A stretch of 64,000 nucleotides of DNA from Leptolyngbyaceae cyanobacterium (GTDB lineage Bacteria > Cyanobacteriota > Cyanobacteriia > Phormidesmidales > Phormidesmidaceae): contig CBDHHL010000056.1 in the NCBI GenBank assembly GCA_965263355.1, positions 1,888,001 through 1,952,000 of the forward strand, written 5' to 3'. Each line of letters opens with the position of its first letter. Positions within the stretch are counted from its first letter, which is position 1. Positions 1-64,000 of this stretch are shown piece after piece. The translations under genes and the position numbers were made by a program. The notes beneath the pieces are model-generated. The model saw nothing but the letters and a program-made list of their open reading frames with translations. It ran no database searches and was not told where the DNA came from.

Positions 1-159
1 AGCTAACTTGAGTCCTGGGAGCATAAACTCTGCATAGCGCTCAGGCATATACACCTTAGGAGTTTGACCCAATAGCCTTTGATAAAACACCACTAGGCCC
101 TGTAAATCCTTATGAGCAAGGGTTACATATGCGGTTTGTATGTCGATTGAATGGCTCAT
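1..159 (-). CDS. VOC/glyoxalase-family protein, 5' part (runs off the window start)
   Basis: Manual translation from ATG at 159: MSHSIDIQTAYVTLAHKDLQGLVVFYQRLLGQTPKVYMPERYAEFMLPGLKLA. The FYxxLLG pattern fits the VOC fold. Starts 2 bp after the mnmE stop. Confidence 0.65.
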   Translation of the reverse strand, partial: MSHSIDIQTAYVTLAHKDLQGLVVFYQRLLGQTPKVYMPERYAEFMLPGLKLA

Positions 160-161
160 CG

Positions 162-1652
162 TTATTTGCCAATACAAAATCGACTAAAAATTTCATCTAG
201 CATTGATTCAGTTATTTCTTCACCAGTGACTTCTCCTAACGCACGGATAGCATCCCGGAGATCAATGGTCCAAAAGTCCAGCGGCAGTTCTGCCGCCATG
301 GTCGCCTGCACCTGTTTCAGTGAGCGATGGGCGCGAGTCATTGCGGATGCCTGACGTTGGTTAATGGCCACGTCCGTATTAGCAGCAATCACATTCCCAG
401 TTTGCACTAGGGTTAGTATTGCGTGTTCCAATGCCTCAATACCTTGCCCCTGGGCAGCGGCGGTTTCTACGATGGATATATCAGGGGATAAATCGGCTAG
501 AGGCAACGTTACCGGAGGTCCTAAATCTACTTTGTTCAGGACAATGATGTGGGGCTTATGTTTAATATCACGATATAAAATTGCCTCAGTTTTGGTCCAG
601 CCCACTGTTCCATCTACCGTCAGGATCACTACATCTGCATGTTGTGCTGCCTGCTGGGAACGTTCAATTCCTATTTGTTCCACCTGGTTAGTAGCGTCTC
701 GCATGCCGGCTGTGTCTAGTAATTGGATAGGAATACCCCCGACTATCAGTTGGGATTCGACCACGTCACGGGTGGTGCCAGGCAATGGGGTGACAATGGC
801 GCGATCGCAACGGCTCCAGGCATTCAGTAAACTTGATTTCCCGACGTTAGGCTGCCCCACAATCGCTACCTTCAGACCGTTTCGCAACAGCTCTCCCTGA
901 TGGGCGGTGGATAAAATTTGGGCAACTTCAGCCAGAATCACCTCCAACTGCTGGCGTACATGAGTTTCATCCAGCGGGGGCAAATCATCAGCAAAGTCAA
1001 TCCTGGCCTCTACATCAGCCAGTACATCTAAACAACGACTGCGACAGTGGCGAATGACATGGGTGAGTTTGCCCTGAATCCCAGCAAGGGCGGCTTGAGC
1101 CGCTTGAGGGGACTGTGCCCCAACCAGATCAGCAATGCCTTCAGCCTGGGTTAAATCTAAACGACCATTGAGAAAAGCCCGCAGCGTAAATTCTCCGGGG
1201 GCAGCTAGTCGTGCTCCCTGGGCAATACATAGCTGTAACACCTGTTGCACCGCCATGATGCCACCGTGACAGTGAAACTCCACCACATCTTCACGGGTAT
1301 AGGAACGAGGGAATTTCATTAGTAGCAAGAGGGCTTCATCGACCGTCTGCTGGGTATCAGGATCGATCACGTAACCATAAAGCACACGATGGCTTTCCCA
1401 AGGGCCTGCACTGCGAAACAGCTGCTGAGCAATGGTTATGGCAGTAGAACCTGATAAACGCACAATGCCAACGCTACCCTGTTGCGGCACAATTGCCGTT
1501 GCGATCGCAGCAATTGTTTCCCCCTGTACGATCTTTGGTTCTTGCTCTCCCACACCCCTACTCCCGGTGCCATTAATCTGTAACGATACCCTATGCTGCC
1601 TATTCAGTCGGTAGACCGCGCGGGAATGCTGAAAGTCCTTCCATGTTGTCAT
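162..1652 (-). CDS. mnmE: tRNA modification GTPase MnmE/TrmE
   Basis: [33 protein letters not shown]-loop, GTTRD, DTAG, NKVD, C-terminal FSRFCIGK. The true start is probably about 40 codons downstream of the ORF-track start. Confidence 0.97.
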
Positions 1653-1715
1653 AATGGAGACTAGTAGCCTAAACGGCCTTACTCCATTACTGTTCTAACT
1701 ATAAGGAATTCAGCC

Positions 1716-2270
1716 GTGGCAGATTCAACCGGTCAGTTTGACTACAATCAATCCGACACTCAAGGATCTGACAAAAGGCTATCTGATCAAAGATCACATT
1801 TGTCCACACGTCCTAAACGCGGAAAGATTCGTCGTCTGCTGCGATATATTTATATCCGCTTTATTCGCCTTCGCAGTCATCCTCAAGCCATTGCTAGAGG
1901 ATTAGCAGCTGGAGTGTTTGCAGGCAGCTATCCTCTGTTTGGATTACAGACAATCATTGGGGTTGCGATCGCAGCTGCCATCCGAGGCAACAAAATTGTG
2001 GCAGCTGCAGGAACCTGGATTAGTAATCCATTTACCTACGTTCCTATCTACGCGTTCAACTATCAAATTGGACACTGGCTTCTTAGACAGTCTACAGAAA
2101 CAAGCCTCACTAACCGCTCTCCCCAAGAATGGATGAATCTTGGCTTGGACATCACCTTAGCCTTACTCGTGGGCAGCACCATTGTTGGGTTTGTCTTAGC
2201 AATTATTAGCTACTATGTCGGTCTATATTTGTCCCACAGCCTAAAATCCAGGTCGAATAAAGAGCATTAA
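1716..2270 (+). CDS. DUF2062-family membrane protein
   Basis: PQAIARGLAAGVFAG and GTWISNPFTYVPIY motifs plus hydrophobic segments. Confidence 0.8.
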   Translation: MADSTGQFDYNQSDTQGSDKRLSDQRSHLSTRPKRGKIRRLLRYIYIRFIRLRSHPQAIARGLAAGVFAGSYPLFGLQTIIGVAIAAAIRGNKIVAAAGTWISNPFTYVPIYAFNYQIGHWLLRQSTETSLTNRSPQEWMNLGLDITLALLVGSTIVGFVLAIISYYVGLYLSHSLKSRSNKEH

Positions 2271-2580
2271 GTCACCAGACACTAGAACTAGACCGTTAAT
2301 CTCATTAAAATCGGTATAGGTTCAGATAGGTCATAAAGAAGAGTAGATATACAATGCTGATGCACGTTATGATGAACATAGTTACATTGGCAAAAGTTGA
2401 GTAAATGTAACAACTAATTCGACATTACTTTTGACAACTTTAGACAATATGAATTACGGTTCGTTTATCAGTACTGGTTCATATTCAGACTCAAAGGTAT
2501 TTTCGAAAACCTTGACTTATAGCTCATTCAGATCGCTTGTCACCCTTGGCAGCCTTTAAAGATTTTTTTTTCGCAGTGAA

Positions 2581-2934
2581 ATGTTCCCCAACACCGCTTG
2601 CCACACCATCAAGTACCGTATTAGCTGCCAACATAGCTCACCAAAATCTACCCGTTTAACGTTACGAGAAACGGCTCCCCGCAACCAAAATCGGCTGAAA
2701 CCTTACCTATATGCTGCCAACTACACCGTTAGGAGCGTTGATGAGGCCTATCAGCTGTTGAGAGAATACCTCTACACAAATGGTGTAACCGCTGTCGAAG
2801 AATTAAACTTCCCTAATCGAGGAAAAATTGAAGTTGTTCCCATGGCTGCATGGTGTGGATTTCAAGCTAACATCAAGGACGATCTTGAGACAGTTGATAA
2901 AGATAGGGCTAGAAACAAACGTCTAGCTAGCTAA
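2581..2934 (+). CDS. hypothetical protein
   Basis: 117-aa ATG ORF filling the gap and convergent with ssb. No motif recognised. Confidence 0.5.
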   Translation: MFPNTACHTIKYRISCQHSSPKSTRLTLRETAPRNQNRLKPYLYAANYTVRSVDEAYQLLREYLYTNGVTAVEELNFPNRGKIEVVPMAAWCGFQANIKDDLETVDKDRARNKRLAS

Positions 2935-2944
2935 AAAGTTCATA

Positions 2945-3310
2945 CTAAAACTGCTCATCATCATAGTTTCCCTGCATAGGTGCAGCATTATCCCGTTTCG
3001 AACCCAGGAGATCAAGCCGCTCTACCCTAATGACAGGGCTAGAGCGCTGTGCGCCAGTAGCTCGATCTTGCCAGCTATCAAGTTTTAGCGCCCCAACTAT
3101 ACCTACTAGGCTACCCTTTCTGACATAGTTGGCAGCCACTTCAGCATTCCGTCCCCACAGCTCTAAATTAAACCAATCAGGCTGATCACTATTGCGGGTA
3201 CGTCGATTGACCGCAATGGTAAACTTGCACAGCACATTACCCGACTCAAAATAACGTACTTCAGGATCGCGTCCTGCCCGACCTACAAGATTGACAACAT
3301 TCAAACTCAT
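2945..3310 (-). CDS. ssb: single-stranded DNA-binding protein
   Basis: LNVVNLVGRAGRDPEVRY and YVRKGSLVGI OB-fold motifs, acidic tail ending YDDEQF. Confidence 0.95.
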   Translation of the reverse strand: MSLNVVNLVGRAGRDPEVRYFESGNVLCKFTIAVNRRTRNSDQPDWFNLELWGRNAEVAANYVRKGSLVGIVGALKLDSWQDRATGAQRSSPVIRVERLDLLGSKRDNAAPMQGNYDDEQF

Positions 3311-3617
3311 CGTGTGCCCACCAGCAACTGTGCTATAGAACTACTTTATATACGAGATAGGCACTGCCATCTAGAATTATTTTTAACTCTTGTCTCCTTA
3401 AAATAGGGAGCCTCACCCTACACTCTGCTCTGCCCATTCAATTTTAGACCGTGTAACCATGTAACCTTGGAGTAGGTTAAGTATCGCAGATCCATACCCA
3501 AGCAATGCTTTCTCAAAATACTTGGGAAACAAATCTAAATTAGGGTACAGTCATCTGGTTCAAAACTACGGACTAGACGGGTAGATATAAAACGTAATAG
3601 AATCCACACCTGCCTAG

Positions 3618-4706
<1,089 letters not shown>

Positions 4707-4743
4707 AGGTCTATAGGCAGTTTAAGACTACTGTTTGCAAATT

Positions 4744-5535
4744 ATGTTTGCACTAAGACGTTGGTGGGATAAATACGCGACAAGGGTAGGTGTAGCTACC
4801 CTTATAATCGGCCTAGCCTGGGCAATGCGCCAGAGTCAGGGGGCTATAATCTATGAAATCTACCAGGTGTTGACTGCGCCATTGCAGCCGGGCTTGACCC
4901 AAGCGGAACGTTTGGAAAATGCGTATATTTTAGAACTCCAGCAGCGGGTCATTGAATTAGAGAATCAAAATCAAGGCCTGCGGGAAAATATCGACTATGC
5001 CGACAACCAAGGTAAAGTAACGATTGCCGCTGTTATTGGTCGTAGTGCCGATAATTGGTGGCAACAAATTACCGTTAACAAAGGCCGTTTGAACGGTGTT
5101 ACCGAGGGTGACATGGCTACGGGGCCAGGTGGTTTGGTGGGTCGTGTCGTTGGCGTTTCGCCTAATACGAGTAAGATTTTGCTGGTAACTGACCCGACCA
5201 GTCAAATGGGTGTCAAGGTCAGCCGTAGTCGTGCGTTAGGTGTGGTACGTGGCAACGTCGATGGGCGAGTTGTTATGCAGTTTTTTGAAACCACACCTGA
5301 TGTAAAACCTGGCGATGTCATTGTTACATCTTCCTACAGTCGGTTATTTCCCCAGGGCGTTCCTGTGGGCCGTATTGAGAGCATGGACTTGAAAAAGAGT
5401 CCAGCACCTGAGGCGGTGATTAAGCTTTCATCTCCCCTCAATATTCTTGAGTGGGTGACTATTCACCCTTTTAAAGCTAAAACCGATGTTAACGCTCCTC
5501 CAGCTGAGATCATACACAACAATTCAACACCATAG
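4744..5535 (+). CDS. mreC: rod shape-determining protein MreC
   Basis: N-terminal TM, coiled coil, GLVGRV, GDVIVTS, FPQGVPVG. Follows mreB. Confidence 0.95.
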   Translation: MFALRRWWDKYATRVGVATLIIGLAWAMRQSQGAIIYEIYQVLTAPLQPGLTQAERLENAYILELQQRVIELENQNQGLRENIDYADNQGKVTIAAVIGRSADNWWQQITVNKGRLNGVTEGDMATGPGGLVGRVVGVSPNTSKILLVTDPTSQMGVKVSRSRALGVVRGNVDGRVVMQFFETTPDVKPGDVIVTSSYSRLFPQGVPVGRIESMDLKKSPAPEAVIKLSSPLNILEWVTIHPFKAKTDVNAPPAEIIHNNSTP

Positions 5536-5568
5536 CTTCAACATCTGACGCCTCCTGCCCAATTAACT

Positions 5569-6123
5569 ATGAACGCACCTAAAGGCAAGGAAACGTTATC
5601 TGATTTCCAAAAAAAGTGTCTCAATATTGCCATTGTGGCAGGCTCTGGGTTAATGTGCCTATTGCTCTCACCAATGCGGTTCCCTGGGATTGAACTTTTA
5701 GGTGTTACTCCCAATTGGTTACTCATATGGGTGGTTATTTGGAGTATTCACCATCCTATTGTCGATGGGGCGATCGCAGGTATTGTGCTGGGTTTACTGC
5801 AGGATAGTCTTACAGGTCCATTTCCTACCCATGCCCTCAGTTTGCTGGTAGTGGGGCTGCTGACCGCTCGTCTCCAGCGTCAGCGGATTATCCAGGAAAA
5901 TGTAGTCCTGGTGGCGTTTATTGTCTTTGGTATGGCTGTGGTTAGCGCTACGGTGATTGCCCTGCAAATGAGCTTTCAGCACTTACTTTGGACTGATTCG
6001 CCTTACCTCAGTCTCTGGCAAATCTGGCGCACTCATCAACGAGTTGCCCTTAGCTCTGCGATCCTTAGTAGTTTATGGACACCGGCCCTTTATTACCCCT
6101 TGCACCGGTGGTGGAAAGGATAA
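5569..6123 (+). CDS. mreD: rod shape-determining protein MreD
   Basis: Hydrophobic, PNWLLIWVV and GLLQDSL motifs, third gene of mreBCD. Confidence 0.92.
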   Translation: MNAPKGKETLSDFQKKCLNIAIVAGSGLMCLLLSPMRFPGIELLGVTPNWLLIWVVIWSIHHPIVDGAIAGIVLGLLQDSLTGPFPTHALSLLVVGLLTARLQRQRIIQENVVLVAFIVFGMAVVSATVIALQMSFQHLLWTDSPYLSLWQIWRTHQRVALSSAILSSLWTPALYYPLHRWWKG

Positions 6124-6127
6124 TTGT

Positions 6128-6910
6128 TTAGGCTGCCTGTAAAACTTGAGTTATATGTCTGCTTTGAATAGCCTGTAACAACGTTGCTTCAATCGTGGTT
6201 GGCTGATAACGCTTTAGAAAAGCATGGCTGCGAATACCGCTAGTAATTGCAACAGTAGTGATCCCAGCGCGCTGGCCGGCAATGATGTCCGCCTCGGTAT
6301 CACCAATCATACAGGTAGGAAAAGGGTGATAACCTTGTGTTTTCTGAGCTGCGATCGCAGACTCTAATAACGCAACTTTTTGTTCTGTCCGATTAAGATG
6401 GGCCGCATTAATATCGGATGCACCAAAGATTTCGTCAATATACTGACTGAGATCATGGGCCTGTAAAAATGCCTGTACCTGCCGTGGGTGCCTTAAAGTC
6501 ACTAACACCAAACGAATCCCCATGTGCTTAAGCTGATGTATTGCCCTGTCGGCACCAGGCTGTAGGGTATCCCATTGCAGCAGATGGGGATGATTCACAA
6601 TTCGCTGCACCTGCTGTAGAAAGGTCTCCACCAAGTTTGTCGGAATCCCAGACCGAATCGCGATATCCGTATCGACAACGCGATTCCGTTTCATCCACCA
6701 AAACTGATTTTTCGAAAGAATTTGTAGTGGTAACGCCTTGCCAGCGGTCTCTTGATGGCTAGCTAGGAGTGTCGAAATACCCAACCTGTAGGTTCGATAG
6801 TAACGTTCTGAAACATCTACAATCGGACCATCAAAATCACAGAACAATACCTGCCCAGAAGGCGATTGAAACGAGGACATTGGATTAATACTGTGCAGCA
6901 TAAAAGGCAT
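6128..6910 (-). CDS. HAD-superfamily hydrolase
   Basis: DFDGP motif I, IGDTEADI motif IV. Confidence 0.88.
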   Translation of the reverse strand: MPFMLHSINPMSSFQSPSGQVLFCDFDGPIVDVSERYYRTYRLGISTLLASHQETAGKALPLQILSKNQFWWMKRNRVVDTDIAIRSGIPTNLVETFLQQVQRIVNHPHLLQWDTLQPGADRAIHQLKHMGIRLVLVTLRHPRQVQAFLQAHDLSQYIDEIFGASDINAAHLNRTEQKVALLESAIAAQKTQGYHPFPTCMIGDTEADIIAGQRAGITTVAITSGIRSHAFLKRYQPTTIEATLLQAIQSRHITQVLQAA

Positions 6911-7140
6911 TGGTTATACTCCAGCATCATCTCTATGGAAGATTGCTAGCCCACTTAATGTTTCTTCACCTTATCAAGGGAAACCGGAACCTACGCAATC
7001 CTATTAAAGGCAAATAAAGTGTCACCTTTGGTGTACCGCTTATGCAGTGACCATTTCAGCTAGAGAATAACGCCTGCTTGGAGTCACCCTTACATAAATC
7101 GGTAAACAAATGCTCATACTAGTCTAATGACAAAATCAGA

Positions 7141-7590
7141 CTACCTGGCATGCCGTTCTAATACCAGTGTCACTGGACCATCATTGTCAATAGTGACCTG
7201 CATATGGCTACCAAATTGCCCCGTCTCTATCTTTAACCCACTCTGCTGCAGTTTAGCTACAAACTGTTCATACAGTTTAACGGCCTGCTTGGGTAGGGCT
7301 GCCTGGTCAAAGGAAGGACGACGGCCTTTTCGACAGTCACCGTAAAGGGTGAACTGACTAATCACTAGCAACTCACCTTGAATATCTTGAATCGATAAAT
7401 CAAACCGATTTGAATCTATCCCAGGAAAAAGCCTTAAGGTCAGGCATTTCTGCACCATCCAATCAAGCTCTTTTTCCGTGTCAGTTGCAGCGATCCCCAC
7501 TAGCAAGTTTAGACCTCGACCTATGGAGCCGACCACGTCACCATCCACAATAACTTGGGATGCTGTAACCCGTTGAATGACAACGCGCAC
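7141..7590 (-). CDS. dtd: D-aminoacyl-tRNA deacylase
   Basis: MRVVIQRV, SQFTL, KGRRPSF, NDGPVT. The GTG start overlaps the upstream TAG stop. Confidence 0.97.
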
Positions 7591-8753
7591 TAGCTGCCAA
7601 AGCCCTTACCAAGACTTTTGGAGTCCAGGCAAAAGCATGCCTCAATTTCAGCTTTGAGTGCATCGTGATCAAGATCTTGACCAATTAGAACCAGCTGGGT
7701 CTTATGAGGGCGACCATTCCACTCTTCGTCCTCCAGAGAAAATCGCTTACCGCTGAGATGAAAAATATGACGTTTTTCACTCTCGTCAAACCATAGGATT
7801 CCCTTAGCGCGAAAAACATTCGCCGGTAGCTTGTTATCCAAGAAACGTTGAAACTTTCGAATCGCCAGAGGTTGATCACGAACAATAGAAAGCGATGTAA
7901 ACCCATCTACATCTAGGTGGGAGTGGTCATGGTCATGGTCGTGGTCATGCTCGCAATGGCTATGATCATGATCGTGTTTGGCATGAGCATGGTGATCATG
8001 ATCCGTATGGCCATGGTCGTGCCCATGCTCATGGTCACCATTAGAATGGTCGTGGCGCTCGTGAGGCGATTTCCCAGCAGGGTCAAAATACTTATCAGAC
8101 TCAAATAGACCTACGCTCAAAATCAGTGGTAACGGTACCTGTGACTGAGTTGTACGTAAAATGCGCGCGCCTTCTTTAACATCGCGTACTTTGAGTTCTA
8201 ATGCATCTAAATCAGCCTCGTTTACCAGATCCACCTTATTAAGTAAGATAATATCGCCGTAGGCAATTTGGTTATAGGCTGCTTGGCTACTAAATAAGTC
8301 AACACTGTAGTTTTCTGCATCTACCAACGTAACAATGGAGTCTAACCGTGTTAGATCCCGCAGCTCAGATCCTAAAAACGTAAGCGCTACCGGTAGGGGA
8401 TCTGCCAATCCCGTAGTCTCTACCACTAGATAGTCAATTTTCTCTTTGCGCTCGAGTACCTTATAAACTGCCTCTAGTAGATCATTATTAATGGTGCAGC
8501 AAATACAGCCATTGCTCAATTCCACTATGGTGTCGCCAGCTTTGTCACTAGTGGTAATAAGCAAGTCGTTATCAATACCAACTTCACCAAACTCATTTAC
8601 TAGCACTGCTGTTCTTAAACCATCTTGATTTGTCAAGATATGGTTAAGCAGGGTGGTTTTGCCGCTCCCCAAAAATCCAGTAATGATGGTTACGGGTAAG
8701 CCATGCTTAGAATCGTCCATCCGCTTGGATGGTGCTGATATTGCAGCAGTCAT
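7590..8753 (-). CDS. COG0523/CobW-family metallochaperone GTPase with His-rich insert
   Basis: [31 protein letters not shown], long H/D-rich stretch, RAKG C-terminal domain. Confidence 0.95.
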
Positions 8754-8855
8754 AGGAGATTAATGGTGGGGTTGATTGAAAGTATTGCAAAATTTATTAT
8801 CTCGTATTTATCAGAAAATGAGGGGTCGGCTTCACCGAAGTAAAGACTCGACACG

Positions 8856-9299
8856 CTATCCCCGATTCTTTATCGTCATAACTTCAACGATAGTCAGGGC
8901 TTGATCACTGGGAATGTCGAGAATACGGTAAAGATCATCCAGAAATGCCTGCTCCTGGGGGGTAACACTGCCATCGGCCAAGACTAAATCTGTGGCCAGG
9001 GCAAAGGCCGTTGGTTTGAGTTCCACCGGCAGGACTACATTAGCGGCTTCAACCAAACGACTAGGACCATGCTGCTGTAGTTGCTGCAACAAACTATCCT
9101 TCATTCGGTTGACCATTTCCGTAGAATAGCTTTTGAAAAGGCGCATACGGCTCAATAACATGTCCATTTCGCGCCCCTCTTGATCGGAGAGATAGCCATC
9201 GGCTGCGATCGCAACCAAACAAATCGCTGCCAGTGCTTCTGCTGGACTCAGGGGCAGCGACTCTGGAGACGGGTCAAAAACCTTATCAAATAGCCCCAT
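8856..9299 (-). CDS. TerB-family protein
   Basis: IAADGYLSDQE and LADGSVTPQEQAFL repeated metal-binding motifs. Confidence 0.85.
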   Translation of the reverse strand: MGLFDKVFDPSPESLPLSPAEALAAICLVAIAADGYLSDQEGREMDMLLSRMRLFKSYSTEMVNRMKDSLLQQLQQHGPSRLVEAANVVLPVELKPTAFALATDLVLADGSVTPQEQAFLDDLYRILDIPSDQALTIVEVMTIKNRG

Positions 9300-9461
9300 A
9301 ACATCCTCACAAATAAAACCTGGCCTGACATAATCAGACCAAACCTATTGTGAAACATGATGGAAATAAAAGGAGAAGCTAAGATAGCCTCTCCTTAACT
9401 TACTCTAGCCATGAATGACATTTAGCCATGCTTCGGAAACTTGAGCGTAAACCAATCGCCC

Positions 9462-9884
9462 TTAAGCCATCTGACGCATCTCATCTTCCAACTGCTGCAG
9501 TAAATTTACATTGCCTTGCTCACGGGCTACCGCAATACGATGTTCTAAAGAGCGTTGAATGCTCTCACTATGACTGCGGGCTGCTTCTTGCAATAATTGG
9601 CGACGTTCATCCATCAAAGGTGTGAGTTCTGCCAGCTTACGCTGAAATGCTGAAAAGACTGACTTGCTCTCAGCTTGAGCAACAGTCTGACATTGGCCAT
9701 GGCGATTAGTTTGATAAGCTGCACCACGATAAATTAACTGAGCTTGAGCCTGGGGAAAAGGTACATGGCGCACATACGTGTAACGATGCTGACGGCCACG
9801 ATACTTGCAAAGGACATCGCTTTCAGCAACCTCTAACATAGGCGGATTATGGTCGTATTCGACACCACGATAAGTAAGCTTCAT
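9462..9884 (-). CDS. DUF4278-domain protein with PirA-like C-terminal segment
   Basis: Start reassigned to ATG 9884 (MKLTYRGVEY) with AGGAG upstream. Repeated YRG motifs. C-terminus SIQRSLEHRIAVAREQGNVNLLQQLEDE recalls PirA. Confidence 0.8.
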   Translation of the reverse strand: MKLTYRGVEYDHNPPMLEVAESDVLCKYRGRQHRYTYVRHVPFPQAQAQLIYRGAAYQTNRHGQCQTVAQAESKSVFSAFQRKLAELTPLMDERRQLLQEAARSHSESIQRSLEHRIAVAREQGNVNLLQQLEDEMRQMA

Positions 9885-9920
9885 AAGTGTGTCTTCTCCT
9901 GAATGAGCACTGGTGTTAGT

Positions 9921-10024
9921 GCGTTCCTTCGGGCAGACCAATACATCCTATGGGACAATAGCAGTATGAGCTACCCTACTTCCGTCTCATCGTCGAACGG
10001 GTGACGAGTTTGTGGAGATGAACG
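9921..10024 (-). promoter_or_regulatory. glutamine riboswitch (glnA RNA motif)
   Basis: Minus strand reads CGTTCATCTC...GAGACGGAAGTAGGG...CCCGAAGGAACGC: P1 CGTTC/GAACG plus the CGGAAGTA and GAAG junction/E-loop strands. Ends about 37 nt before the ATG. Confidence 0.9.
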
Positions 10025-10035
10025 AGAGTTTTTCT

Positions 10036-10049
10036 GTATCTATTTTTAC
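10036..10049. promoter_or_regulatory. putative NtcA binding site (GTA-N8-TAC)
   Basis: GTATCTATTTTTAC immediately upstream of the riboswitch, in the presumed -10/TSS region (repressor-type position). Confidence 0.55.
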
Positions 10050-10354
10050 CGTTTAAGACTTAAGTCTGCAACTCCTGATATTTCTATCTAGAAAGTCTCA
10101 ACAGTATATTTATCAGGTGATTCTAGAATATAGAAAATTTCTATGACTCAATGTTGTGTCAAAACTTCATGACGTTTAGAGCTACTACTCAGAGATTGGG
10201 GGACAGCATATGAGCACGCCTAAAGTTTCTAAACGCTTTCCCCAAAGAAGCTAAATCAGTAAACTTTGACCAGCAATATTCTCGTCAATGGTCTATGCTG
10301 AGAGAAAATATGTTAGCAAAAATTTACATTTGATTTACTGTTTTTGGTAAGGCT

Positions 10355-11245
10355 ATGAAATGTACCATTAACCGTCGGGCGCAGTTTTCCGCTAGCCATC
10401 GATACTGGTTGCCCGAGCTGAGTGATACTGAAAATCAGAATAGGTTTGGTCTATGCACTCGCGCTCCGGGGCATGGTCACAACTATGAGCTATTCGTCTC
10501 GATGGCAGGAGAATTAGACGAGTATGGCATGGTGCTTAACCTGTCTGATGTCAAAAAAGTCATCAAGCGTGAGGTGACTGGCCAGCTGGATTTTTCTTAC
10601 TTGAATGATGTTTGGCCCGAGTTTCAAATTGATTACCCCGAGGCAGGACTACCAACGACCGAGAATATTGCTCGCGTTATCTGGCAGCGTTTGGCATCCC
10701 ACTTACCCATTACCAACATTCAACTATTTGAAACCTCCTCACTCTGGGCCGATTACAAAGGAAACGCCATGGAAGCTTATTTGACCATCTCCACCCATTT
10801 TAGTGCTGCCCATCGTTTGGCACTACCTACATTGACGCTAGAGCAAAACAGCGAAATCTATGGTCTCTGCGCTCGCGTTAATGGCCATGGCCATAACTAT
10901 CACCTGGAAGTGACCATCAAAGGTGAGATTGACCCACGAACGGGAATGATTGCTGACCTAGTAGAATTTCAGAATGCAGTGAAAACCCATGTGGTAACCC
11001 CCTTTGACCATACATTTCTGAATAAGGATATTCCCTATTTTTCTGAAGTGGTCCCCACTGCAGAAAATATCGCAGTATACATTCGCGACCTGCTACGGGA
11101 ACCGATCAGAGAAATTGGTGCAACCCTTCATAGGGTTAAACTGATTGAAAGTCCTAACAATTCAGCAGAAGTCTATTGCGAAGAAGCATCTGAAACGGTA
11201 CCAGCGACTACGGAGACAAGTTCTGAACTAGCAGCTATTGTTTGA
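10355..11245 (+). CDS. dual-domain 6-pyruvoyl-tetrahydropterin synthase (T-fold)
   Basis: Two repeats of FSA(S/A)HR ... C-X5-HGHNY ... PT(T/A)ENIA. Confidence 0.9.
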   Translation: MKCTINRRAQFSASHRYWLPELSDTENQNRFGLCTRAPGHGHNYELFVSMAGELDEYGMVLNLSDVKKVIKREVTGQLDFSYLNDVWPEFQIDYPEAGLPTTENIARVIWQRLASHLPITNIQLFETSSLWADYKGNAMEAYLTISTHFSAAHRLALPTLTLEQNSEIYGLCARVNGHGHNYHLEVTIKGEIDPRTGMIADLVEFQNAVKTHVVTPFDHTFLNKDIPYFSEVVPTAENIAVYIRDLLREPIREIGATLHRVKLIESPNNSAEVYCEEASETVPATTETSSELAAIV

Positions 11246-11434
11246 GCTTAAATAGCAGCTGCCAGTCACTTTCTTCTCTGACGAGGATGAGTTTTAGGGA
11301 TAGGGTTACTACTAACACTAGAGGCTCTAAACTTTTTTCCAGTCCTCCGAACCAACCTTCTCAAACGAGAATTGTCATAAATTTTTCGCTTTATGAGCTT
11401 TCCTAAAACAAATCGTAAAGATAAGATTTTTTTC

Positions 11435-12196
11435 TTAAAATACACGAAGGCTGGCCATTAAATTTGGCTCCTTTAAAGAATGAAGTAGCAACGACGCAAC
11501 TACATTTTCAGGCCAAATGCGTATTTTATCTTCGCTACCTAGGCATCTAAGTGAGTTATCAAAATCATGGGAATTGCCATGGGCAATATTACTTCTAAAT
11601 TGGTAGAGTCTTTCAATAATCGTTTCAATTTTACAGCTTGAATCACTCGTTAAATCACTTCGAAGATCTAGCTTAGGTTGGCATCTATTAGAAAGCAGCT
11701 TAAGCTTTTTCTTAATCTGCCAAACTATAGAAGCACTTTCTTTATTTTTAACTTCTTCTGCAGAAGTTAGTAAACATTCAATAATTGCAAACTGCCCTAG
11801 GATATCAAGTTCAGAAATATTAGGAACCTATTGCAATTGGGGTACCAACTTAAAGCGGGAAATTTTACCAAGGATAGATGTCAGAAGTCAGGAGCCAGAA
11901 GCCATATCCCTTCTCCATTCTGGCTCCTGGATTCTAGATTCCTAGTTAACCAGAATTTCCCGGCTTGAGTGGATACCCTGCAATTGCTCCCATAGCTTAA
12001 AGCCCCTATCAATAAAGTCATACTTCTCAAAAGTACAATTCTTAATCAGAGTAAGATTTTCTCGAATAAGATTTACGTTTACGTTGGTAATATTTGAGCC
12101 TCTATTTCTTAATCTCCATCCATAATCACTGAATTTAATGAGGTGTGCGCTTGAGAATAAACAGCTTGTCAGCAATTCTAATCTAATGCACCTCAT
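11435..12196 (-). pseudogene. HEPN-domain (ApeA-like) RNase pseudogene
   Basis: Reassembled reading ...RGFKLWEQLQ*VPNISELDILGQFAIIECLLT...IKKKL/KLLSNR...IERLYQFRSNIAHG...KEPNLMASLRVF*. RxxxxH motif at 11579-11596. Disrupted by a MITE, a TAG stop and a frameshift near 11700. AT-rich. Confidence 0.7.
11840..11978. mobile_element. MITE (139 bp) with 25-bp imperfect TIRs and 8-bp TSD
   Basis: Left end GGGTACCAACTTAAAGCGGGAAATT vs reverse complement of right end GGGTATCCACTCAAGCCGGGAAATT (20/25 match). TGCAATTG on both flanks (11832-11839, 11979-11986). Confidence 0.8.
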
Positions 12197-12274
12197 TTGA
12201 GTAGAAACTGCTTGCTATGACTCTAAGTAAAAATGTAGCAAGGGTGATTGAAATAACTTAATTAATTTGAATTT

Positions 12275-12907
12275 TTAGGAGGCGATCGCAACTCCGCCCT
12301 CAGCAATGATTTGACCTAACCGCCGCAAAATCTTGAGCACATCATAAAGCTCATTTTGCTGCCGTTCCAAAGTTAACTTGTCTGACAAGCTATAACCACA
12401 TTGCTTAAGTTTGACGAATTGAAAATCATTGCCATTCGTCAAAAACCCAAATATTGGTTGACTAGGGCTGTTCACCATGTAGGTCAAAGCCTGAGGCAAC
12501 GCCGCACTTAAGCTCAACTGTTTTCGTTTAGTCTCAATTACCGCTACCCAAAGCTGTTGCTGCAGCACTAAAACATCTAAACGACCTTTAACGATTTCGT
12601 CCGTATCATTCACTGCTAGCTCAATTTGCACCTCGGCCTTTGGATAGAATGGCTGCCGAAAAAATCCGGCTAACGACATCAATGGCGCAAGCACAGTCAG
12701 TTTGACGATTTCCTCGTGTAGTGGGTACTCCTCCAACCCAAGAAAATCCGACTTCACTCGATCCAGCCATTCCTGCTCAGCTTCTCGCAGCTCAGGTAGA
12801 TCCCGTTTCCATTCATGGAAAAAATTAGGTTCGATTACAAGCTGCAATCCGAAGCGTGTTTTGACATCGTGAAGTGTCAACTGATGCGCTTGTAATACAG
12901 TAGCCAT
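12275..12907 (-). CDS. restriction-endonuclease-like protein (HsdR N-terminal-like, PD-(D/E)xK)
   Basis: GRLDVLV...VIETK, ALPQALTYM, GFLTNGNDFQF. Confidence 0.8.
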   Translation of the reverse strand: MATVLQAHQLTLHDVKTRFGLQLVIEPNFFHEWKRDLPELREAEQEWLDRVKSDFLGLEEYPLHEEIVKLTVLAPLMSLAGFFRQPFYPKAEVQIELAVNDTDEIVKGRLDVLVLQQQLWVAVIETKRKQLSLSAALPQALTYMVNSPSQPIFGFLTNGNDFQFVKLKQCGYSLSDKLTLERQQNELYDVLKILRRLGQIIAEGGVAIAS

Positions 12908-12981
12908 AATGATTAAGCGCACTATCCTGACATCAGAATAGTGTTTCTATGGTAATGCAGTTCACTATTTAGCCGCCAAGC

Positions 12982-13536
12982 TTATTGTTTCATCGGTACA
13001 GTTACTCGTTTACGTAAGGATTGTGCCCGGCGTTTGGCTGTTGCATTGTCTGGCTCAATTTTGAGTGCCTGATCGTAACTTTCTAGTGCTTGGACAGTCA
13101 GCTGTTTTTTCTCATAGCTGTGACCCAAGTTATTGAGAGCAGTTACATAGCCTGGAGCGATTTTCAATGCGGATTTGTACTGACGAATTGCCAGGTCAAA
13201 TTGCCCCTGAGCAAAGTAGGAATAACCTAGAGCGTTATAAATCAATGGGCCATTCTCAGCCTCTTCCTCATCGGTCAAGGCCTTTAGAGCTTGCTGTAAA
13301 TAAAGGACAGCTTGGGAGAAAAGCTTTTTATCGAGTAGCAGGCTACCTAGCTCATAATACTCTTGGGCAGTTCCTTTTTCTTTAGTTAGCTTCTTCTGCA
13401 GACGGCCCAGAGTCGTCTCAATGCGGCGAGTCTTAAATACCTGGCGAATGATAAAAAAGGCAGTAATCCCTAGCAAGGCGATGAGGATGCCCAGGTATGT
13501 CAAAAATAGGGTGCTATTTTCCATGAACTCGCTCAA
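12982..13536 (-). CDS. ycf37: TPR protein Ycf37 (PSI assembly)
   Basis: N-terminal TM plus three TPRs (YYELG, YNALGY, LNNLG). Located near rplT as in other cyanobacteria. Confidence 0.8.
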   Translation of the reverse strand: MSEFMENSTLFLTYLGILIALLGITAFFIIRQVFKTRRIETTLGRLQKKLTKEKGTAQEYYELGSLLLDKKLFSQAVLYLQQALKALTDEEEAENGPLIYNALGYSYFAQGQFDLAIRQYKSALKIAPGYVTALNNLGHSYEKKQLTVQALESYDQALKIEPDNATAKRRAQSLRKRVTVPMKQ

Positions 13537-13583
13537 TCAGTGAATGCGTACGGCAGTGGTCTACATTTATTCTCCCATGGTAG

Positions 13584-14366
13584 CTACCGTAACCCCCAAT
13601 AAGCAGCTCGATCTTGTAACCAACCTTCGTTATCCCACTGACGGAGGGCATGATTAATCGCCCGACGTAAATCACTGTATTGAGTCCCTTTTGGAATAGC
13701 TATCGCAACCGGTTCTACAGAAATCACTGCATCTAACAATCGGTAACGATTGTCCTGCTGCTGCCACCCAGTCAACAACGATACATCACCCGCAAACGCA
13801 TCTGCCTGATCGGTATTTAAAGCAGTAATCGCCTCCTGATAGGAGGACACTGTCAATAAACTTGCCTCAGGCAGTTGATAACGTACATGGGCCAGGGTAC
13901 TGGAATCGGCCAAGACTGCAATGCGACCCAGGGTAAGGTCATCTAGGGTTTGACTCTGGGCTGCTATGGTAATAAATCCAGTGCCATCTAAGTAATAAGG
14001 GTCACTAAAGCTAGCAATGCGTTGACGCTGAGAGGTAACGGTGATGGCTGCGATCGCAATATCCACCTCCCCATCAACCACCACGTTTATCCGATCCACA
14101 TTCTTCACTGGGCGAAATTCTATAGCGGTCTCATCCCCAAGTAAATCGTGGGCGAGTCGACGAGCAATATCAATTTCAAACCCATGGAGTTTGCCAACAG
14201 CATCGCGATAGCCCAACGGAAAACGATTATCCTTAACCGCCACAATCAATCGACCGCGAGCCTCAATTTCTGCTAATTCAGCAGATACAACAACTGAGGG
14301 TACAGCCACCTGCACCCCCAAGAATAAACCTATGCCTAACAGATTGTGCCAAAGACATCGCCTCAT
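13584..14366 (-). CDS. amino-acid ABC transporter substrate-binding protein (family 3)
   Basis: Signal peptide, RGRLIVAV, GFEIDIA, VDIAIA, FSDPYY. Confidence 0.88.
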   Translation of the reverse strand: MRRCLWHNLLGIGLFLGVQVAVPSVVVSAELAEIEARGRLIVAVKDNRFPLGYRDAVGKLHGFEIDIARRLAHDLLGDETAIEFRPVKNVDRINVVVDGEVDIAIAAITVTSQRQRIASFSDPYYLDGTGFITIAAQSQTLDDLTLGRIAVLADSSTLAHVRYQLPEASLLTVSSYQEAITALNTDQADAFAGDVSLLTGWQQQDNRYRLLDAVISVEPVAIAIPKGTQYSDLRRAINHALRQWDNEGWLQDRAAYWGLR

Positions 14367-14375
14367 GGGGCGATA

Positions 14376-14729
14376 TTAGCCTTTCTTGCCAGCTAGCTCA
14401 ACTACTTTAGTAAACGTATCTGGATCTAAAACCGCCATTTGAGCCAACATTTTACGGTTAATCTCAATATTTGCAGTTTTTAGGTCACCAATCAAACGGC
14501 TGTAGGTAGTGCCATTAAGACGGGCAGCTGCATTAATACGAGTGATCCACAACCGACGAAAATCGCGCTTCTTATTACGACGATCACGGTAAGCATACCG
14601 CAAGGCTTTCATTACCTGCTGGTTTGCAGTTCGGAAGAGTTTAGAATGGGCTCCCCGATAACCCTTCGCAAGCTTGAGAATTTTCTTACGGCGCTTGCGA
14701 GCTACATTGCCGCGTTTTACACGTGCCAT
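14376..14729 (-). CDS. rplT: 50S ribosomal protein L20
   Basis: MARVKRG...AKGYRG...[12 protein letters not shown]. Confidence 0.99.
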
Positions 14730-14789
14730 ATCAGGTCGTTAATAGCTAAAAAACAATTGAATGGTTGCAAGAGCATTGCCTGCAACGCC

Positions 14790-14987
14790 TTACAAATAGG
14801 GCATCATCCCTTCAATGTTGGGGATATCAGGATCGACCACAACAGCCTTTTTGGACAAACGGCTCTTGCGGCAACTTGACTTGTGCTGCAGCAAATGGTT
14901 CTTAAACGCCTTGCGACGCATAATTTTACCGCTTCCACTACGGCGGAAACGCTTGGCCGCAGCCCGACGGGTCTTAAGCTTAGGCAT
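14790..14987 (-). CDS. rpmI: 50S ribosomal protein L35
   Basis: [14 protein letters not shown], directly upstream of rplT. Confidence 0.98.
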
Positions 14988-15143
14988 GGTTTTGCGTTTT
15001 ATAAACGTTTTACACGGTCTACCAGTCTACTACGTCTACAAGCCATGCTTCAAGAGTTCAGCTAAAATCATCCGAATAAGCAGCCATGTCTGTAAAAAAC
15101 GAATTAGGGTAGACGCAATCGCAATATAGATAAGGACACTGCC

Positions 15144-15692
15144 ATGCGGCTAATTATTTTAGGAGGCCCAGGGTCGGGGAAAGGGACTCAATCTAAAAAA
15201 CTCAGCGATCATTTTGGTATTCCCTCGATTTCTACTGGTGATGTACTGAGGGCAGAAATCGCCGCTGACTCCAAACTGGGCCAAGAGGTGTCAGAAACCC
15301 TGGCAAAAGGTGAACTCGTTTCCGACACGTTGATGATCAATTTTATTAAAGAGCGTCTGCAACAGCCCGATGCAACCCATGGTTGGATTCTAGATGGCTA
15401 TCCTCGCACGGCTTTTCAAGCTGAAGAACTAGACTTTTTTCTAGAGGCTTTGAATACTCGCGTCAATTATGCAGTTTGGATTGAATTACCGACTCATATC
15501 CTAATTGAACGTTCTGAGCATCGAGCAGCCATAGATGACAATCCTGATGCCCTACGCCGCCGAATTGAAACCTTGGCTGAAATAACCATTCCTATGCTCG
15601 AATATTATGACTATAGGCAAAGACTATTACGTATTGATGGCAATCAACCGCCTGATGATGTCAAACGAGACATTTTGGCAGGGATTGGCTAA
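15144..15692 (+). CDS. adenylate kinase family protein (short LID, likely a paralog)
   Basis: GGPGSGKGTQ, ISTGDVLR, GELVSD, WILDGYPR. Confidence 0.9.
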   Translation: MRLIILGGPGSGKGTQSKKLSDHFGIPSISTGDVLRAEIAADSKLGQEVSETLAKGELVSDTLMINFIKERLQQPDATHGWILDGYPRTAFQAEELDFFLEALNTRVNYAVWIELPTHILIERSEHRAAIDDNPDALRRRIETLAEITIPMLEYYDYRQRLLRIDGNQPPDDVKRDILAGIG

Positions 15693-15773
15693 TGCAGTGG
15701 ATCGATTCTTTACTATTGTCTGCCCCCAACCTCTGGCACAATAGCTCTGATCGATTTCGTCTGAGAAAGACCT

Positions 15774-16523
15774 ATGACTCTCCACCCGAACCTTCATGCT
15801 GCCTTTTCTCAAGGACATGCACTTAAAATTATTAGTGGCTTGACTAACTTTGATGCAGCAAACGTTTTGGCTGTGGCCAAGGCTGCTCAGCAAGGAGGTG
15901 CCACATTTATTGATATCGCAGCAGATGCTGAGCTTGTACGGCAGGTCAGTGAGCACATCAACTTACCCATATGTGTTTCAGCTATTGACCCTCAGGCGTT
16001 TCTCGCCCCCGTTGCAGCTGGTGCTACTCTGATCGAAATTGGCAACTTTGATGCGTTCTATACCCAAGGTTTAAACTTTAGTGCTAGTGACGTGTTGACA
16101 TTAACTCAACAGACCCGTGAGCTTTTGCCCTACATCACGCTATCGGTGACAGTGCCCCACACATTGCCCATAGACGAACAGATACATCTGGCTGAAACCC
16201 TTGTAGTTATGGGAGCGGATATTATTCAAACCGAAGGGGGGACCAGTAGCCAACCCACCCATCCTGGTCATATTGGATTAATTGAAAAAGCAACACCTAC
16301 CTTGGCTGCAGCCCATGCTATTTCTCGGGCTGTGAGCATTCCTGTGCTTTGTGCATCAGGCATTTCTAATGTAACAGCCCCCATGGCAATTGCAGCCGGT
16401 GCTGCTGGTGTGGGCGTGGGCTCTGCTGTAAATAAGCTCAATAACGAAATTGCTATGATTGCAGCCGTTCGTAGTCTACGGGAAGCATTACATTCGGTGA
16501 CTCGTTCAATAGAAAGAGTATAA
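15774..16523 (+). CDS. ycf23: Ycf23/DUF561 TIM-barrel protein
   Basis: LKIISGLTNFD, GATFIDIAAD, IEIGNFD, IQTEGG. Confidence 0.85.
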   Translation: MTLHPNLHAAFSQGHALKIISGLTNFDAANVLAVAKAAQQGGATFIDIAADAELVRQVSEHINLPICVSAIDPQAFLAPVAAGATLIEIGNFDAFYTQGLNFSASDVLTLTQQTRELLPYITLSVTVPHTLPIDEQIHLAETLVVMGADIIQTEGGTSSQPTHPGHIGLIEKATPTLAAAHAISRAVSIPVLCASGISNVTAPMAIAAGAAGVGVGSAVNKLNNEIAMIAAVRSLREALHSVTRSIERV

Positions 16524-16529
16524 ACCTGG

Positions 16530-16574
16530 CTATTCAGAACAAGAGAGACAGGCAAACTTTCTTGTTCTGAATAG
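16530..16574. terminator. 15-bp inverted repeat after ycf23
   Basis: CTATTCAGAACAAGA ... TCTTGTTCTGAATAG, 6 bp after the stop. No U-tract. Confidence 0.5.
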
Positions 16575-16635
16575 GATGATCGCTTCAGACTAGGGATGCT
16601 ACGAGCCTTTTGCTCACTACTACGCCATAAAAATC

Positions 16636-17067
16636 ATGGGAAAACTACATATTCGCCCTATTTCCCTTGGATTAATCCAGCATCAAGGCCATATTTTTGT
16701 TAGTAAAGGTCACGACATCGTTAAAGATAAAACGTTTTACCGTTTTCTAGGGGGTGGCATTGACTTTGGCGAAACGGGCCTCAATGCCCTTAAACGAGAA
16801 TTTCGAGAAGAAATCCAAGCAGATCTCACTAATATTGAATACGTTACTTGCTTGGAAAATATATTTATCTGTAATGGCAAACCTGGCCATGAACTAATCC
16901 AGTTGTTTCGTTGCGATTTTGTAGATCCAGATTTTTATCGGTTGGACCATATCTATCCATTGGTAGAAGGCAAGAAAACCCACGATGCTATCTGGATATC
17001 GATAGAGCAAGTACGTTCAGGTGTACTCACTTTAGTGCCTGAGAATTGCCATCCTTACATTGATTAA
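16636..17067 (+). CDS. NUDIX hydrolase
   Basis: GGGIDFGETGLNALKREFREE Nudix box. Confidence 0.9.
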   Translation: MGKLHIRPISLGLIQHQGHIFVSKGHDIVKDKTFYRFLGGGIDFGETGLNALKREFREEIQADLTNIEYVTCLENIFICNGKPGHELIQLFRCDFVDPDFYRLDHIYPLVEGKKTHDAIWISIEQVRSGVLTLVPENCHPYID

Positions 17068-17078
17068 GCTATTACGCA

Positions 17079-17924
17079 TTACATGGCCCGCCGTAGCATG
17101 GTTACGATTGCACGGTTTCCCTGGGACTGGGCCAAACTTAATGCACTCACACCTCGCTGACTGACCTGGGGGTTTGCTCCATAGTTCAATAACAATCTGA
17201 CCAAATCTGCATTACCGACTTCCACCGCACGATACAACGGTGTCGCTTGATCAGGATTAGCATCACCTTCCAACAATAATCGAGCAATAGCTAAATTTCC
17301 TGTTTCCACAGCCTTGTACAAAGGGGTAATGCCAGCAACCTGAGCATTGGCGTTTGCACCACCTTGGAGCAATAGTCTAACGATCTCAATGTTGCCTATT
17401 TCAGTCGCACGGTAAAGCAAGGGCACACCATAGTTAGTGCGGCGATCAGGCGAAGCTCCAGCGTTGATCAAAATTCGCACAAGCTCTAGATTACCCATGT
17501 CAACGGCTCTGCCCAAAGGGGTTTGCCCGCCAGCACTAACGACATCTACGTCAGCCCCATTAGCGACTAAGAGTTGAACCATGGCTTGATTACCATGCTC
17601 GGTTGCGATCGCAATTGGATAGCCTAAATAGCGATTCCCAGCATCCACATTAGCCCCTTGGCTTAGGAATCGTTCAGCTTGCTGTATATGCCCCCTGCGG
17701 ACAGCCTCAAGCAGTTGCTGGTCAACGGATGGCAGCCCAGCATGCAGAGACTCACTCTGTGCGGCAGACTCAGATAGAACCGACGTAATATGCTCTAATT
17801 GCGTTTGGACAAGTTTAGGATTAAGTACACCTATGGCTAGTAGAGCACTAGCCAATTGCAAGATAGACGTGCTTTTCACCATGGATTCGAACGGCAACGT
17901 ACTTACACAGTCCATAAATGCCAT
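17079..17924 (-). CDS. ankyrin-repeat protein
   Basis: About six TPLxxAVxxGNxxxVRLLLxxGA repeats. Confidence 0.92.
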   Translation of the reverse strand: MAFMDCVSTLPFESMVKSTSILQLASALLAIGVLNPKLVQTQLEHITSVLSESAAQSESLHAGLPSVDQQLLEAVRRGHIQQAERFLSQGANVDAGNRYLGYPIAIATEHGNQAMVQLLVANGADVDVVSAGGQTPLGRAVDMGNLELVRILINAGASPDRRTNYGVPLLYRATEIGNIEIVRLLLQGGANANAQVAGITPLYKAVETGNLAIARLLLEGDANPDQATPLYRAVEVGNADLVRLLLNYGANPQVSQRGVSALSLAQSQGNRAIVTMLRRAM

Positions 17925-17993
17925 TCTAAAGTTTCCATTGATGAAAAAAGGTGACTAACCTTCATCCTCTCCTTATCGATATAAGAATATCAG

Positions 17994-18035
17994 TCAAAAA
18001 TAGGAGAGGCCTCTAAAAACCTCTCCTATTTTTGA
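17994..18035 (-). terminator. intrinsic terminator downstream of prs
   Basis: 16-bp inverted repeat TCAAAAATAGGAGAGG / CCTCTCCTATTTTTGA. Confidence 0.7.
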
Positions 18036-18071
18036 ACTAATACCATTAGTTTTAGAGCTGTTTGCTAAATC

Positions 18072-19064
18072 TTAGCGAAACATGCTACTCACAGAACTTT
18101 CCTCATGAATACGCCAGATAGTTTCCCCTAGCAAGTTAGCAATTGTTAAAGTGGTCAACTGTGAAAACCGACGCTCAGGTGAAACAGGGATTGTATTCGT
18201 TACAATTACCTCTTCAAACAATCCACTGGATAGTCGCTCTATAGCCGGGGGAGAAAAGACTGCATGGGTAGCACAAGCATAGACTTGACGGGCACCTTGG
18301 GCCCGCAACAGCCTTGCTCCTTCAGTAATCGTCCCGCCAGTATCGATCATATCGTCTACCAACACGGCAGTTTTACCCTCGACATCGCCAATCAAATTCA
18401 TGACTTCAGCGACATTATGGGCCTGACGACGTTTGTCAATAATAGCCAAGGGAGCATCATTCAGACGCTTGGCAATGGCCCGTGCTCGCGCGACCCCTCC
18501 CACATCAGGTGACACCACCACTAAATCACTGAGACATTTGCTAGCGAGGTAATCGACTAACACTGGAGCCCCGTAGATGTGGTCACAGGGAATATCAAAA
18601 TACCCTTGAATCTGAGAGGAATGTAAGTCCATTGCCAGTACGCGATTAGCGCCTGCTTTAGTAATCAAGTTGGCTACTAACTTAGCGGTAATCGATTCAC
18701 GTCCAGCGGTTTTACGATCAGCACGAGCGTACCCATAGTAAGGAATTACCGCTGTAATCTGACGCGCAGATGCCCGCCGACAGGCATCAATCATGATGAG
18801 TAATTCCATCAAATGATCATTTACAGGTCGACAGGTAGGCTGAATCAAATAGACATCACATCCACGGATTGACTCTTGAATCTGAACATACAGTTCACCA
18901 TCGGCAAACTGTTTACGAACCATAGGACCTAAATCAATTCCAAGGTAACGAGCCACCTCTCTAGAAAGGGCTGGATTCGATGAGCCTGAAAATAACTTTA
19001 GGCGACTATTGTCTTCTAAACTGGGTAAGGTGGGTTTAGCAGGCAGTGTTGCAGAGCTGATCAC
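18072..19064 (-). CDS. prs: ribose-phosphate pyrophosphokinase
   Basis: FADGE, PYYGYARADRK, DLHSSQIQGYF, VSPDVGG, VDDMIDTGGT. Confidence 0.98.
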   Translation of the reverse strand: MISSATLPAKPTLPSLEDNSRLKLFSGSSNPALSREVARYLGIDLGPMVRKQFADGELYVQIQESIRGCDVYLIQPTCRPVNDHLMELLIMIDACRRASARQITAVIPYYGYARADRKTAGRESITAKLVANLITKAGANRVLAMDLHSSQIQGYFDIPCDHIYGAPVLVDYLASKCLSDLVVVSPDVGGVARARAIAKRLNDAPLAIIDKRRQAHNVAEVMNLIGDVEGKTAVLVDDMIDTGGTITEGARLLRAQGARQVYACATHAVFSPPAIERLSSGLFEEVIVTNTIPVSPERRFSQLTTLTIANLLGETIWRIHEESSVSSMFR

Positions 19065-19650
19065 GGCAGGCCCTCAAAGCATACTTAGCGAGTTCATGCA
19101 AATCGTAACATCGGTCTCAGGAAATTTTTCTCTGATGTTCCTTAAGTGAGATATTTCTTCGAGACACACTAATACTTGACGTTAGGAAACGTATTGAGCC
19201 CTAAATTAAGGACTTCGAAAGGATAGAGAAATTAGGCAGACCATTAGACAGTTTAGGTAATCTAGAAAATTGTTTCTAATGGGAATAATGGTTTGCTAAC
19301 ACGATGCTTTTACGTCCATCCCTTGGAATAAAATAACTAAAATTGAGCAACTATTAGCCTATTTAAGTTATCAACTCATGTCTTGCGACATGAACGTATC
19401 TATTTTTTGTTGAATTAATTAGCTAAATAGTTATCCATTGATTGCTTTTACAAAGCAATCAATGCCGACTTAAAAAATTTTGCACTATTTGATTTGAATA
19501 GCTCTTGTGAAAGTTTAGAACGCTATGAAAGACCAAACTAGCTATCACAAGATACAGATTCAAGGATAAAAAGGATAAATTTGTATTTTAAGATACTTTC
19601 CATATCGTACCATCGTTAAACAGATAAAAATTAGGTGCAGCGTAATTCAG

Positions 19651-19962
19651 TCAGTCTATTAGCCATTCTGATGACCGCCTTCCTAAATCAATGGGAATAC
19701 TGACGGCTTTCCCCAATCTGGGGCGCTCATTAGTTTGTTCAATGGCCATTTTCACCTGAGTTAAGCAGCCCATGGCTTCCAAATAGAACACTATCTCTTT
19801 GAGATGAGCCAAATAGTCTTCCTCGTCCATGGGAAAAGATACCTGTTCTAAATAGCGCCACATCACTTGGAAAAAGACCTTAGTCGACGTCTTACGGAGC
19901 TGTACATCAAATGAGTAACCCCATTTGTTAATCAGTAATTCCTGGAAGTCCTCGGGGGTCAT
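19651..19962 (-). CDS. DUF3067-family protein
   Basis: KWGYSFDVQ, QVMWRYLEQVSFP, RPRLGKAVSI. Divergent from petC. Confidence 0.8.
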   Translation of the reverse strand: MTPEDFQELLINKWGYSFDVQLRKTSTKVFFQVMWRYLEQVSFPMDEEDYLAHLKEIVFYLEAMGCLTQVKMAIEQTNERPRLGKAVSIPIDLGRRSSEWLID

Positions 19963-20364
19963 AAGCCATTAAGTCACTTGTCTTTTACATTTATTTACAC
20001 GATTTCAGATAGCATGCGGATCTGAAAAGTAAATAAGATACAGTTTCTCAAAGCATAATCTCATGACCCTAAAGTCGTAGACTCTTCAATGCTAGTAGTT
20101 GTCTAGCAAGGATTTGAGTCTTTACTAAAGGGTCCGCTCAAAAATCGAAACCGTGTAAATAAATCCTGAATAGCAATGATTGTGAACAGTCAGCCTGATG
20201 AAGAGCAGTTTATCTGAGGCGGCAAAATGTAATAATACTCATAGCAATTTGCAAACTTCTGTGACGATATGGGCTGCAAGTGTAGTTGTGGTTATTAGTT
20301 GCGGAGGGATTGCGCTGGGCGATGCAGCCTTTGGATTCATACTCGCATATATAGTCTGACAGTT

Positions 20365-20907
20365 ATGGCTCAAGCTTCTGGAAACCCTGATGTCCCTGAT
20401 TTAGGGCGTCGCCAATTTATGAATCTGCTCACTTTTGGAGCAGCAACTGGTACGGCTGTGGGCGCTCTTTATCCCATTGTCAAGTACTTTCTACCTCCGA
20501 GCAGTGGCTCTGCAGGTGGTGGCGTTATTGCTAAGGATGAACTAGGCAATGACGTAACAGCTGCCAGCTACTTAGAGACCCACGGTGCTGGTGACCGCTC
20601 TTTGGTTCAAGGATTAAAGGGTGATCCAACCTATCTAGTCGTAACTGACGACGGTACCATTGATAACTACGCTGTTAACGCTGTTTGCACTCACTTGGGT
20701 TGCGTTGTTCCTTGGAATGCTAGCGAGAACAAGTTTAAGTGTCCTTGCCATGGTTCTCAGTATGATGCCACTGGTAAAGTCGTCCGTGGTCCGGCTCCGT
20801 TGTCTTTAGCCTTGGCTAAGGCTGATGTATCTGAAGATGACAAGGTAACTTTGAGCCCTTGGACTGACACTGACTTTAGGACAGGCGATGCTCCTTGGTG
20901 GGCCTAA
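20365..20907 (+). CDS. petC: cytochrome b6f Rieske iron-sulfur subunit
   Basis: Tat RRQF, CTHLGC, CPCHGS, GPAP. Start reassigned to ATG 20365. Confidence 0.98.
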
Positions 20908-20962
20908 GTTGTCTGGTTCATTTAATTTCTCTCTACGTAATTGGATTGCTAGCGTGCGACGG

Positions 20963-21931
20963 ATGAAATTTAACTTTTTTAGCGTCTTTAATCAGCTGCC
21001 AAAGGTCATCATTTCTGGTGCAGTGGTTGCGATCGCAACTCTCAGCCTTGTATTGACCAGCGCCCAGCCAGCAGCTGCTTATCCTTTCTGGGCTCAAGAG
21101 AACTACGAAACTCCTCGTGAGGCCACAGGTCGTATTGTCTGTGCCAACTGCCACCTGGGCCAGAAGAAGACTGAAATTGAGGTACCTCAAGCGGTATTGC
21201 CCGACACTGTTTTCGAAGCAGTTGTTAAAGTTCCCTACGATCTTGATGTTCAGCAAGTTTTGGGTGACGGCAGCAAAGGGGGCTTAAATGTCGGTGCTGT
21301 TTTGATGCTGCCTGATGGCTTTACCCTAGCCCCTGATGATCGTATTCCCGAGGAAATGAAGGAAGAGGTCGGCAGTACTTACTTCATGCCCTACAGCGAA
21401 GAGCATCCAAATTGGCTAATAGTTGGCCCTTTACCTGGGGAACAGTACCAAGAAATTACTTTTCCAATTCTCTCGCCTGATCCAGCAACGGATAAGAATA
21501 TCCACTTTGGCAAATATCAGGTACATGTTGGTGGTAACCGCGGTCGCGGGCAGGTTTACCCCACTGGTCAGGCTACTAATAACGTGGTCTACACGGCTTC
21601 TAAGGGTGGTGTGATTACTGACATTGTCAAGGGCGACTATAGTACTGAGCTGACCATCGAAACCGCTGATGGTAAGTCAGTGACTGAAAGCTTACAGCCT
21701 GGTCCAGAGTTGATTGTTTCTCAAGGCGATGCCGTAGAAGCTGGCGCACCGTTGACTAATGACCCGAACGTTGGTGGTTTTGGTCAACATGATACCGAGA
21801 TTGTTCTGCAGAGTCCTGGTCGGATCAAAGGTCTACTAGCTTTTCTGGCCGCAGCAGCGCTGACTCAAATCATGTTAGTGCTGAAGAAGAAGCAGGTTGA
21901 GACTGTACAGGCCGCCAACATCACTTTCTAA
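20963..21931 (+). CDS. petA: apocytochrome f
   Basis: YPFWAQ mature N-terminus, CANCH heme motif, GGNRGRGQ, C-terminal anchor LKKKQ. Confidence 0.98.
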
Positions 21932-21968
21932 GGTCTGTTCAAACTATTAGCTTTAACCGAAAATCGTG

Positions 21969-21999
21969 GGGAAGGTAACATAGCTACCTTCCCTTTTTT
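21969..21999 (+). terminator. intrinsic terminator after petA
   Basis: GGGAAGGTA-loop-TACCTTCCC followed by a T-run. Confidence 0.8.
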
Positions 22000-22103
22000 C
22001 ATGGCTAATGGACAAGTGCTTATCTGCTGGTATTTTCATCGTCCCAAAGCGGCTTACCATAAGAAACGATCAGGTTAGCCGTAGCAGTTACTGGTTTCGT
22101 TTA

Positions 22104-23552
22104 ATGAGCTTAGTTCTTTACAACACCTTATCTCGACGCAAAGAGCCCTTTCAGCCATTAGTCGCTGGTACGGCAAAAATTTACTGCTGTGGTGTGACGG
22201 TATATGACTATTGCCACTTGGGCCATGCTCGCTGCTATGTGGTTTGGGATACAATTCGTCGTTACTTACGATGGCGTGGCTACGATGTGCATTATGTTCA
22301 AAACTTCACTGACATCGACGATAAGATTTTGAACCGTGCTCGCAAAGAAGGCACCACGATGGAGGCGGTTTCACAACGCTTTATTGAGGCCTACCACGAA
22401 GACATGGCTCGGCTCAATATTTTAGAGGCCGATGAATATACCTATGCCACCCATACGATTGACGGCATTAAACGCTTAATTGGTGAGCTAGAAAACAAGG
22501 GGTATGCCTATGCGGCTGGGGGCGATGTTTATTACAGGGTCCGTAAGTTTGAGGGCTATGGTAAGCTCTCTGGCCGTAAGTTGGATGACATGCAGGCTGG
22601 TGCAAGTGGTCGTGTAGATGGGGGTACACCGAAAAAGCAAGATCCGTTTGACTTTGCGTTGTGGAAAGGGGCTAAACCCGATGAACCAGCTTGGGAGTCA
22701 CCCTGGGGGTTAGGACGTCCCGGTTGGCATATTGAGTGCTCGGCCATGGTGCGCGATCGCATGGGCGATACTATCGATATTCACATGGGTGGCGGCGATC
22801 TGACGTTTCCTCACCATGAGAATGAAATCGCTCAGTCAGAAGCAGCCACAGGACATCCTTTGTCTCAGTATTGGATGCACAATGGCATGGTGAATGTGAA
22901 CGGTGAAAAGATGTCCAAGTCCTTGGGCAATTTCACGACTATTCGTCAGTTGCTAGATGCTGATGATGGTCTACATCCTATGGCATTGCGATTATTTCTC
23001 TGTCAGGCACAGTATCGAAAACCAGTGGACTTCACTGAGGATGCGATCGCATCAGCCACTAAAAGTTGGCAAACGCTGCAAGAGGGATTACTGTTTGGCA
23101 ATAATCACGGCCCTCAGCTAGATTGGCCTGACTCAAACACCTGGTCACTAGATCGTGAAAGTGATGTGGTTCAACGGTTTCAGATTGCTATGGATGACGA
23201 CTTCAACACTCCAGAAGCCGTTGCCGTACTGTTTGAACTCGCCAAAGAACTGCGTCGCCAGGGCAATCTTCTGGTTCATGAGGGCAAAATCGATGCGGAT
23301 AGTGACAAGCTGCAACACCAGTGGCAAAATCTCGTTGGTCTAGCTCAGGTGCTAGGGATTGAGGCCACTGTCGATAGCACCACTGGCAATGACGGTCCCA
23401 GTGATGATGAAATTGCAAGTTTAATTGAGCAACGATTAGCTGCTAAAAAAGCAAAAGACTTCGCTCTAGCTGACAAAATTCGGGATGACTTAACCGCTCA
23501 GGGAATTACATTGATCGATAAACCCGGTGGTGTGACCGAGTGGCATCGGTGA
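22104..23552 (+). CDS. cysS: cysteinyl-tRNA synthetase
   Basis: LYNTL, CGVTVYDYCHLGH, GRPGWHIECSAM, FPHHENE, KMSKS. Start at ATG 22104. Confidence 0.98.
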   Translation: MSLVLYNTLSRRKEPFQPLVAGTAKIYCCGVTVYDYCHLGHARCYVVWDTIRRYLRWRGYDVHYVQNFTDIDDKILNRARKEGTTMEAVSQRFIEAYHEDMARLNILEADEYTYATHTIDGIKRLIGELENKGYAYAAGGDVYYRVRKFEGYGKLSGRKLDDMQAGASGRVDGGTPKKQDPFDFALWKGAKPDEPAWESPWGLGRPGWHIECSAMVRDRMGDTIDIHMGGGDLTFPHHENEIAQSEAATGHPLSQYWMHNGMVNVNGEKMSKSLGNFTTIRQLLDADDGLHPMALRLFLCQAQYRKPVDFTEDAIASATKSWQTLQEGLLFGNNHGPQLDWPDSNTWSLDRESDVVQRFQIAMDDDFNTPEAVAVLFELAKELRRQGNLLVHEGKIDADSDKLQHQWQNLVGLAQVLGIEATVDSTTGNDGPSDDEIASLIEQRLAAKKAKDFALADKIRDDLTAQGITLIDKPGGVTEWHR

Positions 23553-23555
23553 GCG

Positions 23556-24305
23556 GTGAGCATGAAAGCACCAACGATTACTGTGGGTAAACAAGCGATT
23601 GATAGGGTCCACGCTATAGCGTCTGACCAGGTCGAGGCGCTAATTGACTACCTGGGAAATTTTCTTACCCCTGAGCGGAAAACCAAAATTGAAACAGTTT
23701 TGGCCCATCGTACTCGCTATGTAACAGTTGCTTTAGAAGACATTCACACGAGTCAAAATGCTGGAGCCGTCTTGCGTAACTGTGATAACTTTGGCATCCA
23801 AGATGTTCACATTATTGAGGAAACTACCAACTTTAAGGTGAATCTCAATGTCACCCGAGGTTGCCAAAAGTGGCTAACCACCCATCGCTATCGGAAACAG
23901 CAAAACAATACTCGCGTCTGTATTGACGCATTAAAAGCTAAGGGCTATTGCATTGTGGCGACAACTCCCTACACTGATGCTTGTGAACTGCCAGCACTAC
24001 CTTTGGATCGTCCCATAGCATTGCTGTTTGGCAATGAGTTAGACGGGGTGTCACCAATAACGTTGGAGCAAGCCGACAGACATCTAAAAATTCCGATGTA
24101 CGGTTTTAGCGAAAGCTTTAATATTTCGGTGAGCACTGCGCTGTGTTTGCAGAATATTTGCGATCGCCTGCGTCAATCCTCCTCCTACTCCTGGCAGCTG
24201 TCTTTAGAGGAAAAGCGTGCACTACGCCTCAAGTGGTATCGCAGTTCTTGTAAAAAGATTCAACAGTTAGAAGCAAGTTTTTGGCAGACGTATAAGGGCT
24301 CTTAA
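23556..24305 (+). CDS. TrmH/SpoU-family RNA methyltransferase
   Basis: NAGAVLR, LLFGNE, IPMYGFSESFNISV SPOUT motifs. Confidence 0.9.
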   Translation: MSMKAPTITVGKQAIDRVHAIASDQVEALIDYLGNFLTPERKTKIETVLAHRTRYVTVALEDIHTSQNAGAVLRNCDNFGIQDVHIIEETTNFKVNLNVTRGCQKWLTTHRYRKQQNNTRVCIDALKAKGYCIVATTPYTDACELPALPLDRPIALLFGNELDGVSPITLEQADRHLKIPMYGFSESFNISVSTALCLQNICDRLRQSSSYSWQLSLEEKRALRLKWYRSSCKKIQQLEASFWQTYKGS

Positions 24306-25417
24306 AAACCGTACTCTTCTAGTACCGCATCATCTAAGTCATCAATGGAGTTCGCGTCCATGACGTCGTAACACATGTCTTGCAAATCTTGATGTCGTTG
24401 TCGTCGGGACGTACGGCGATACTTTTTAGCCTCTAGCTTAGGTTCGTGTTGCACCTGACCATCGCTGCCCATTTTTACTTTTTCAGCTGCCTCAGTATCA
24501 GGTCGATGGTCTACCTGATATTGATGGTGGAGCACTTCATTGAGCAACAGCAGGTAATAGTCATAACGCTCCCAATCACCTCTAACACTGCAACCAGGCT
24601 CGTCACGATGCAAGCAGTTATTAAACTGGCAATGTCCTGACCGCTGGCGTATTTCTGGGAAACATCGCATCAGTGTCTCCACAGTGCAGGTAACATCGGG
24701 TTGGTTAAAACCAGGGGTATCGGCTAATAAACCGCCAGTCGGCAAATCAAATAGTTCTACATGACGTGTGGTGTGACGACCTCGACCAAGCTTACCGGAC
24801 ACAGCATTGGTACGAGCATCTACATCTGGGACAAGACGATTAAGGAGACTGGATTTACCTACACCTGAAGGACCTGCCACAACAGTCACTCGGTGCTTTA
24901 AGGTATCCATCAAAGCCGTAGATAAGTCCTTATCTTCCCAAACACTCACAAGTAAAGGCTCATATCCCCAATTCCTGAGACGAGTCTGCCACTGAGTAAT
25001 GGCCTCTTGGGCAAGCAGATCTCGTTTATTCAGGCATAGGGTAACCGGAATACCGGTGGATTCTGCTTTTACCAGAAAACGACTGAGCTGGGTTGGATCC
25101 AATACGGGCTCGGCTAGGGCAAATACCAGTAGAATTTGATCTACGTTGGAAATAGGAGGGCGATCTAGCAAATTAAAGCGGGGGTGAATGGTTGCGATCG
25201 CGCCTCGGCAATCTTGCCAATCCATCTCCTCAACCTGTACCTGGTCACCAACCACAACCTGCTGCCCAAGCTTTTTCAAACGTGCACGACGGGTACACAA
25301 AAAGTACAGTGGCTCACCATTTTGCGAAGAAAGTCTGACCTGGTAATAGTTTGCCTGACAAGCAACCACGGTTCCTGACACAGAAGACAGGTTAAAATGC
25401 TCCGATGCTACCGTCAT
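24302..25417 (-). CDS. rsgA: ribosome small subunit-dependent GTPase A
   Basis: NKRD before GPSGVGKSS (circular permutation), GRHTT, DTPG, CQFNNCLHRDEPGC. Confidence 0.96.
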   Translation of the reverse strand: MTVASEHFNLSSVSGTVVACQANYYQVRLSSQNGEPLYFLCTRRARLKKLGQQVVVGDQVQVEEMDWQDCRGAIATIHPRFNLLDRPPISNVDQILLVFALAEPVLDPTQLSRFLVKAESTGIPVTLCLNKRDLLAQEAITQWQTRLRNWGYEPLLVSVWEDKDLSTALMDTLKHRVTVVAGPSGVGKSSLLNRLVPDVDARTNAVSGKLGRGRHTTRHVELFDLPTGGLLADTPGFNQPDVTCTVETLMRCFPEIRQRSGHCQFNNCLHRDEPGCSVRGDWERYDYYLLLLNEVLHHQYQVDHRPDTEAAEKVKMGSDGQVQHEPKLEAKKYRRTSRRQRHQDLQDMCYDVMDANSIDDLDDAVLEEYGF

Positions 25418-25665
25418 GCTGCAGGTCGTCTTACCTGCAGTGAAAAATAACCCTCTGAACTTAATTCTAATGCTTCGATCAGAAAACCTTCCGAACGCAG
25501 ACTATCAGGAACTTGTTCCACCGGCTCCCCAGCATCTAGCCAAACCTCTAAAAGATCGCCTGTAGGCATGCGTTGTAGCTTAAGCTTGGTCCGCACAAAA
25601 TTTAAGGGGCAGGGCGTCCCACGCAAATCTAAGGTCTCATCAGGTCTATTCAAGACATCCGCCAT
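25414..25665 (-). CDS. TusA/SirA-family sulfur carrier
   Basis: LDLRGTPCPLN motif. Confidence 0.88.
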   Translation of the reverse strand: MADVLNRPDETLDLRGTPCPLNFVRTKLKLQRMPTGDLLEVWLDAGEPVEQVPDSLRSEGFLIEALELSSEGYFSLQVRRPAA

Positions 25666-25754
25666 ACTTTAGCAATCTCCTAATTACTGGCCAACTAGTG
25701 CAGCGCCAAAACCTAATTTTAAAGTGACCTCCTTTCGTTAGTCTTGACAGGCCA

Positions 25755-26882
25755 CTAGCCTTTAAATAAACCACCTAAAAATCCCTCGAGTCCCTTTTTC
25801 GAGACCGAATCCCCTCGAACCTCAGCTAACTTTGCTAGTAGCTCACGTTCTTCAGTCTTAATCCTAGTAGGAATATCCACCAGAATCGTTAATAAATGAT
25901 TACCACGACTAACTGGATTACCTAGTTTAGGTACTCCACGATTTTCTAATGTTAAAACCGTATTAGGTTGAGTCCCAGCTGGCACCTGAACTTCCAATGC
26001 CCCATCCACAGTTTCAATCTGCAAATCACAACCTAAAATTGCCTGCAGGTAACTAATTTTCAAGTCTGAGAGCACGTTGATACCATCACGTTTAAAATTA
26101 CTGTGCTCCTTGACGAATAAGTACACATACAGATCACCTGGCGGGCCACTACGCATCCCCGCATCCCCTTCATTGGAAACCCGTAGACGAGTGCCATTAT
26201 CAACACCAGCAGGAATAGTGATCTTTAACTTCTTAGTCTCTTGCTTACGACCCGCTCCACCACAAACTTCACAACGATCTTCAACGACTTCACCCGTCCC
26301 ATTACAAGTAGGACAAGCCGAGACCTGGGTAAAGCTACCAAAGGGAGTACGCGTTGCGCGGCGAACTTGACCTGAACCGTTACAAGTGGAGCAAGTACGA
26401 GGTCGAGTGCCTGGCTTTGCCCCCGAACCGTTACAGGTCATACAGTTTTCTAAATGACTAATTTTGATTTCTTTTTCACCACCAAAAATAGCCTCAGCAA
26501 AATCTAATTTTAGATCAAGACGCAAATCATCCCCGCGCATGGGACCGCGTCGCTTAGCCTGAGTCGGGCCACCCGAAAAACCACTAAAAAAGCTTTCAAA
26601 AATATCGGCAAAGCCGCCCATATCGGAAAAATCTTGAAAGCCTGCACCACCAGCGGCAGCACCACCTACACCCGCTTCGCCAAAACGATCATACCGAGCT
26701 CTAATCTCTGGCTCAGAAAGAACCTCATAAGCTCGGTTGATCTCTTTGAACTTATCTTCTGCGCCCGGCTCTTTATTTACATCGGGGTGATACTTACGTG
26801 CCAGCCGCCGATAAGCACGCTTTACCTCATCCTGATCGGCCCCCCGGGAAACACCGAGTACCTCATAGTAATCACGAGCCAT
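25755..26882 (-). CDS. dnaJ: class A DnaJ chaperone
   Basis: HPD motif, G/F region, four CxxCxGxG repeats. Confidence 0.98.
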
Positions 26883-26984
26883 AGAATGTTAGCTTAACAA
26901 CGACAACTGGAAACCTATCCAACTATTCTACGTAAGCACGGCACATTACTAATTCGCAATTCCCGTACTCCGACAATTCGGTTA

Positions 26985-29000
26985 CTATTCAATTGCTTCG
27001 TAATCCGCTGTTATAGTTGCATCAAGGTCAAACTCTGGATCATCTGCCAGTAGATCGATAGCCTCAGGTTTGGCCACTGGCGCAGGTTCTCCAACTGAAG
27101 CAGCCTCTGAACTCTCTACTATTTCAAAGGAGTCAGATGGTGACATGTCTGGAGATGTTTCGTCCATCGCAATATCATAGTTGTCTTCATTGACTTGACG
27201 ATACATCTCAGAACCTATTGCTAAGATACTCTGCTGCAAGGCATCCAAGGCTGCTTGTAATTCTTCAGGCGAAATTTCCTTATTATTCAAAGCCGTCCGT
27301 AATGCGATCTCTGCTGCCTGAGCCTGCTCCTTACGCTCATCGCTGATCCATTCAGCATTTTCCCGCATCGTCGACTCATAACTGTAGAAGAGTTCGTCTG
27401 CCTTATTTCTCATTTCAGCAACCACCTTCCGACGAGCATCGTCATCAGCGTAGGCTTCTGCCTCCTCACGCATCTTCTCAATTTCACTAGACGTTAAACC
27501 GCCTGTGTTGGTGATACGAATGCTTTGGGCCCGCCCCGTGCCTTTATCCTTTGCTGCCACCTGCAAAATTCCGTCAGCATCAATTTCAAAGGATACTTCG
27601 ATTTGCGGAATACCCCTCGGCGCAGGTGGAATGCCAGTGAGTTCAAACCGCCCAAGACTCTTATTATCCCGTGCCATAGCCCGCTCACCCTGGAGTGCAT
27701 GCACTTCTACCGACGTCTGACCATCCGTTGCCGTGGAAAAGGTCTGTGACTTACTGGTGGGAATTGTAGTATTGCGCTCAATAACCTTAGTAAACACTTC
27801 TCCCAGGGTTTCAATCCCAAGGGATAGGGGAGTGACATCCAACAGCAATAAGTCTTTAACCTCACCGCCTAGCACACCTGCTTGGATAGATGCACCTAAG
27901 GCTACCGCCTCATCTGGGTTCACAGAGCGATCCGGTGTCTTACCATTAAAGTAGTGAGTAATTGCCTTTTGTACGGCTGGAATCCTTGTAGAGCCACCTA
28001 CCAATAGAATACGGTCAATATCATCTGGAGTGAGTTCTGCATCTTTTAAGGCTTGACCAACCGGTTCCAATGTGGCTTCAACTAGGGGCTTTGCCAACTC
28101 TTCAAACTTAGTACGCGATAGCTCCGATTCCAGATGCTTTGGACCGGTTTCATCTGCTGCAATAAAAGGTAAATTAATCGATGTAGTAGTTCGGCTGGAG
28201 AGTTCTATCTTCGCTTTCTCCGCTGCTTCACGAATACGTTGGAGGGCCATCCGATCAGTAGACAGATCCACGCCTTCTTGCTCGCGAAACTTCTCTAACA
28301 AGGCTGTGACGATACTATTATCAAAATCATCCCCACCCAGATGATTATTACCAGATGTAGCCTTCACCTCAAAAACACCGTCACCAAGTTGCAATATGGA
28401 AACATCAAATGTTCCACCGCCTAGGTCAAATACCAAAACAGTTTGGTCTTGCTCTAATTTATCAAGACCATAGGACAAAGCTGCGGCTGTAGGCTCATTG
28501 ATAATACGCAAAACCTCAAGGCCAGCAATTTTACCAGCGTCCTTTGTGGCCTGGCGTTGAGCATCTGTAAAATATGCAGGTACTGTAATAACGGCCTGAG
28601 TGACTTCCTCACCAAGATAGGCCTCCGCATCTTGCTTTAGCTTCTGTAGCGTCATAGCAGAGATTTCTTGAGGAGTGTAGGCCTTACCACGAATTAAAAC
28701 GTCGACCGTGTCATCCTTCCCTCGCACACAAGTATAGGGAACTCGCGACCTTTCACTGTCGGTATCATCCCAGCGACGACCAATAAAGCGTTTAATGCTG
28801 TATACGGTATTCTCAGCATTAGTAACTGCCTGACGCTTGGCTAATTGCCCAACCAAACGTTCACCATTTTTAGCAAAACCAACAATGCTCGGCATTGTCC
28901 GCCCACCTTCTGTGTTGGTAATTACCTCAGGTTTACCCCCTTCCAAAACAGCAACACAGCTATTTGTAGTTCCCAAATCAATGCCAATAACTTTACTCAT
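26985..29000 (-). CDS. dnaK: Hsp70 chaperone DnaK (paralog with long acidic tail)
   Basis: [31 protein letters not shown]. Confidence 0.98.
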
Positions 29001-29341
29001 CTGAGAGCCTGCTTACTCCAGAAAATCACACAATTTTAGAAAATAGATATTCACTAGACATAGAACACCAGCTTGCACAGTAAACCCATATCTCTGAAAA
29101 AACTAGAGTTGGCAAAAGCCATTACTAAGGACATACATAAGTTACAAACAAGCATTAGCCCAGTGAACTAACCGATATATAAGCTTCGGTAAAAATTGCT
29201 ATATGGTTACACCCTGCCCATAAAACACTCACAGATCAAATCTGCGATTAGCACATTAAAGTGCATAGGTTATTTCCCAATATAAATACAATACCCAAAA
29301 CCATAAACTCTAACAAAGTCCCTTGATATTCAAGCAAGCTT

Positions 29342-29374
29342 CATAACTGAGCTTTTATTACAAGCTCAGTTATG
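29342..29374. terminator. 13-bp inverted repeat downstream of grpE
   Basis: CATAACTGAGCTT / AAGCTCAGTTATG. Confidence 0.5.
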
Positions 29375-29418
29375 TTTTGGGTAAGTATTGGATTATTGGA
29401 TGTCAATAAAATGCATGA

Positions 29419-30135
29419 CTATTCCTCTAAAGGAGTCGCGACCTTAACCATGGCATGGCGTAAGACACGCTCGCCTAAAACGTAACCTCTCACTAATTCC
29501 TCAATAACTGTACCGTCATCATGTTCATTGGTAGGCTCGCGCATTACAGCTTCATGCAAATTGGGGTCAAATTCTTTACCCTCTGCACGCATTGGTGCCA
29601 CCCCTATCCGTTTAAGAGCTTCTACCAACTGTTTATAAACACTCTGATAGCTCTTATGAACAGCCATTTCACCATCGCTTTGAGGTTTAATTTGGGCACG
29701 CGCCCGCTCAAAGTTGTCCACGACCTCTAACATATTGCTGATGGTACTGCACTTGATCTGCAGTTCAAGGTCTTCTTTCTCACGGCTCGTACGCTTACGA
29801 AAGTTTTCAAAATCAGCTGTGAGTCTTAAATATTGGTTGTTTCTGTCTTCTAACTGTGTCTTTAGCTGAGCCACCTGCTCCTCTAAAGCGGAAAAAGTTG
29901 CCACATTGACTTCGGACGGTTCTTGAACCTCAGCACTATCAGTCGCTGCTACGTCATCAGAGGCAACTTCGGAAAACTCATTTTCAAAATCAATGTCAAT
30001 CTCGGCGTCTTCTACTTTAAGCTCCTCAATACCGGTATCTACCTCATTGATAGTATTAGATGCTTCATCTTCTTCAATTGAACTACTTTCTGCCGGATTA
30101 ACGTTTTCTGCCGGATTAACGTCCTCTACCATCAT
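29419..30135 (-). CDS. grpE: nucleotide exchange factor GrpE
   Basis: [34 protein letters not shown]. Confidence 0.97.
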
Positions 30136-30587
30136 TTAACCTCATCAATAACAGAACACAGAGGGAGCATCATTATTGCCTTAGACGCTGATAATTTTAA
30201 GCGAGTTGCACTATTCTAAGACACCCTCTTATATAAGGATTTAGACGAAAAACTGCATTCTTGACCTAGTACGGCTTGTCACGGCCTTGCCCTGTAACCT
30301 TACTTTAAACATCTTAGACGTATCACAATAGTGCATTTTGCAACGTAATGACTACATAAAACTAGAATGCCCTCTGCCATAATTTCTGCCTCGATCGCCA
30401 CGATTAGCTATCAATGCGGCTAGCTGGATGCTATTGTTCAAGCTATTATCGGGAAATAGAGCAGCATCTTCAGAAGATGCTGCTCTATTTAGGAGTATCT
30501 TCAATCCATTGACTTGGATCCTCCTTGGAACTGTCTACAGAAAAGCGTTTTGTGGGCAACCTTCTGTAAGGATTTTCTGCGGCGACT

Positions 30588-32600
30588 ATGACAAATTCCT
30601 CATCATCTAGGAAAGCGCTTGTTCTACAAAGAAGCTTTTCACCATTTAGCAACCAGCTTATCCAAGCAGGGTATGTTGATACTGACCAAATGCAGCAAGC
30701 ATTGGTTGAAAGTCGAAAGTCAGGGCGCTCGTTAACAGATGTTTTAGAATCTTTAACGGGCCAGCAGCTAAGTCCAGAACTCTTAAGGCAGTACAAGAAA
30801 CAACAGCTATTCGAACTTAAGATTCTCTACGGGGTTGAGTCATTAGATCCTGAAATTGAAAGCGTATCTGATACCAAAGTTGGCAATCTGATTGACGACT
30901 TAATCCCTGTTGATATCTGTCGTCGTCATAGATTACTGCCACTTTCTCGTACCGATGATCCCGAGGGAGCTTCCACCGTGCTAGTGGCAATGGTGGATCC
31001 AGAAAATTTAGAGGCTCAGGATGATCTAAATCGCATTTTACGTCCTAAGAATCTGAAACTGCGTCGCATGGTAATTACCGTTGAAGATTACCAACGGATG
31101 ATTTCAGTGTATCTAGATGATCAGGTTGCTAAAGAAAAGCAGCGCGATTTTGAGCAGGCTGTTGATGTTAACGCTAATTTAGAAGATCTGGACCTTGATG
31201 CCGCCGATCTTGAAGAAACACTGGACGAAGAAGCTGATCTAAGTACAGCAGTTCAAGATGCAGGAGCTGCTCCTGTTATTGCTCTGGTTAATAAGATATT
31301 GGTAAAGGCCCTTCAAGAAGGTGCTTCCGATATCCATGTCGAGCCTCAGGAAGAATTTTTACGAATTCGTTTTCGCCGTGATGGTGTTTTACGTCAGGCT
31401 TTTCAAAAGTTTCCTAAAAAAATTATCCCAGCGGTTACAGCTCGTCTAAAAATTATCGCGGAACTAGATATTGCTGAGCGGCGTGTTCCCCAGGATGGTC
31501 GAATTCGAAGGGTCTTTCAGGGACGTAAAGTTGACTTTCGAGTGAGTACTATTCCCAGTCGTTATGGCGAAAAGGTAGTTTTACGTATATTAGATAATAC
31601 TAACACTCAGCTTGGTTTGGATAAGCTGATAACCGATGACGAAACCCTAAAAATCGTTCGGGATATGACCAGTTCCCCTTATGGTTTGATTCTGGTGACG
31701 GGGCCTACAGGATCAGGTAAAACGACTACTTTATATTCGGTTTTAGCGGAACGTAATGATCCAAGCATCAACATTAGTACGGCAGAAGACCCTATCGAAT
31801 ATGCGTTACCTGGCATTACACAGGTACAAGTCATTCGTGAAAAAGGTATTGACTTTTCACTCCTTCTACGAGCGTTCCTGCGCCAGGATCCCGATGTTAT
31901 TCTGGTGGGTGAGACCCGTGATACTGAAACTGCTAAAACTGCAATCGAAGCAGCACTCACTGGTCACTTAGTTTTGACTACTCTGCATACCAATGATGCT
32001 GCAGGGGCCATTTCTCGTCTAAATGAAATGGAAGTTGAGGCATTCCAGGTATCTAGTTCGTTAATCGGGGTACTTGCTCAGCGTTTAGTACGCCGAGTAT
32101 GTACTGATTGTCGAATAGCTTATGTACCTAGCAATGAGGAGTTGGCTCGGTTTGGTTTAAGTTCGTCCGGTGGTGATGTTAAGTTTTACCGAGCTAAAAC
32201 AGTTTCTCCAGATCAAGTCGAAGCCTCTAAAAACGCGGGAGACCTCTGCGAAACTTGTCAGGGCTCGGGTTACAAGGGACGGGTTGGTGTATACGAAGTA
32301 ATGCGTATCACTGAAACCATACAGAAAATGATCTCGGATGGAGCCCCCGCAGAACATATAAAAGAAGCTGCCGTTGAAGAAGGTATGCAGACACTGTTGG
32401 CTTACAGCCTCAACCTAGTTGAACAGGGTTACACCACCTTGGAAGAAGTAGAACGAGTGACCTTCACCGACACAGGCTTGGAAGCTGAACTCAAAGCAAG
32501 ACGCAAGAGCGTTTTGAGCTGTACTACTTGTGGCGCAGAGTTACACCATGACTGGTTAGATTGTCCTTACTGTCTCACGCCACGATTCCAAGATAATTAG
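30588..32600 (+). CDS. pilB: type IV pilus assembly ATPase PilB
   Basis: ASDIH, PQDGR, GPTGSGKT, EDPIE, LRQDPD, HTND, tetracysteine motif, C-terminal CxxC...CPYC ribbon. Confidence 0.96.
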   Translation: MTNSSSSRKALVLQRSFSPFSNQLIQAGYVDTDQMQQALVESRKSGRSLTDVLESLTGQQLSPELLRQYKKQQLFELKILYGVESLDPEIESVSDTKVGNLIDDLIPVDICRRHRLLPLSRTDDPEGASTVLVAMVDPENLEAQDDLNRILRPKNLKLRRMVITVEDYQRMISVYLDDQVAKEKQRDFEQAVDVNANLEDLDLDAADLEETLDEEADLSTAVQDAGAAPVIALVNKILVKALQEGASDIHVEPQEEFLRIRFRRDGVLRQAFQKFPKKIIPAVTARLKIIAELDIAERRVPQDGRIRRVFQGRKVDFRVSTIPSRYGEKVVLRILDNTNTQLGLDKLITDDETLKIVRDMTSSPYGLILVTGPTGSGKTTTLYSVLAERNDPSINISTAEDPIEYALPGITQVQVIREKGIDFSLLLRAFLRQDPDVILVGETRDTETAKTAIEAALTGHLVLTTLHTNDAAGAISRLNEMEVEAFQVSSSLIGVLAQRLVRRVCTDCRIAYVPSNEELARFGLSSSGGDVKFYRAKTVSPDQVEASKNAGDLCETCQGSGYKGRVGVYEVMRITETIQKMISDGAPAEHIKEAAVEEGMQTLLAYSLNLVEQGYTTLEEVERVTFTDTGLEAELKARRKSVLSCTTCGAELHHDWLDCPYCLTPRFQDN

Positions 32601-32750
32601 TTGGGTTAGCTAGATGTAATTCTTCACAGCAGAGTGGGTACAATCATCTGCATTAATTGCATCTAGCTCTACTGAAATGCCCTGCTATTTCATTAAAATC
32701 AATATCCTTTGCTTACAACGATTTTGTAGATATCTACCTGAGGTGGCCCT

Positions 32751-33896
32751 ATGGAAATGATGATTGAAGACTTAATGGAAGAAGTAGTTGAGCGAGGCGG
32801 ATCTGATCTCCACCTTTCGGCAGGCTTACCCCCTTATATTCGGGTCAGTGGTCATCTCACGCCCACTGAGCATCCACCGATGACCCCTGAGCAATGTCAA
32901 CGGCTAATTTTTAGCATGCTTAATAATACTCAGCGGAAGCATTTGGAGCAAAATTGGGAATTAGATTGCTCTTATGGTGTAAAAGGATTAGCGCGTTTTC
33001 GAGTCAATGTTTACAAAGATAGGGGTACCTATGCAGCCTGTCTACGAGCACTGAGTTCTAAGATCCCCAGCGCTGATTTGCTAGGCTTACCCGATATTGT
33101 GATCGAGCTTGCCCGCAAGCCACGCGGTCTCATTTTGGTGACTGGGCCGACGGGGTCTGGCAAGTCCACTACCTTGGCTTCGATGATCAATGACATCAAC
33201 CATTCTAGGGCTGAGCATATTCTGACAGTTGAAGACCCAATTGAATTCATCTATGAGCCTATTAAGAGTCTGATTCACCAACGCCAGATTGGCGAAGATA
33301 CTAAGAGTTTTGCCAACGCACTTAGGGCTGCACTACGGGAAGACCCTGATGTCATTCTGGTGGGTGAGATGCGGGATTTAGAAACTATTTCCCTGGCGAT
33401 TTCAGCAGCAGAAACAGGACACCTTGTTTTCGGTACCTTACATACTAGTTCTGCGGCACAAACAGTAGACAGAATGGTCGACGTATTTCCACCTGAGCAA
33501 CAACAGCAGGTACGCGTACAGCTTTCTAACTCTCTAGTCGCAGTGCTTAGTCAAACCCTTGTTCCTAAGGCAAATCCAAAGCCTGGTGAGTTTGGTCGGG
33601 TGATGGCCCAAGAGATTATGGTAGTTACACCAGCGATTTCTAACTTAATTCGGGAAGGTAAAACAGCGCAAATTTACGGGGCTATTCAAACAGGTGCTAA
33701 GTTAGGCATGCAAACATTAGAGATGGTTTTAGCCGATCTATACAAGGCTGGCACTATTAACTTTGAAAATGCTATAGGCAAGTCGTCCCGAGCTGATGAA
33801 CTGCAACGATTGATCAATGCAGGGGGCGCAGGCACTACTATGAACAAAGGTCAGGCACAGCGTGGACGTCAAGCTACAGGTGGTTTACGTCGTTAG
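32751..33896 (+). CDS. pilT: type IV pilus retraction ATPase PilT
   Basis: GSDLHL, RFRVN, GPTGSGKST, LREDPD, AISNLIRE. Confidence 0.97.
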   Translation: MEMMIEDLMEEVVERGGSDLHLSAGLPPYIRVSGHLTPTEHPPMTPEQCQRLIFSMLNNTQRKHLEQNWELDCSYGVKGLARFRVNVYKDRGTYAACLRALSSKIPSADLLGLPDIVIELARKPRGLILVTGPTGSGKSTTLASMINDINHSRAEHILTVEDPIEFIYEPIKSLIHQRQIGEDTKSFANALRAALREDPDVILVGEMRDLETISLAISAAETGHLVFGTLHTSSAAQTVDRMVDVFPPEQQQQVRVQLSNSLVAVLSQTLVPKANPKPGEFGRVMAQEIMVVTPAISNLIREGKTAQIYGAIQTGAKLGMQTLEMVLADLYKAGTINFENAIGKSSRADELQRLINAGGAGTTMNKGQAQRGRQATGGLRR

Positions 33897-34020
33897 GACA
33901 TGGAAAATTCTGAGGCTAGACTATTTTTTTACTCAAAATTAGGGGTTGCCTAATTTTGAGGCAAAGCTGTATAAAGCCTTCAATGACTGCTACGCATAAA
34001 ACTTTGCAGAGGTAAAACCT

Positions 34021-35241
34021 ATGCCTACCTACGTTGCCACAGGGCGAGACACTACAGGCCGAACCCGACGAGAGAAGGTTGTTGCGGCCACACCGGGTGA
34101 AGCTCGGACAATGCTCAAGGAGCGTGGAGTCTATATTCAAAGTATCAAACAGGAGCGAGGGCTGAATTTTAACTTGGAGGATATAAAAACCTCTTTAGTT
34201 AATGTCTCAGTAAAAGATAAAGCTGTTTTTTCACGTCAGTTTGCGGCTCTGGTAAATGCAGGCGTAGGACTAGTCAGAGGGATCGGTATTTTAGGTGAAC
34301 AGTGCCCTAATCCTAAGCTGAAAAAAGCTTTACTAGCAATCAATGCCGATGTGCAACAAGGTAATAACCTATCTGACTCGATGCGCAAACATCCATCAAG
34401 TTTTGACTTGTTATACGTCAGTATGGTGCAAGCAGGTGAAGTTGGAGGTGTGTTGGATGAAGTCTTAAATCGTCTAGCCAAGCTTTTGGAAGATCTCAAT
34501 CGCTTGCAGAACCAAATTAAGTCTGCAATGGCTTATCCAGTAACGGTTGGTGTACTGGCTGTCACCATCTTTCTGGGTATGACGATATTTCTGCTGCCTA
34601 TTTTTGAAAATATTTTTACTGAACTGGGAGCAGAATTACCAGGCTTTACGCAGTTTATGATCAACATTAGTCGGTTTTTGCGTAATCCATTACTGGTCTT
34701 TATAACAATCGCTATATTGATCGTAGCTGGTTTTCTGTATCGCCAGTACTACAAAACTCGGGCTGGTAGAGAGACTATGGACCGAGTATTTTTGAAACTG
34801 CCTCTGTTTGGTGATTTAGTTCAGAAGTCAGCAACTGCAAGATTTTGTCGCACGTTTGGCTCTCTTTCTCGGTCTGGTGTGCCAATTTTGACAGCATTAG
34901 AAATTGTGCGAGATACATCAGGTAACCAAGTTATTGCTAACGCAATTGAAGAGGCTCGTTCAGAGATTCAGACTGGTGGCATGATTAGCCTGGCCTTGCA
35001 AAGACATCAAGTCTTTCCAGTGATGGCTATCCAGATGATCAGCATTGGTGAGGAAACAGGCGAACTAGATCAGATGTTAATGAAAGTGGCAGACTTTTAT
35101 GAGGATGAGGTTGAACAGGCGGTCAAAGCATTAACTAGTATTATGGAACCGCTTATGATTATTTTCTTGGGTGGTATGGTAGGTTCTATCCTGATAGCAA
35201 TGTATTTGCCAATCTTCGCATTGCCTGGTGCCATCAATTAA
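34021..35241 (+). CDS. pilC: type IV pilus platform protein PilC
   Basis: FSRQFA, GEVGGVL, AMAYP, GEETGEL, MYLPIF. Confidence 0.96.
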   Translation: MPTYVATGRDTTGRTRREKVVAATPGEARTMLKERGVYIQSIKQERGLNFNLEDIKTSLVNVSVKDKAVFSRQFAALVNAGVGLVRGIGILGEQCPNPKLKKALLAINADVQQGNNLSDSMRKHPSSFDLLYVSMVQAGEVGGVLDEVLNRLAKLLEDLNRLQNQIKSAMAYPVTVGVLAVTIFLGMTIFLLPIFENIFTELGAELPGFTQFMINISRFLRNPLLVFITIAILIVAGFLYRQYYKTRAGRETMDRVFLKLPLFGDLVQKSATARFCRTFGSLSRSGVPILTALEIVRDTSGNQVIANAIEEARSEIQTGGMISLALQRHQVFPVMAIQMISIGEETGELDQMLMKVADFYEDEVEQAVKALTSIMEPLMIIFLGGMVGSILIAMYLPIFALPGAIN

Positions 35242-35312
35242 GAGAGGCTGGAGTGCTATTTCTGGATTAAATTTTACCTACTGGATTCTTTTGCCAAAAA
35301 CATTTCTTTTAT

Positions 35313-35351
35313 ACAAGTACCCTAGCTATAAAACATAGTTAGGGTACTTGT
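35313..35351. terminator. bidirectional hairpin between convergent pilC and ABC transporter genes
   Basis: ACAAGTACCCTAG ... TTAGGGTACTTGT. Confidence 0.6.
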
Positions 35352-35369
35352 GTTTTATATCGGTACCGG

Positions 35370-37118
35370 TTACTGGAGGACTTCTTTGAGTTTATGTTGA
35401 TTCCAGAGCCGCTGATATAAACCAGCACGAATTACTAGGCTATCGTGGGTACCTGTTTGGACAATACGGCCTTTGTCCATAACTACGATGCGATCGCAAT
35501 TTGCTGCCGCTGACATTTGGTGGGTAATAAAAATAACAGTCTTACGTTGAGTTCCGTGGGATAGGTTATCTAAAATTTGAGTTGCCGTTTGGTTATCAAC
35601 GCTAGACAAAGCATCATCAAGCACTAAAATCGGCGCATCAACCAACAGTGCCCGTCCTAGAGCTGTACGTTGTCGCTGCCCTCCCGATAAGGTAATCCCC
35701 CGTTCTCCTACAATTGTGTCATATTGGTTCGGAAAGTTTAAGATTTCGCTCTGAATCTGAGCTAATTTTGCCGCTTGCTCGATCTCGGGCATTTCCGCCA
35801 AAGGCATGCCGTATCGGAGATTGTTTTTAACTTTTGTACTAAATAAAAAACTGTCTTGTGGAACAAATGCAATCGCCCGTCGTAGATCTGGCAAAGTTAC
35901 CTGGGTTATATCATGATGATCAATAAACAGTTGTCCTTCACTAATTTCCAAAATTCGAGGTAGTGCCTTAGCAAGAGTAGATTTTCCTGAGCCAATGGGA
36001 CCCACCAAGGCTATAGTTTCTCCTGGCTCAATGGTAAAGGATATATCCTGAATGGCTGGCGTAGCAGTACCAGGATATTGGTAGGTTAGACCTTGAGCCC
36101 TGAGCTGACCAGTTACCTCAGTTACTGGTAATTTTGTTGCCCTATTAGCTGTGGCGACTTTAGGTTGTGCTGCAAAAATCGCTTCAATCCGATCAACGCT
36201 TACTTCACCTCGTTGATAAGACGTAATCGTAAACCCTAAAAGAGCAGTTGGGAATACCAGATTATTGACATAGAGCAGCAGCGTCACAAAATCTCCAACA
36301 GCCAATCCCCCCGCAGCAATGCTACGCGCACCCAGCGCCAAAATAATCACTAAGCTAAGACTAGCTAAACCGCCCAGGAGAGGAAAGAGTGTATTTCGGG
36401 TACGGGCCAATAATAGATTAGCTTCCAGCACTGCATCATTACATTGGGCAAAGGCTTGTTGCTCATTAGTCTCCTGGGCATAAATCTTGATTAATCCGAT
36501 GCCACTCATATCCTCTTGAATGAGGGTACTCAAGTCAGACAAAGACTGTTGTACATCTAACTGTTCCTGGCGGAGACGATTACTAAAGGAGCCTACCAGC
36601 AACATCATCAGCGGATAGATAGCCAAGGCCACCAACGTTAATCGTATGCTGATACGGAACATGGCAGGAACAGTCAAGCTATACGCAAATAAAATATTTG
36701 CCAAACTGAGCACTGCAAATCCGAGTAAACGGCGAATGTTATCCACATCGCTGGTAGCCCGATTAATCAGATCTCCAATGGTATTTTCTGCAAAGTAGGC
36801 AGGTTCTAATGACAGCAGGTGTTCAAAAATACGCTGCTTTAGATCAAACTCGACTTTACGTCCGACGCCAAATATCAGCACCCGTGAGGCCATACGAATG
36901 ACCCACATCACCGTTGCTAATGCCAATATCAGCACCACATAGCGCAGAATCGTTCCTTGGCTAAAGGTAATTTTGAGCCTTTCAACGGCATCACCAATGA
37001 TCAGAGGAATCCAAACACTGAGAATATTAACGACCAACAGGGCCCCAATGCCTATAAAAAGCTCTTGCCGATGGGGGTGAAGATAGCTGGTTAAATACTG
37101 CAGCCTAGACTGTGCCAT
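35370..37118 (-). CDS. ABC exporter, fused TMD-NBD
   Basis: N-terminal TM helices, GPIGSGKST, LSGGQRQR, LDDALSSVD. Confidence 0.95.
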   Translation of the reverse strand: MAQSRLQYLTSYLHPHRQELFIGIGALLVVNILSVWIPLIIGDAVERLKITFSQGTILRYVVLILALATVMWVIRMASRVLIFGVGRKVEFDLKQRIFEHLLSLEPAYFAENTIGDLINRATSDVDNIRRLLGFAVLSLANILFAYSLTVPAMFRISIRLTLVALAIYPLMMLLVGSFSNRLRQEQLDVQQSLSDLSTLIQEDMSGIGLIKIYAQETNEQQAFAQCNDAVLEANLLLARTRNTLFPLLGGLASLSLVIILALGARSIAAGGLAVGDFVTLLLYVNNLVFPTALLGFTITSYQRGEVSVDRIEAIFAAQPKVATANRATKLPVTEVTGQLRAQGLTYQYPGTATPAIQDISFTIEPGETIALVGPIGSGKSTLAKALPRILEISEGQLFIDHHDITQVTLPDLRRAIAFVPQDSFLFSTKVKNNLRYGMPLAEMPEIEQAAKLAQIQSEILNFPNQYDTIVGERGITLSGGQRQRTALGRALLVDAPILVLDDALSSVDNQTATQILDNLSHGTQRKTVIFITHQMSAAANCDRIVVMDKGRIVQTGTHDSLVIRAGLYQRLWNQHKLKEVLQ

Positions 37119-37224
37119 AGAAGTACTCGAAACGCATCTGCAGCCCTTGCTGCTTAACTATCGTAGTACCCTTATGTCAGGATTGGCGGCCAAAAAACTT
37201 GGCCACCAATAGTTAAGCCTCTGC

Positions 37225-38319
37225 TTACAGTTCGATATTGGAATTCCAGCTGAAATCAAAGCTCGGTAGCCAACCCCGTAAAAAGTAGTAGGTAGAAGTC
37301 AGGACTTCATCCCAGTATCGAGATGTCAGCTGGAGCGCATCAACATTAGGAATAATGTCAGGTAAGCGGGAAAATGTATCATTTCCTGACCAGGTATTAA
37401 CTGAGTAAAAATCAGTCGGCTTAGCAATTACCTGCATATCCATATTTTCAAAGGTCAATGCTGAGCGTGTCATGGTCATGGCTGGAGCTACCAACATAAT
37501 CCGTGGATCGGTTGGTTCATCGCGATTGTTTCTCGCAGGCAGTACCTGCTGACTACGCAGAAAAGTATCGACTCTCTCAGCTGTACCATGAGCATTTAAG
37601 CCAGTGGATTCGAAACGAATACGTTCTGCAGGTACCCCGTTATTGAGCAACACCGTTCTCAGATTTTGACGTTTGATTTGACTGGCCTCGCTATTTCCAC
37701 CTGGATCGGCTGTCACCACCACAAATGGATTAGCCCCCGCCTGACGAGCATCACTATAAAGCTGAGATGCATAGATTAAGCGGGGTACCAGTGTAGAGTT
37801 ATAAGCTTGATCGCTAGCACTTTGAAAGGCAACAGATCCCTGAGAATCTCCAGCATCATTACCAAGAACAACAATCGCGCCTGTACGATCCAACCTAGGC
37901 CCTTGCAGACCAGCGGGACAAACCTCAGCACATTGCTCAGCCCGAGCAGTGAATGCCTGCTGTACTTCTAGTTCTGAGCGAGCAACAATGTAGCGACTAA
38001 AAATAGGCAAACTCGTAACGACTAAAATTGCTAGAGCGGCGGCTACCTGCTGCCCCTTAACCTTCCCCACACCATCACTAATTGCAGATCCTAGCAATAA
38101 AATTGTTGCTCCGAGAGGCGTTAGTGGTAACGAGAGCAATCGCCAAATGGTACCAATCGTTTCGTCATTGGGATCTGCAAATGACGCAACAATGAGTACC
38201 AATACAATCACTCCACCAAACCAAGTAAGGTACTGTTTAGGAATGATTTTGGTCAGAATGTACCAAACTAATAGCCCAATAGTGGCCCAAAGTAAAACAC
38301 GGGTAAGCAGGACAAGCAT
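37225..38319 (-). CDS. YdcF/DUF218-like membrane protein
   Basis: N-terminal TMs, AIVVLG, GVPAERI, PTDF. Confidence 0.7.
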   Translation of the reverse strand: MLVLLTRVLLWATIGLLVWYILTKIIPKQYLTWFGGVIVLVLIVASFADPNDETIGTIWRLLSLPLTPLGATILLLGSAISDGVGKVKGQQVAAALAILVVTSLPIFSRYIVARSELEVQQAFTARAEQCAEVCPAGLQGPRLDRTGAIVVLGNDAGDSQGSVAFQSASDQAYNSTLVPRLIYASQLYSDARQAGANPFVVVTADPGGNSEASQIKRQNLRTVLLNNGVPAERIRFESTGLNAHGTAERVDTFLRSQQVLPARNNRDEPTDPRIMLVAPAMTMTRSALTFENMDMQVIAKPTDFYSVNTWSGNDTFSRLPDIIPNVDALQLTSRYWDEVLTSTYYFLRGWLPSFDFSWNSNIEL

Positions 38320-38580
38320 GGGAACCTTTTAGACAACAGGCGCAAGAGAGATTGTTCAAAAGTTAAGCACATTAGTTCATTTTCGGCTACCGGGTTAGGC
38401 GCTTAAACCGGAACTAATATACCTGGTTCTGTACGTAGATGGGCTCTAAACTGTAAAAACATTTGGCAAAACATGTCTCTTTACGCCCAAATTTAAAGCG
38501 GGAACCTTGTTAAGGCTCCCGCTTAGGGATATTGCTTGAAAAGATTAATAGTGGAGCAATGAAATTAAGTCAATACAGAG

Positions 38581-39540
38581 CTACACCAATTTTAGGTTGG
38601 GATATTGAGCAATTACCTCATCGCTGGTCAATGTTTCACCACTGGCTTGAGGGGTCCATAAAACTTCAACCGCCATTAGCGCATCGCTAGAGATTGCACC
38701 AATTTGGTTAAGGGCTTTCTGAACATCATGTTCAGCATTGATATTGGGAAGCACCAATTTACCCTGGGTAGCTACAATCACAGTGACAATGATGTATTCC
38801 CCGGAGGGTAAATTGCCATCCGTATCGGTCAGAGCGGCACTGTCACTCCCAGATAGCTGGTTATTAACGTTGGAGACAGCTTCGTGGCTAAACTTGCTCC
38901 GTTCCATCAGGGCCAAGCGATTAAATTCCACCTCAGCAGAGGTTAGCTTTGTTTGGACAGTATCGGTATCTGCGTAAGCCCAGTATTCTGGGTGACGTAG
39001 CAGAGACAGGGTGCTTTCTTGTAGTACTTTGGCTAGTCCAGCGGTGGAGCTAGTATCTGCAGATGTGGCCAAACGATTGAGATCATCTTGCAGGTGACGA
39101 GCCTTGGCCAATAACCCCACCTGTAGACGGGCTACAGAAACCGTAGGATTTGGGGTATAGGAGGCTTCCCCACTGTCAAATCCAGCGGAGCGAAAGCTGC
39201 GTATTAGGAAGGATGCGATCGCAAAAAATACCAGCAAGCTAAACAACCCGCCACCACCAAATCCAAACAGCGGCATCACTAAAGGAAACCCAAAACCAAA
39301 GCCACCACCAGGATAATAACCGTTAGCAGGACCTCGATAGCTGCGGGGGGATGAATACGTACGCCCGGAAGGACGGCTGGGAGCCCTAAAACTGCCACCA
39401 CCGATGCGACCACCAGCGCGAGCAGCTAACGCGCCGTCAGCTTGGGAAAAGACCAGAACAAATGCGAGGACACAAACCAAAAACGGTTTTAGCAGAGGCC
39501 GTAGCCAAGACGTAAATTGAGTTAGCTTAAATCGACTCAT
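38581..39540 (-). CDS. DUF1517-family protein (FLAP1-like)
   Basis: GGRIGGGSF, Gly-rich linker, LLRHPEYW, EVLWTPQ. Confidence 0.85.
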   Translation of the reverse strand: MSRFKLTQFTSWLRPLLKPFLVCVLAFVLVFSQADGALAARAGGRIGGGSFRAPSRPSGRTYSSPRSYRGPANGYYPGGGFGFGFPLVMPLFGFGGGGLFSLLVFFAIASFLIRSFRSAGFDSGEASYTPNPTVSVARLQVGLLAKARHLQDDLNRLATSADTSSTAGLAKVLQESTLSLLRHPEYWAYADTDTVQTKLTSAEVEFNRLALMERSKFSHEAVSNVNNQLSGSDSAALTDTDGNLPSGEYIIVTVIVATQGKLVLPNINAEHDVQKALNQIGAISSDALMAVEVLWTPQASGETLTSDEVIAQYPNLKLV

Positions 39541-39659
39541 GGTGCAGGGTGCAAAAAACGCTCAGAGCGGCCCACTAGGCCAGTAGCTCGTTACTAAAAT
39601 AGCTCGCCAAGTGTAGCCACTTTTACTGTAACGCGTTTAGTTAAGTCAGACCGATAGTG

Positions 39660-39905
39660 TCAATGGGAGGGATTACCGTATCCCCCCCCAACAATGGTGA
39701 CCACCTCCAAGCGATCATCAGGTTGCATCACCGTAGAGTCCCAAAACTGACGATGCAAAATCTCGCCATTGTACTCCACTGCCACCAAACGGGGATCCAT
39801 ATCTAGCTGAGTTAAAAGCTGTGGTAAGGTCGTGCCCTGCGGGCAAGATTGAGCATTACCATTCACATGGAGGGTGATCAGAGCTGTATCAAAGCTATTA
39901 TTCAT
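39660..39905 (-). CDS. thiS: thiamine biosynthesis sulfur carrier ThiS
   Basis: VAVEYNGEI, EVVTIVGGG with a short C-terminal extension. Confidence 0.92.
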   Translation of the reverse strand: MNNSFDTALITLHVNGNAQSCPQGTTLPQLLTQLDMDPRLVAVEYNGEILHRQFWDSTVMQPDDRLEVVTIVGGGYGNPSH

Positions 39906-39908
39906 CGG

Positions 39909-40958
39909 TCAGCTTTCATAAAAATGCTGTTTAAAGGCCTGAGTGGCCTGGGTCGGATCATCAGCCTGCATAATTGCCCGTACAACAGCAATGCCTGGAG
40001 CCCCGGCATTTCGTACCGCTGCTACATTAGTCAGATCGATGCCGCCAATGGCAAACCAGGGCATGGGAGCATGCTCCACAGCGTAGCGAACATAATCATA
40101 CCCTGCTGCTGCTTTGCCAGGTTTAGTGGGGGTGGCATGGACGGGACCCACACCAATGTAGTCAGCCCCTTCATCAATAGCTCGGGCCATTTCTGTTGGG
40201 TTTGTGGTCGATCTACCCACAATTGGTAATGGTCCCAGCATACGACGAACAGTAGCCATCGGCAGATCTTGTTGGCCTAAATGCACACCATCTGCACCGA
40301 CTGCGGCGGCAATATCCACACGGTCATTAACAATAAACAGAGCATTGTATTGATGACAAAGTAATTTCATTTTGCTGGCCAGCTCTAGCCGCACCTGATC
40401 ATCGGCTGCTTTTTCCCGGTACTGGACAATATCAATCCCGCCCTTAAGAGCAGCTTCTACAACCGCCAACAAATGATCGCTGGGAGCGGTTACCAAGTAA
40501 GTCTGGGCGTTAGCCAGTTGCTGTCGTAAGTCATGGCCCAGCAATTTGCTTTCCAATGTGTAAAGCTGATAGCGCATCTGTTTTGAACTGCGGGCCATGT
40601 CAGCAGAATAAAGTTTTCCATATTCTTCAAGCACACGCAGTGCCTCTTGCACCCGACAGCAGTTAACTTGCACTACTGTTTGCAAAGTATCACGCTGTTC
40701 TTCCTGGGGATGACTGAGGGTAGTCCCCGCATCTCCAGGCGTGTCACGACTTTGACGAAGCTTGTCGCTGTGCCAACTACCTAGGGTTTGACGAAGATGT
40801 TTAATTTCCTGGGTAAGGGTGACGTCCTTGAGACCAAATCGGCACCATTCTTCAACAATGCGAAGGCCTTCACGAGCCCGATCCAAATTGGCATCTAAAA
40901 TTCTATACAGCACTTCCTGAGACTGGTTTTCAGTGAGTGGCTCAGTGTTCATAGACAA
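39909..40958 (-). CDS. thiE: thiamine-phosphate synthase with cyanobacterial N-terminal extension
   Basis: RILDANLDRAREGLR extension, QYREK, NDRVD, GVHLGQQD, TPTK, AIGGI. Confidence 0.96.
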   Translation of the reverse strand: MSMNTEPLTENQSQEVLYRILDANLDRAREGLRIVEEWCRFGLKDVTLTQEIKHLRQTLGSWHSDKLRQSRDTPGDAGTTLSHPQEEQRDTLQTVVQVNCCRVQEALRVLEEYGKLYSADMARSSKQMRYQLYTLESKLLGHDLRQQLANAQTYLVTAPSDHLLAVVEAALKGGIDIVQYREKAADDQVRLELASKMKLLCHQYNALFIVNDRVDIAAAVGADGVHLGQQDLPMATVRRMLGPLPIVGRSTTNPTEMARAIDEGADYIGVGPVHATPTKPGKAAAGYDYVRYAVEHAPMPWFAIGGIDLTNVAAVRNAGAPGIAVVRAIMQADDPTQATQAFKQHFYES

Positions 40959-41087
40959 GCGGGTTATGAGGGCAAAGCCTCCCTATGGTATCAGCTATAA
41001 ATTCGATACCATCTGTTACAAAGGGTTGACAAAATTCTAAGCCCCTATCAAAATCCCTAAACATAAATTAAAGTCCTAGGCATAGAT

Positions 41088-41158
41088 AAACCTTGTTCAC
41101 GTCTAGAACTGAAGTTTTTCTGTAGAAGAAACTACAGGTTTTAGCTTGCACGTGGTTT
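41088..41158. repeat. dispersed palindromic repeat, copy A
   Basis: 60/71 identical without gaps to 57469-57539. Confidence 0.75.
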
Positions 41159-41311
41159 ATACACCTCAGGCATAAACAACTCAGACATAAACGACATCCT
41201 GCCTCACGCACCCACCGCAAATTTTGCAGTATTAACCCATGGATTTGGGATGGTAGGCAGAGCGTCATCGCAATTGGCTCGGCGAAACATGTTTTCCGAG
41301 TAGTCACATTA

Positions 41312-43123
41312 GTGGATTCGACGATGAACGCAATCAGACAAGTAAACCCCATGCATGGCATGGCGCTGCTGGCCATGGCAGCGATTGTGAGCACACTTCC
41401 AGCTACCGCTCAAGACTCCTTGCCGAGGAGTGTGTCTACATCACAATCAGTAAGTATGGGGCCAGCGCCTCAAGGCTATGGTGTATTGCATGTCAATGTA
41501 GTGACGGGGAGTGATCAACAGGGGGCAGGCAGTGCTGAGCGGCCTTTCAAAACAATTACCCAAGCCTTGCGCAAGGCACCGACTACCAGCACGGTGATCT
41601 TGTTAGCACCGGGGCATTATAGCCAAGACTCTGGCGAACAGTTTCCCCTGCGTTTACGACCTGGCATTACGATTCAGGGGAATTCAGGTGAGACGCGGAA
41701 TACGCTAATTGTGGGGGGAGGTGAGTTTCAAGTTGGGAACGGGACTCAAAACACCACCATTGTGACGGCTGATCGTTCGGGACTCGCTAATATTCTGGTG
41801 TCTAATGCCAACGGTAGTGGCGTATGGATTACCGCTGGGTCGCCTATTCTTAGAAGAGTGGCTTTAGTTTCTAATGCAGTTGCTGGGGTGCAAGTCACTG
41901 ATAGTGCCCCCGTCATTGAAAACAGCTATTTCCATGGCAATCAGTATGGTTTGACAATTCAGGGTGATGGTCACGCGCTGATTCGAGGCAATTATTTTGA
42001 AGAGACAGGTCGTGCTATTACTGTGACTAGTCCAGCCACCCCAACCATCAACAACAATCGTATTGCCCGTAATCAGGTGGGTATCGTCTTAAAAAACAAT
42101 GCTCGCCCCCTAGTCAATGCTAACGCCCTGGTCAGTAATGACCGAAACGGAGTGGTCGAGGTGGAGTCCACTAGAGCCACAGCACCAACACCCACCAACC
42201 AATCGGAGGTGGAGCCCCATGGAGCGCCTGGCAATATATCGGCTGACAGAGGACAAGAGCCCCCAGCGGTCCTTATTCAGCCAGAAGCCGTAGTCACCGA
42301 TGGGCTAACTGAGCCAGTGAATACTGAACCAGTAGTGAATACTAACGAACCTGACGATGATGCCCATCAGGTGGCATCTGAGGTTATCTCTGGGGAGGAC
42401 ACGGCAACGGGTGCGATCGCATCCTTCAGAGCGCACCTAGCCAGAGAACGCCCGGCTGTTTTATCGGCCCCTGCGCCAGTCTCAGCAGCACAAGCTGCCC
42501 CCTTAGACAGTCCTCAGACAAGTAGCTCACCAAACCTTGATGAAGCTGTTCCCCACACCGCCGATAATGCCGTGATGAACGATACTCAGACCATTGCTGA
42601 AGACGGTATTCCCATTGCTGTAATTCCAGCCAGTGAGCCAGAGACTACTCCAAATAATTCGGCCAATAACGAGAACGAGCGACGGGAGGGGATTTCTAAG
42701 CTGCTGGCCCGATTAAACCGTAATCGAGAGTCGGCACTATCTCCATCCGAGAATACTGTTGCTGTAACAACGCCAACAGTATCCGTACCAGATATACCAA
42801 CACCGGATGTGCCAACATTTGACGAACCTACCGCAAATCAGCGATTACCTGTCCCCTCTGTAACGATTCCCAGTGGTAGTAGTTCAATTAACCTGACACC
42901 ACCAGGGACAATGGCTCTGACTAAAACCTTTCGGTACCGTGTGCTGGTGGACATGGCAGATGCAGAAGACTTAGAGAATTTAGTGCCGGATGCATTTCGT
43001 ACCCAGGTGGGCAGTCGTATGTTTATGCAGGCGGGCGCTTATGTCGATGAGGCGGAGGCTCAAGATCGGCTGGAATGGCTCCAGGAGAATGGTATTGAAG
43101 GACAAATCAATTTAAGAAATTAA
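41312..43123 (+). CDS. DUF1565 beta-helix protein with low-complexity linker and SPOR-like C-terminus
   Basis: Signal peptide, GSAERPFKTITQAL, LAPGHYS..GEQFPL, parallel beta-helix repeats, VPDAF...MQAGAY. Confidence 0.8.
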   Translation: MDSTMNAIRQVNPMHGMALLAMAAIVSTLPATAQDSLPRSVSTSQSVSMGPAPQGYGVLHVNVVTGSDQQGAGSAERPFKTITQALRKAPTTSTVILLAPGHYSQDSGEQFPLRLRPGITIQGNSGETRNTLIVGGGEFQVGNGTQNTTIVTADRSGLANILVSNANGSGVWITAGSPILRRVALVSNAVAGVQVTDSAPVIENSYFHGNQYGLTIQGDGHALIRGNYFEETGRAITVTSPATPTINNNRIARNQVGIVLKNNARPLVNANALVSNDRNGVVEVESTRATAPTPTNQSEVEPHGAPGNISADRGQEPPAVLIQPEAVVTDGLTEPVNTEPVVNTNEPDDDAHQVASEVISGEDTATGAIASFRAHLARERPAVLSAPAPVSAAQAAPLDSPQTSSSPNLDEAVPHTADNAVMNDTQTIAEDGIPIAVIPASEPETTPNNSANNENERREGISKLLARLNRNRESALSPSENTVAVTTPTVSVPDIPTPDVPTFDEPTANQRLPVPSVTIPSGSSSINLTPPGTMALTKTFRYRVLVDMADAEDLENLVPDAFRTQVGSRMFMQAGAYVDEAEAQDRLEWLQENGIEGQINLRN

Positions 43124-43129
43124 CAATTC

Positions 43130-44878
43130 TTAGAAAATCATGTCTAGATCATAGTCTTGTAGATTCATCCTATGGATTGCCCTGGCATCAATTTGGTTAT
43201 CGTTCCATGTAGCGACTAGTACCTCATGGTTACTCACCGACGTTAGGGCTGTAATCCCTTCTGGTCCTTGAATTCCACCAATGGGATACCAATCACGATC
43301 TAGCAATACCATCCGGCCTTTGATATCGCAGAAGAGATACCCCCAGGGTAAATCGAACATGAACTTAGGACATATATCCATCGGTATACGAGTCATTCGT
43401 AAGGGTTTGAGCATTAGGTAAATGACTGTCTGGGGAGCCTTGACATCGATAGCTAGCCACTGATGGGGCTTTCCCATGGGTGTCAACTGTTGTAACGTAA
43501 TGCCCAAGTTAAGAGACGTCAGATACATACCCCGCCGATTCCATAGCAGGAGCCGACTGCCCATTTGTTCAGAATTACTTAAAACCCCTATGTGACCGCC
43601 ATCCAGGGCTAAAATCTGGCTGATATCAATATCGGGGGCGAGAGGGCAGCGAATAGGACAAACGGCTGTTTCAGATTTAGATAATGGGGCAATGGTCAAT
43701 TGCTGATTAGCAAAATCGGCCCAAGCAGCCCACCGATGACGGGGGTCAACAGCAACCTTCACAGGCGTTTGCCACTGGTTGAAGAGAGTTAAGCTACCAT
43801 AGTTTGCTCCATTCCAGAGGGCATACTTTGTCGCTACAAATAATCCGGTTTTTGATGGATATATCTCCTGGATAGGACTATCTAAGATCTGTTCAGAAAT
43901 TGTCAGTGAGTTCTGCTGTAGAACGGCTATTTGTGGGCCATAGGCTATTAAGGTTTGAGGAGTGATGGTGGCGTTACTGAGTAGTTCTTGTAAAGAATTG
44001 ACAGGCTGGGTCAACCTGTATAAGGCTGACCCCGTGTAGGGAGAATAATCTGTTAATTCGACATGACGTGGTCGTGTTACCTCCAGATCGAGAGGCTCCA
44101 GTCGTCGCCAATCGGCAAGCATTTCGGTAGCGGTCGGATAGCGACGGGCTGGTAACTTTTCTAAGGCCTTGGCAACAATTTTTTTTATGGGGTCACTAAG
44201 CTGCTCTGCCTCAGGTACAGGCTGGTTCAGGTGGGCTAATTGTAGGGCTGTCGGAGTGCCTGTAAATGGTCGTCGCCCTACGATTAACTCAAACAGCATG
44301 ACCCCCACTGCATATACATCCGCAGCAGGGGAATATTGTCGGTAAAAACGTTCAGGAGCCATATAGGCAGGGGAGCCGGTTTGGCCTGAGCCGCTTTGAT
44401 TAGGCTGATCCTGGACAAGTTTAGCAATGCCAAAATCTGAGATCCTAGCCCGCCAGCGGCCATCACAGTAGCTGAGTAAAATATTTTCAGGTTTGACGTC
44501 ACAATGGACGATACCCTGTTGATGGGCATGGGCCAGCCCCTGAAGTACATCTGTAATCAGATTGAAAATTTCAGTCAGGCTCAAAGGGGTAAGCATGTGC
44601 GATCGCAACGTCCCCCCCGCACAATACTCCAACACTAGCCTGCGACCATCTTCAGAATGTTCTACCGCATGACAGGTAACAATATTGGTATGTGACAAGC
44701 TCAGTAAGCAATGCAGCTCCTGCAAAAAAGCATGGGTAGATAAGCTATGACGATGAAGATACTTAATCGCTACCAGCTGCCCTGTCCTACGATGAATCCC
44801 ACAATAGACCCGTCCAAACTGACCGTTACCGACCAGCCCTAACAGGCGATAGCTAGAGCGCTGATGGCGAACATTCAC
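43130..44878 (-). CDS. Hanks-type Ser/Thr kinase (SpkG-like) with C-terminal beta-rich domain
   Basis: GNGQFGRV, VAIK, HCDVKPEN, DFG, YMAPE. Last gene of the V4R cluster. Confidence 0.92.
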   Translation of the reverse strand: MNVRHQRSSYRLLGLVGNGQFGRVYCGIHRRTGQLVAIKYLHRHSLSTHAFLQELHCLLSLSHTNIVTCHAVEHSEDGRRLVLEYCAGGTLRSHMLTPLSLTEIFNLITDVLQGLAHAHQQGIVHCDVKPENILLSYCDGRWRARISDFGIAKLVQDQPNQSGSGQTGSPAYMAPERFYRQYSPAADVYAVGVMLFELIVGRRPFTGTPTALQLAHLNQPVPEAEQLSDPIKKIVAKALEKLPARRYPTATEMLADWRRLEPLDLEVTRPRHVELTDYSPYTGSALYRLTQPVNSLQELLSNATITPQTLIAYGPQIAVLQQNSLTISEQILDSPIQEIYPSKTGLFVATKYALWNGANYGSLTLFNQWQTPVKVAVDPRHRWAAWADFANQQLTIAPLSKSETAVCPIRCPLAPDIDISQILALDGGHIGVLSNSEQMGSRLLLWNRRGMYLTSLNLGITLQQLTPMGKPHQWLAIDVKAPQTVIYLMLKPLRMTRIPMDICPKFMFDLPWGYLFCDIKGRMVLLDRDWYPIGGIQGPEGITALTSVSNHEVLVATWNDNQIDARAIHRMNLQDYDLDMIF

Positions 44879-44919
44879 ATCAATGTATCCCTAGCATCCA
44901 TTGATCCATTGGCACGTTA

Positions 44920-45588
44920 CTAGGCTCCCTGCTCTACCAGTAACCCCATAATCTCAGTATGGGAAAGACACTGATCTACACCGGTTTCTGCCAGGACCAG
45001 CCGCTCTTTGAGACCCAAAACAAAACAGTTTTCGTTTGCCCCCAGGGACTCACAGGCCGTTTGAACACAATGCAAATTTTGACCACTCAACTCACTAAAA
45101 AATACCTGTAATGCACCCATTTCCAAAAAACCTACAGGTCGTTCTAACTTAGGGGCATATTCAATAAATGCCGATGCACGGATTTTGATGACCAAAAAAC
45201 CTTGGGATTGGTAGCTTTTATCTAGGCTAATCTGGCCCCAACCGTGAGTGCCCCAACACTGCTGTAACGCTTGCATAAACTCAGCCATCGATAAACTTGA
45301 CACAGACCGATTATGGTAGTCAGTGAGTTCTTCGCAAAAGCGTATATAGAAGTTTTTCCCCCACCAGCGCCCACAGTTATACAACACCAGCATTGCTGCC
45401 TGACCCGTTTCCTTATCTAAACCAGCATAAATGGCTCGAATTAGCGTGTCAGGCAAGGCTAGCAGCCGATCACCACGACGATTTTCTAATAATCCCAGCT
45501 CAAGTGTGCCATGTACGTACACATCACTGGCAAAGTAGTTAGCCGTCAGGTTATTCTCTGCAAGTATGTCGGCTACCGATACCATCAA
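44920..45588 (-). CDS. V4R-domain protein
   Basis: LENRRGDRLLALP, CGRWWG, HGWG, CVQTACESLGANENCF. Confidence 0.85.
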   Translation of the reverse strand: MMVSVADILAENNLTANYFASDVYVHGTLELGLLENRRGDRLLALPDTLIRAIYAGLDKETGQAAMLVLYNCGRWWGKNFYIRFCEELTDYHNRSVSSLSMAEFMQALQQCWGTHGWGQISLDKSYQSQGFLVIKIRASAFIEYAPKLERPVGFLEMGALQVFFSELSGQNLHCVQTACESLGANENCFVLGLKERLVLAETGVDQCLSHTEIMGLLVEQGA

Positions 45589-45670
45589 GCTTCCTCTGGA
45601 GTCTCCTACAAAACTATACTTATGTGAATAATTCTATCATCAGAGAGTTTACTCAATCAGAACAGAGGAT

Positions 45671-46150
45671 TTACTCCTCGGCTTGTAATAGTTGCTGTGC
45701 AGATTCTAGAGCCGGTTTCAGGAGGGTAAATTGAGAATCGGTCAACAGCCTCGGTAGCTGTTGACTAAGGGAACGCTGCAGTAATGTATCAATTGCTTTG
45801 GTCTGGTAAACCGTCACCATGGTTGGCAACCACCCTTCGAGTCGTCGTCGCCCCAGGTGGACATCATCCACCAGCATGCCAAGGGCGGCATATCGCAGAA
45901 TCAAAATTGTTTGCTTAATGCTTTGTTCGAGGGAACTAGTATTTTCCCTCAACTCAGCAGGCAGTCGATCTACCAGTTCTTGGATCAGGTTAACTTCCCA
46001 TTCTCGCAGCTGACGATAGGCCCGAATGCGATCTGCCAAACTACCAACATACTGCCCAAGTTTGCTTAATTCTTGAGCTGTCAGATAGCCCTTATCTGGC
46101 TGTAGCTCAATCTGTCGCAAAATGTGTTGGCTAGGAGTCGTCATGGTCAT
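45671..46150 (-). CDS. phycobiliprotein-fold (allophycocyanin-like) protein
   Basis: PDKGYLTAQEL..L..Y start and ILRYAALGML helix. No bilin-binding Cys. Confidence 0.7.
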   Translation of the reverse strand: MTMTTPSQHILRQIELQPDKGYLTAQELSKLGQYVGSLADRIRAYRQLREWEVNLIQELVDRLPAELRENTSSLEQSIKQTILILRYAALGMLVDDVHLGRRRLEGWLPTMVTVYQTKAIDTLLQRSLSQQLPRLLTDSQFTLLKPALESAQQLLQAEE

Positions 46151-46271
46151 GCTAGAGGACAGCTTATATTCAAGACTTGAGCATAGCAGTAACCGTCAGT
46201 ACTCCCTCTCATTTAGATTACTGACCTATAGCGTCCTCTAGTCAGACAGTTTGTCCGGGCATAGACAAAGT

Positions 46272-46574
46272 TTAGAACAAAGCCGATAGGTCTTCTAGCG
46301 TCAAGGTATCGCTCCCCGTAGAGTCTATCTCATCAGAGGCAAGCACATCCCAATTGTTAGACGGTATTGCTGTCGCTGTACCTTGCCAAGGAAATGTACT
46401 AAAAAACTGTCCCACTGTTTCATAGGGAGAGGTTTCTAAGGTCACATCATCAAGACCTGACAATGCGAACGCATACCAATTAATTTGCTGAAAAAAGTCA
46501 CTGACCGAAAGCACTTCTAAGCCTTGACTATGTTGGCTAGTTAGAGGAGGCTGGCTCAGATTGCTCACCATCAC
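46272..46574 (-). CDS. small acidic hypothetical protein of the V4R cluster
   Basis: Start overlaps the upstream stop. Internal repeat SVSDFFQQINW / TVGQFFSTFPW. Ends LTLEDLSALF. Confidence 0.7.
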   Translation of the reverse strand: MMVSNLSQPPLTSQHSQGLEVLSVSDFFQQINWYAFALSGLDDVTLETSPYETVGQFFSTFPWQGTATAIPSNNWDVLASDEIDSTGSDTLTLEDLSALF

Positions 46575-47251
46575 AATGAGTCTCCAGAGCGCAAACGCTT
46601 TTCGATGTCGCTAGCGGTCGCCCCTTCATTTAACCAAAAGGCTGCTGCGTCAATCCGCTCTTTAGCACCTAGCAAAAATTTACAGTAGGTTTCGCCCATG
46701 GAGTAACATTGAATCTCAATACAGCTCAGCTGCTTACGCACCATCTCCGTAAAAAAGCCAGCATACAGCCCAGCATAGAGATAGCAAACTGGCTTGCCCA
46801 CGTCTCCCAGGGTACGGGCTACCGCTGAATCAAAAAGATTGATAAACATAAATCCCTGGGAACGATCAGCCATGTCAATTTCCCAACGTCCCCAGCCTTG
46901 AGCCGTGAAGGGCCACCACCAGGTTTCTAACAAAAACATTAGATTGGCCTGCTGTGGACTGATGTTGTATTCCCGCTCAAACCACTGATCAAAAAACAGT
47001 GAGTCCTGCTTACCCCATTCCAAACCGATGGAATACATTACAGCTGCCGAAGCCGCGCCAACTTCTTCCTCCAACCCTTCTAACAAACCGATAATAAAAT
47101 CTTCGCTGGTCAGAATATTGCGGCTACCATTCCAGTCAGAAATCGTGCCCACCGATGTATTGAATTGGAAAAAATCGGAAAACTTATAGTGGTTATGCTT
47201 GTGGGGGTATTGCTGACGTAGCTGGTGAGACAGAACCGACGGGGTATCCAT
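46571..47251 (-). CDS. V4R-domain protein
   Basis: HNHY, QGWGRW, GKPVC...AGFF, CIEIQCYSMGETYCKF. Confidence 0.9.
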   Translation of the reverse strand: MDTPSVLSHQLRQQYPHKHNHYKFSDFFQFNTSVGTISDWNGSRNILTSEDFIIGLLEGLEEEVGAASAAVMYSIGLEWGKQDSLFFDQWFEREYNISPQQANLMFLLETWWWPFTAQGWGRWEIDMADRSQGFMFINLFDSAVARTLGDVGKPVCYLYAGLYAGFFTEMVRKQLSCIEIQCYSMGETYCKFLLGAKERIDAAAFWLNEGATASDIEKRLRSGDSL

Positions 47252-47288
47252 AGGGCTTGATGTACCTGGACGTACTTTTAGGGTAACG

Positions 47289-47759
47289 CTATTGACCTAG
47301 TAAAAGCCTGGCCTGAGCTAAAATTGGGCAAAATAGCTCAGCCTCTTGGGGTGTAAGATATTGACGCACGACATCCTGCATGACTTTGTAAGTAATATTG
47401 CAGCTTGGCTGTGCCTTAAAGGATCGCATAATCGATTGAAACCATAGTAGAAAGCTTTCTTCGAAACCTTCTTCATCGGCTACTAACAGGGCATGGGCAC
47501 AGTAACGTAACCCCCTCACAGCATCACGTTGCCATTTAGCGCTAAAGTCTACTTTGCCACGCTGGAGCAATTGAGGATCGGCAGCTTTTAACTTTTTCTT
47601 AACCTGCTGGATAATCTCTTTTTCGGCTTTCTGAATTTTTTGGTAAGCACTAAATCGCAGACGAGCTGTTTTCAAATAATCTTGCAAAAATAGCAGCTCA
47701 GTATCGGTGGCATAGCGACCATCTACTTCACGGACAAGGGTTTGCAGTTGGCTCAGCAT
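47289..47759 (-). CDS. phycobiliprotein-fold (allophycocyanin-like) protein
   Basis: EVDGRYATDTEL and KWQRD...LRY, the CxRD..LRY helix with Trp at the Cys position. ATG 47759 preferred. Confidence 0.8.
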   Translation of the reverse strand: MLSQLQTLVREVDGRYATDTELLFLQDYLKTARLRFSAYQKIQKAEKEIIQQVKKKLKAADPQLLQRGKVDFSAKWQRDAVRGLRYCAHALLVADEEGFEESFLLWFQSIMRSFKAQPSCNITYKVMQDVVRQYLTPQEAELFCPILAQARLLLGQ

Positions 47760-47857
47760 AGGGGAAACGGCAGTGGGCAGCAGTAGGGTGGGGAAGCCCA
47801 CCAGAAAGGAGGGTTAGAGTACCATATGTCCGTCAAAAAAACGTCCACATAAGACTA

Positions 47858-48202
47858 CTAGTAGCGGGGAATCGACCTATCTACAAGGCGTGCATAGGCG
47901 TCGATGCCGCCAGAGAGGTTTTTGGTTTGCTCAAAGCCTTGACGCTGAAGCCATTGACACATTTGGGCAGAACGCATGCCATGGTGACACATAACGATGG
48001 TTTCAAGGTTTGGGTCTAAGTGGGTAAAAATTTGCTCAGCCCAGTCTGGATATTGACTGAGGGGTAAATGGACAAAGTTGGGTAGGTGTGCGATCGCAAC
48101 TTCCTCGGGTTCCCGCACATCTACCAGTTGTAATTCTTTCTCGGCCAACCGCTGAGCAAAGTCTGGCGCTGATATTTCTTCGACACCTGCTATTCCGTAC
48201 AT
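47858..48202 (-). CDS. single-domain rhodanese
   Basis: VDVREPEE, CHHGMRS, NLSGGIDAY. Confidence 0.92.
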   Translation of the reverse strand: MYGIAGVEEISAPDFAQRLAEKELQLVDVREPEEVAIAHLPNFVHLPLSQYPDWAEQIFTHLDPNLETIVMCHHGMRSAQMCQWLQRQGFEQTKNLSGGIDAYARLVDRSIPRY

Positions 48203-48316
48203 AGATCGTTTTTGATATCGTCATCACCTATTGACTAGGGTAACGTTTGCAATTAGCAAAAAAGAGGTTAGCAACAACCCTAGATTGAACAACTATTGAG
48301 CATCTACATTAAGATG

Positions 48317-50617
48317 TCATGGCTCTAGCCATGTCGTTGGCAGTAAACAAGGAGGTAGCACAGGGCGAGGAGCTAGCACAGTCGGTATCCCTGATTGCCT
48401 AATGCTATCTAGAAAACAACCATACTGATATTTCACATCAAGCCGTTGCGAGAAAATGCTGTGGGAATTTTTAATTCCATCTCCCTCATATTGCACCACA
48501 ATACCCGTGTACGGTATCCCCGTTTCACTTACCATATTCTGAGCAATTGGATAGGATAAAACCCCCTCTAGCCCATCTAACGCCAAGGATGTCTGCATTT
48601 CAGGCCATAATGTAGGGCCAGCCTGTTGCACACCACTCGCTAGGGCAACTGCATCAAAGACAGCCTCAGGAAAATCACTATCGAACTGTCCCACAGGTTG
48701 ATAAATTGATCGTACTGGATGACCAGGTAGAGGGCGTCTAGCAATCCGAGGCATATACACCATTGGTTCTACCGGTTCCCAAGCAGTCTGAAGCAGTCGT
48801 AAAGCTGGGTATAGATGGTTGAGTGGCTCTGGCTGTTTGAGCGTTTGCCCCAGTAGTCTGCCAATCTCACGAAAATCATCGACTACACAATCATCAGGTA
48901 AGTCTTCTAGGGAAAATCCCCGTGCTCGGAGACCTTCACAGTAGCCTGGTAAGGCTGCTTCTAAGTTGGCTTGACGCTCATCTGAATGGGCCAAAATTGA
49001 AAACAATAATGCCCAAAAGCCACCTGATCCTGTGGGAATAACCGCTCCAATTTTAGGTTCGACCGCTGCCATCATGACAGCATATTGGGCCCCTTGGGAT
49101 TGCCCCAAAGCAATTACCGAATCCGTATTCAATCGAAAATGAGTTTCTTCAGCAGGCAACGTGGGGCCTGGACACCCTTCTAGCGCTGCTGCTGGAATCT
49201 GTAAGGTCTCCAGCGCCGATAATAAGAGACGCTGCTCAATCACCCCTTGACGGAATGTATCTCGATAAGCAGAGAGATTTACTGGATTAAGATAAATACG
49301 GCCATCCAACAACTCTGAAAAGACTATAGCAGCGACATTATCAAGACGTTCTGGGTTAAGGGGCAATGCACTGGCAACCGAGGCAAAGCCATGGCGACCG
49401 ACTACATCAGCGGGACCTCGATCTGGCAATCGATTGAGTTCCGGTTCCAGGCCTTGATTTATCAGTCGCTCTAGATTTGGTTTGGGGACCGGCCCCCGGT
49501 CGACCACCTGGGTACTGAGTCCACCCGTGCCGTGGTAATAAGCCACCAATGGATATCCTTCTAGTGGCATGGTAGTTTTGGGCAACGTAATTACCAAGGG
49601 GACTGTCTGATACCGTTGGCGCTTTAGATTGCCATGGTCATCAAAGACAAATAAACCCTCCTTTTCTTCGTACCTGAAGTAGGGAGGAAAACCTTGTTGA
49701 AATTGGGGCAGTTTAATTGTGGCGGTAAATTTGCAGTAGTCGAGATCTGAGATAGTTTGGGTAGAATCGTACTCGACTGAACGAATACTAGGAGTATATG
49801 TCTTCAGAACATGATCTGAAAGTTGTGCCATGTCGGTCACCACATCTCCAGTGGTAAAAACTGTGGCGACCACTACACTTTCTCGATTAATACCTAACTT
49901 GTCGAGGGTTTCCCATAGAGGATTATAGAGAACATAGGCCAGAAACTTCCGTCGCATCTGTCCTGGAGGAATATTGCCCTGCCTCAATTGAGCAAAGACA
50001 TCTGTAGTATGCAATGACTGACCATTGGCATCCTTGAGGGAATCTCGCACTACATAGGCATACTGACGATTGGGCTTGAGCACAATACCTGGATAGGGTG
50101 AAACGGCCAGCAAGTGCTCAGGTACATAGAATGGATCGGGAGCTAGGGTGGAAGCTACAACGGGAAATAAACGCCCCCGCTCCGGTGAATTGCGATCAAT
50201 ATCAATCAGAAGAATAGGGGAGTCGATGTCCGCTGGAATCAATTGCTCAACATCTAGCGGTGCAAGGGATTGGTTGAAGTGGAAATAGCCTGCAGCAGTG
50301 GTGGGGAAGCCGGTGCGATCGCTAGCAATGGTTTTGAGACGCTTAAATAGGCCAACGCCAAATTGTGAATAAACTGGAAATGCTGACAGATCAGGTTGTC
50401 TATTTTCATCGAGGCGAAAATCTGACGGATAGGGCAGATTGTAAAACTGATCTTCATCTTGCAAATCAGCATTGAGATCAAAGGTGGCCGTTGTTTTGCT
50501 AATCGTTTGAGCAAGAACAGCAGCAGCAGGGAAATTTGAGCTAATGAAAAGAAAGCTGAGGGCTAAGCCTAGTTTGCGCCAGTTTCGAAGGCTGTTAGAA
50601 ACCACTGAAGATGTCAT
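48317..50617 (-). CDS. secreted alpha/beta-hydrolase-like protein with N-terminal Ig-like region
   Basis: Signal peptide, PYPSD, YYHGTGG, GQSQG nucleophile elbow, late His (NSH). Confidence 0.65.
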   Translation of the reverse strand: MTSSVVSNSLRNWRKLGLALSFLFISSNFPAAAVLAQTISKTTATFDLNADLQDEDQFYNLPYPSDFRLDENRQPDLSAFPVYSQFGVGLFKRLKTIASDRTGFPTTAAGYFHFNQSLAPLDVEQLIPADIDSPILLIDIDRNSPERGRLFPVVASTLAPDPFYVPEHLLAVSPYPGIVLKPNRQYAYVVRDSLKDANGQSLHTTDVFAQLRQGNIPPGQMRRKFLAYVLYNPLWETLDKLGINRESVVVATVFTTGDVVTDMAQLSDHVLKTYTPSIRSVEYDSTQTISDLDYCKFTATIKLPQFQQGFPPYFRYEEKEGLFVFDDHGNLKRQRYQTVPLVITLPKTTMPLEGYPLVAYYHGTGGLSTQVVDRGPVPKPNLERLINQGLEPELNRLPDRGPADVVGRHGFASVASALPLNPERLDNVAAIVFSELLDGRIYLNPVNLSAYRDTFRQGVIEQRLLLSALETLQIPAAALEGCPGPTLPAEETHFRLNTDSVIALGQSQGAQYAVMMAAVEPKIGAVIPTGSGGFWALLFSILAHSDERQANLEAALPGYCEGLRARGFSLEDLPDDCVVDDFREIGRLLGQTLKQPEPLNHLYPALRLLQTAWEPVEPMVYMPRIARRPLPGHPVRSIYQPVGQFDSDFPEAVFDAVALASGVQQAGPTLWPEMQTSLALDGLEGVLSYPIAQNMVSETGIPYTGIVVQYEGDGIKNSHSIFSQRLDVKYQYGCFLDSIRQSGIPTVLAPRPVLPPCLLPTTWLEP

Positions 50618-50787
50618 CTCGATTTTTGGAGCATTTTCATCAGTATAGAGGCAACCTTGCCTCCAGGATCTACATGGTGCAAAAGCTTGAATTGTCTTTA
50701 TTTCCTTATCGACACTTTACAGAACCTGATAGAAACCTGTTAACCAGGGCTGTAGTTCAGCTTAACACTCAACGAAAAACCACAATC

Positions 50788-51519
50788 ATGACTGCCGCTC
50801 TCTCTTCTCCATCATCTCTCATCAGCAAGACCTCTCCTTTCTGGAGTCGTTACTTTACTCAAAATGCAAAACGTTGGGAAGAATTTATCAAAATGTTTGA
50901 GGCTCAGAATTTAACATTGAATGCAGCATTTGTTAAATCGATCCAAACGTTTCAATTAGGAGAACAATCTGAGGGGCGTTGTTTGATGCAGCTAGCTCAG
51001 CAGTATGCCGACACCCATGGAGATCCTGAGTATGTTCAGACAATTCGACAGTTTATTAAAGAAGAACAGCGGCACGCACACTTCTTAAAGTTGGCACTAC
51101 AGGCGCATGGTTCCACTGTTATAGAGAAAAATTGGACGGACAATCTCTTTCGTAAAATCCGTAAACTATGTGGTTTAGAGATGATGGCATCAGTTCTATT
51201 TACCGCTGAAATTATTGCTGTGACTTACTATGGTTGCCTGGCAAAGGTGAGCGAACATCCATTGGCGAGACAATTATTTGAGCGCATTCTGCAGGATGAA
51301 GCAATGCATCTTAAGTTTCATGGAGAACATTTACGGAAGTTACGCAGCCGAGGGCGATGGAGCAATTTTCGCAGTGGATTGAATCGTGGTTTTATGTGGG
51401 CAGTCGCCGCTGTGGTATGGCGCGAACATTATGTGGTATTGCACCATGGTTTTAAGTCATTTAGACAGTTTTTGAAGCGGTGCGATGGGCAGCTAACCCA
51501 GGTAATTATAGATTTTTAA
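50788..51519 (+). CDS. ferritin-like (diiron) protein
   Basis: FQLGE, EEQRH, AEIIA..YY, DEAMH. ATG 50788 preferred. Confidence 0.8.
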   Translation: MTAALSSPSSLISKTSPFWSRYFTQNAKRWEEFIKMFEAQNLTLNAAFVKSIQTFQLGEQSEGRCLMQLAQQYADTHGDPEYVQTIRQFIKEEQRHAHFLKLALQAHGSTVIEKNWTDNLFRKIRKLCGLEMMASVLFTAEIIAVTYYGCLAKVSEHPLARQLFERILQDEAMHLKFHGEHLRKLRSRGRWSNFRSGLNRGFMWAVAAVVWREHYVVLHHGFKSFRQFLKRCDGQLTQVIIDF

Positions 51520-51527
51520 GCGGTTTT

Positions 51528-51575
51528 ACTCGCTTCCAAGGCTCTATCTGAAGCGGACTATGGACTCCGTGGTTC
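51528..51575. repeat. degenerate palindromic repeat, copy 1 (ACTCGCT.CCAAGGCTCT...)
   Basis: Shares its start with the copies at 52535 and 52921. Right end approximate. Confidence 0.55.
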
Positions 51576-51941
51576 CGTTGTTGTTAGCGAAATTATTTGC
51601 CAAATAGCCAGCTAAACAGCACTGCAATCAGAGCTTTTTTGCCAGTGTAAACCTTACAGGTACCAGCAGTCATCTGAGTGATCTCCATAAGCGCTTGCTC
51701 GATGTCGTTGTTAGGTAAGTCGGGGGTTAGTTTATCCAAAGAAGTTATCGAGCCTCTAGTTACAATCTTAAGCCAGATATTCCTAATCGTAGGGAATCAT
51801 ATCATTCGTAGAATACCCATTTTGCTGAGGTTTACTTTACTTAAACGGTGTTAAATACACTGCCAGTATGGGGGGTATATATCAGAATAATAGCGAAACC
51901 CAAGGGTTTGACTTACAGTTGAGCTAGCGCTAGAGGGCAAA

Positions 51942-52535
51942 GTGATGACGATTGCCACACTTAAAACCTATACGGCTGAGGAATATCTGGCTCTGGAAGT
52001 AGAGTCCGAGCTGCGCCATGAGTGCCGGGCTGGAGAAATTATAGAAATGACGGGGGGGACACCTGCGCATAATAAACTATCAAGTGCGTTGAATGCATTG
52101 CTGTGGTTTGGCTTACGGAAGCAGCCGTACACGGTATTTGTAACGGATCAACGACTGTGGATTCCAGCGGTTGACCTATATACATATCCGGATGTGATGA
52201 TTGTTGCGGAGCCACCGGAGCTGAAACCGGGTCGTAAGGATACGGTTATTAATCCGATATTGCTTGCTGAAACTCTCTCACGATCAACTCAAAACTATGA
52301 TCGTGGTGAGAAGTTTGTGCATTATCGCACCATTGACACCTTTCAGGAGTACATGTTGATTGACCAGTATCGTCCTTTTGTGGAGCATCACGTAAAACAA
52401 TCTGAGAATCAGTGGTTATTGACTGAACATCAAGGGTTAGATACGTCTTTTTCACTGATATCTGTACCCGTTGAGATTGCACTGGCAGATTTATATGAAG
52501 GGATTGAGTTTGAGACACCTGAAGAGAGTATTTGA
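51942..52535 (+). CDS. Uma2 (DUF820) family endonuclease-like protein
   Basis: YTAEEYL, YPDVMI, ETLSRST..YDRGEKF..Y, EYMLIDQ. Confidence 0.92.
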   Translation: MMTIATLKTYTAEEYLALEVESELRHECRAGEIIEMTGGTPAHNKLSSALNALLWFGLRKQPYTVFVTDQRLWIPAVDLYTYPDVMIVAEPPELKPGRKDTVINPILLAETLSRSTQNYDRGEKFVHYRTIDTFQEYMLIDQYRPFVEHHVKQSENQWLLTEHQGLDTSFSLISVPVEIALADLYEGIEFETPEESI

Positions 52536-52627
52536 CTCGCTGCCAAAGCTTACCTGAAGTGTTTTTTATGGCTCTGCTATTAGCAGACGGGAGGAACCTC
52601 AGCGATTTGGCTTCGCTGCGTACAAGA
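52535..52627. repeat. degenerate palindromic repeat, copy 2
   Basis: ACTCGCTGCCAAAGCTTACCTG...TGGCTCTGC...CTCAG aligns with copy 3. Confidence 0.6.
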
Positions 52628-52650
52628 TTTTTGTGCGAGGCAAATGGCAT

Positions 52651-52920
52651 GAGTTTAACACCAACTGGCAAAATGACTATGCCCGGAAGGTTGAGGACTA
52701 TGCGCTTTTGGGTGTGCCAGACTATTGGATTGTGGACTATTTAGGTTTAGAGGGACGGGAGTATATTGGTAACCCGAAACAGCCTACGATTACGGGTTGT
52801 CATTTGGTGAATGAGATGTCTGAGAAGTATTTGTTTCGCTAGACTGATATTGTTGAATCAGCTACATTTCCTGAACTACGCCTTAAGACTGAGAAGATTT
52901 TTGCTGCTAGGCAAATGTAA
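52651..52920 (+). pseudogene. 5'-truncated Uma2 pseudogene
   Basis: TNWQNDYARKVEDYALLGVPDYWIVDY...FR*TDIVESATFPELRL...QM*, with an in-frame TAG at 52840-52842 and the N-terminal half missing. Confidence 0.8.
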
Positions 52921-53022
52921 ACTCGCTCCCAAGGCTCTGCCTGGAGCAGGTTGTTGTGGCTCTGCCACTTACAGGAGGCAGGGGTCTCAGAGGATATGCT
53001 CATCCAGAAGCTGGGCACCAGA
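52921..53022. repeat. degenerate palindromic repeat, copy 3
   Basis: ACTCGCTCCCAAGGCTCTGCCTGG...GGCTCTGCC...GGCAGGGGTC...CTGGGCACCAGA, an imperfect hairpin. Confidence 0.65.
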
Positions 53023-53185
53023 CAAATAATCGCCTCTTAATCCAAAGGTTCGATTGTATCAGTTGCTAGCTCAGCCATAACCTAATAACCCCCTTTGCTA
53101 GGACTACCATGGGTTCACAAAAGACTGTGCCTGCATGCCTAAATGACGGGACTTACGGATTAACCAACGGTAAACGCCACCTGGC

Positions 53186-53587
53186 TCACCCACATCGTAG
53201 CTCATAGGTAAATTCATGTTGCTTGTCAGCGCTAGGACTATTGCCATGGGCCTGGGCACCATACTGGGCAATTGCTCGAATAATCTCTTCTTTAGTGTGA
53301 GAGAATGTTTTTACAACTGCATGTAAGTCTTTCAACAGATCGGGTTCTTGCTCAGGAGCCGTTTGAATATCGGTTTCAATAGCTGATACAAGATAATTAT
53401 GTTCATCTGCCTGGTCCAGTAGATGGGAAAGGCTACCTAAGTCGGGACCAGTAAGATATAGCAAGAAGAAACGAACACTGGCCAGCCAGCTTTTACCAAA
53501 CCCTATGGCGTCACAAATTTCATGGCCTTGAATTTTTAGCTGAGCAGCGTTGAGTTGGGGGTAAGACTCACAATAGGTCATGATCAA
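53186..53587 (-). CDS. hypothetical protein
   Basis: 133-aa ATG ORF with no recognised motif. Confidence 0.45.
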   Translation of the reverse strand: MIMTYCESYPQLNAAQLKIQGHEICDAIGFGKSWLASVRFFLLYLTGPDLGSLSHLLDQADEHNYLVSAIETDIQTAPEQEPDLLKDLHAVVKTFSHTKEEIIRAIAQYGAQAHGNSPSADKQHEFTYELRCG

Positions 53588-53734
53588 TAGAAAATAGGTT
53601 GAAACGATTCGCAGTTAATAGTTACAACACAGTGTTATCTGTGAATCTCGGATAAAAATCAATCAACCTTCCGCCTTCTAGACTGTCATACAATAAATGA
53701 TAATACGCATCAACTCTTAGTAAGGCATTGTATC

Positions 53735-54340
53735 TTACCAATCTTCCAGCCAATAAACCACGTCTGAGGTGACTTCATTAATAGCCACACCATAATGGAG
53801 AGAATGATTCCAGTCATACTCTGGAGCACCACGGGTATCTTCTAACACATAGATGGCATACTCACTCGGAAAGTCTGGTGTAAGCACTTCTGACCCATGA
53901 TCACCTGTATGAAACCGGTAGTCAAACGAAATATTGACACCATTGGGACTTATTTCTTCTTTAGGGCTATTATTGTCACCTCTTGGCACATACTGCCGTT
54001 TTACTTGGGGTTGAAACTCAGCGACAAGTGCCGAAATCTCATCGGACGAAAGCTGCATACGCAGTTGTAAGATTGTTCCCCCTTGCAAAAAACCAGGTGC
54101 AAAATAGAATTTTACATTTTTGGCATGGCTCGGGATTTGTCTCGGGAAATGAGCCATTGATGGATCATCCGATGAGGCAACAATTTCTGGATAGCGTTCA
54201 ATGTCGGTAACAACCTCTGTTGCTTCGTCAAACTGGGTTGCAGACCAGCGAAGAAATACTAACCCACCTAAGGTGACAACACCGCCTAAACAAAGTGTGG
54301 CAATCAAAATGGCTTTGAAGAGTTTTTTGACAGGTGCCAT
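53735..54340 (-). CDS. hypothetical membrane-anchored protein
   Basis: N-terminal TM, HFP..IP, PGFLQGG, ends YWLEDW. Confidence 0.75.
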   Translation of the reverse strand: MAPVKKLFKAILIATLCLGGVVTLGGLVFLRWSATQFDEATEVVTDIERYPEIVASSDDPSMAHFPRQIPSHAKNVKFYFAPGFLQGGTILQLRMQLSSDEISALVAEFQPQVKRQYVPRGDNNSPKEEISPNGVNISFDYRFHTGDHGSEVLTPDFPSEYAIYVLEDTRGAPEYDWNHSLHYGVAINEVTSDVVYWLEDW

Positions 54341-54461
54341 AGGTTAATACGGTTATGAGGTGGAAGGTGTGCTCTGAGATTTGAGGTTTTCTGGGCTGCG
54401 ATTGGTCTTTTATAAGATGGGTTTATGCGTGTAGCTCGGATAGTAGCTATAGGTTTTGGTG

Positions 54462-54505
54462 CCCTCATCCTAAATCCTTCTCCCCAGGGAGAAGGACTTT
54501 GAGGG
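54462..54505. repeat. short palindromic cyanobacterial repeat
   Basis: CCCTCATCCTAAATCCTTCTCCCCAGGGAGAAGGACTTTGAGGG, with a TCCTTCTCCC/GGGAGAAGGA hairpin inside CCCTCA/TGAGGG. Confidence 0.6.
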
Positions 54506-54545
54506 AGTGGCTAACTTTCCAGAAGAGAGTTGACTTAAACTGATT

Positions 54546-54935
54546 TTAATTTTTGTGATGGGATTGTTGTGCTGTTACGTACCCCAGGAGAATGCCGCTT
54601 AGACTGCATACTAGATCCAAGGAGTCTAAGGTGCGATGGGGTGATATGCCTTGAACAATTTCTTCTGCTGTCATGGCTAAGCTAAATAAAACGGGAAACA
54701 CGGGCAAATAACGCACGCCTCTGAAGTGTCGTCGCCTAAGGACACGATGGCCTAAATAACTGGCTAGGGCGTAGAGTACCACATGGCCAATTTTGTCGTA
54801 ATAGGGGATTTTTCCGAGTAAGGCCAGGGGTAAATTATTGGTGTAAGCGGCCCACAGAATCAATAAGAATAGGCTGCCATAGCCTATGGCTAGCCACATA
54901 ATATTGCTGTGCTCAATTTTAGAGGACGTTTTCAT
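54546..54935 (-). CDS. VanZ-like membrane protein
   Basis: DKIGHVVLY, EEIVQGISPHRT, DL motifs. Confidence 0.8.
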   Translation of the reverse strand: MKTSSKIEHSNIMWLAIGYGSLFLLILWAAYTNNLPLALLGKIPYYDKIGHVVLYALASYLGHRVLRRRHFRGVRYLPVFPVLFSLAMTAEEIVQGISPHRTLDSLDLVCSLSGILLGYVTAQQSHHKN

Positions 54936-55033
54936 AAAATCAGGGTAATTGGCAGATAGCCGATTTTCAGTACAGCGATCTACAGTAGATAACGTCTCTA
55001 TCTCGGACGTACTAATAGTATTTGATATGAGCC

Positions 55034-56011
55034 ATGGGTAAGCAATTTAGGTATCGGGTAGGACTATGGTTAGGTCTGTTGGTCTTGGTGATCGGCATGG
55101 TTGTGACCTATGGAATTTCCTCTAAAGCACAACTGCCGAACCCCATGGTGGATGGTGAGCGGCTGCGATCGCACCTCCTGACCCTATCCACTGAACGCTA
55201 TACGACCCAAGACCTGACCCGCGCCTGCGCCTACCTTACCCAACAGCTGAAAGAATACGGCTATACCCCCACATTCCAGGAATTTGGTTCCGGTGACAGC
55301 GCCGGGACTAACCTGAGTGTCGTGCGTCCAGGTACCCAAACACCTGAGCAAAAAATCCTAGTCGGTGCCCACTACGACACCGTTTTTGGTTCCCCTGGTG
55401 CGGATGACAATGCGAGTTCCGTTGCCACAGCCTTAGAAATTGCCCGTCTCTTTGCCAAGTATCCCACTGACAAAACCCTACAGGTCGTTTTCTTTGACCA
55501 GGAAGAACGACAGCCAGATGGAGAAGGGCTATTAGGAAGCCATGCATTCGTTAATCAAGCAGCCAACCTTAACGGCTTAGACAGTGCAGTCATTTTAGAA
55601 ATGCTGGGCTACGCCTGTTATGAGCCTGGTTGTCAGACCTATCCACCAGGACTAGAACAACTATCCTTGCCAACCCAAGGAGATTTTATCAGCGTTATTG
55701 GGAATATAGATGCGCCTAACCTACTAACCACCTTTGCTACCGCCCTAGAGGATACATCAGCAGCCCTGCAAGCACTGACATTACCAGTGCCCTTAGATGG
55801 CTCATCAGCCATGCCAGATTTATTTCGCAGCGATCATGTGCCCTTTTGGGAAAACGGAATCGGAGCTGTCATGGTTAGCGATACAGCCAACTTTCGCAAT
55901 CCACATTACCACCAGCCAAGCGATACCGTTGAAAACCTAGATCTGGCCTTCTTAGAAAAGACAGCAAACTATGTCGTAGAACGTGTAGAAATACTTTTAC
56001 AAAACAGTTAA
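55034..56011 (+). CDS. M28-family metallopeptidase
   Basis: GAHYD, GADDNAS, DQEE, GLLGS, RSDH, YHQPSD. Confidence 0.92.
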   Translation: MGKQFRYRVGLWLGLLVLVIGMVVTYGISSKAQLPNPMVDGERLRSHLLTLSTERYTTQDLTRACAYLTQQLKEYGYTPTFQEFGSGDSAGTNLSVVRPGTQTPEQKILVGAHYDTVFGSPGADDNASSVATALEIARLFAKYPTDKTLQVVFFDQEERQPDGEGLLGSHAFVNQAANLNGLDSAVILEMLGYACYEPGCQTYPPGLEQLSLPTQGDFISVIGNIDAPNLLTTFATALEDTSAALQALTLPVPLDGSSAMPDLFRSDHVPFWENGIGAVMVSDTANFRNPHYHQPSDTVENLDLAFLEKTANYVVERVEILLQNS

Positions 56012-56096
56012 AAGCATACGTCTAGTCGCTTATAGCGAATGCACAGACTGGGTATAGGTTACGGTAAGGTCAATTATGAAGGTTATCGATCCGAAA

Positions 56097-57395
56097 CTAG
56101 GCGTTATTTCCTGATGACAATGACTGCGATGTCGGCTCTCCATCACCCTTTAGAGACTTAGGAATAAACGACGGCAACACTGGCACAGTTTTCTCTAACT
56201 CAGGAGATTCTACAGACTCCATATTAGAGACACCGTTAGATACATCACTGTTCACAGTAGTCTCAGCCAACGTTTCCTCGGCAGCACTGCCTGTTTCTGA
56301 TCGAGATGAGCGGCCTGAAGCGACGACATAGGAAAGCTCAGCAGGATCCTCAGTAACCGATTCAGGCTCTAGCAAACCAGGTAATTGCTTATCAGGAGGT
56401 ACCTCATTCTGGGTAGGCGGCAACAGCAAGAGTCGTCTTTTCAACTTGCCCATCGGCACCATCAGCGCAGCAATCCGTTCTTCTAGCCAGATCAAACCAG
56501 CTCCCAACGCTTCAGCTAAAGTGCTAATCAAGCGATAAAGCGCGACAGCACTGATTAACAACCCACTGGGTAACTGATTACCGAGAATTGCGATCGCAAC
56601 CGCCTCAAACACCCCCACCCCTCCAGGCGCACCAGGCACCATCAGGCCCATTAACCAAGCAATGCTAAAGGCCCCAAAAATAGGAAAAAATTGGCTCGGT
56701 TTGAGGGACTCTAACGCCACCAGTGTCATCAAAAACCCCAGACCGCGCAGAGCCACAAACCCTATCTCTCCTAGTAGAGAACGCCAGGGATAAGCCTGTA
56801 AACGCAAGGTACTGGTAATTACAGTCAGCCCCTGGGAGCGAGCCTTTGCTTTGCCTAACTTTTGTAAAATTGGATTTAGAAAACGCGGATGAATCGCTAC
56901 TAGCATGGCCGCTAGAGCCCCCAGGGAGACGATTAATAATCGCCAATCATTGGCCACAGTAATGCTAAAGCTAATGGCAGCAAGTCCTAATGCTGCTGCT
57001 GCCATCAATAAGGGCTCTAACACAACACCAACGATAGCAGCCCCCGTCGATGAGCCCGATGCTTGTAGCGCACGCACCCGGCCAAAGAAATGCCACACAT
57101 TCCCTGGCAGATACTTGGCAATGTTGGTTTTCAGGTAGATCATCGTGGTCCACCGACCATCGCGGGGCTGACCAATGGCCTGCAAGATTAAATGCCATAC
57201 CCACCCTGACCAAATATGCGCAATCAACGTGATCCCCAATGCAACAGTCAGCAACGCCAGGGTAGCGCTACTAATTTCAAGAGTTCTGACCTCTTGCCAA
57301 TGATCCTTAAGGGTTTTGGCCAGAAAAAAGATAATGCCGCCAAATAAAAACCAGCGAAAGATGCGATTAACCATGGATGGGGGTAACCCGCGCAT
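56097..57395 (-). CDS. UPF0104/lysylphosphatidylglycerol-synthase-like TM protein with acidic tail
   Basis: KYLPGNVW, PGAPGGVGVFE, LYRL. Confidence 0.8.
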   Translation of the reverse strand: MRGLPPSMVNRIFRWFLFGGIIFFLAKTLKDHWQEVRTLEISSATLALLTVALGITLIAHIWSGWVWHLILQAIGQPRDGRWTTMIYLKTNIAKYLPGNVWHFFGRVRALQASGSSTGAAIVGVVLEPLLMAAAALGLAAISFSITVANDWRLLIVSLGALAAMLVAIHPRFLNPILQKLGKAKARSQGLTVITSTLRLQAYPWRSLLGEIGFVALRGLGFLMTLVALESLKPSQFFPIFGAFSIAWLMGLMVPGAPGGVGVFEAVAIAILGNQLPSGLLISAVALYRLISTLAEALGAGLIWLEERIAALMVPMGKLKRRLLLLPPTQNEVPPDKQLPGLLEPESVTEDPAELSYVVASGRSSRSETGSAAEETLAETTVNSDVSNGVSNMESVESPELEKTVPVLPSFIPKSLKGDGEPTSQSLSSGNNA

Positions 57396-57468
57396 AAAAC
57401 TGGGGGATAAAACAATTGGGCAATTGTAACGGGTATTAAACCGTGTTCACATGCAAAACTCCAGGTTT

Positions 57469-57539
57469 AAACTTTGTCCACGTCCAGAACTGGAGTTTTT
57501 CCGTAGAAGCAGCTACAGGTTTCAACTTGGACGTGGTTC
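57469..57539. repeat. dispersed palindromic repeat, copy B
   Basis: CCACGTCCA...TGGACGTGG outer stem, 60/71 identical to 41088-41158. Confidence 0.75.
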
Positions 57540-57610
57540 GTAACCCAAACTTTTCATTTGCATGGGTTATCTGGATACAGGTTTAGCACACAGTATCCGA
57601 TGATTACGCA

Positions 57611-58321
57611 TTAGACTGTCTTTTGGGACTCATAGCCGTTCATAATTCGGCCACAACACCGATATTGTTCATGATAGGTCTGACTGACTGGATCACTCAG
57701 GTCTACAATCGAGTCGATGCCAATGCCATTACGGCCTCGATCTTTACCAGAGCTATGGATGTAATTCCCATGCCCCAAATATAGAGCAACATGGGTAGTA
57801 CGTTCTGGGGTACCAAAAAAGATTAGATCACCTGGCTGCAGCTCACGTTTGTCAACAGTTGTCGTAAACGCTTCCTGCTGGTATGAATCACGGGGCAAGA
57901 TCACCCCAACAGACGCAAATGCAGCTTGGACTAGACCTGAGCAATCATAGTTAGGGGACACAGCGCCTCCCCATAAATATTCGTTTGGTGCCGCCATGGC
58001 TGCTTGGGCAAAGGCAATAGCACCAGGAATCGCCTGCTCAATGTCACTGCGGGTAACTATGGTGGAGCGATAGGGCGCATTGGCCAAGGTTAAGGCATCA
58101 AGTGCATCGAGTCGCAGCCAACCTGGATAATCATCAGCACATAAAACGACCTGTACGCCTGTTGGCTCAATCGCAGTGATCCTGAGCTGATATCCAGCCG
58201 CAGCCTGGGTTACAAGTCCCGGTTCATGGGAGCTTTTATAGAGGTTGAGGTGGCGATCGCACCGATATTCAGCCCCAGGGTCTAATTGCCAGCGTTGTTT
58301 CAAATCATCTAGCTGCACCAC
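57611..58321 (-). CDS. NlpC/P60 (C40) peptidase with SH3-like N-terminus
   Basis: DDYPGW, YLWGG, DCSGLVQ, LPRDS, PGDLIFF, HVALY. Confidence 0.92.
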   Translation of the reverse strand: MVQLDDLKQRWQLDPGAEYRCDRHLNLYKSSHEPGLVTQAAAGYQLRITAIEPTGVQVVLCADDYPGWLRLDALDALTLANAPYRSTIVTRSDIEQAIPGAIAFAQAAMAAPNEYLWGGAVSPNYDCSGLVQAAFASVGVILPRDSYQQEAFTTTVDKRELQPGDLIFFGTPERTTHVALYLGHGNYIHSSGKDRGRNGIGIDSIVDLSDPVSQTYHEQYRCCGRIMNGYESQKTV

Positions 58322-58465
58322 ATTTACACACCCTTATCTCGACTTAATTTACAGAGCTAATGTAACGGACCCATTGAACGAATGAGCCATTACGTCAGAC
58401 AATAAAACAATATTTTGTCGCATTAACTACCGTTTTTTAGCCGTCTCAATCCGTTAAGCATCCCT

Positions 58466-59629
58466 ATGAGTCTGACCGTATCCCAACCTCAAATCAATGA
58501 GACCTTTCGTATCACCCCCACACCACTAAACATTCCTGAGCGGTTGCTATTAGGCCCTGGACCATCTAACTCAAACCCTGACGTTGTCGCTGCGATGAAT
58601 CGTCAGCCCATTGGTCACCTGGATCCCGCCTATCTGGACTTGATGGATGAAGTCCAAGCAATGATGCGCTACGTCTGGCAAACTGAAAATCCCATGACAT
58701 TGCCCATTAGTGGCACTGGGTCAGCTGCCATGGAAGCCACCCTGGCTAATGCTGTTGAGCCTGGGGATGTAGTATTGGTTGGGATCAACGGCTACTTCGG
58801 TAATCGCCTGGTGGACATGGCTGAGCGCTATCGTGCAGATGTACGCAGCATCAGTAAGCCTTGGGGCGAAGTCTTTAGTCTGGATGAACTACGGGCAGCG
58901 ATGACAGAGCACCGTCCCGCTATCTTAGCCCTGGTTCATGCCGAAACCTCCACTGGCGCACGTCAGCCCCTGGACGGTGTGGGGGATCTGTGCCGCGAGT
59001 TTGATTGCCTACTACTGATTGACACCGTCACCAGCATGGGGGGAGTACCCATCTTTTTAGATGAGTGGGGCGTAGACATGGCCTACAGCTGTAGCCAGAA
59101 AGGACTTAGCTGCCCTCCTGGTAGCTCACCGTTCACCATGAGCGAGCGGGCCCTCCAAAAGCTAGATAAGCGTCAGACCAAGGTTGCAAACTGGTATCTG
59201 GATATCTCCTTACTGCGCAATTATTGGGGCAAGGGACGGACTTACCACCATACGGCCCCAGTCAACATGACCTATGCCATTCGCGAAGCACTGCGCTTGG
59301 TAATTGAAGAAGGTCTGGAAAATTCTTGGGCCCGTCATCAGCAAACCGCTGAGAAGCTTTGGGATGGTTTAGCAGATCTAGGGTTAAGCTGCCATGTACC
59401 CAAGGAGTACCGCCTACCCACGTTAACAACCGTCAAGGTCCCTGAAGGGGTAGATGCCAAGGCGATAACCAGTAAAGTGCTGGCTGACCATAATATTGAG
59501 ATCGGCAATGGTTTGGGCGAACTAGGCGGCAAGGTTTGGCGAATTGGCCTGATGGGCTACAACAGTCAACCAGAGAATGTAGATCGTGTATTGACCGCTT
59601 TGAGCAAGGTAATGGCAGAGGTGTCATGA
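58466..59629 (+). CDS. alanine/serine-glyoxylate aminotransferase (class V PLP enzyme)
   Basis: LLGPGPS, SGTGSAAME, VHAETSTG, DTVTS, SQKGL, YHHT, WRIGLMG. Confidence 0.93.
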   Translation: MSLTVSQPQINETFRITPTPLNIPERLLLGPGPSNSNPDVVAAMNRQPIGHLDPAYLDLMDEVQAMMRYVWQTENPMTLPISGTGSAAMEATLANAVEPGDVVLVGINGYFGNRLVDMAERYRADVRSISKPWGEVFSLDELRAAMTEHRPAILALVHAETSTGARQPLDGVGDLCREFDCLLLIDTVTSMGGVPIFLDEWGVDMAYSCSQKGLSCPPGSSPFTMSERALQKLDKRQTKVANWYLDISLLRNYWGKGRTYHHTAPVNMTYAIREALRLVIEEGLENSWARHQQTAEKLWDGLADLGLSCHVPKEYRLPTLTTVKVPEGVDAKAITSKVLADHNIEIGNGLGELGGKVWRIGLMGYNSQPENVDRVLTALSKVMAEVS

Positions 59630-59660
59630 TTCTCTAAACTTTTTCTAACCTGAGCGGTAA

Positions 59661-59691
59661 TAAAGCCTCCCATGCACGACGGGAGGCTTTA
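59661..59691. terminator. terminator hairpin after the aminotransferase gene
   Basis: TAAAGCCTCCC-loop-GGGAGGCTTTA. Confidence 0.7.
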
Positions 59692-59780
59692 TGGCTCCGA
59701 TACAGGGCTAAGCTTGAGAATTCAGGGATGAGCTGTGAGTGATATATCACCTTCACCCAAGGCTTTTGGGGCGAAATTCG

Positions 59781-60032
59781 TCAGTCCAATTCAAAATACA
59801 TTGCGCAATACTGCCTTACCTGCCATCCGAATTTAACGACAGCTTTGCCACAACTAATCAAGGCCAATATTATGACAATATTTCCCAGGGCAAAGGCACT
59901 GATTATGCCTACTAACAGCTTTAATAACGCCATTCTCACAAAGTTGAAAGGTGCTCGCAGGAACATTACCCACGTGTCAACCTCTAGCAGTTTGCTAACG
60001 AAACTTCTGTTAAGCCAAGTCTGCTTAGTCAT
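59781..60032 (-). CDS. small hypothetical membrane protein
   Basis: 83 aa with a long hydrophobic segment and GGAG upstream of the ATG. Confidence 0.45.
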   Translation of the reverse strand: MTKQTWLNRSFVSKLLEVDTWVMFLRAPFNFVRMALLKLLVGIISAFALGNIVIILALISCGKAVVKFGWQVRQYCAMYFELD

Positions 60033-60338
60033 GGGCTATCTCCAAAATACCGACCAAAATACTGAACCGACATCAAATTAATTTGATGCAATTTGTATTA
60101 ACTCCCAATTTAATCAGTCTAAGCTTTCAGTAACAGCCTGAAATCACTCATTGCGTACGTAGTTAAAATAGCACTCTTGCTCGGCATTTTTGCCTAGGAA
60201 ACTTCAATTTAGTGGTATAGGTCAGCAATTGCGAACATTAGCTATGTTCTAGACAGAGAAACAGATATTTAGATATCTAGATGTATTAAAGGTAACTTAA
60301 ATGTTAAATGGCTAATTGAGAGTACCGACTTGTGCGTC

Positions 60339-61436
60339 CTACTTTCCCTTTATTTGGGCCTTAGCTTGTTCCATCGCCAGAGACTTAAACGCCTCAAAGG
60401 ATTGAATATTTGATGCCCCTTCGATGGCTTTCACGGCCAAATCTTGAACCTGTTTTAGAGCTGCCGCCAGTTGTTTAGATAAGGTCTGAATTCGTTCTTC
60501 ATTGGTTTTGATCGTCTGTTCTAAGGCTTGAATCCTCAGCTCATAGACTCGTTTAAAACCATTTAATTCCTGATTGCGTAAATCCGCCGCTATTTTCGCC
60601 TGGGCACTGGCCGTTTTTTCGCCTTCTTCCTTAGCTTGTTTAAGGGCCGCTTCTTTTTCCGCTTCAAAGGCTTTTACTTGAGCTTGTAGCTCAGCAAATT
60701 GATGCTCTTGGAGTGCGATCGCCTGTTCCCGTTCCGCCCACTGTTCTTCTAAGGTTTGCTTAGCGTCCGCTAGTTGTTTATAGCGTTCCTCCTGGGCCTG
60801 GTCATAATCCGCCTGTGCCATACTACGCTGGAGCGTGAGGTTATAGTCGTATTCTTGAGCCTCACGCTGACTATTTTTTCGCTGTTCTTCATCCCGTTCT
60901 TTCACAGAACGTTTGTGCTCCTCCTGTTCCTTTGCCCAAGCCTGTTTTAGCTCCTGACGTTCATGCTCCAGGGTATCGCGTCTCTGATTAAATTCAGCTT
61001 CAAACGCTTTACTGTTATCTTCACAGGTTTGAATTAAAGTATCCAAGGTATCGGGTTGAATCTCGTCTAGATTGTGCAGGGCCTGCAGCTGTTCCAGCTC
61101 CTCAGTAACCGCTAGTCGAAGGGATTGCAGGTTTGCTGCCTTTGAAGTCAGCTTTTCGGACAACTCGTTAACTGCACTGCCAAATCCCGCTTGTAATCCG
61201 GTTAGGGCATTAATTGTAGCCTTCATTTTATCATCGTGTGACTGCTCGATGGGCTGCTGACTCATGGCTTTCACAGGTTCAGAGGGCGTTGTTTCCGCTA
61301 CGGGTGTTGGACTCGTCGTTTTCGATTGCTGCAGCTTGTCGACCTGCTTTTCTAATGTATTTCGCTCTTTGAGTAACTCATTATAAGCATCTAGAATCTG
61401 TGCTTTTGTATTTCTACTGGTGGGTATTTCGGTCAT
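60339..61436 (-). CDS. coiled-coil protein of unknown function (paralog B)
   Basis: E/Q/K-rich heptad pattern, AGAGG RBS, collinear similarity to 61455-62438. Confidence 0.85.
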   Translation of the reverse strand: MTEIPTSRNTKAQILDAYNELLKERNTLEKQVDKLQQSKTTSPTPVAETTPSEPVKAMSQQPIEQSHDDKMKATINALTGLQAGFGSAVNELSEKLTSKAANLQSLRLAVTEELEQLQALHNLDEIQPDTLDTLIQTCEDNSKAFEAEFNQRRDTLEHERQELKQAWAKEQEEHKRSVKERDEEQRKNSQREAQEYDYNLTLQRSMAQADYDQAQEERYKQLADAKQTLEEQWAEREQAIALQEHQFAELQAQVKAFEAEKEAALKQAKEEGEKTASAQAKIAADLRNQELNGFKRVYELRIQALEQTIKTNEERIQTLSKQLAAALKQVQDLAVKAIEGASNIQSFEAFKSLAMEQAKAQIKGK

Positions 61437-61454
61437 ACTGAATCCTCTTTTTTC

Positions 61455-62438
61455 CTAAGACTCAATCGTTGAGGATTTCTCAAACGCTTTTATGGTTAGG
61501 GTGTGAGACTGCTGCATCGCCTCTTGCAATTGGACATTAACACTTTCAATTTGCTGAGTTTGTTCTTGAATTTTCTGTTCCAGGGATTGAATGGTAAATT
61601 CATAGCCCTGTTTAGTCGCTTCCCATTCTTTCTCTAGTAATGCCGCTTGTACCTCTGCATTTTGCTGCACAGAACTAGCGGACTCTTCTCTCGTTTCGTC
61701 TACTAACTGGTTAAGGTCAGCTGCGAAGACATCCACCTGCTGTTGATAGCCTTCTAAGAGAGACTGATTCTCTTCTAGAATTCTCTCCCGCTCTGTCCAC
61801 TGCCGCTCGTTGGCTTGTCTGGTATCTTGCAACTCTTTTTCTTGCTGCCGACGGGTCTCATCAAACTCATTAGCATCAATGGTTTGTTTTCGATCAAGTT
61901 CATACTGACAATCTGCTTCTTGCCGCTCGCGTTCTTTGGTTAACCGCTCTGTTTGTTCCTGTAAGGTTTGCTCAAAGTCGGCTTGCTCTTTGGTCCAGTG
62001 AGATCGCACCTCAACCATTTCTTTGTCCAGGGCTGCTTTCTGCTCAGCCTCTGTTTGCTCAAGGTTACTAAGCTTGTCCTGGTGCTCTTTGGTCAGCAGA
62101 TAAAGGGTATCAGCCACCACACGAATTTGTTTCAGGGTTTGTAGATGACGCGTTTCAATGTCAATCGCCTGATCCAGTTCTACCAGCTTCAAGGATTCGG
62201 CAGTTAATTTTTCTGATAGCTGAGTGACAATGCTACCAAACTCCAGCTGTAAGTCGGCCAACCCTTTAACAATACCGTCAATGGTATAGCCGGAAGCCAC
62301 GTTTAATACCTGTTCATTTCTGGCAGCTACGGCTTCCTCTTCTTTAGTGGCAATCCGTGATCCCAGCTTTTTTCGCTCAGTGAGAATTTGCTCAAAGGCA
62401 GCAAAAACCTGGTCCTTGCTATCCCGCGATGCAACCAT
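61455..62438 (-). CDS. coiled-coil protein of unknown function (paralog A)
   Basis: ATG 62438 with GGAG 8 nt upstream, E/Q-rich helical sequence, 18-bp gap to paralog B. Confidence 0.85.
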   Translation of the reverse strand: MVASRDSKDQVFAAFEQILTERKKLGSRIATKEEEAVAARNEQVLNVASGYTIDGIVKGLADLQLEFGSIVTQLSEKLTAESLKLVELDQAIDIETRHLQTLKQIRVVADTLYLLTKEHQDKLSNLEQTEAEQKAALDKEMVEVRSHWTKEQADFEQTLQEQTERLTKERERQEADCQYELDRKQTIDANEFDETRRQQEKELQDTRQANERQWTERERILEENQSLLEGYQQQVDVFAADLNQLVDETREESASSVQQNAEVQAALLEKEWEATKQGYEFTIQSLEQKIQEQTQQIESVNVQLQEAMQQSHTLTIKAFEKSSTIES

Positions 62439-62598
62439 CCCCATCACTCCAGCAGACACATCAACAGGGCAATTCTGCCACCTATAAGTCAATAAAGTAA
62501 CAGCCCCTGATTAAACTTAATCCTTGGTCAGAGGTCTGCCTCAAGAGTATTCAGCATAGTAGTGAATGTGGCCTACCGCATTAGGTAGGGGATCAATT

Positions 62599-62631
62599 AA
62601 CGGGACTGGCGCGATTCGAACGCGCGACCTA
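62599..62631. repeat. 33-bp duplicate of the tRNA 3' end (att-like)
   Basis: AACGGGACTGGCGCGATTCGAACGCGCGACCTA, identical to 63308-63340. Confidence 0.9.
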
Positions 62632-62897
62632 GCATGCCAAACTATTCAGATTGACCTCTTTATAGCTTGTTAACGTTGATCTCAAAAAACGACATGCGCG
62701 CTACATTTTATCGTGGGTGCTTCAGCTGCTCATAGCGCAGTGAAACGTCTACAGTAGTGAAAAAGCTGAGCGGTTCGATGGATTAACTTGGAATTTGGGA
62801 TAGCGCTTCGTAGTTTTTGAGATGTTTTGAGTATTCCGCATAGCCTACTCAGTGATTGACTCTTGGGTGCTCTGAAAGATCTCTAATGCCCACAGTC

Positions 62898-63116
62898 CTA
62901 GTCAGTCGAAGGATCATCGGCATAAATCATCAAATCACCAGGCTGACACCTTAACGCTTTGCACAACGCACTGAGCGTCTCAGCATCAATCCGACTTACC
63001 TGACGACGAACTTTCAACCTTGAAATTGAGCGCTCACTGATACCCGTGAGTGCGGCCAGATCCTTATTACGGACATTCCTTTCCGCCATGATGATTGCGA
63101 GTCGCCAATGGATCAC
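62898..63116 (-). CDS. XRE/Cro-C1 helix-turn-helix regulator
   Basis: KDLAALTGISERSISRL, TLSALCKALRCQPGDL. Confidence 0.9.
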   Translation of the reverse strand: MIHWRLAIIMAERNVRNKDLAALTGISERSISRLKVRRQVSRIDAETLSALCKALRCQPGDLMIYADDPSTD

Positions 63117-63247
63117 GTCTAGCGATTGATACGTATTGCCAAGCAGATGCTAGCACCAACCCACAGATGTAGTTCACAAATACAGCCTTGACATCTAAAA
63201 ATAGACGCTAGCAGTTGTTTTTACTCCTTTCAAAAGCTATAGTTACT

Positions 63248-63283
63248 AAAAATAAGCTGGCTTCCAACCAATGGAAGCCAGCT
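63248..63283 (-). terminator. intrinsic terminator for the tRNA transcript
   Basis: AGCTGGCTTCCA / TGGAAGCCAGCT 12-bp stem followed by TATTTTT on the minus strand. Confidence 0.75.
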
Positions 63284-63309
63284 AAAGGATAGTGCTTTGA
63301 TCATTTGAA

Positions 63310-63346
63310 CGGGACTGGCGCGATTCGAACGCGCGACCTACCGCTT
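63310..63346 (-). tRNA. 3' exon of an intron-containing tRNA, most likely tRNA-Arg(CCU); the 5' exon is beyond the window
   Basis: Minus strand AA GCGGT AGGTC GCGCG TTCGAAT CGCGC CAGTCCC G = positions 37-38, anticodon-stem 3' strand, variable loop, T arm, acceptor strand, discriminator. The anticodon itself is not visible. Confidence 0.85.
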
Positions 63347-64000
63347 CAGATTTGTGTGAGTTTCCCCACTCTCTGGACTATACCTTCACCTTGGGCAAAT
63401 GCCTTTAGGTGGTAGCCGTCTAGTCTCTACACCTTCTTAGCCATCGATGCTTAATCAACAGCACTCAGCCGTCAATTATTACATTGTCCACTTGACTGAG
63501 CTTGGCTCGGTATTGCCATGAAGTGTCGCTACTGCGGTCAGCTAACAACCAATCCAATGTTTTGCAATCGCTCTTGTGCAGCATCTTTTAACAATAAGAA
63601 AGTGCCGAAAAAACGCAAACAACAAAAGTACTGTAAACATTGTAGAGTCCCAGTCTTCGGTAGACGAACTACCTGTGATAACTGCAACCCATCGTATGTA
63701 GATTGGACGAAAGTTACCCTAGGAGAAGTTAAACAAAAAGCATCTTTTCAGTATTCTGCAAGAGTCAGACAGCTTGCTCGAAAGCTTTACCGTCAGTCAC
63801 ACAAACCACAAGAATGCCTAATTTGCAGCTACGACAAGCATTTTGAAGTTTGCCATAGACGAGCAATCAATGAGTTTCCTGATGATGCTTTCATCGCAGA
63901 AGTCAATGACTTAGACAATCTGGTTGCTCTTTGTCCCAATCACCATTGGGAACTTGACCACAATCACCTCACTTTTTAGGTTTCACCGACTTTGACTACA
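63347..64000 (-). ncRNA. group I self-splicing intron (5' end beyond the window)
   Basis: P3 GTAGTC/GGCTAC, P4 TCGGT/ACCGA, Q GGCAATACCGAGCCAAG, R GTAGAGACTA, S AAGGTATAGTCC (P7 GACTA/TAGTC), P8 CACCT/AGGTG, P9 GTGGG-GAAA-CTCAC, terminal G at 63347. Confidence 0.93.
63518..63979 (+). CDS. Zn-finger HNH endonuclease, putative homing endonuclease, antisense within the intron
   Basis: N-terminal Cys pairs (CRYC, CNRSC, CKHC, CDNC), then CLIC...EVCH...NDLDNLVALCPNHH. Confidence 0.88.
   Translation: MKCRYCGQLTTNPMFCNRSCAASFNNKKVPKKRKQQKYCKHCRVPVFGRRTTCDNCNPSYVDWTKVTLGEVKQKASFQYSARVRQLARKLYRQSHKPQECLICSYDKHFEVCHRRAINEFPDDAFIAEVNDLDNLVALCPNHHWELDHNHLTF

Follow-up and report, generated by a model that had tools for sequence, protein, structure and literature searches.

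The window analysed here, a stretch of 64,000 nucleotides from a Leptolyngbyaceae cyanobacterium, ends in the 3' two-thirds of a minus-strand tRNA-Arg(CCU) gene. The preferred reading, to which a probability of roughly 0.8 is assigned, is that this gene is split after anticodon position 36 by a self-splicing, IC3-type group I intron of the 'Arg.5Ug' class whose P5 loop holds an HNH homing endonuclease gene on the opposite strand, that the HNH family is specialised on tRNA-Arg(YCU), and that the intron-borne form is a free-standing, target-adjacent gene which took up residence in an intron located at its own target site.

Architecture of the split tRNA-Arg(CCU) gene

The features of the locus are listed in Table 1. 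The 3' exon comprises the 3' strand of the anticodon stem, the variable loop, the T arm, the 3' strand of the acceptor stem and the discriminator G, while CCA is not encoded; the initial annotation had placed its start at tRNA position 37, and this is confirmed. A group I ribozyme on the minus strand had likewise been proposed, and 63354-64000 of that strand indeed match the Rfam model RF00028 (Intron_gpI) over model positions 49-253 (25.4 bits, E-value 0.0014, 5' end cut by the window), with all of the described elements in their place. The score lies below the gathering score of 50 because of the 5' truncation and of an insert of 459 nt. The window ends in P3, and the P1, P2 and 5' exon of this allele lie past base 64000, so that the completeness of the intron rests on its relatives.

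The intron terminates in ...CAAAUCUG (...AAAUCUG) with omega-G at 63347, after which the exon continues with AAGCGG. This splice position agrees with the loose ends and joints at 63346/63347 that are seen in contigs of other samples, and the catalytic core is the stretch which such contigs retain. The long extension of P6, on the other hand, is missing from most ORF-less relatives, and in ORF-less contigs 63437-63501 is replaced by 7-17 letters. The terminator-like hairpin downstream of the tRNA has 12 pairs, 7 of them G-C, and is a single match where 1.3 are expected in shuffled sequence; a comparable hairpin follows the tRNA of the closest complete relative, Leptothoe kymatousa TAU-MAC 1615 (L006). 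ARAGORN in its default mode found no tRNA between 60000 and 64000, and split tRNA genes of this type, together with the genes antisense to them, escape standard annotation.

Table 1. Coordinates, strand and basis of the features of the tRNA-Arg(CCU) locus
Feature	Position	Strand	Basis
tRNA-Arg(CCU) 3' exon, tRNA nt 37-73	63310..63346	-	Sequence; matches the L001-L007 3' exons exactly or nearly so
Group I intron (IC3-like, 'Arg.5Ug'), P3 5' strand to omega-G	63347..64000	-	RF00028; rest beyond the end of the window
Intron 3' end: P9 hairpin with GAAA loop (63356-63369), short tail, omega-G 63347	63347..63369	-	Rfam alignment and pairing read from the sequence
Catalytic core: J6/7, P7, P3 3' strand, P8, P7 3' strand	63370..63436	-	Rfam alignment, model ~135-237
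P6 with long extension (~60 nt), fast-evolving	63437..63500	-	57-nt insert in Rfam alignment
P5 3' strand, J, P4 3' strand, start of P6	63501..63520	-	Sequence, Rfam alignment, P5-pairing computation
153-aa HNH gene in the P5 loop, antisense to the intron	63518..63979	+	ORF; P5-loop insertion in Rfam alignment
P3 5' strand, P4 5' strand, J4/5, P5 5' strand (RNA ...GUCGGUGAAACCUA)	63977..64000	-	Sequence and Rfam alignment
Intrinsic-terminator-like hairpin and T run, 26 nt past the tRNA 3' end	63283..63255	-	Consensus match only

Relatives supply the missing 5' part

The last 22 bases of the window are common to seven cyanobacterial contigs (L001-L007), and in all seven loci a 5' exon ending in CCU precedes the intron. 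In-silico splicing of L001-L007 yields a tRNA-Arg(cct) in 7/7 cases, and ARAGORN in its intron mode calls tRNA-Arg(cct) for L001-L007, L009 and L010, each with an intron that begins immediately behind the anticodon. The assignment to Arg(CCU), which had initially been based on the 3' exon, is thereby upheld. By eye, CCU|G and CGGG can be paired into a short P1 in the seven relatives, whose 5' exons all end in ...CCU. Across the wider set, ARAGORN's intron mode reports tRNA-Arg with an intron right after the anticodon for 7/7 ORF-less, 12/16 HNH-bearing and 5/5 LAGLIDADG-bearing genes; the other four HNH-bearing split genes are called as non-Arg, their exons being read as Arg(UCU) by eye only.

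ORF-less versions of the intron, a search for which had been suggested, are common among these close relatives (6/7). Two of them match RF00028 with 61.0 bits (L002) and 56.1 bits (L004). The scores of ORF-bearing relatives span 29.4 to 68.9 bits, with L037 at the upper end and six others at 32-42; the lowest score belongs to L006, which matches model positions 1-253 with an E-value of 2e-5.

The antisense HNH gene

In the protein of 153 amino acids, two Cys4 zinc ribbons at the N terminus are joined by a helical linker to an HNH nuclease domain at the C terminus. The initial annotation had described an HNH ORF with several zinc fingers in the P5 loop on the opposite strand; judged by its conservation, this antisense ORF is a real HNH gene under selection. 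L. kymatousa carries the same ORF at 90% identity; between the two genes dN/dS is 0.091, and 40 of the 57 differences fall on third codon positions. C103, H113, N130, N134, C139 and H143 are invariant in 30 sequences and C100, C112 and H142 nearly so. The presumed catalytic His, the Asn residues and the presumed metal-binding His, framed by the CxxC...CxxH zinc ligands, are assigned to these roles on the basis of the HNH motif. Intron-borne copies with as little as ~40% identity still have an intact, full-length ORF in which the catalytic and zinc residues are invariant, and in several copies a GGAG-type ribosome-binding site is suitably spaced. L009 has ATT in place of ATG.

The full set of relatives numbers roughly 700. 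A total of 92 relatives are found at E <= 0.001, most of which hold Pfam HNH_2 (PF13391) in their precomputed annotation; the window protein itself scores 20.5 bits against this family, whose cut-off is 21. It is also matched by phrog_8048, 'HNH endonuclease' (E 2.8e-5), and a search of NCBIfam gave no match. The predicted structure has a pLDDT of 90.1. VIA-align superimposes the model on VcaM4I (6yex, Z 5.5, 82 aligned residues, rmsd 4.8), the GVE2 HNH (5h0o, Z 5.2), the Gme nicking HNH (4h9d, Z 5.2), McrA (6ghc, Z 5.0) and I-HmuI (1u3e, Z 3.4); these Z values are middling, and all matches cover residues ~62-153. Foldseek returned nothing at E <= 0.001 with the model (best E 0.042), and a sequence search of the PDB gave only weak matches to the HNH motif (McrA 6ghc, E 0.042).

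The ends of the ORF and their predicted pairing in P5

The start and stop codons of the HNH gene are part of the P5 helix on the other strand. The ATG is complementary to the CAU (63518-63520) of the P5 3' strand, and the TAG stop to the UA of the P5 5' strand, CCUA. The boundaries of the insert inside P5 are exact and reproducible across loci. The closure of P5 was computed for 17 introns in which the ends of the ORF had been located by nhmmer anchors; the mean pairing energy is -17.6 kcal/mol for cognate ends and -10.6 for non-cognate partners, and in 12/17 introns the cognate pair is the best or second best. The ends of the window's ORF pair at -24.0 and rank 1/17.

Expression and proposed mechanism

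In the proposed mechanism, minus-strand transcription would give the tRNA precursor, from which the ribozyme, as its intact and conserved core suggests, would splice itself out. The 459-nt insert is computed to be kept out of the ribozyme's way because its two ends, which are the antisense of the first and last ORF codons, pair into a long extension of P5. The mRNA of the endonuclease would be made from the plus strand and from a promoter of its own. The zinc ribbons of the protein are expected to bind DNA, and the enzyme to nick or cut intron-less tRNA-Arg(CCU) genes near the anticodon region, whereupon repair off the intron-bearing copy would carry the intron and its gene into the cut allele. 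Such repair-driven copying of an intron into a cut allele is the textbook pathway of homing.

A convincing promoter for the ORF was not found, either in a -10 scan of 12 introns or in a consensus scan of 62800-64000. The -10 scan covered the antisense of P6 and used approximate position weights; with these the ORF strand scored above the RNA strand in 8/12 introns and surpassed shuffled sequences (p <= 0.05) in 3/12, and the p values were 0.38 for the window and 0.82 for L006. Good boxes of the -10 type on the ORF strand read TGATATAAT in L018, TGTTACAAT in L028 and TGCTAGAAT in L012. ORF-bearing introns mostly have a long P6, with the exception of L010, which combines an ORF with a short P6. 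The consensus scan produced one promoter-like site (63173-63202, plus strand), against 1.6 expected by chance, and this site is not relied upon. Across the RNA runs, among which none from the organism itself was found, the share of sampled words was at most 0.12. A contig of 572 bases from an RNA library covers 63407-63973 at ~93% identity; it is not taken as expression, since contigs show neither strand nor transcription nor splicing and the libraries may contain DNA.

Presence, absence and empty sites

The HNH gene shows the presence/absence pattern of a homing element, and identical tRNA-Arg(CCU) sites occur empty. Among eight near-identical tRNA-Arg loci, the window included, the ORF is present in two and absent from six. 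Contigs from three other samples join precisely across the ORF, and two of these samples also hold pieces of it; ORF-less and ORF-bearing introns with near-identical cores are found side by side within single samples. Of 401 cyanobacterial genomes that were sampled, 51 have the intron, of which 45 are ORF-less, one carries the HNH gene and five carry a LAGLIDADG gene, which lies on the sense strand in P6 of the same intron class. The two tRNA-Arg exons abut in at least 10 of the 401 genomes, and at one such empty site (G265) both exons are 100% identical to those of the ORF-less query gene L004, ARAGORN reporting a tRNA-Arg(cct). The LAGLIDADG gene, sense in P6, and the HNH gene, antisense in P5, provide a natural comparison of two solutions within one intron class.

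Intron-borne and free-standing relatives

In 20 of 80 metagenomic loci the gene resides in the P5 loop of tRNA-Arg(CCU/UCU) introns, and it is antisense in every case. Most other relatives are free-standing, many of them on phage contigs. Where the remaining 60 metagenomic loci have a tRNA within 150 nt, the nearest one is an intact tRNA-Arg(YCU) in 24/42, against a background of 31/184 tRNAs; for viral contigs the corresponding figures are 19/43 and 26/322. The neighbouring tRNA is of another kind in 18/42 free-standing metagenomic and 24/43 viral loci, and further free-standing loci have no tRNA within 150 nt, so that the link to tRNA-Arg is strong but not universal. A collection of annotated phages held only three distant matches, the best of which (39% identity) is in Erwinia phage Ep030, where the tRNA nearest to the HNH gene is a Gln 102 nt away.

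The proximity of free-standing relatives to intact tRNA-Arg(YCU) genes gives indirect support to the initial guess that the HNH protein targets the tRNA-Arg gene. Since free-standing members of the family also occur next to intact tRNA-Arg genes, for the most part on contigs of phages, the best reading of the intron-borne form is that of a target-adjacent gene that lodged in an intron at its own target. It is further proposed, with less than even confidence, that a single HNH lineage has moved between two lifestyles at one target, free-standing beside tRNA-Arg(YCU) in phage tRNA arrays and antisense within bacterial tRNA-Arg introns, where its first and last codons were recruited as the helix that closes P5. 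In an unconstrained tree intron-borne and free-standing genes are interleaved. Multiple independent invasions of introns were considered; a tree that groups all 21 intron-borne rows in one clade is not rejected by the AU test (p-AU 0.279), and one or several transitions may lie behind the present distribution.

Alternative explanations

The HNH protein might move only its own ORF into ORF-less introns, in which case the P5 loop region would be its target and the intron merely a safe harbour. Such a nuclease would find an abundant target in the ORF-less introns (45 compared with one that holds the HNH gene in the 401 genomes), the sharing of samples by both forms would suit it, and so would the exactness of the insert boundaries inside P5. 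Its free-standing relatives, however, adjoin tRNA-Arg(YCU) genes that are intact and intron-less, which argues for the tRNA gene and not the intron loop as the recognition element, and ORF-bearing introns usually differ in P6 as well, a difference that a simple move of the ORF would not yield. A move of the ORF on its own is considered unlikely.

The strength of purifying selection, although the classical homing cycle predicts decay at saturation, could also be understood if the gene were a resident past homing that is kept for another role, as a maturase-like folding aid or as a nuclease against foreign DNA that bears tRNA-Arg, for instance phage tRNA arrays. Relatives are frequent in such arrays, so that a nuclease directed at tRNA-Arg could cut phage DNA. 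A useful host gene would, however, hardly be as rare and patchy as this ORF (1/401 genomes, 2/8 close loci), the wide persistence of ORF-less introns of the same class implies that the ribozyme can do without this protein, and no defence-system context was seen next to the HNH gene; a retained role of this kind appears very improbable. Slightly less probable still is that the antisense ORF is silent, a promoterless gene trapped in the intron and heading for deletion. The lack of a clear promoter, the L009 copy without ATG and the abundance of ORF-less derivatives agree with such a fate, whereas the bias towards third-position differences and the low dN/dS between the window and L006, the intact intron-borne ORFs with their invariant residues and the well-placed ribosome-binding sites all speak against it.

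Relation to known systems

Bacterial tRNA-Arg(CCU) introns were reportedly first described by Reinhold-Hurek and Shub in 1992 and by Paquin et al. in 1999. 'Arg.5Ug' is one of four classical classes of bacterial tRNA introns, and split tRNA genes are most numerous per genome in cyanobacteria (Williams 2020, bioRxiv 10.1101/2020.01.27.920355). The window's intron agrees with this class in its host gene, its insertion right after the anticodon, omega-G and its small IC3-type core, and probably also in the U at -1, which its relatives have; it differs from the introns mapped in that study in holding a defined antisense HNH gene in P5. The initial annotation had regarded the mobile intron as probably undescribed. 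This does not hold for the intron class, and it may hold for the HNH gene and its orientation in 'Arg.5Ug', for which no description was found in print, with the proviso that Table 1, the figures and the supplements of Williams (2020) could not be read and may list long introns.

The gene of the cyanobacterial homing enzyme I-Ssp6803I lies on the sense strand. As summarised in the available part of a review, this enzyme belongs to the tRNA-fMet intron of Synechocystis PCC 6803, is of the PD-(D/E)xK type and is encoded in P1, the gene overlapping P1/P2 (Bonocora & Shub 2001 via Edgell 2011, PMC3073962). Both systems concern a cyanobacterial tRNA split in the anticodon loop and an endonuclease aimed at the intron-less anticodon region, which is the target of I-Ssp6803I and the probable one here. 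The window's protein, by motif and fold an HNH enzyme with zinc ribbons, differs from what that source describes in being encoded in P5, antisense and in tRNA-Arg; it would work alike without being a member of the same group.

Antisense homing genes had initially been thought to occur mainly in nuclear rDNA introns. I-DirII of Didymium is such a case, an antisense His-Cys box gene in nuclear rDNA that has a Pol II promoter and contains a spliceosomal intron, as far as the accessible text of Edgell (2011, PMC3073962) describes it. The consulted part of another report already presents a bottom-strand endonuclease gene, LAGLIDADG-like with an HNH-like tail, in the capsid intron of mycobacteriophage LittleE (Pope 2013, PMC3706429). 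In these two cases, so far as the sources extend, and in the window, an endonuclease gene inside a group I intron lies on the strand opposite to the host gene, which would imply that it needs a promoter of its own. Unlike the window's gene, I-DirII is eukaryotic and the LittleE gene lies within the gene for a phage protein; neither case concerns a tRNA, and the excerpts consulted describe no family-wide antisense rule.

T4 SegB is a free-standing GIY-YIG homing endonuclease of a phage tRNA cluster, an enzyme which recognises many tRNA genes by their T-psi-C element, according to the portion of the article consulted (Brok-Volchanskaya 2008, PMC2330249). The free-standing relatives of the window's gene share this layout in phage tRNA clusters, and differ from SegB as portrayed there in being HNH proteins that are found preferentially beside tRNA-Arg(YCU) and also inside introns. 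A free-standing endonuclease with its target at the intron site has been termed 'pre-adapted', and can become intron-borne via illegitimate recombination (Zeng 2009; Bonocora & Shub 2009; Loizos 1994, cited from the accessible part of Hausner 2014, PMC3984707). As in these models of collaborative homing and invasion, the HNH family shows both states around one target gene. Unlike the cases given in the part of the literature consulted, which are single phage loci in protein-coding genes, it does so with many copies of each kind, free-standing and intron-borne, that involve the tRNA genes of both phages and bacteria. A comparison by eye, of the Loizos type, of the exon junction with the intron sequence bordering the ORF showed no more than ~5 shared bases.

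Implications

On the current view, a mobile group I intron originates when a free-standing homing endonuclease gene enters an intron that already sits at the target site of the enzyme, and in the excerpts of the literature consulted the support for this consists of a few single phage loci. The HNH family presents both states many times around one small and universally conserved target, on phage contigs and in several bacterial lineages. Its strict design rule, by which the gene invariably lies antisense in P5 and has ends that double as ribozyme structure, was not found mentioned in searchable reviews. If the specificity for the tRNA-Arg anticodon region is confirmed, the enzyme of 153 amino acids would be a compact new sequence-specific nuclease. 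If a single lineage did move between the two lifestyles, the family would be a natural, many-membered record of a pre-adapted free-standing endonuclease invading an intron at its own target, and the antisense layout would be this family's own means of producing a protein from inside a tRNA precursor that is untranslated and tightly folded. As side effects of this arrangement, antisense pairing may couple the expression of the endonuclease to the maturation of tRNA-Arg(CCU), and the same long-range helix may mask the start codon in the mRNA.

A split tRNA-Arg gene with an antisense ORF

The minus strand of the window carries a group I intron (see the table) whose Rfam alignment covers P3, P4, P5, P6, P8 and P9 and has 459 nt inserted into the P5 loop. 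[quoted passage not shown] ARAGORN in default mode finds no tRNA at the locus, as would be expected given that the gene is split and also truncated. The ATG of the antisense ORF is the complement of CAU in the P5 3' strand and its TAG is the complement of UA in the P5 5' strand CCUA, so that the ORF fills the P5 loop exactly. The elements that the initial annotation had read from the sequence (group I core pairings, 3' exon and antisense ORF) are all present at the locus.

Coordinates of features in the window and in related loci
Feature	Locus	Position	Strand	Details
Group I intron (Rfam)	Window	63354 to window's last base	-	Model positions 49-253; 25.4 bits; E 0.0014; 5' end cut by window end
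P6 extension	Window	63437-63500		
ORF, 153 codons	Window	63518 to 63979	+	Antisense to intron
tRNA 3' exon	Window	63346 down to 63310	-	37 bases; tRNA positions 37-73
Terminator-like hairpin	Window	63283..63255	-	Downstream of tRNA 3' exon
HTH protein gene	Window	62898-63116	-	72 aa, Cro/C1-type; Pfam HTH_26, E 3e-19
Degenerate second 3' exon copy	L006	3695-3765		~25 extra bases in T-loop
ATT at expected ATG	L009	1501-1503		
Long insert, tRNA-Arg(CCU) intron class (example)	L170	97-1005		
Pistol ribozyme RF02679	L013; L090; L092	2208-2270; 2179-2241; 2207-2269	-	50-55 bits, above gathering score
Split tRNA-Leu(UAA)	L093	2086-2356	-	196-nt ORF-less group I intron

The missing 5' part can be read from relatives, since the last 22 bases of the window are present in seven cyanobacterial contigs (L001-L007), all Leptolyngbya-like and including Leptothoe kymatousa TAU-MAC 1615 (L006). 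All seven contain P2, P1 and a 37-nt tRNA 5' exon (ending ...CCUCCU) upstream of the equivalent intron core; joining their exons in silico gives tRNA-Arg(cct) in every case, and ARAGORN, run in its intron-tolerant mode, puts the intron immediately behind the anticodon. This gives good support to the Arg(CCU) call made earlier from the 3' exon, and the relatives indicate that the window's own allele would likewise be tRNA-Arg(CCU). Six of the seven introns have no ORF and are 200-269 nt long, two of them scoring above the Rfam gathering score (61.0 and 56.1 bits). The L006 intron is 685 nt long, matches the whole Rfam model (1-253, E 2e-5) and carries an antisense ORF with 90% amino-acid identity to that of the window.

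Directly downstream of the tRNA terminator the window encodes a small HTH protein, and in L006 the tRNA is also followed by a terminator and the same small HTH gene, showing that the neighbourhood is conserved. In L006 the tRNA-Arg gene is directly followed by a second, degenerate 3' exon; downstream of it comes a flank (GTTCAAAT) that matches the one beside the single copy in the window. The duplicate may have been left by an earlier repair or integration event.

An HNH protein under selection

The window protein has 92 relatives at E <= 0.001 (from 94 candidates), many of which are cyanobacterial proteins of 153-155 aa annotated at source as HNH endonuclease. An alignment of 30 sequences shows eight invariant N-terminal cysteines, forming two Cys4 ribbons, and the invariant C-terminal residues C103, H113, N130, N134, C139 and H143. 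In the AlphaFold model built from the alignment (mean pLDDT 90.1), residues ~62-153 align with HNH nucleases at middling Z-scores: VcaM4I (5.5), the phage GVE2 HNH (5.2), the Gme nicking HNH (5.2), McrA (5.0) and I-HmuI (3.4). A Foldseek search with the model gave no match at E <= 0.001, NCBIfam holds no model matching the protein, and the Pfam HNH_2 score is half a bit under the cut-off; PHROGs assigns it to phrog_8048 'HNH endonuclease' (E 2.8e-5). Taken together, motif, fold and family annotation allow a safe assignment to HNH; solved or characterised proteins are absent among the close relatives. Of the 57 nucleotide differences between the ORFs of the window and L006, 40 fall at third codon positions and dN/dS is 0.091, compared to 1.0-3.0 in four of five control frames; the fifth (0.11) is antisense and shares its third positions with the ORF. 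The ORF can safely be regarded as a real, selected HNH gene.

The closest metagenomic ORF after L006, in locus L009 (76% identity), also lies in a tRNA-Arg(CCU) intron. It has ATT at the expected ATG, and the sequence immediately before it offers no ATG, GTG or TTG in frame, which represents either a rare start codon or a first step of decay.

Placement in P5 and the ends of the ORF

A scan of metagenome contigs returned at least 499 relatives of the HNH ORF, of which the best 80 loci were examined with nhmmer profiles of the two intron halves, derived from cyanobacterial genes and iterated three times. Both halves flank the ORF in 19 loci and the 3' half alone in a twentieth that reaches a contig end, placing the ORF within an Arg-type intron in 20 of the 80 loci (18 distinct). 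In all 20 the intron and the ORF are on opposite strands, with the ORF between the P5 strands; no ORF in sense orientation within an intron was found among the 80 loci. Six of ten such loci tested match the full Rfam model and accommodate the ORF as an insert of the P5 loop (68.9 bits in L037). The exons identify the host genes as tRNA-Arg(CCU) or tRNA-Arg(UCU), in agreement with ARAGORN for 12 of 16 complete genes; its calls differ for L012, L018, L035 and L058, where Arg(UCU) is read by eye only.

The ends of the ORF appear to serve the ribozyme structure. The two ends of the insert (its first 24 nt with the P5 flank, and its last 24 nt) were folded against each other for 17 distinct introns with the ORF: cognate ends gave a mean of -17.6 kcal/mol vs -10.6 for non-cognate ends; the cognate partner ranked first or second in 12 of 17, and the pair of the window is the strongest of all (-24.0 kcal/mol). 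According to these computations the complements of the ORF's first and last codons would form a long P5 extension which closes off the insert. The mRNA has equal complementarity, and one may speculate that its start codon is masked by it.

Most ORF-bearing introns also have a long P6 extension: P6 measures 54-76 nt in nine of the 11 that are reliably delimited (25 nt in L010, 34 nt in L058) and 25 nt in five of the seven ORF-less cyanobacterial relatives (41 nt in L007, 89 nt in L002). A promoter function of this extension is not supported: a promoter scan of its antisense strand was mixed overall and negative in the window and L006. L010 combines the ORF with a short P6, and the extension evolves fast, being poorly conserved between the window and L006 though the ORF DNA is ~88% identical. 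In several family members the ORF is preceded by a GGAG-type ribosome-binding site, or its ATG abuts the P4/P5 core. Both splicing of the intron and a plus-strand transcript are predicted from sequence.

Patchy occurrence and a second type of endonuclease

In a sample of 401 cyanobacterial genomes spread evenly over the phylum, a homologue of the HNH ORF occurs in one, and the intron, searched with the DNA of an ORF-less tRNA-Arg gene (E <= 1e-20, intron sequence required), in 51. The match is contiguous and full-length in 29 of these and split by short divergent middles in 16, one is L006's own, and five have inserts of ~700-870 nt. Exons abut, leaving the site empty, in at least ten genomes; in one (G265) both are 100% identical to the query and ARAGORN reads tRNA-Arg(cct), and thus identical empty target sites exist. 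Contigs of four public runs were also compared with the window: three samples have ORF-less forms in which 63436 is joined to ~63500 and ~63520 to 63976, separated by just 7-25 other letters. Two of these samples, X4 and X5, also contain pieces of the ORF at a lower depth, and one such piece from X4 (163 bases) shows a single difference. This patchy distribution of the ORF is the pattern expected for a homing-endonuclease gene.

The five long inserts (L170-L174, from G163, G267, G365, G299 and G191) lie in the same tRNA-Arg(CCU) intron class, and each encodes a LAGLIDADG_2 protein of ~215-250 aa (Pfam E 9e-39 to 1.7e-25 in the three proteins tested). In contrast to the HNH gene, antisense in P5, all five LAGLIDADG genes are located in the P6 region on the tRNA strand, and they represent an alternative homing gene in another loop. 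An antisense position thus belongs to the HNH family and is not imposed by the tRNA intron.

Free-standing relatives beside tRNA-Arg genes

Most other relatives are free-standing, many of them beside tRNA-Arg genes. A tRNA gene is found within 150 nt of the ORF in 42 of the 60 metagenomic loci outside Arg-type introns, the other 18 having none. The neighbour is an intact tRNA-Arg in 24 of the 42 (UCU in 14, CCU in 10), against a background of only 31 tRNA-Arg(UCU) and tRNA-Arg(CCU) genes among the 184 tRNAs in those loci; it is on the opposite strand in 18 and on the same strand in six, and the 3' end of opposite-strand neighbours is often overlapped by the ORF stop. Likewise, among 81 viral loci examined from 227 relatives in IMG/VR, tRNA-Arg(YCU) is the neighbour in 19 of the 43 with a tRNA within 150 nt vs 26 of 322 tRNAs overall. 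It is this neighbourhood preference that points to the anticodon region of intron-less tRNA-Arg genes as the likely target, which the protein is predicted to cleave.

The remaining 18 of the 42 metagenomic loci adjoin tRNAs other than Arg(YCU). The next-commonest viral neighbours are tRNA(CAU) (10), tRNA-Ile(UAU) (3) and tRNA-Leu(UAA) (2), with 4, 2 and 0 cases respectively in metagenomic loci. tRNA(CAU) (fMet, Ile2) and tRNA-Leu(UAA) are other tRNAs that host group I introns, and these neighbours hint at sub-lineages retargeted to other tRNA genes.

In a quick maximum-likelihood tree of 150 members, the 21 intron-borne genes all fall within one well-supported half (SH-aLRT 96), where free-standing tRNA-Arg neighbours are interspersed among them. 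A single clade of intron-borne genes is not rejected (AU test, p 0.279), so that one switch or several between the free-standing and intron-borne states may have occurred.

Three phage-like contigs (L013, L090 and L092) have a Pistol ribozyme ~180 nt upstream of an intact tRNA-Arg(UCU); a free-standing HNH relative ends there, its stop codon overlapping the 3' end of the tRNA. Viral contig L093, where such a relative adjoins tRNA-Arg(UCU), has a split tRNA-Leu(UAA) (ARAGORN intron mode and nhmmer match) ~60 nt upstream of the tRNA-Arg.

Relation to known systems

The intron class is classical: 'Arg.5Ug' is one of four classical bacterial tRNA intron classes and belongs to subgroup IC3, and the survey which describes 5292 split tRNA genes, commonest in cyanobacteria, remarks on coding content solely that long introns may contain genes (Williams 2020, bioRxiv 10.1101/2020.01.27.920355). 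Homing endonucleases in introns are textbook knowledge. A review of group I introns in bacteria covers intronless homing, collaborative homing and invasion by endonuclease genes, and uses none of the terms antisense, opposite strand or opposite orientation (Hausner 2014, PMC3984707). In a further article, antisense is mentioned only for I-DirII of Didymium, and the tabulated tRNA-intron enzyme is I-Ssp6803I, a PD-(D/E)xK protein in P1 (Edgell 2011, PMC3073962). Opposite-strand orientation as such has precedent, as the capsid intron of mycobacteriophage LittleE is described with an endonuclease gene on the bottom strand (Pope 2013, PMC3706429). T4 SegB is a characterised free-standing GIY-YIG endonuclease in a phage tRNA cluster which recognises a conserved tRNA element (Brok-Volchanskaya 2008, PMC2330249).

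In the full-text literature searched, largely outside subscription journals, neither an HNH gene in a tRNA-Arg intron nor the tie of the HNH family to tRNA-Arg genes was found described. Apparently new, in the sense of not found described, are the tRNA-Arg-linked HNH family with its strict antisense placement in P5, the apparent use of coding ends as ribozyme structure, and the twin free-standing life beside tRNA-Arg genes on phage contigs. This family-wide pattern of antisense placement in P5, coding ends and a free-standing twin bears directly on how mobile introns are assembled.
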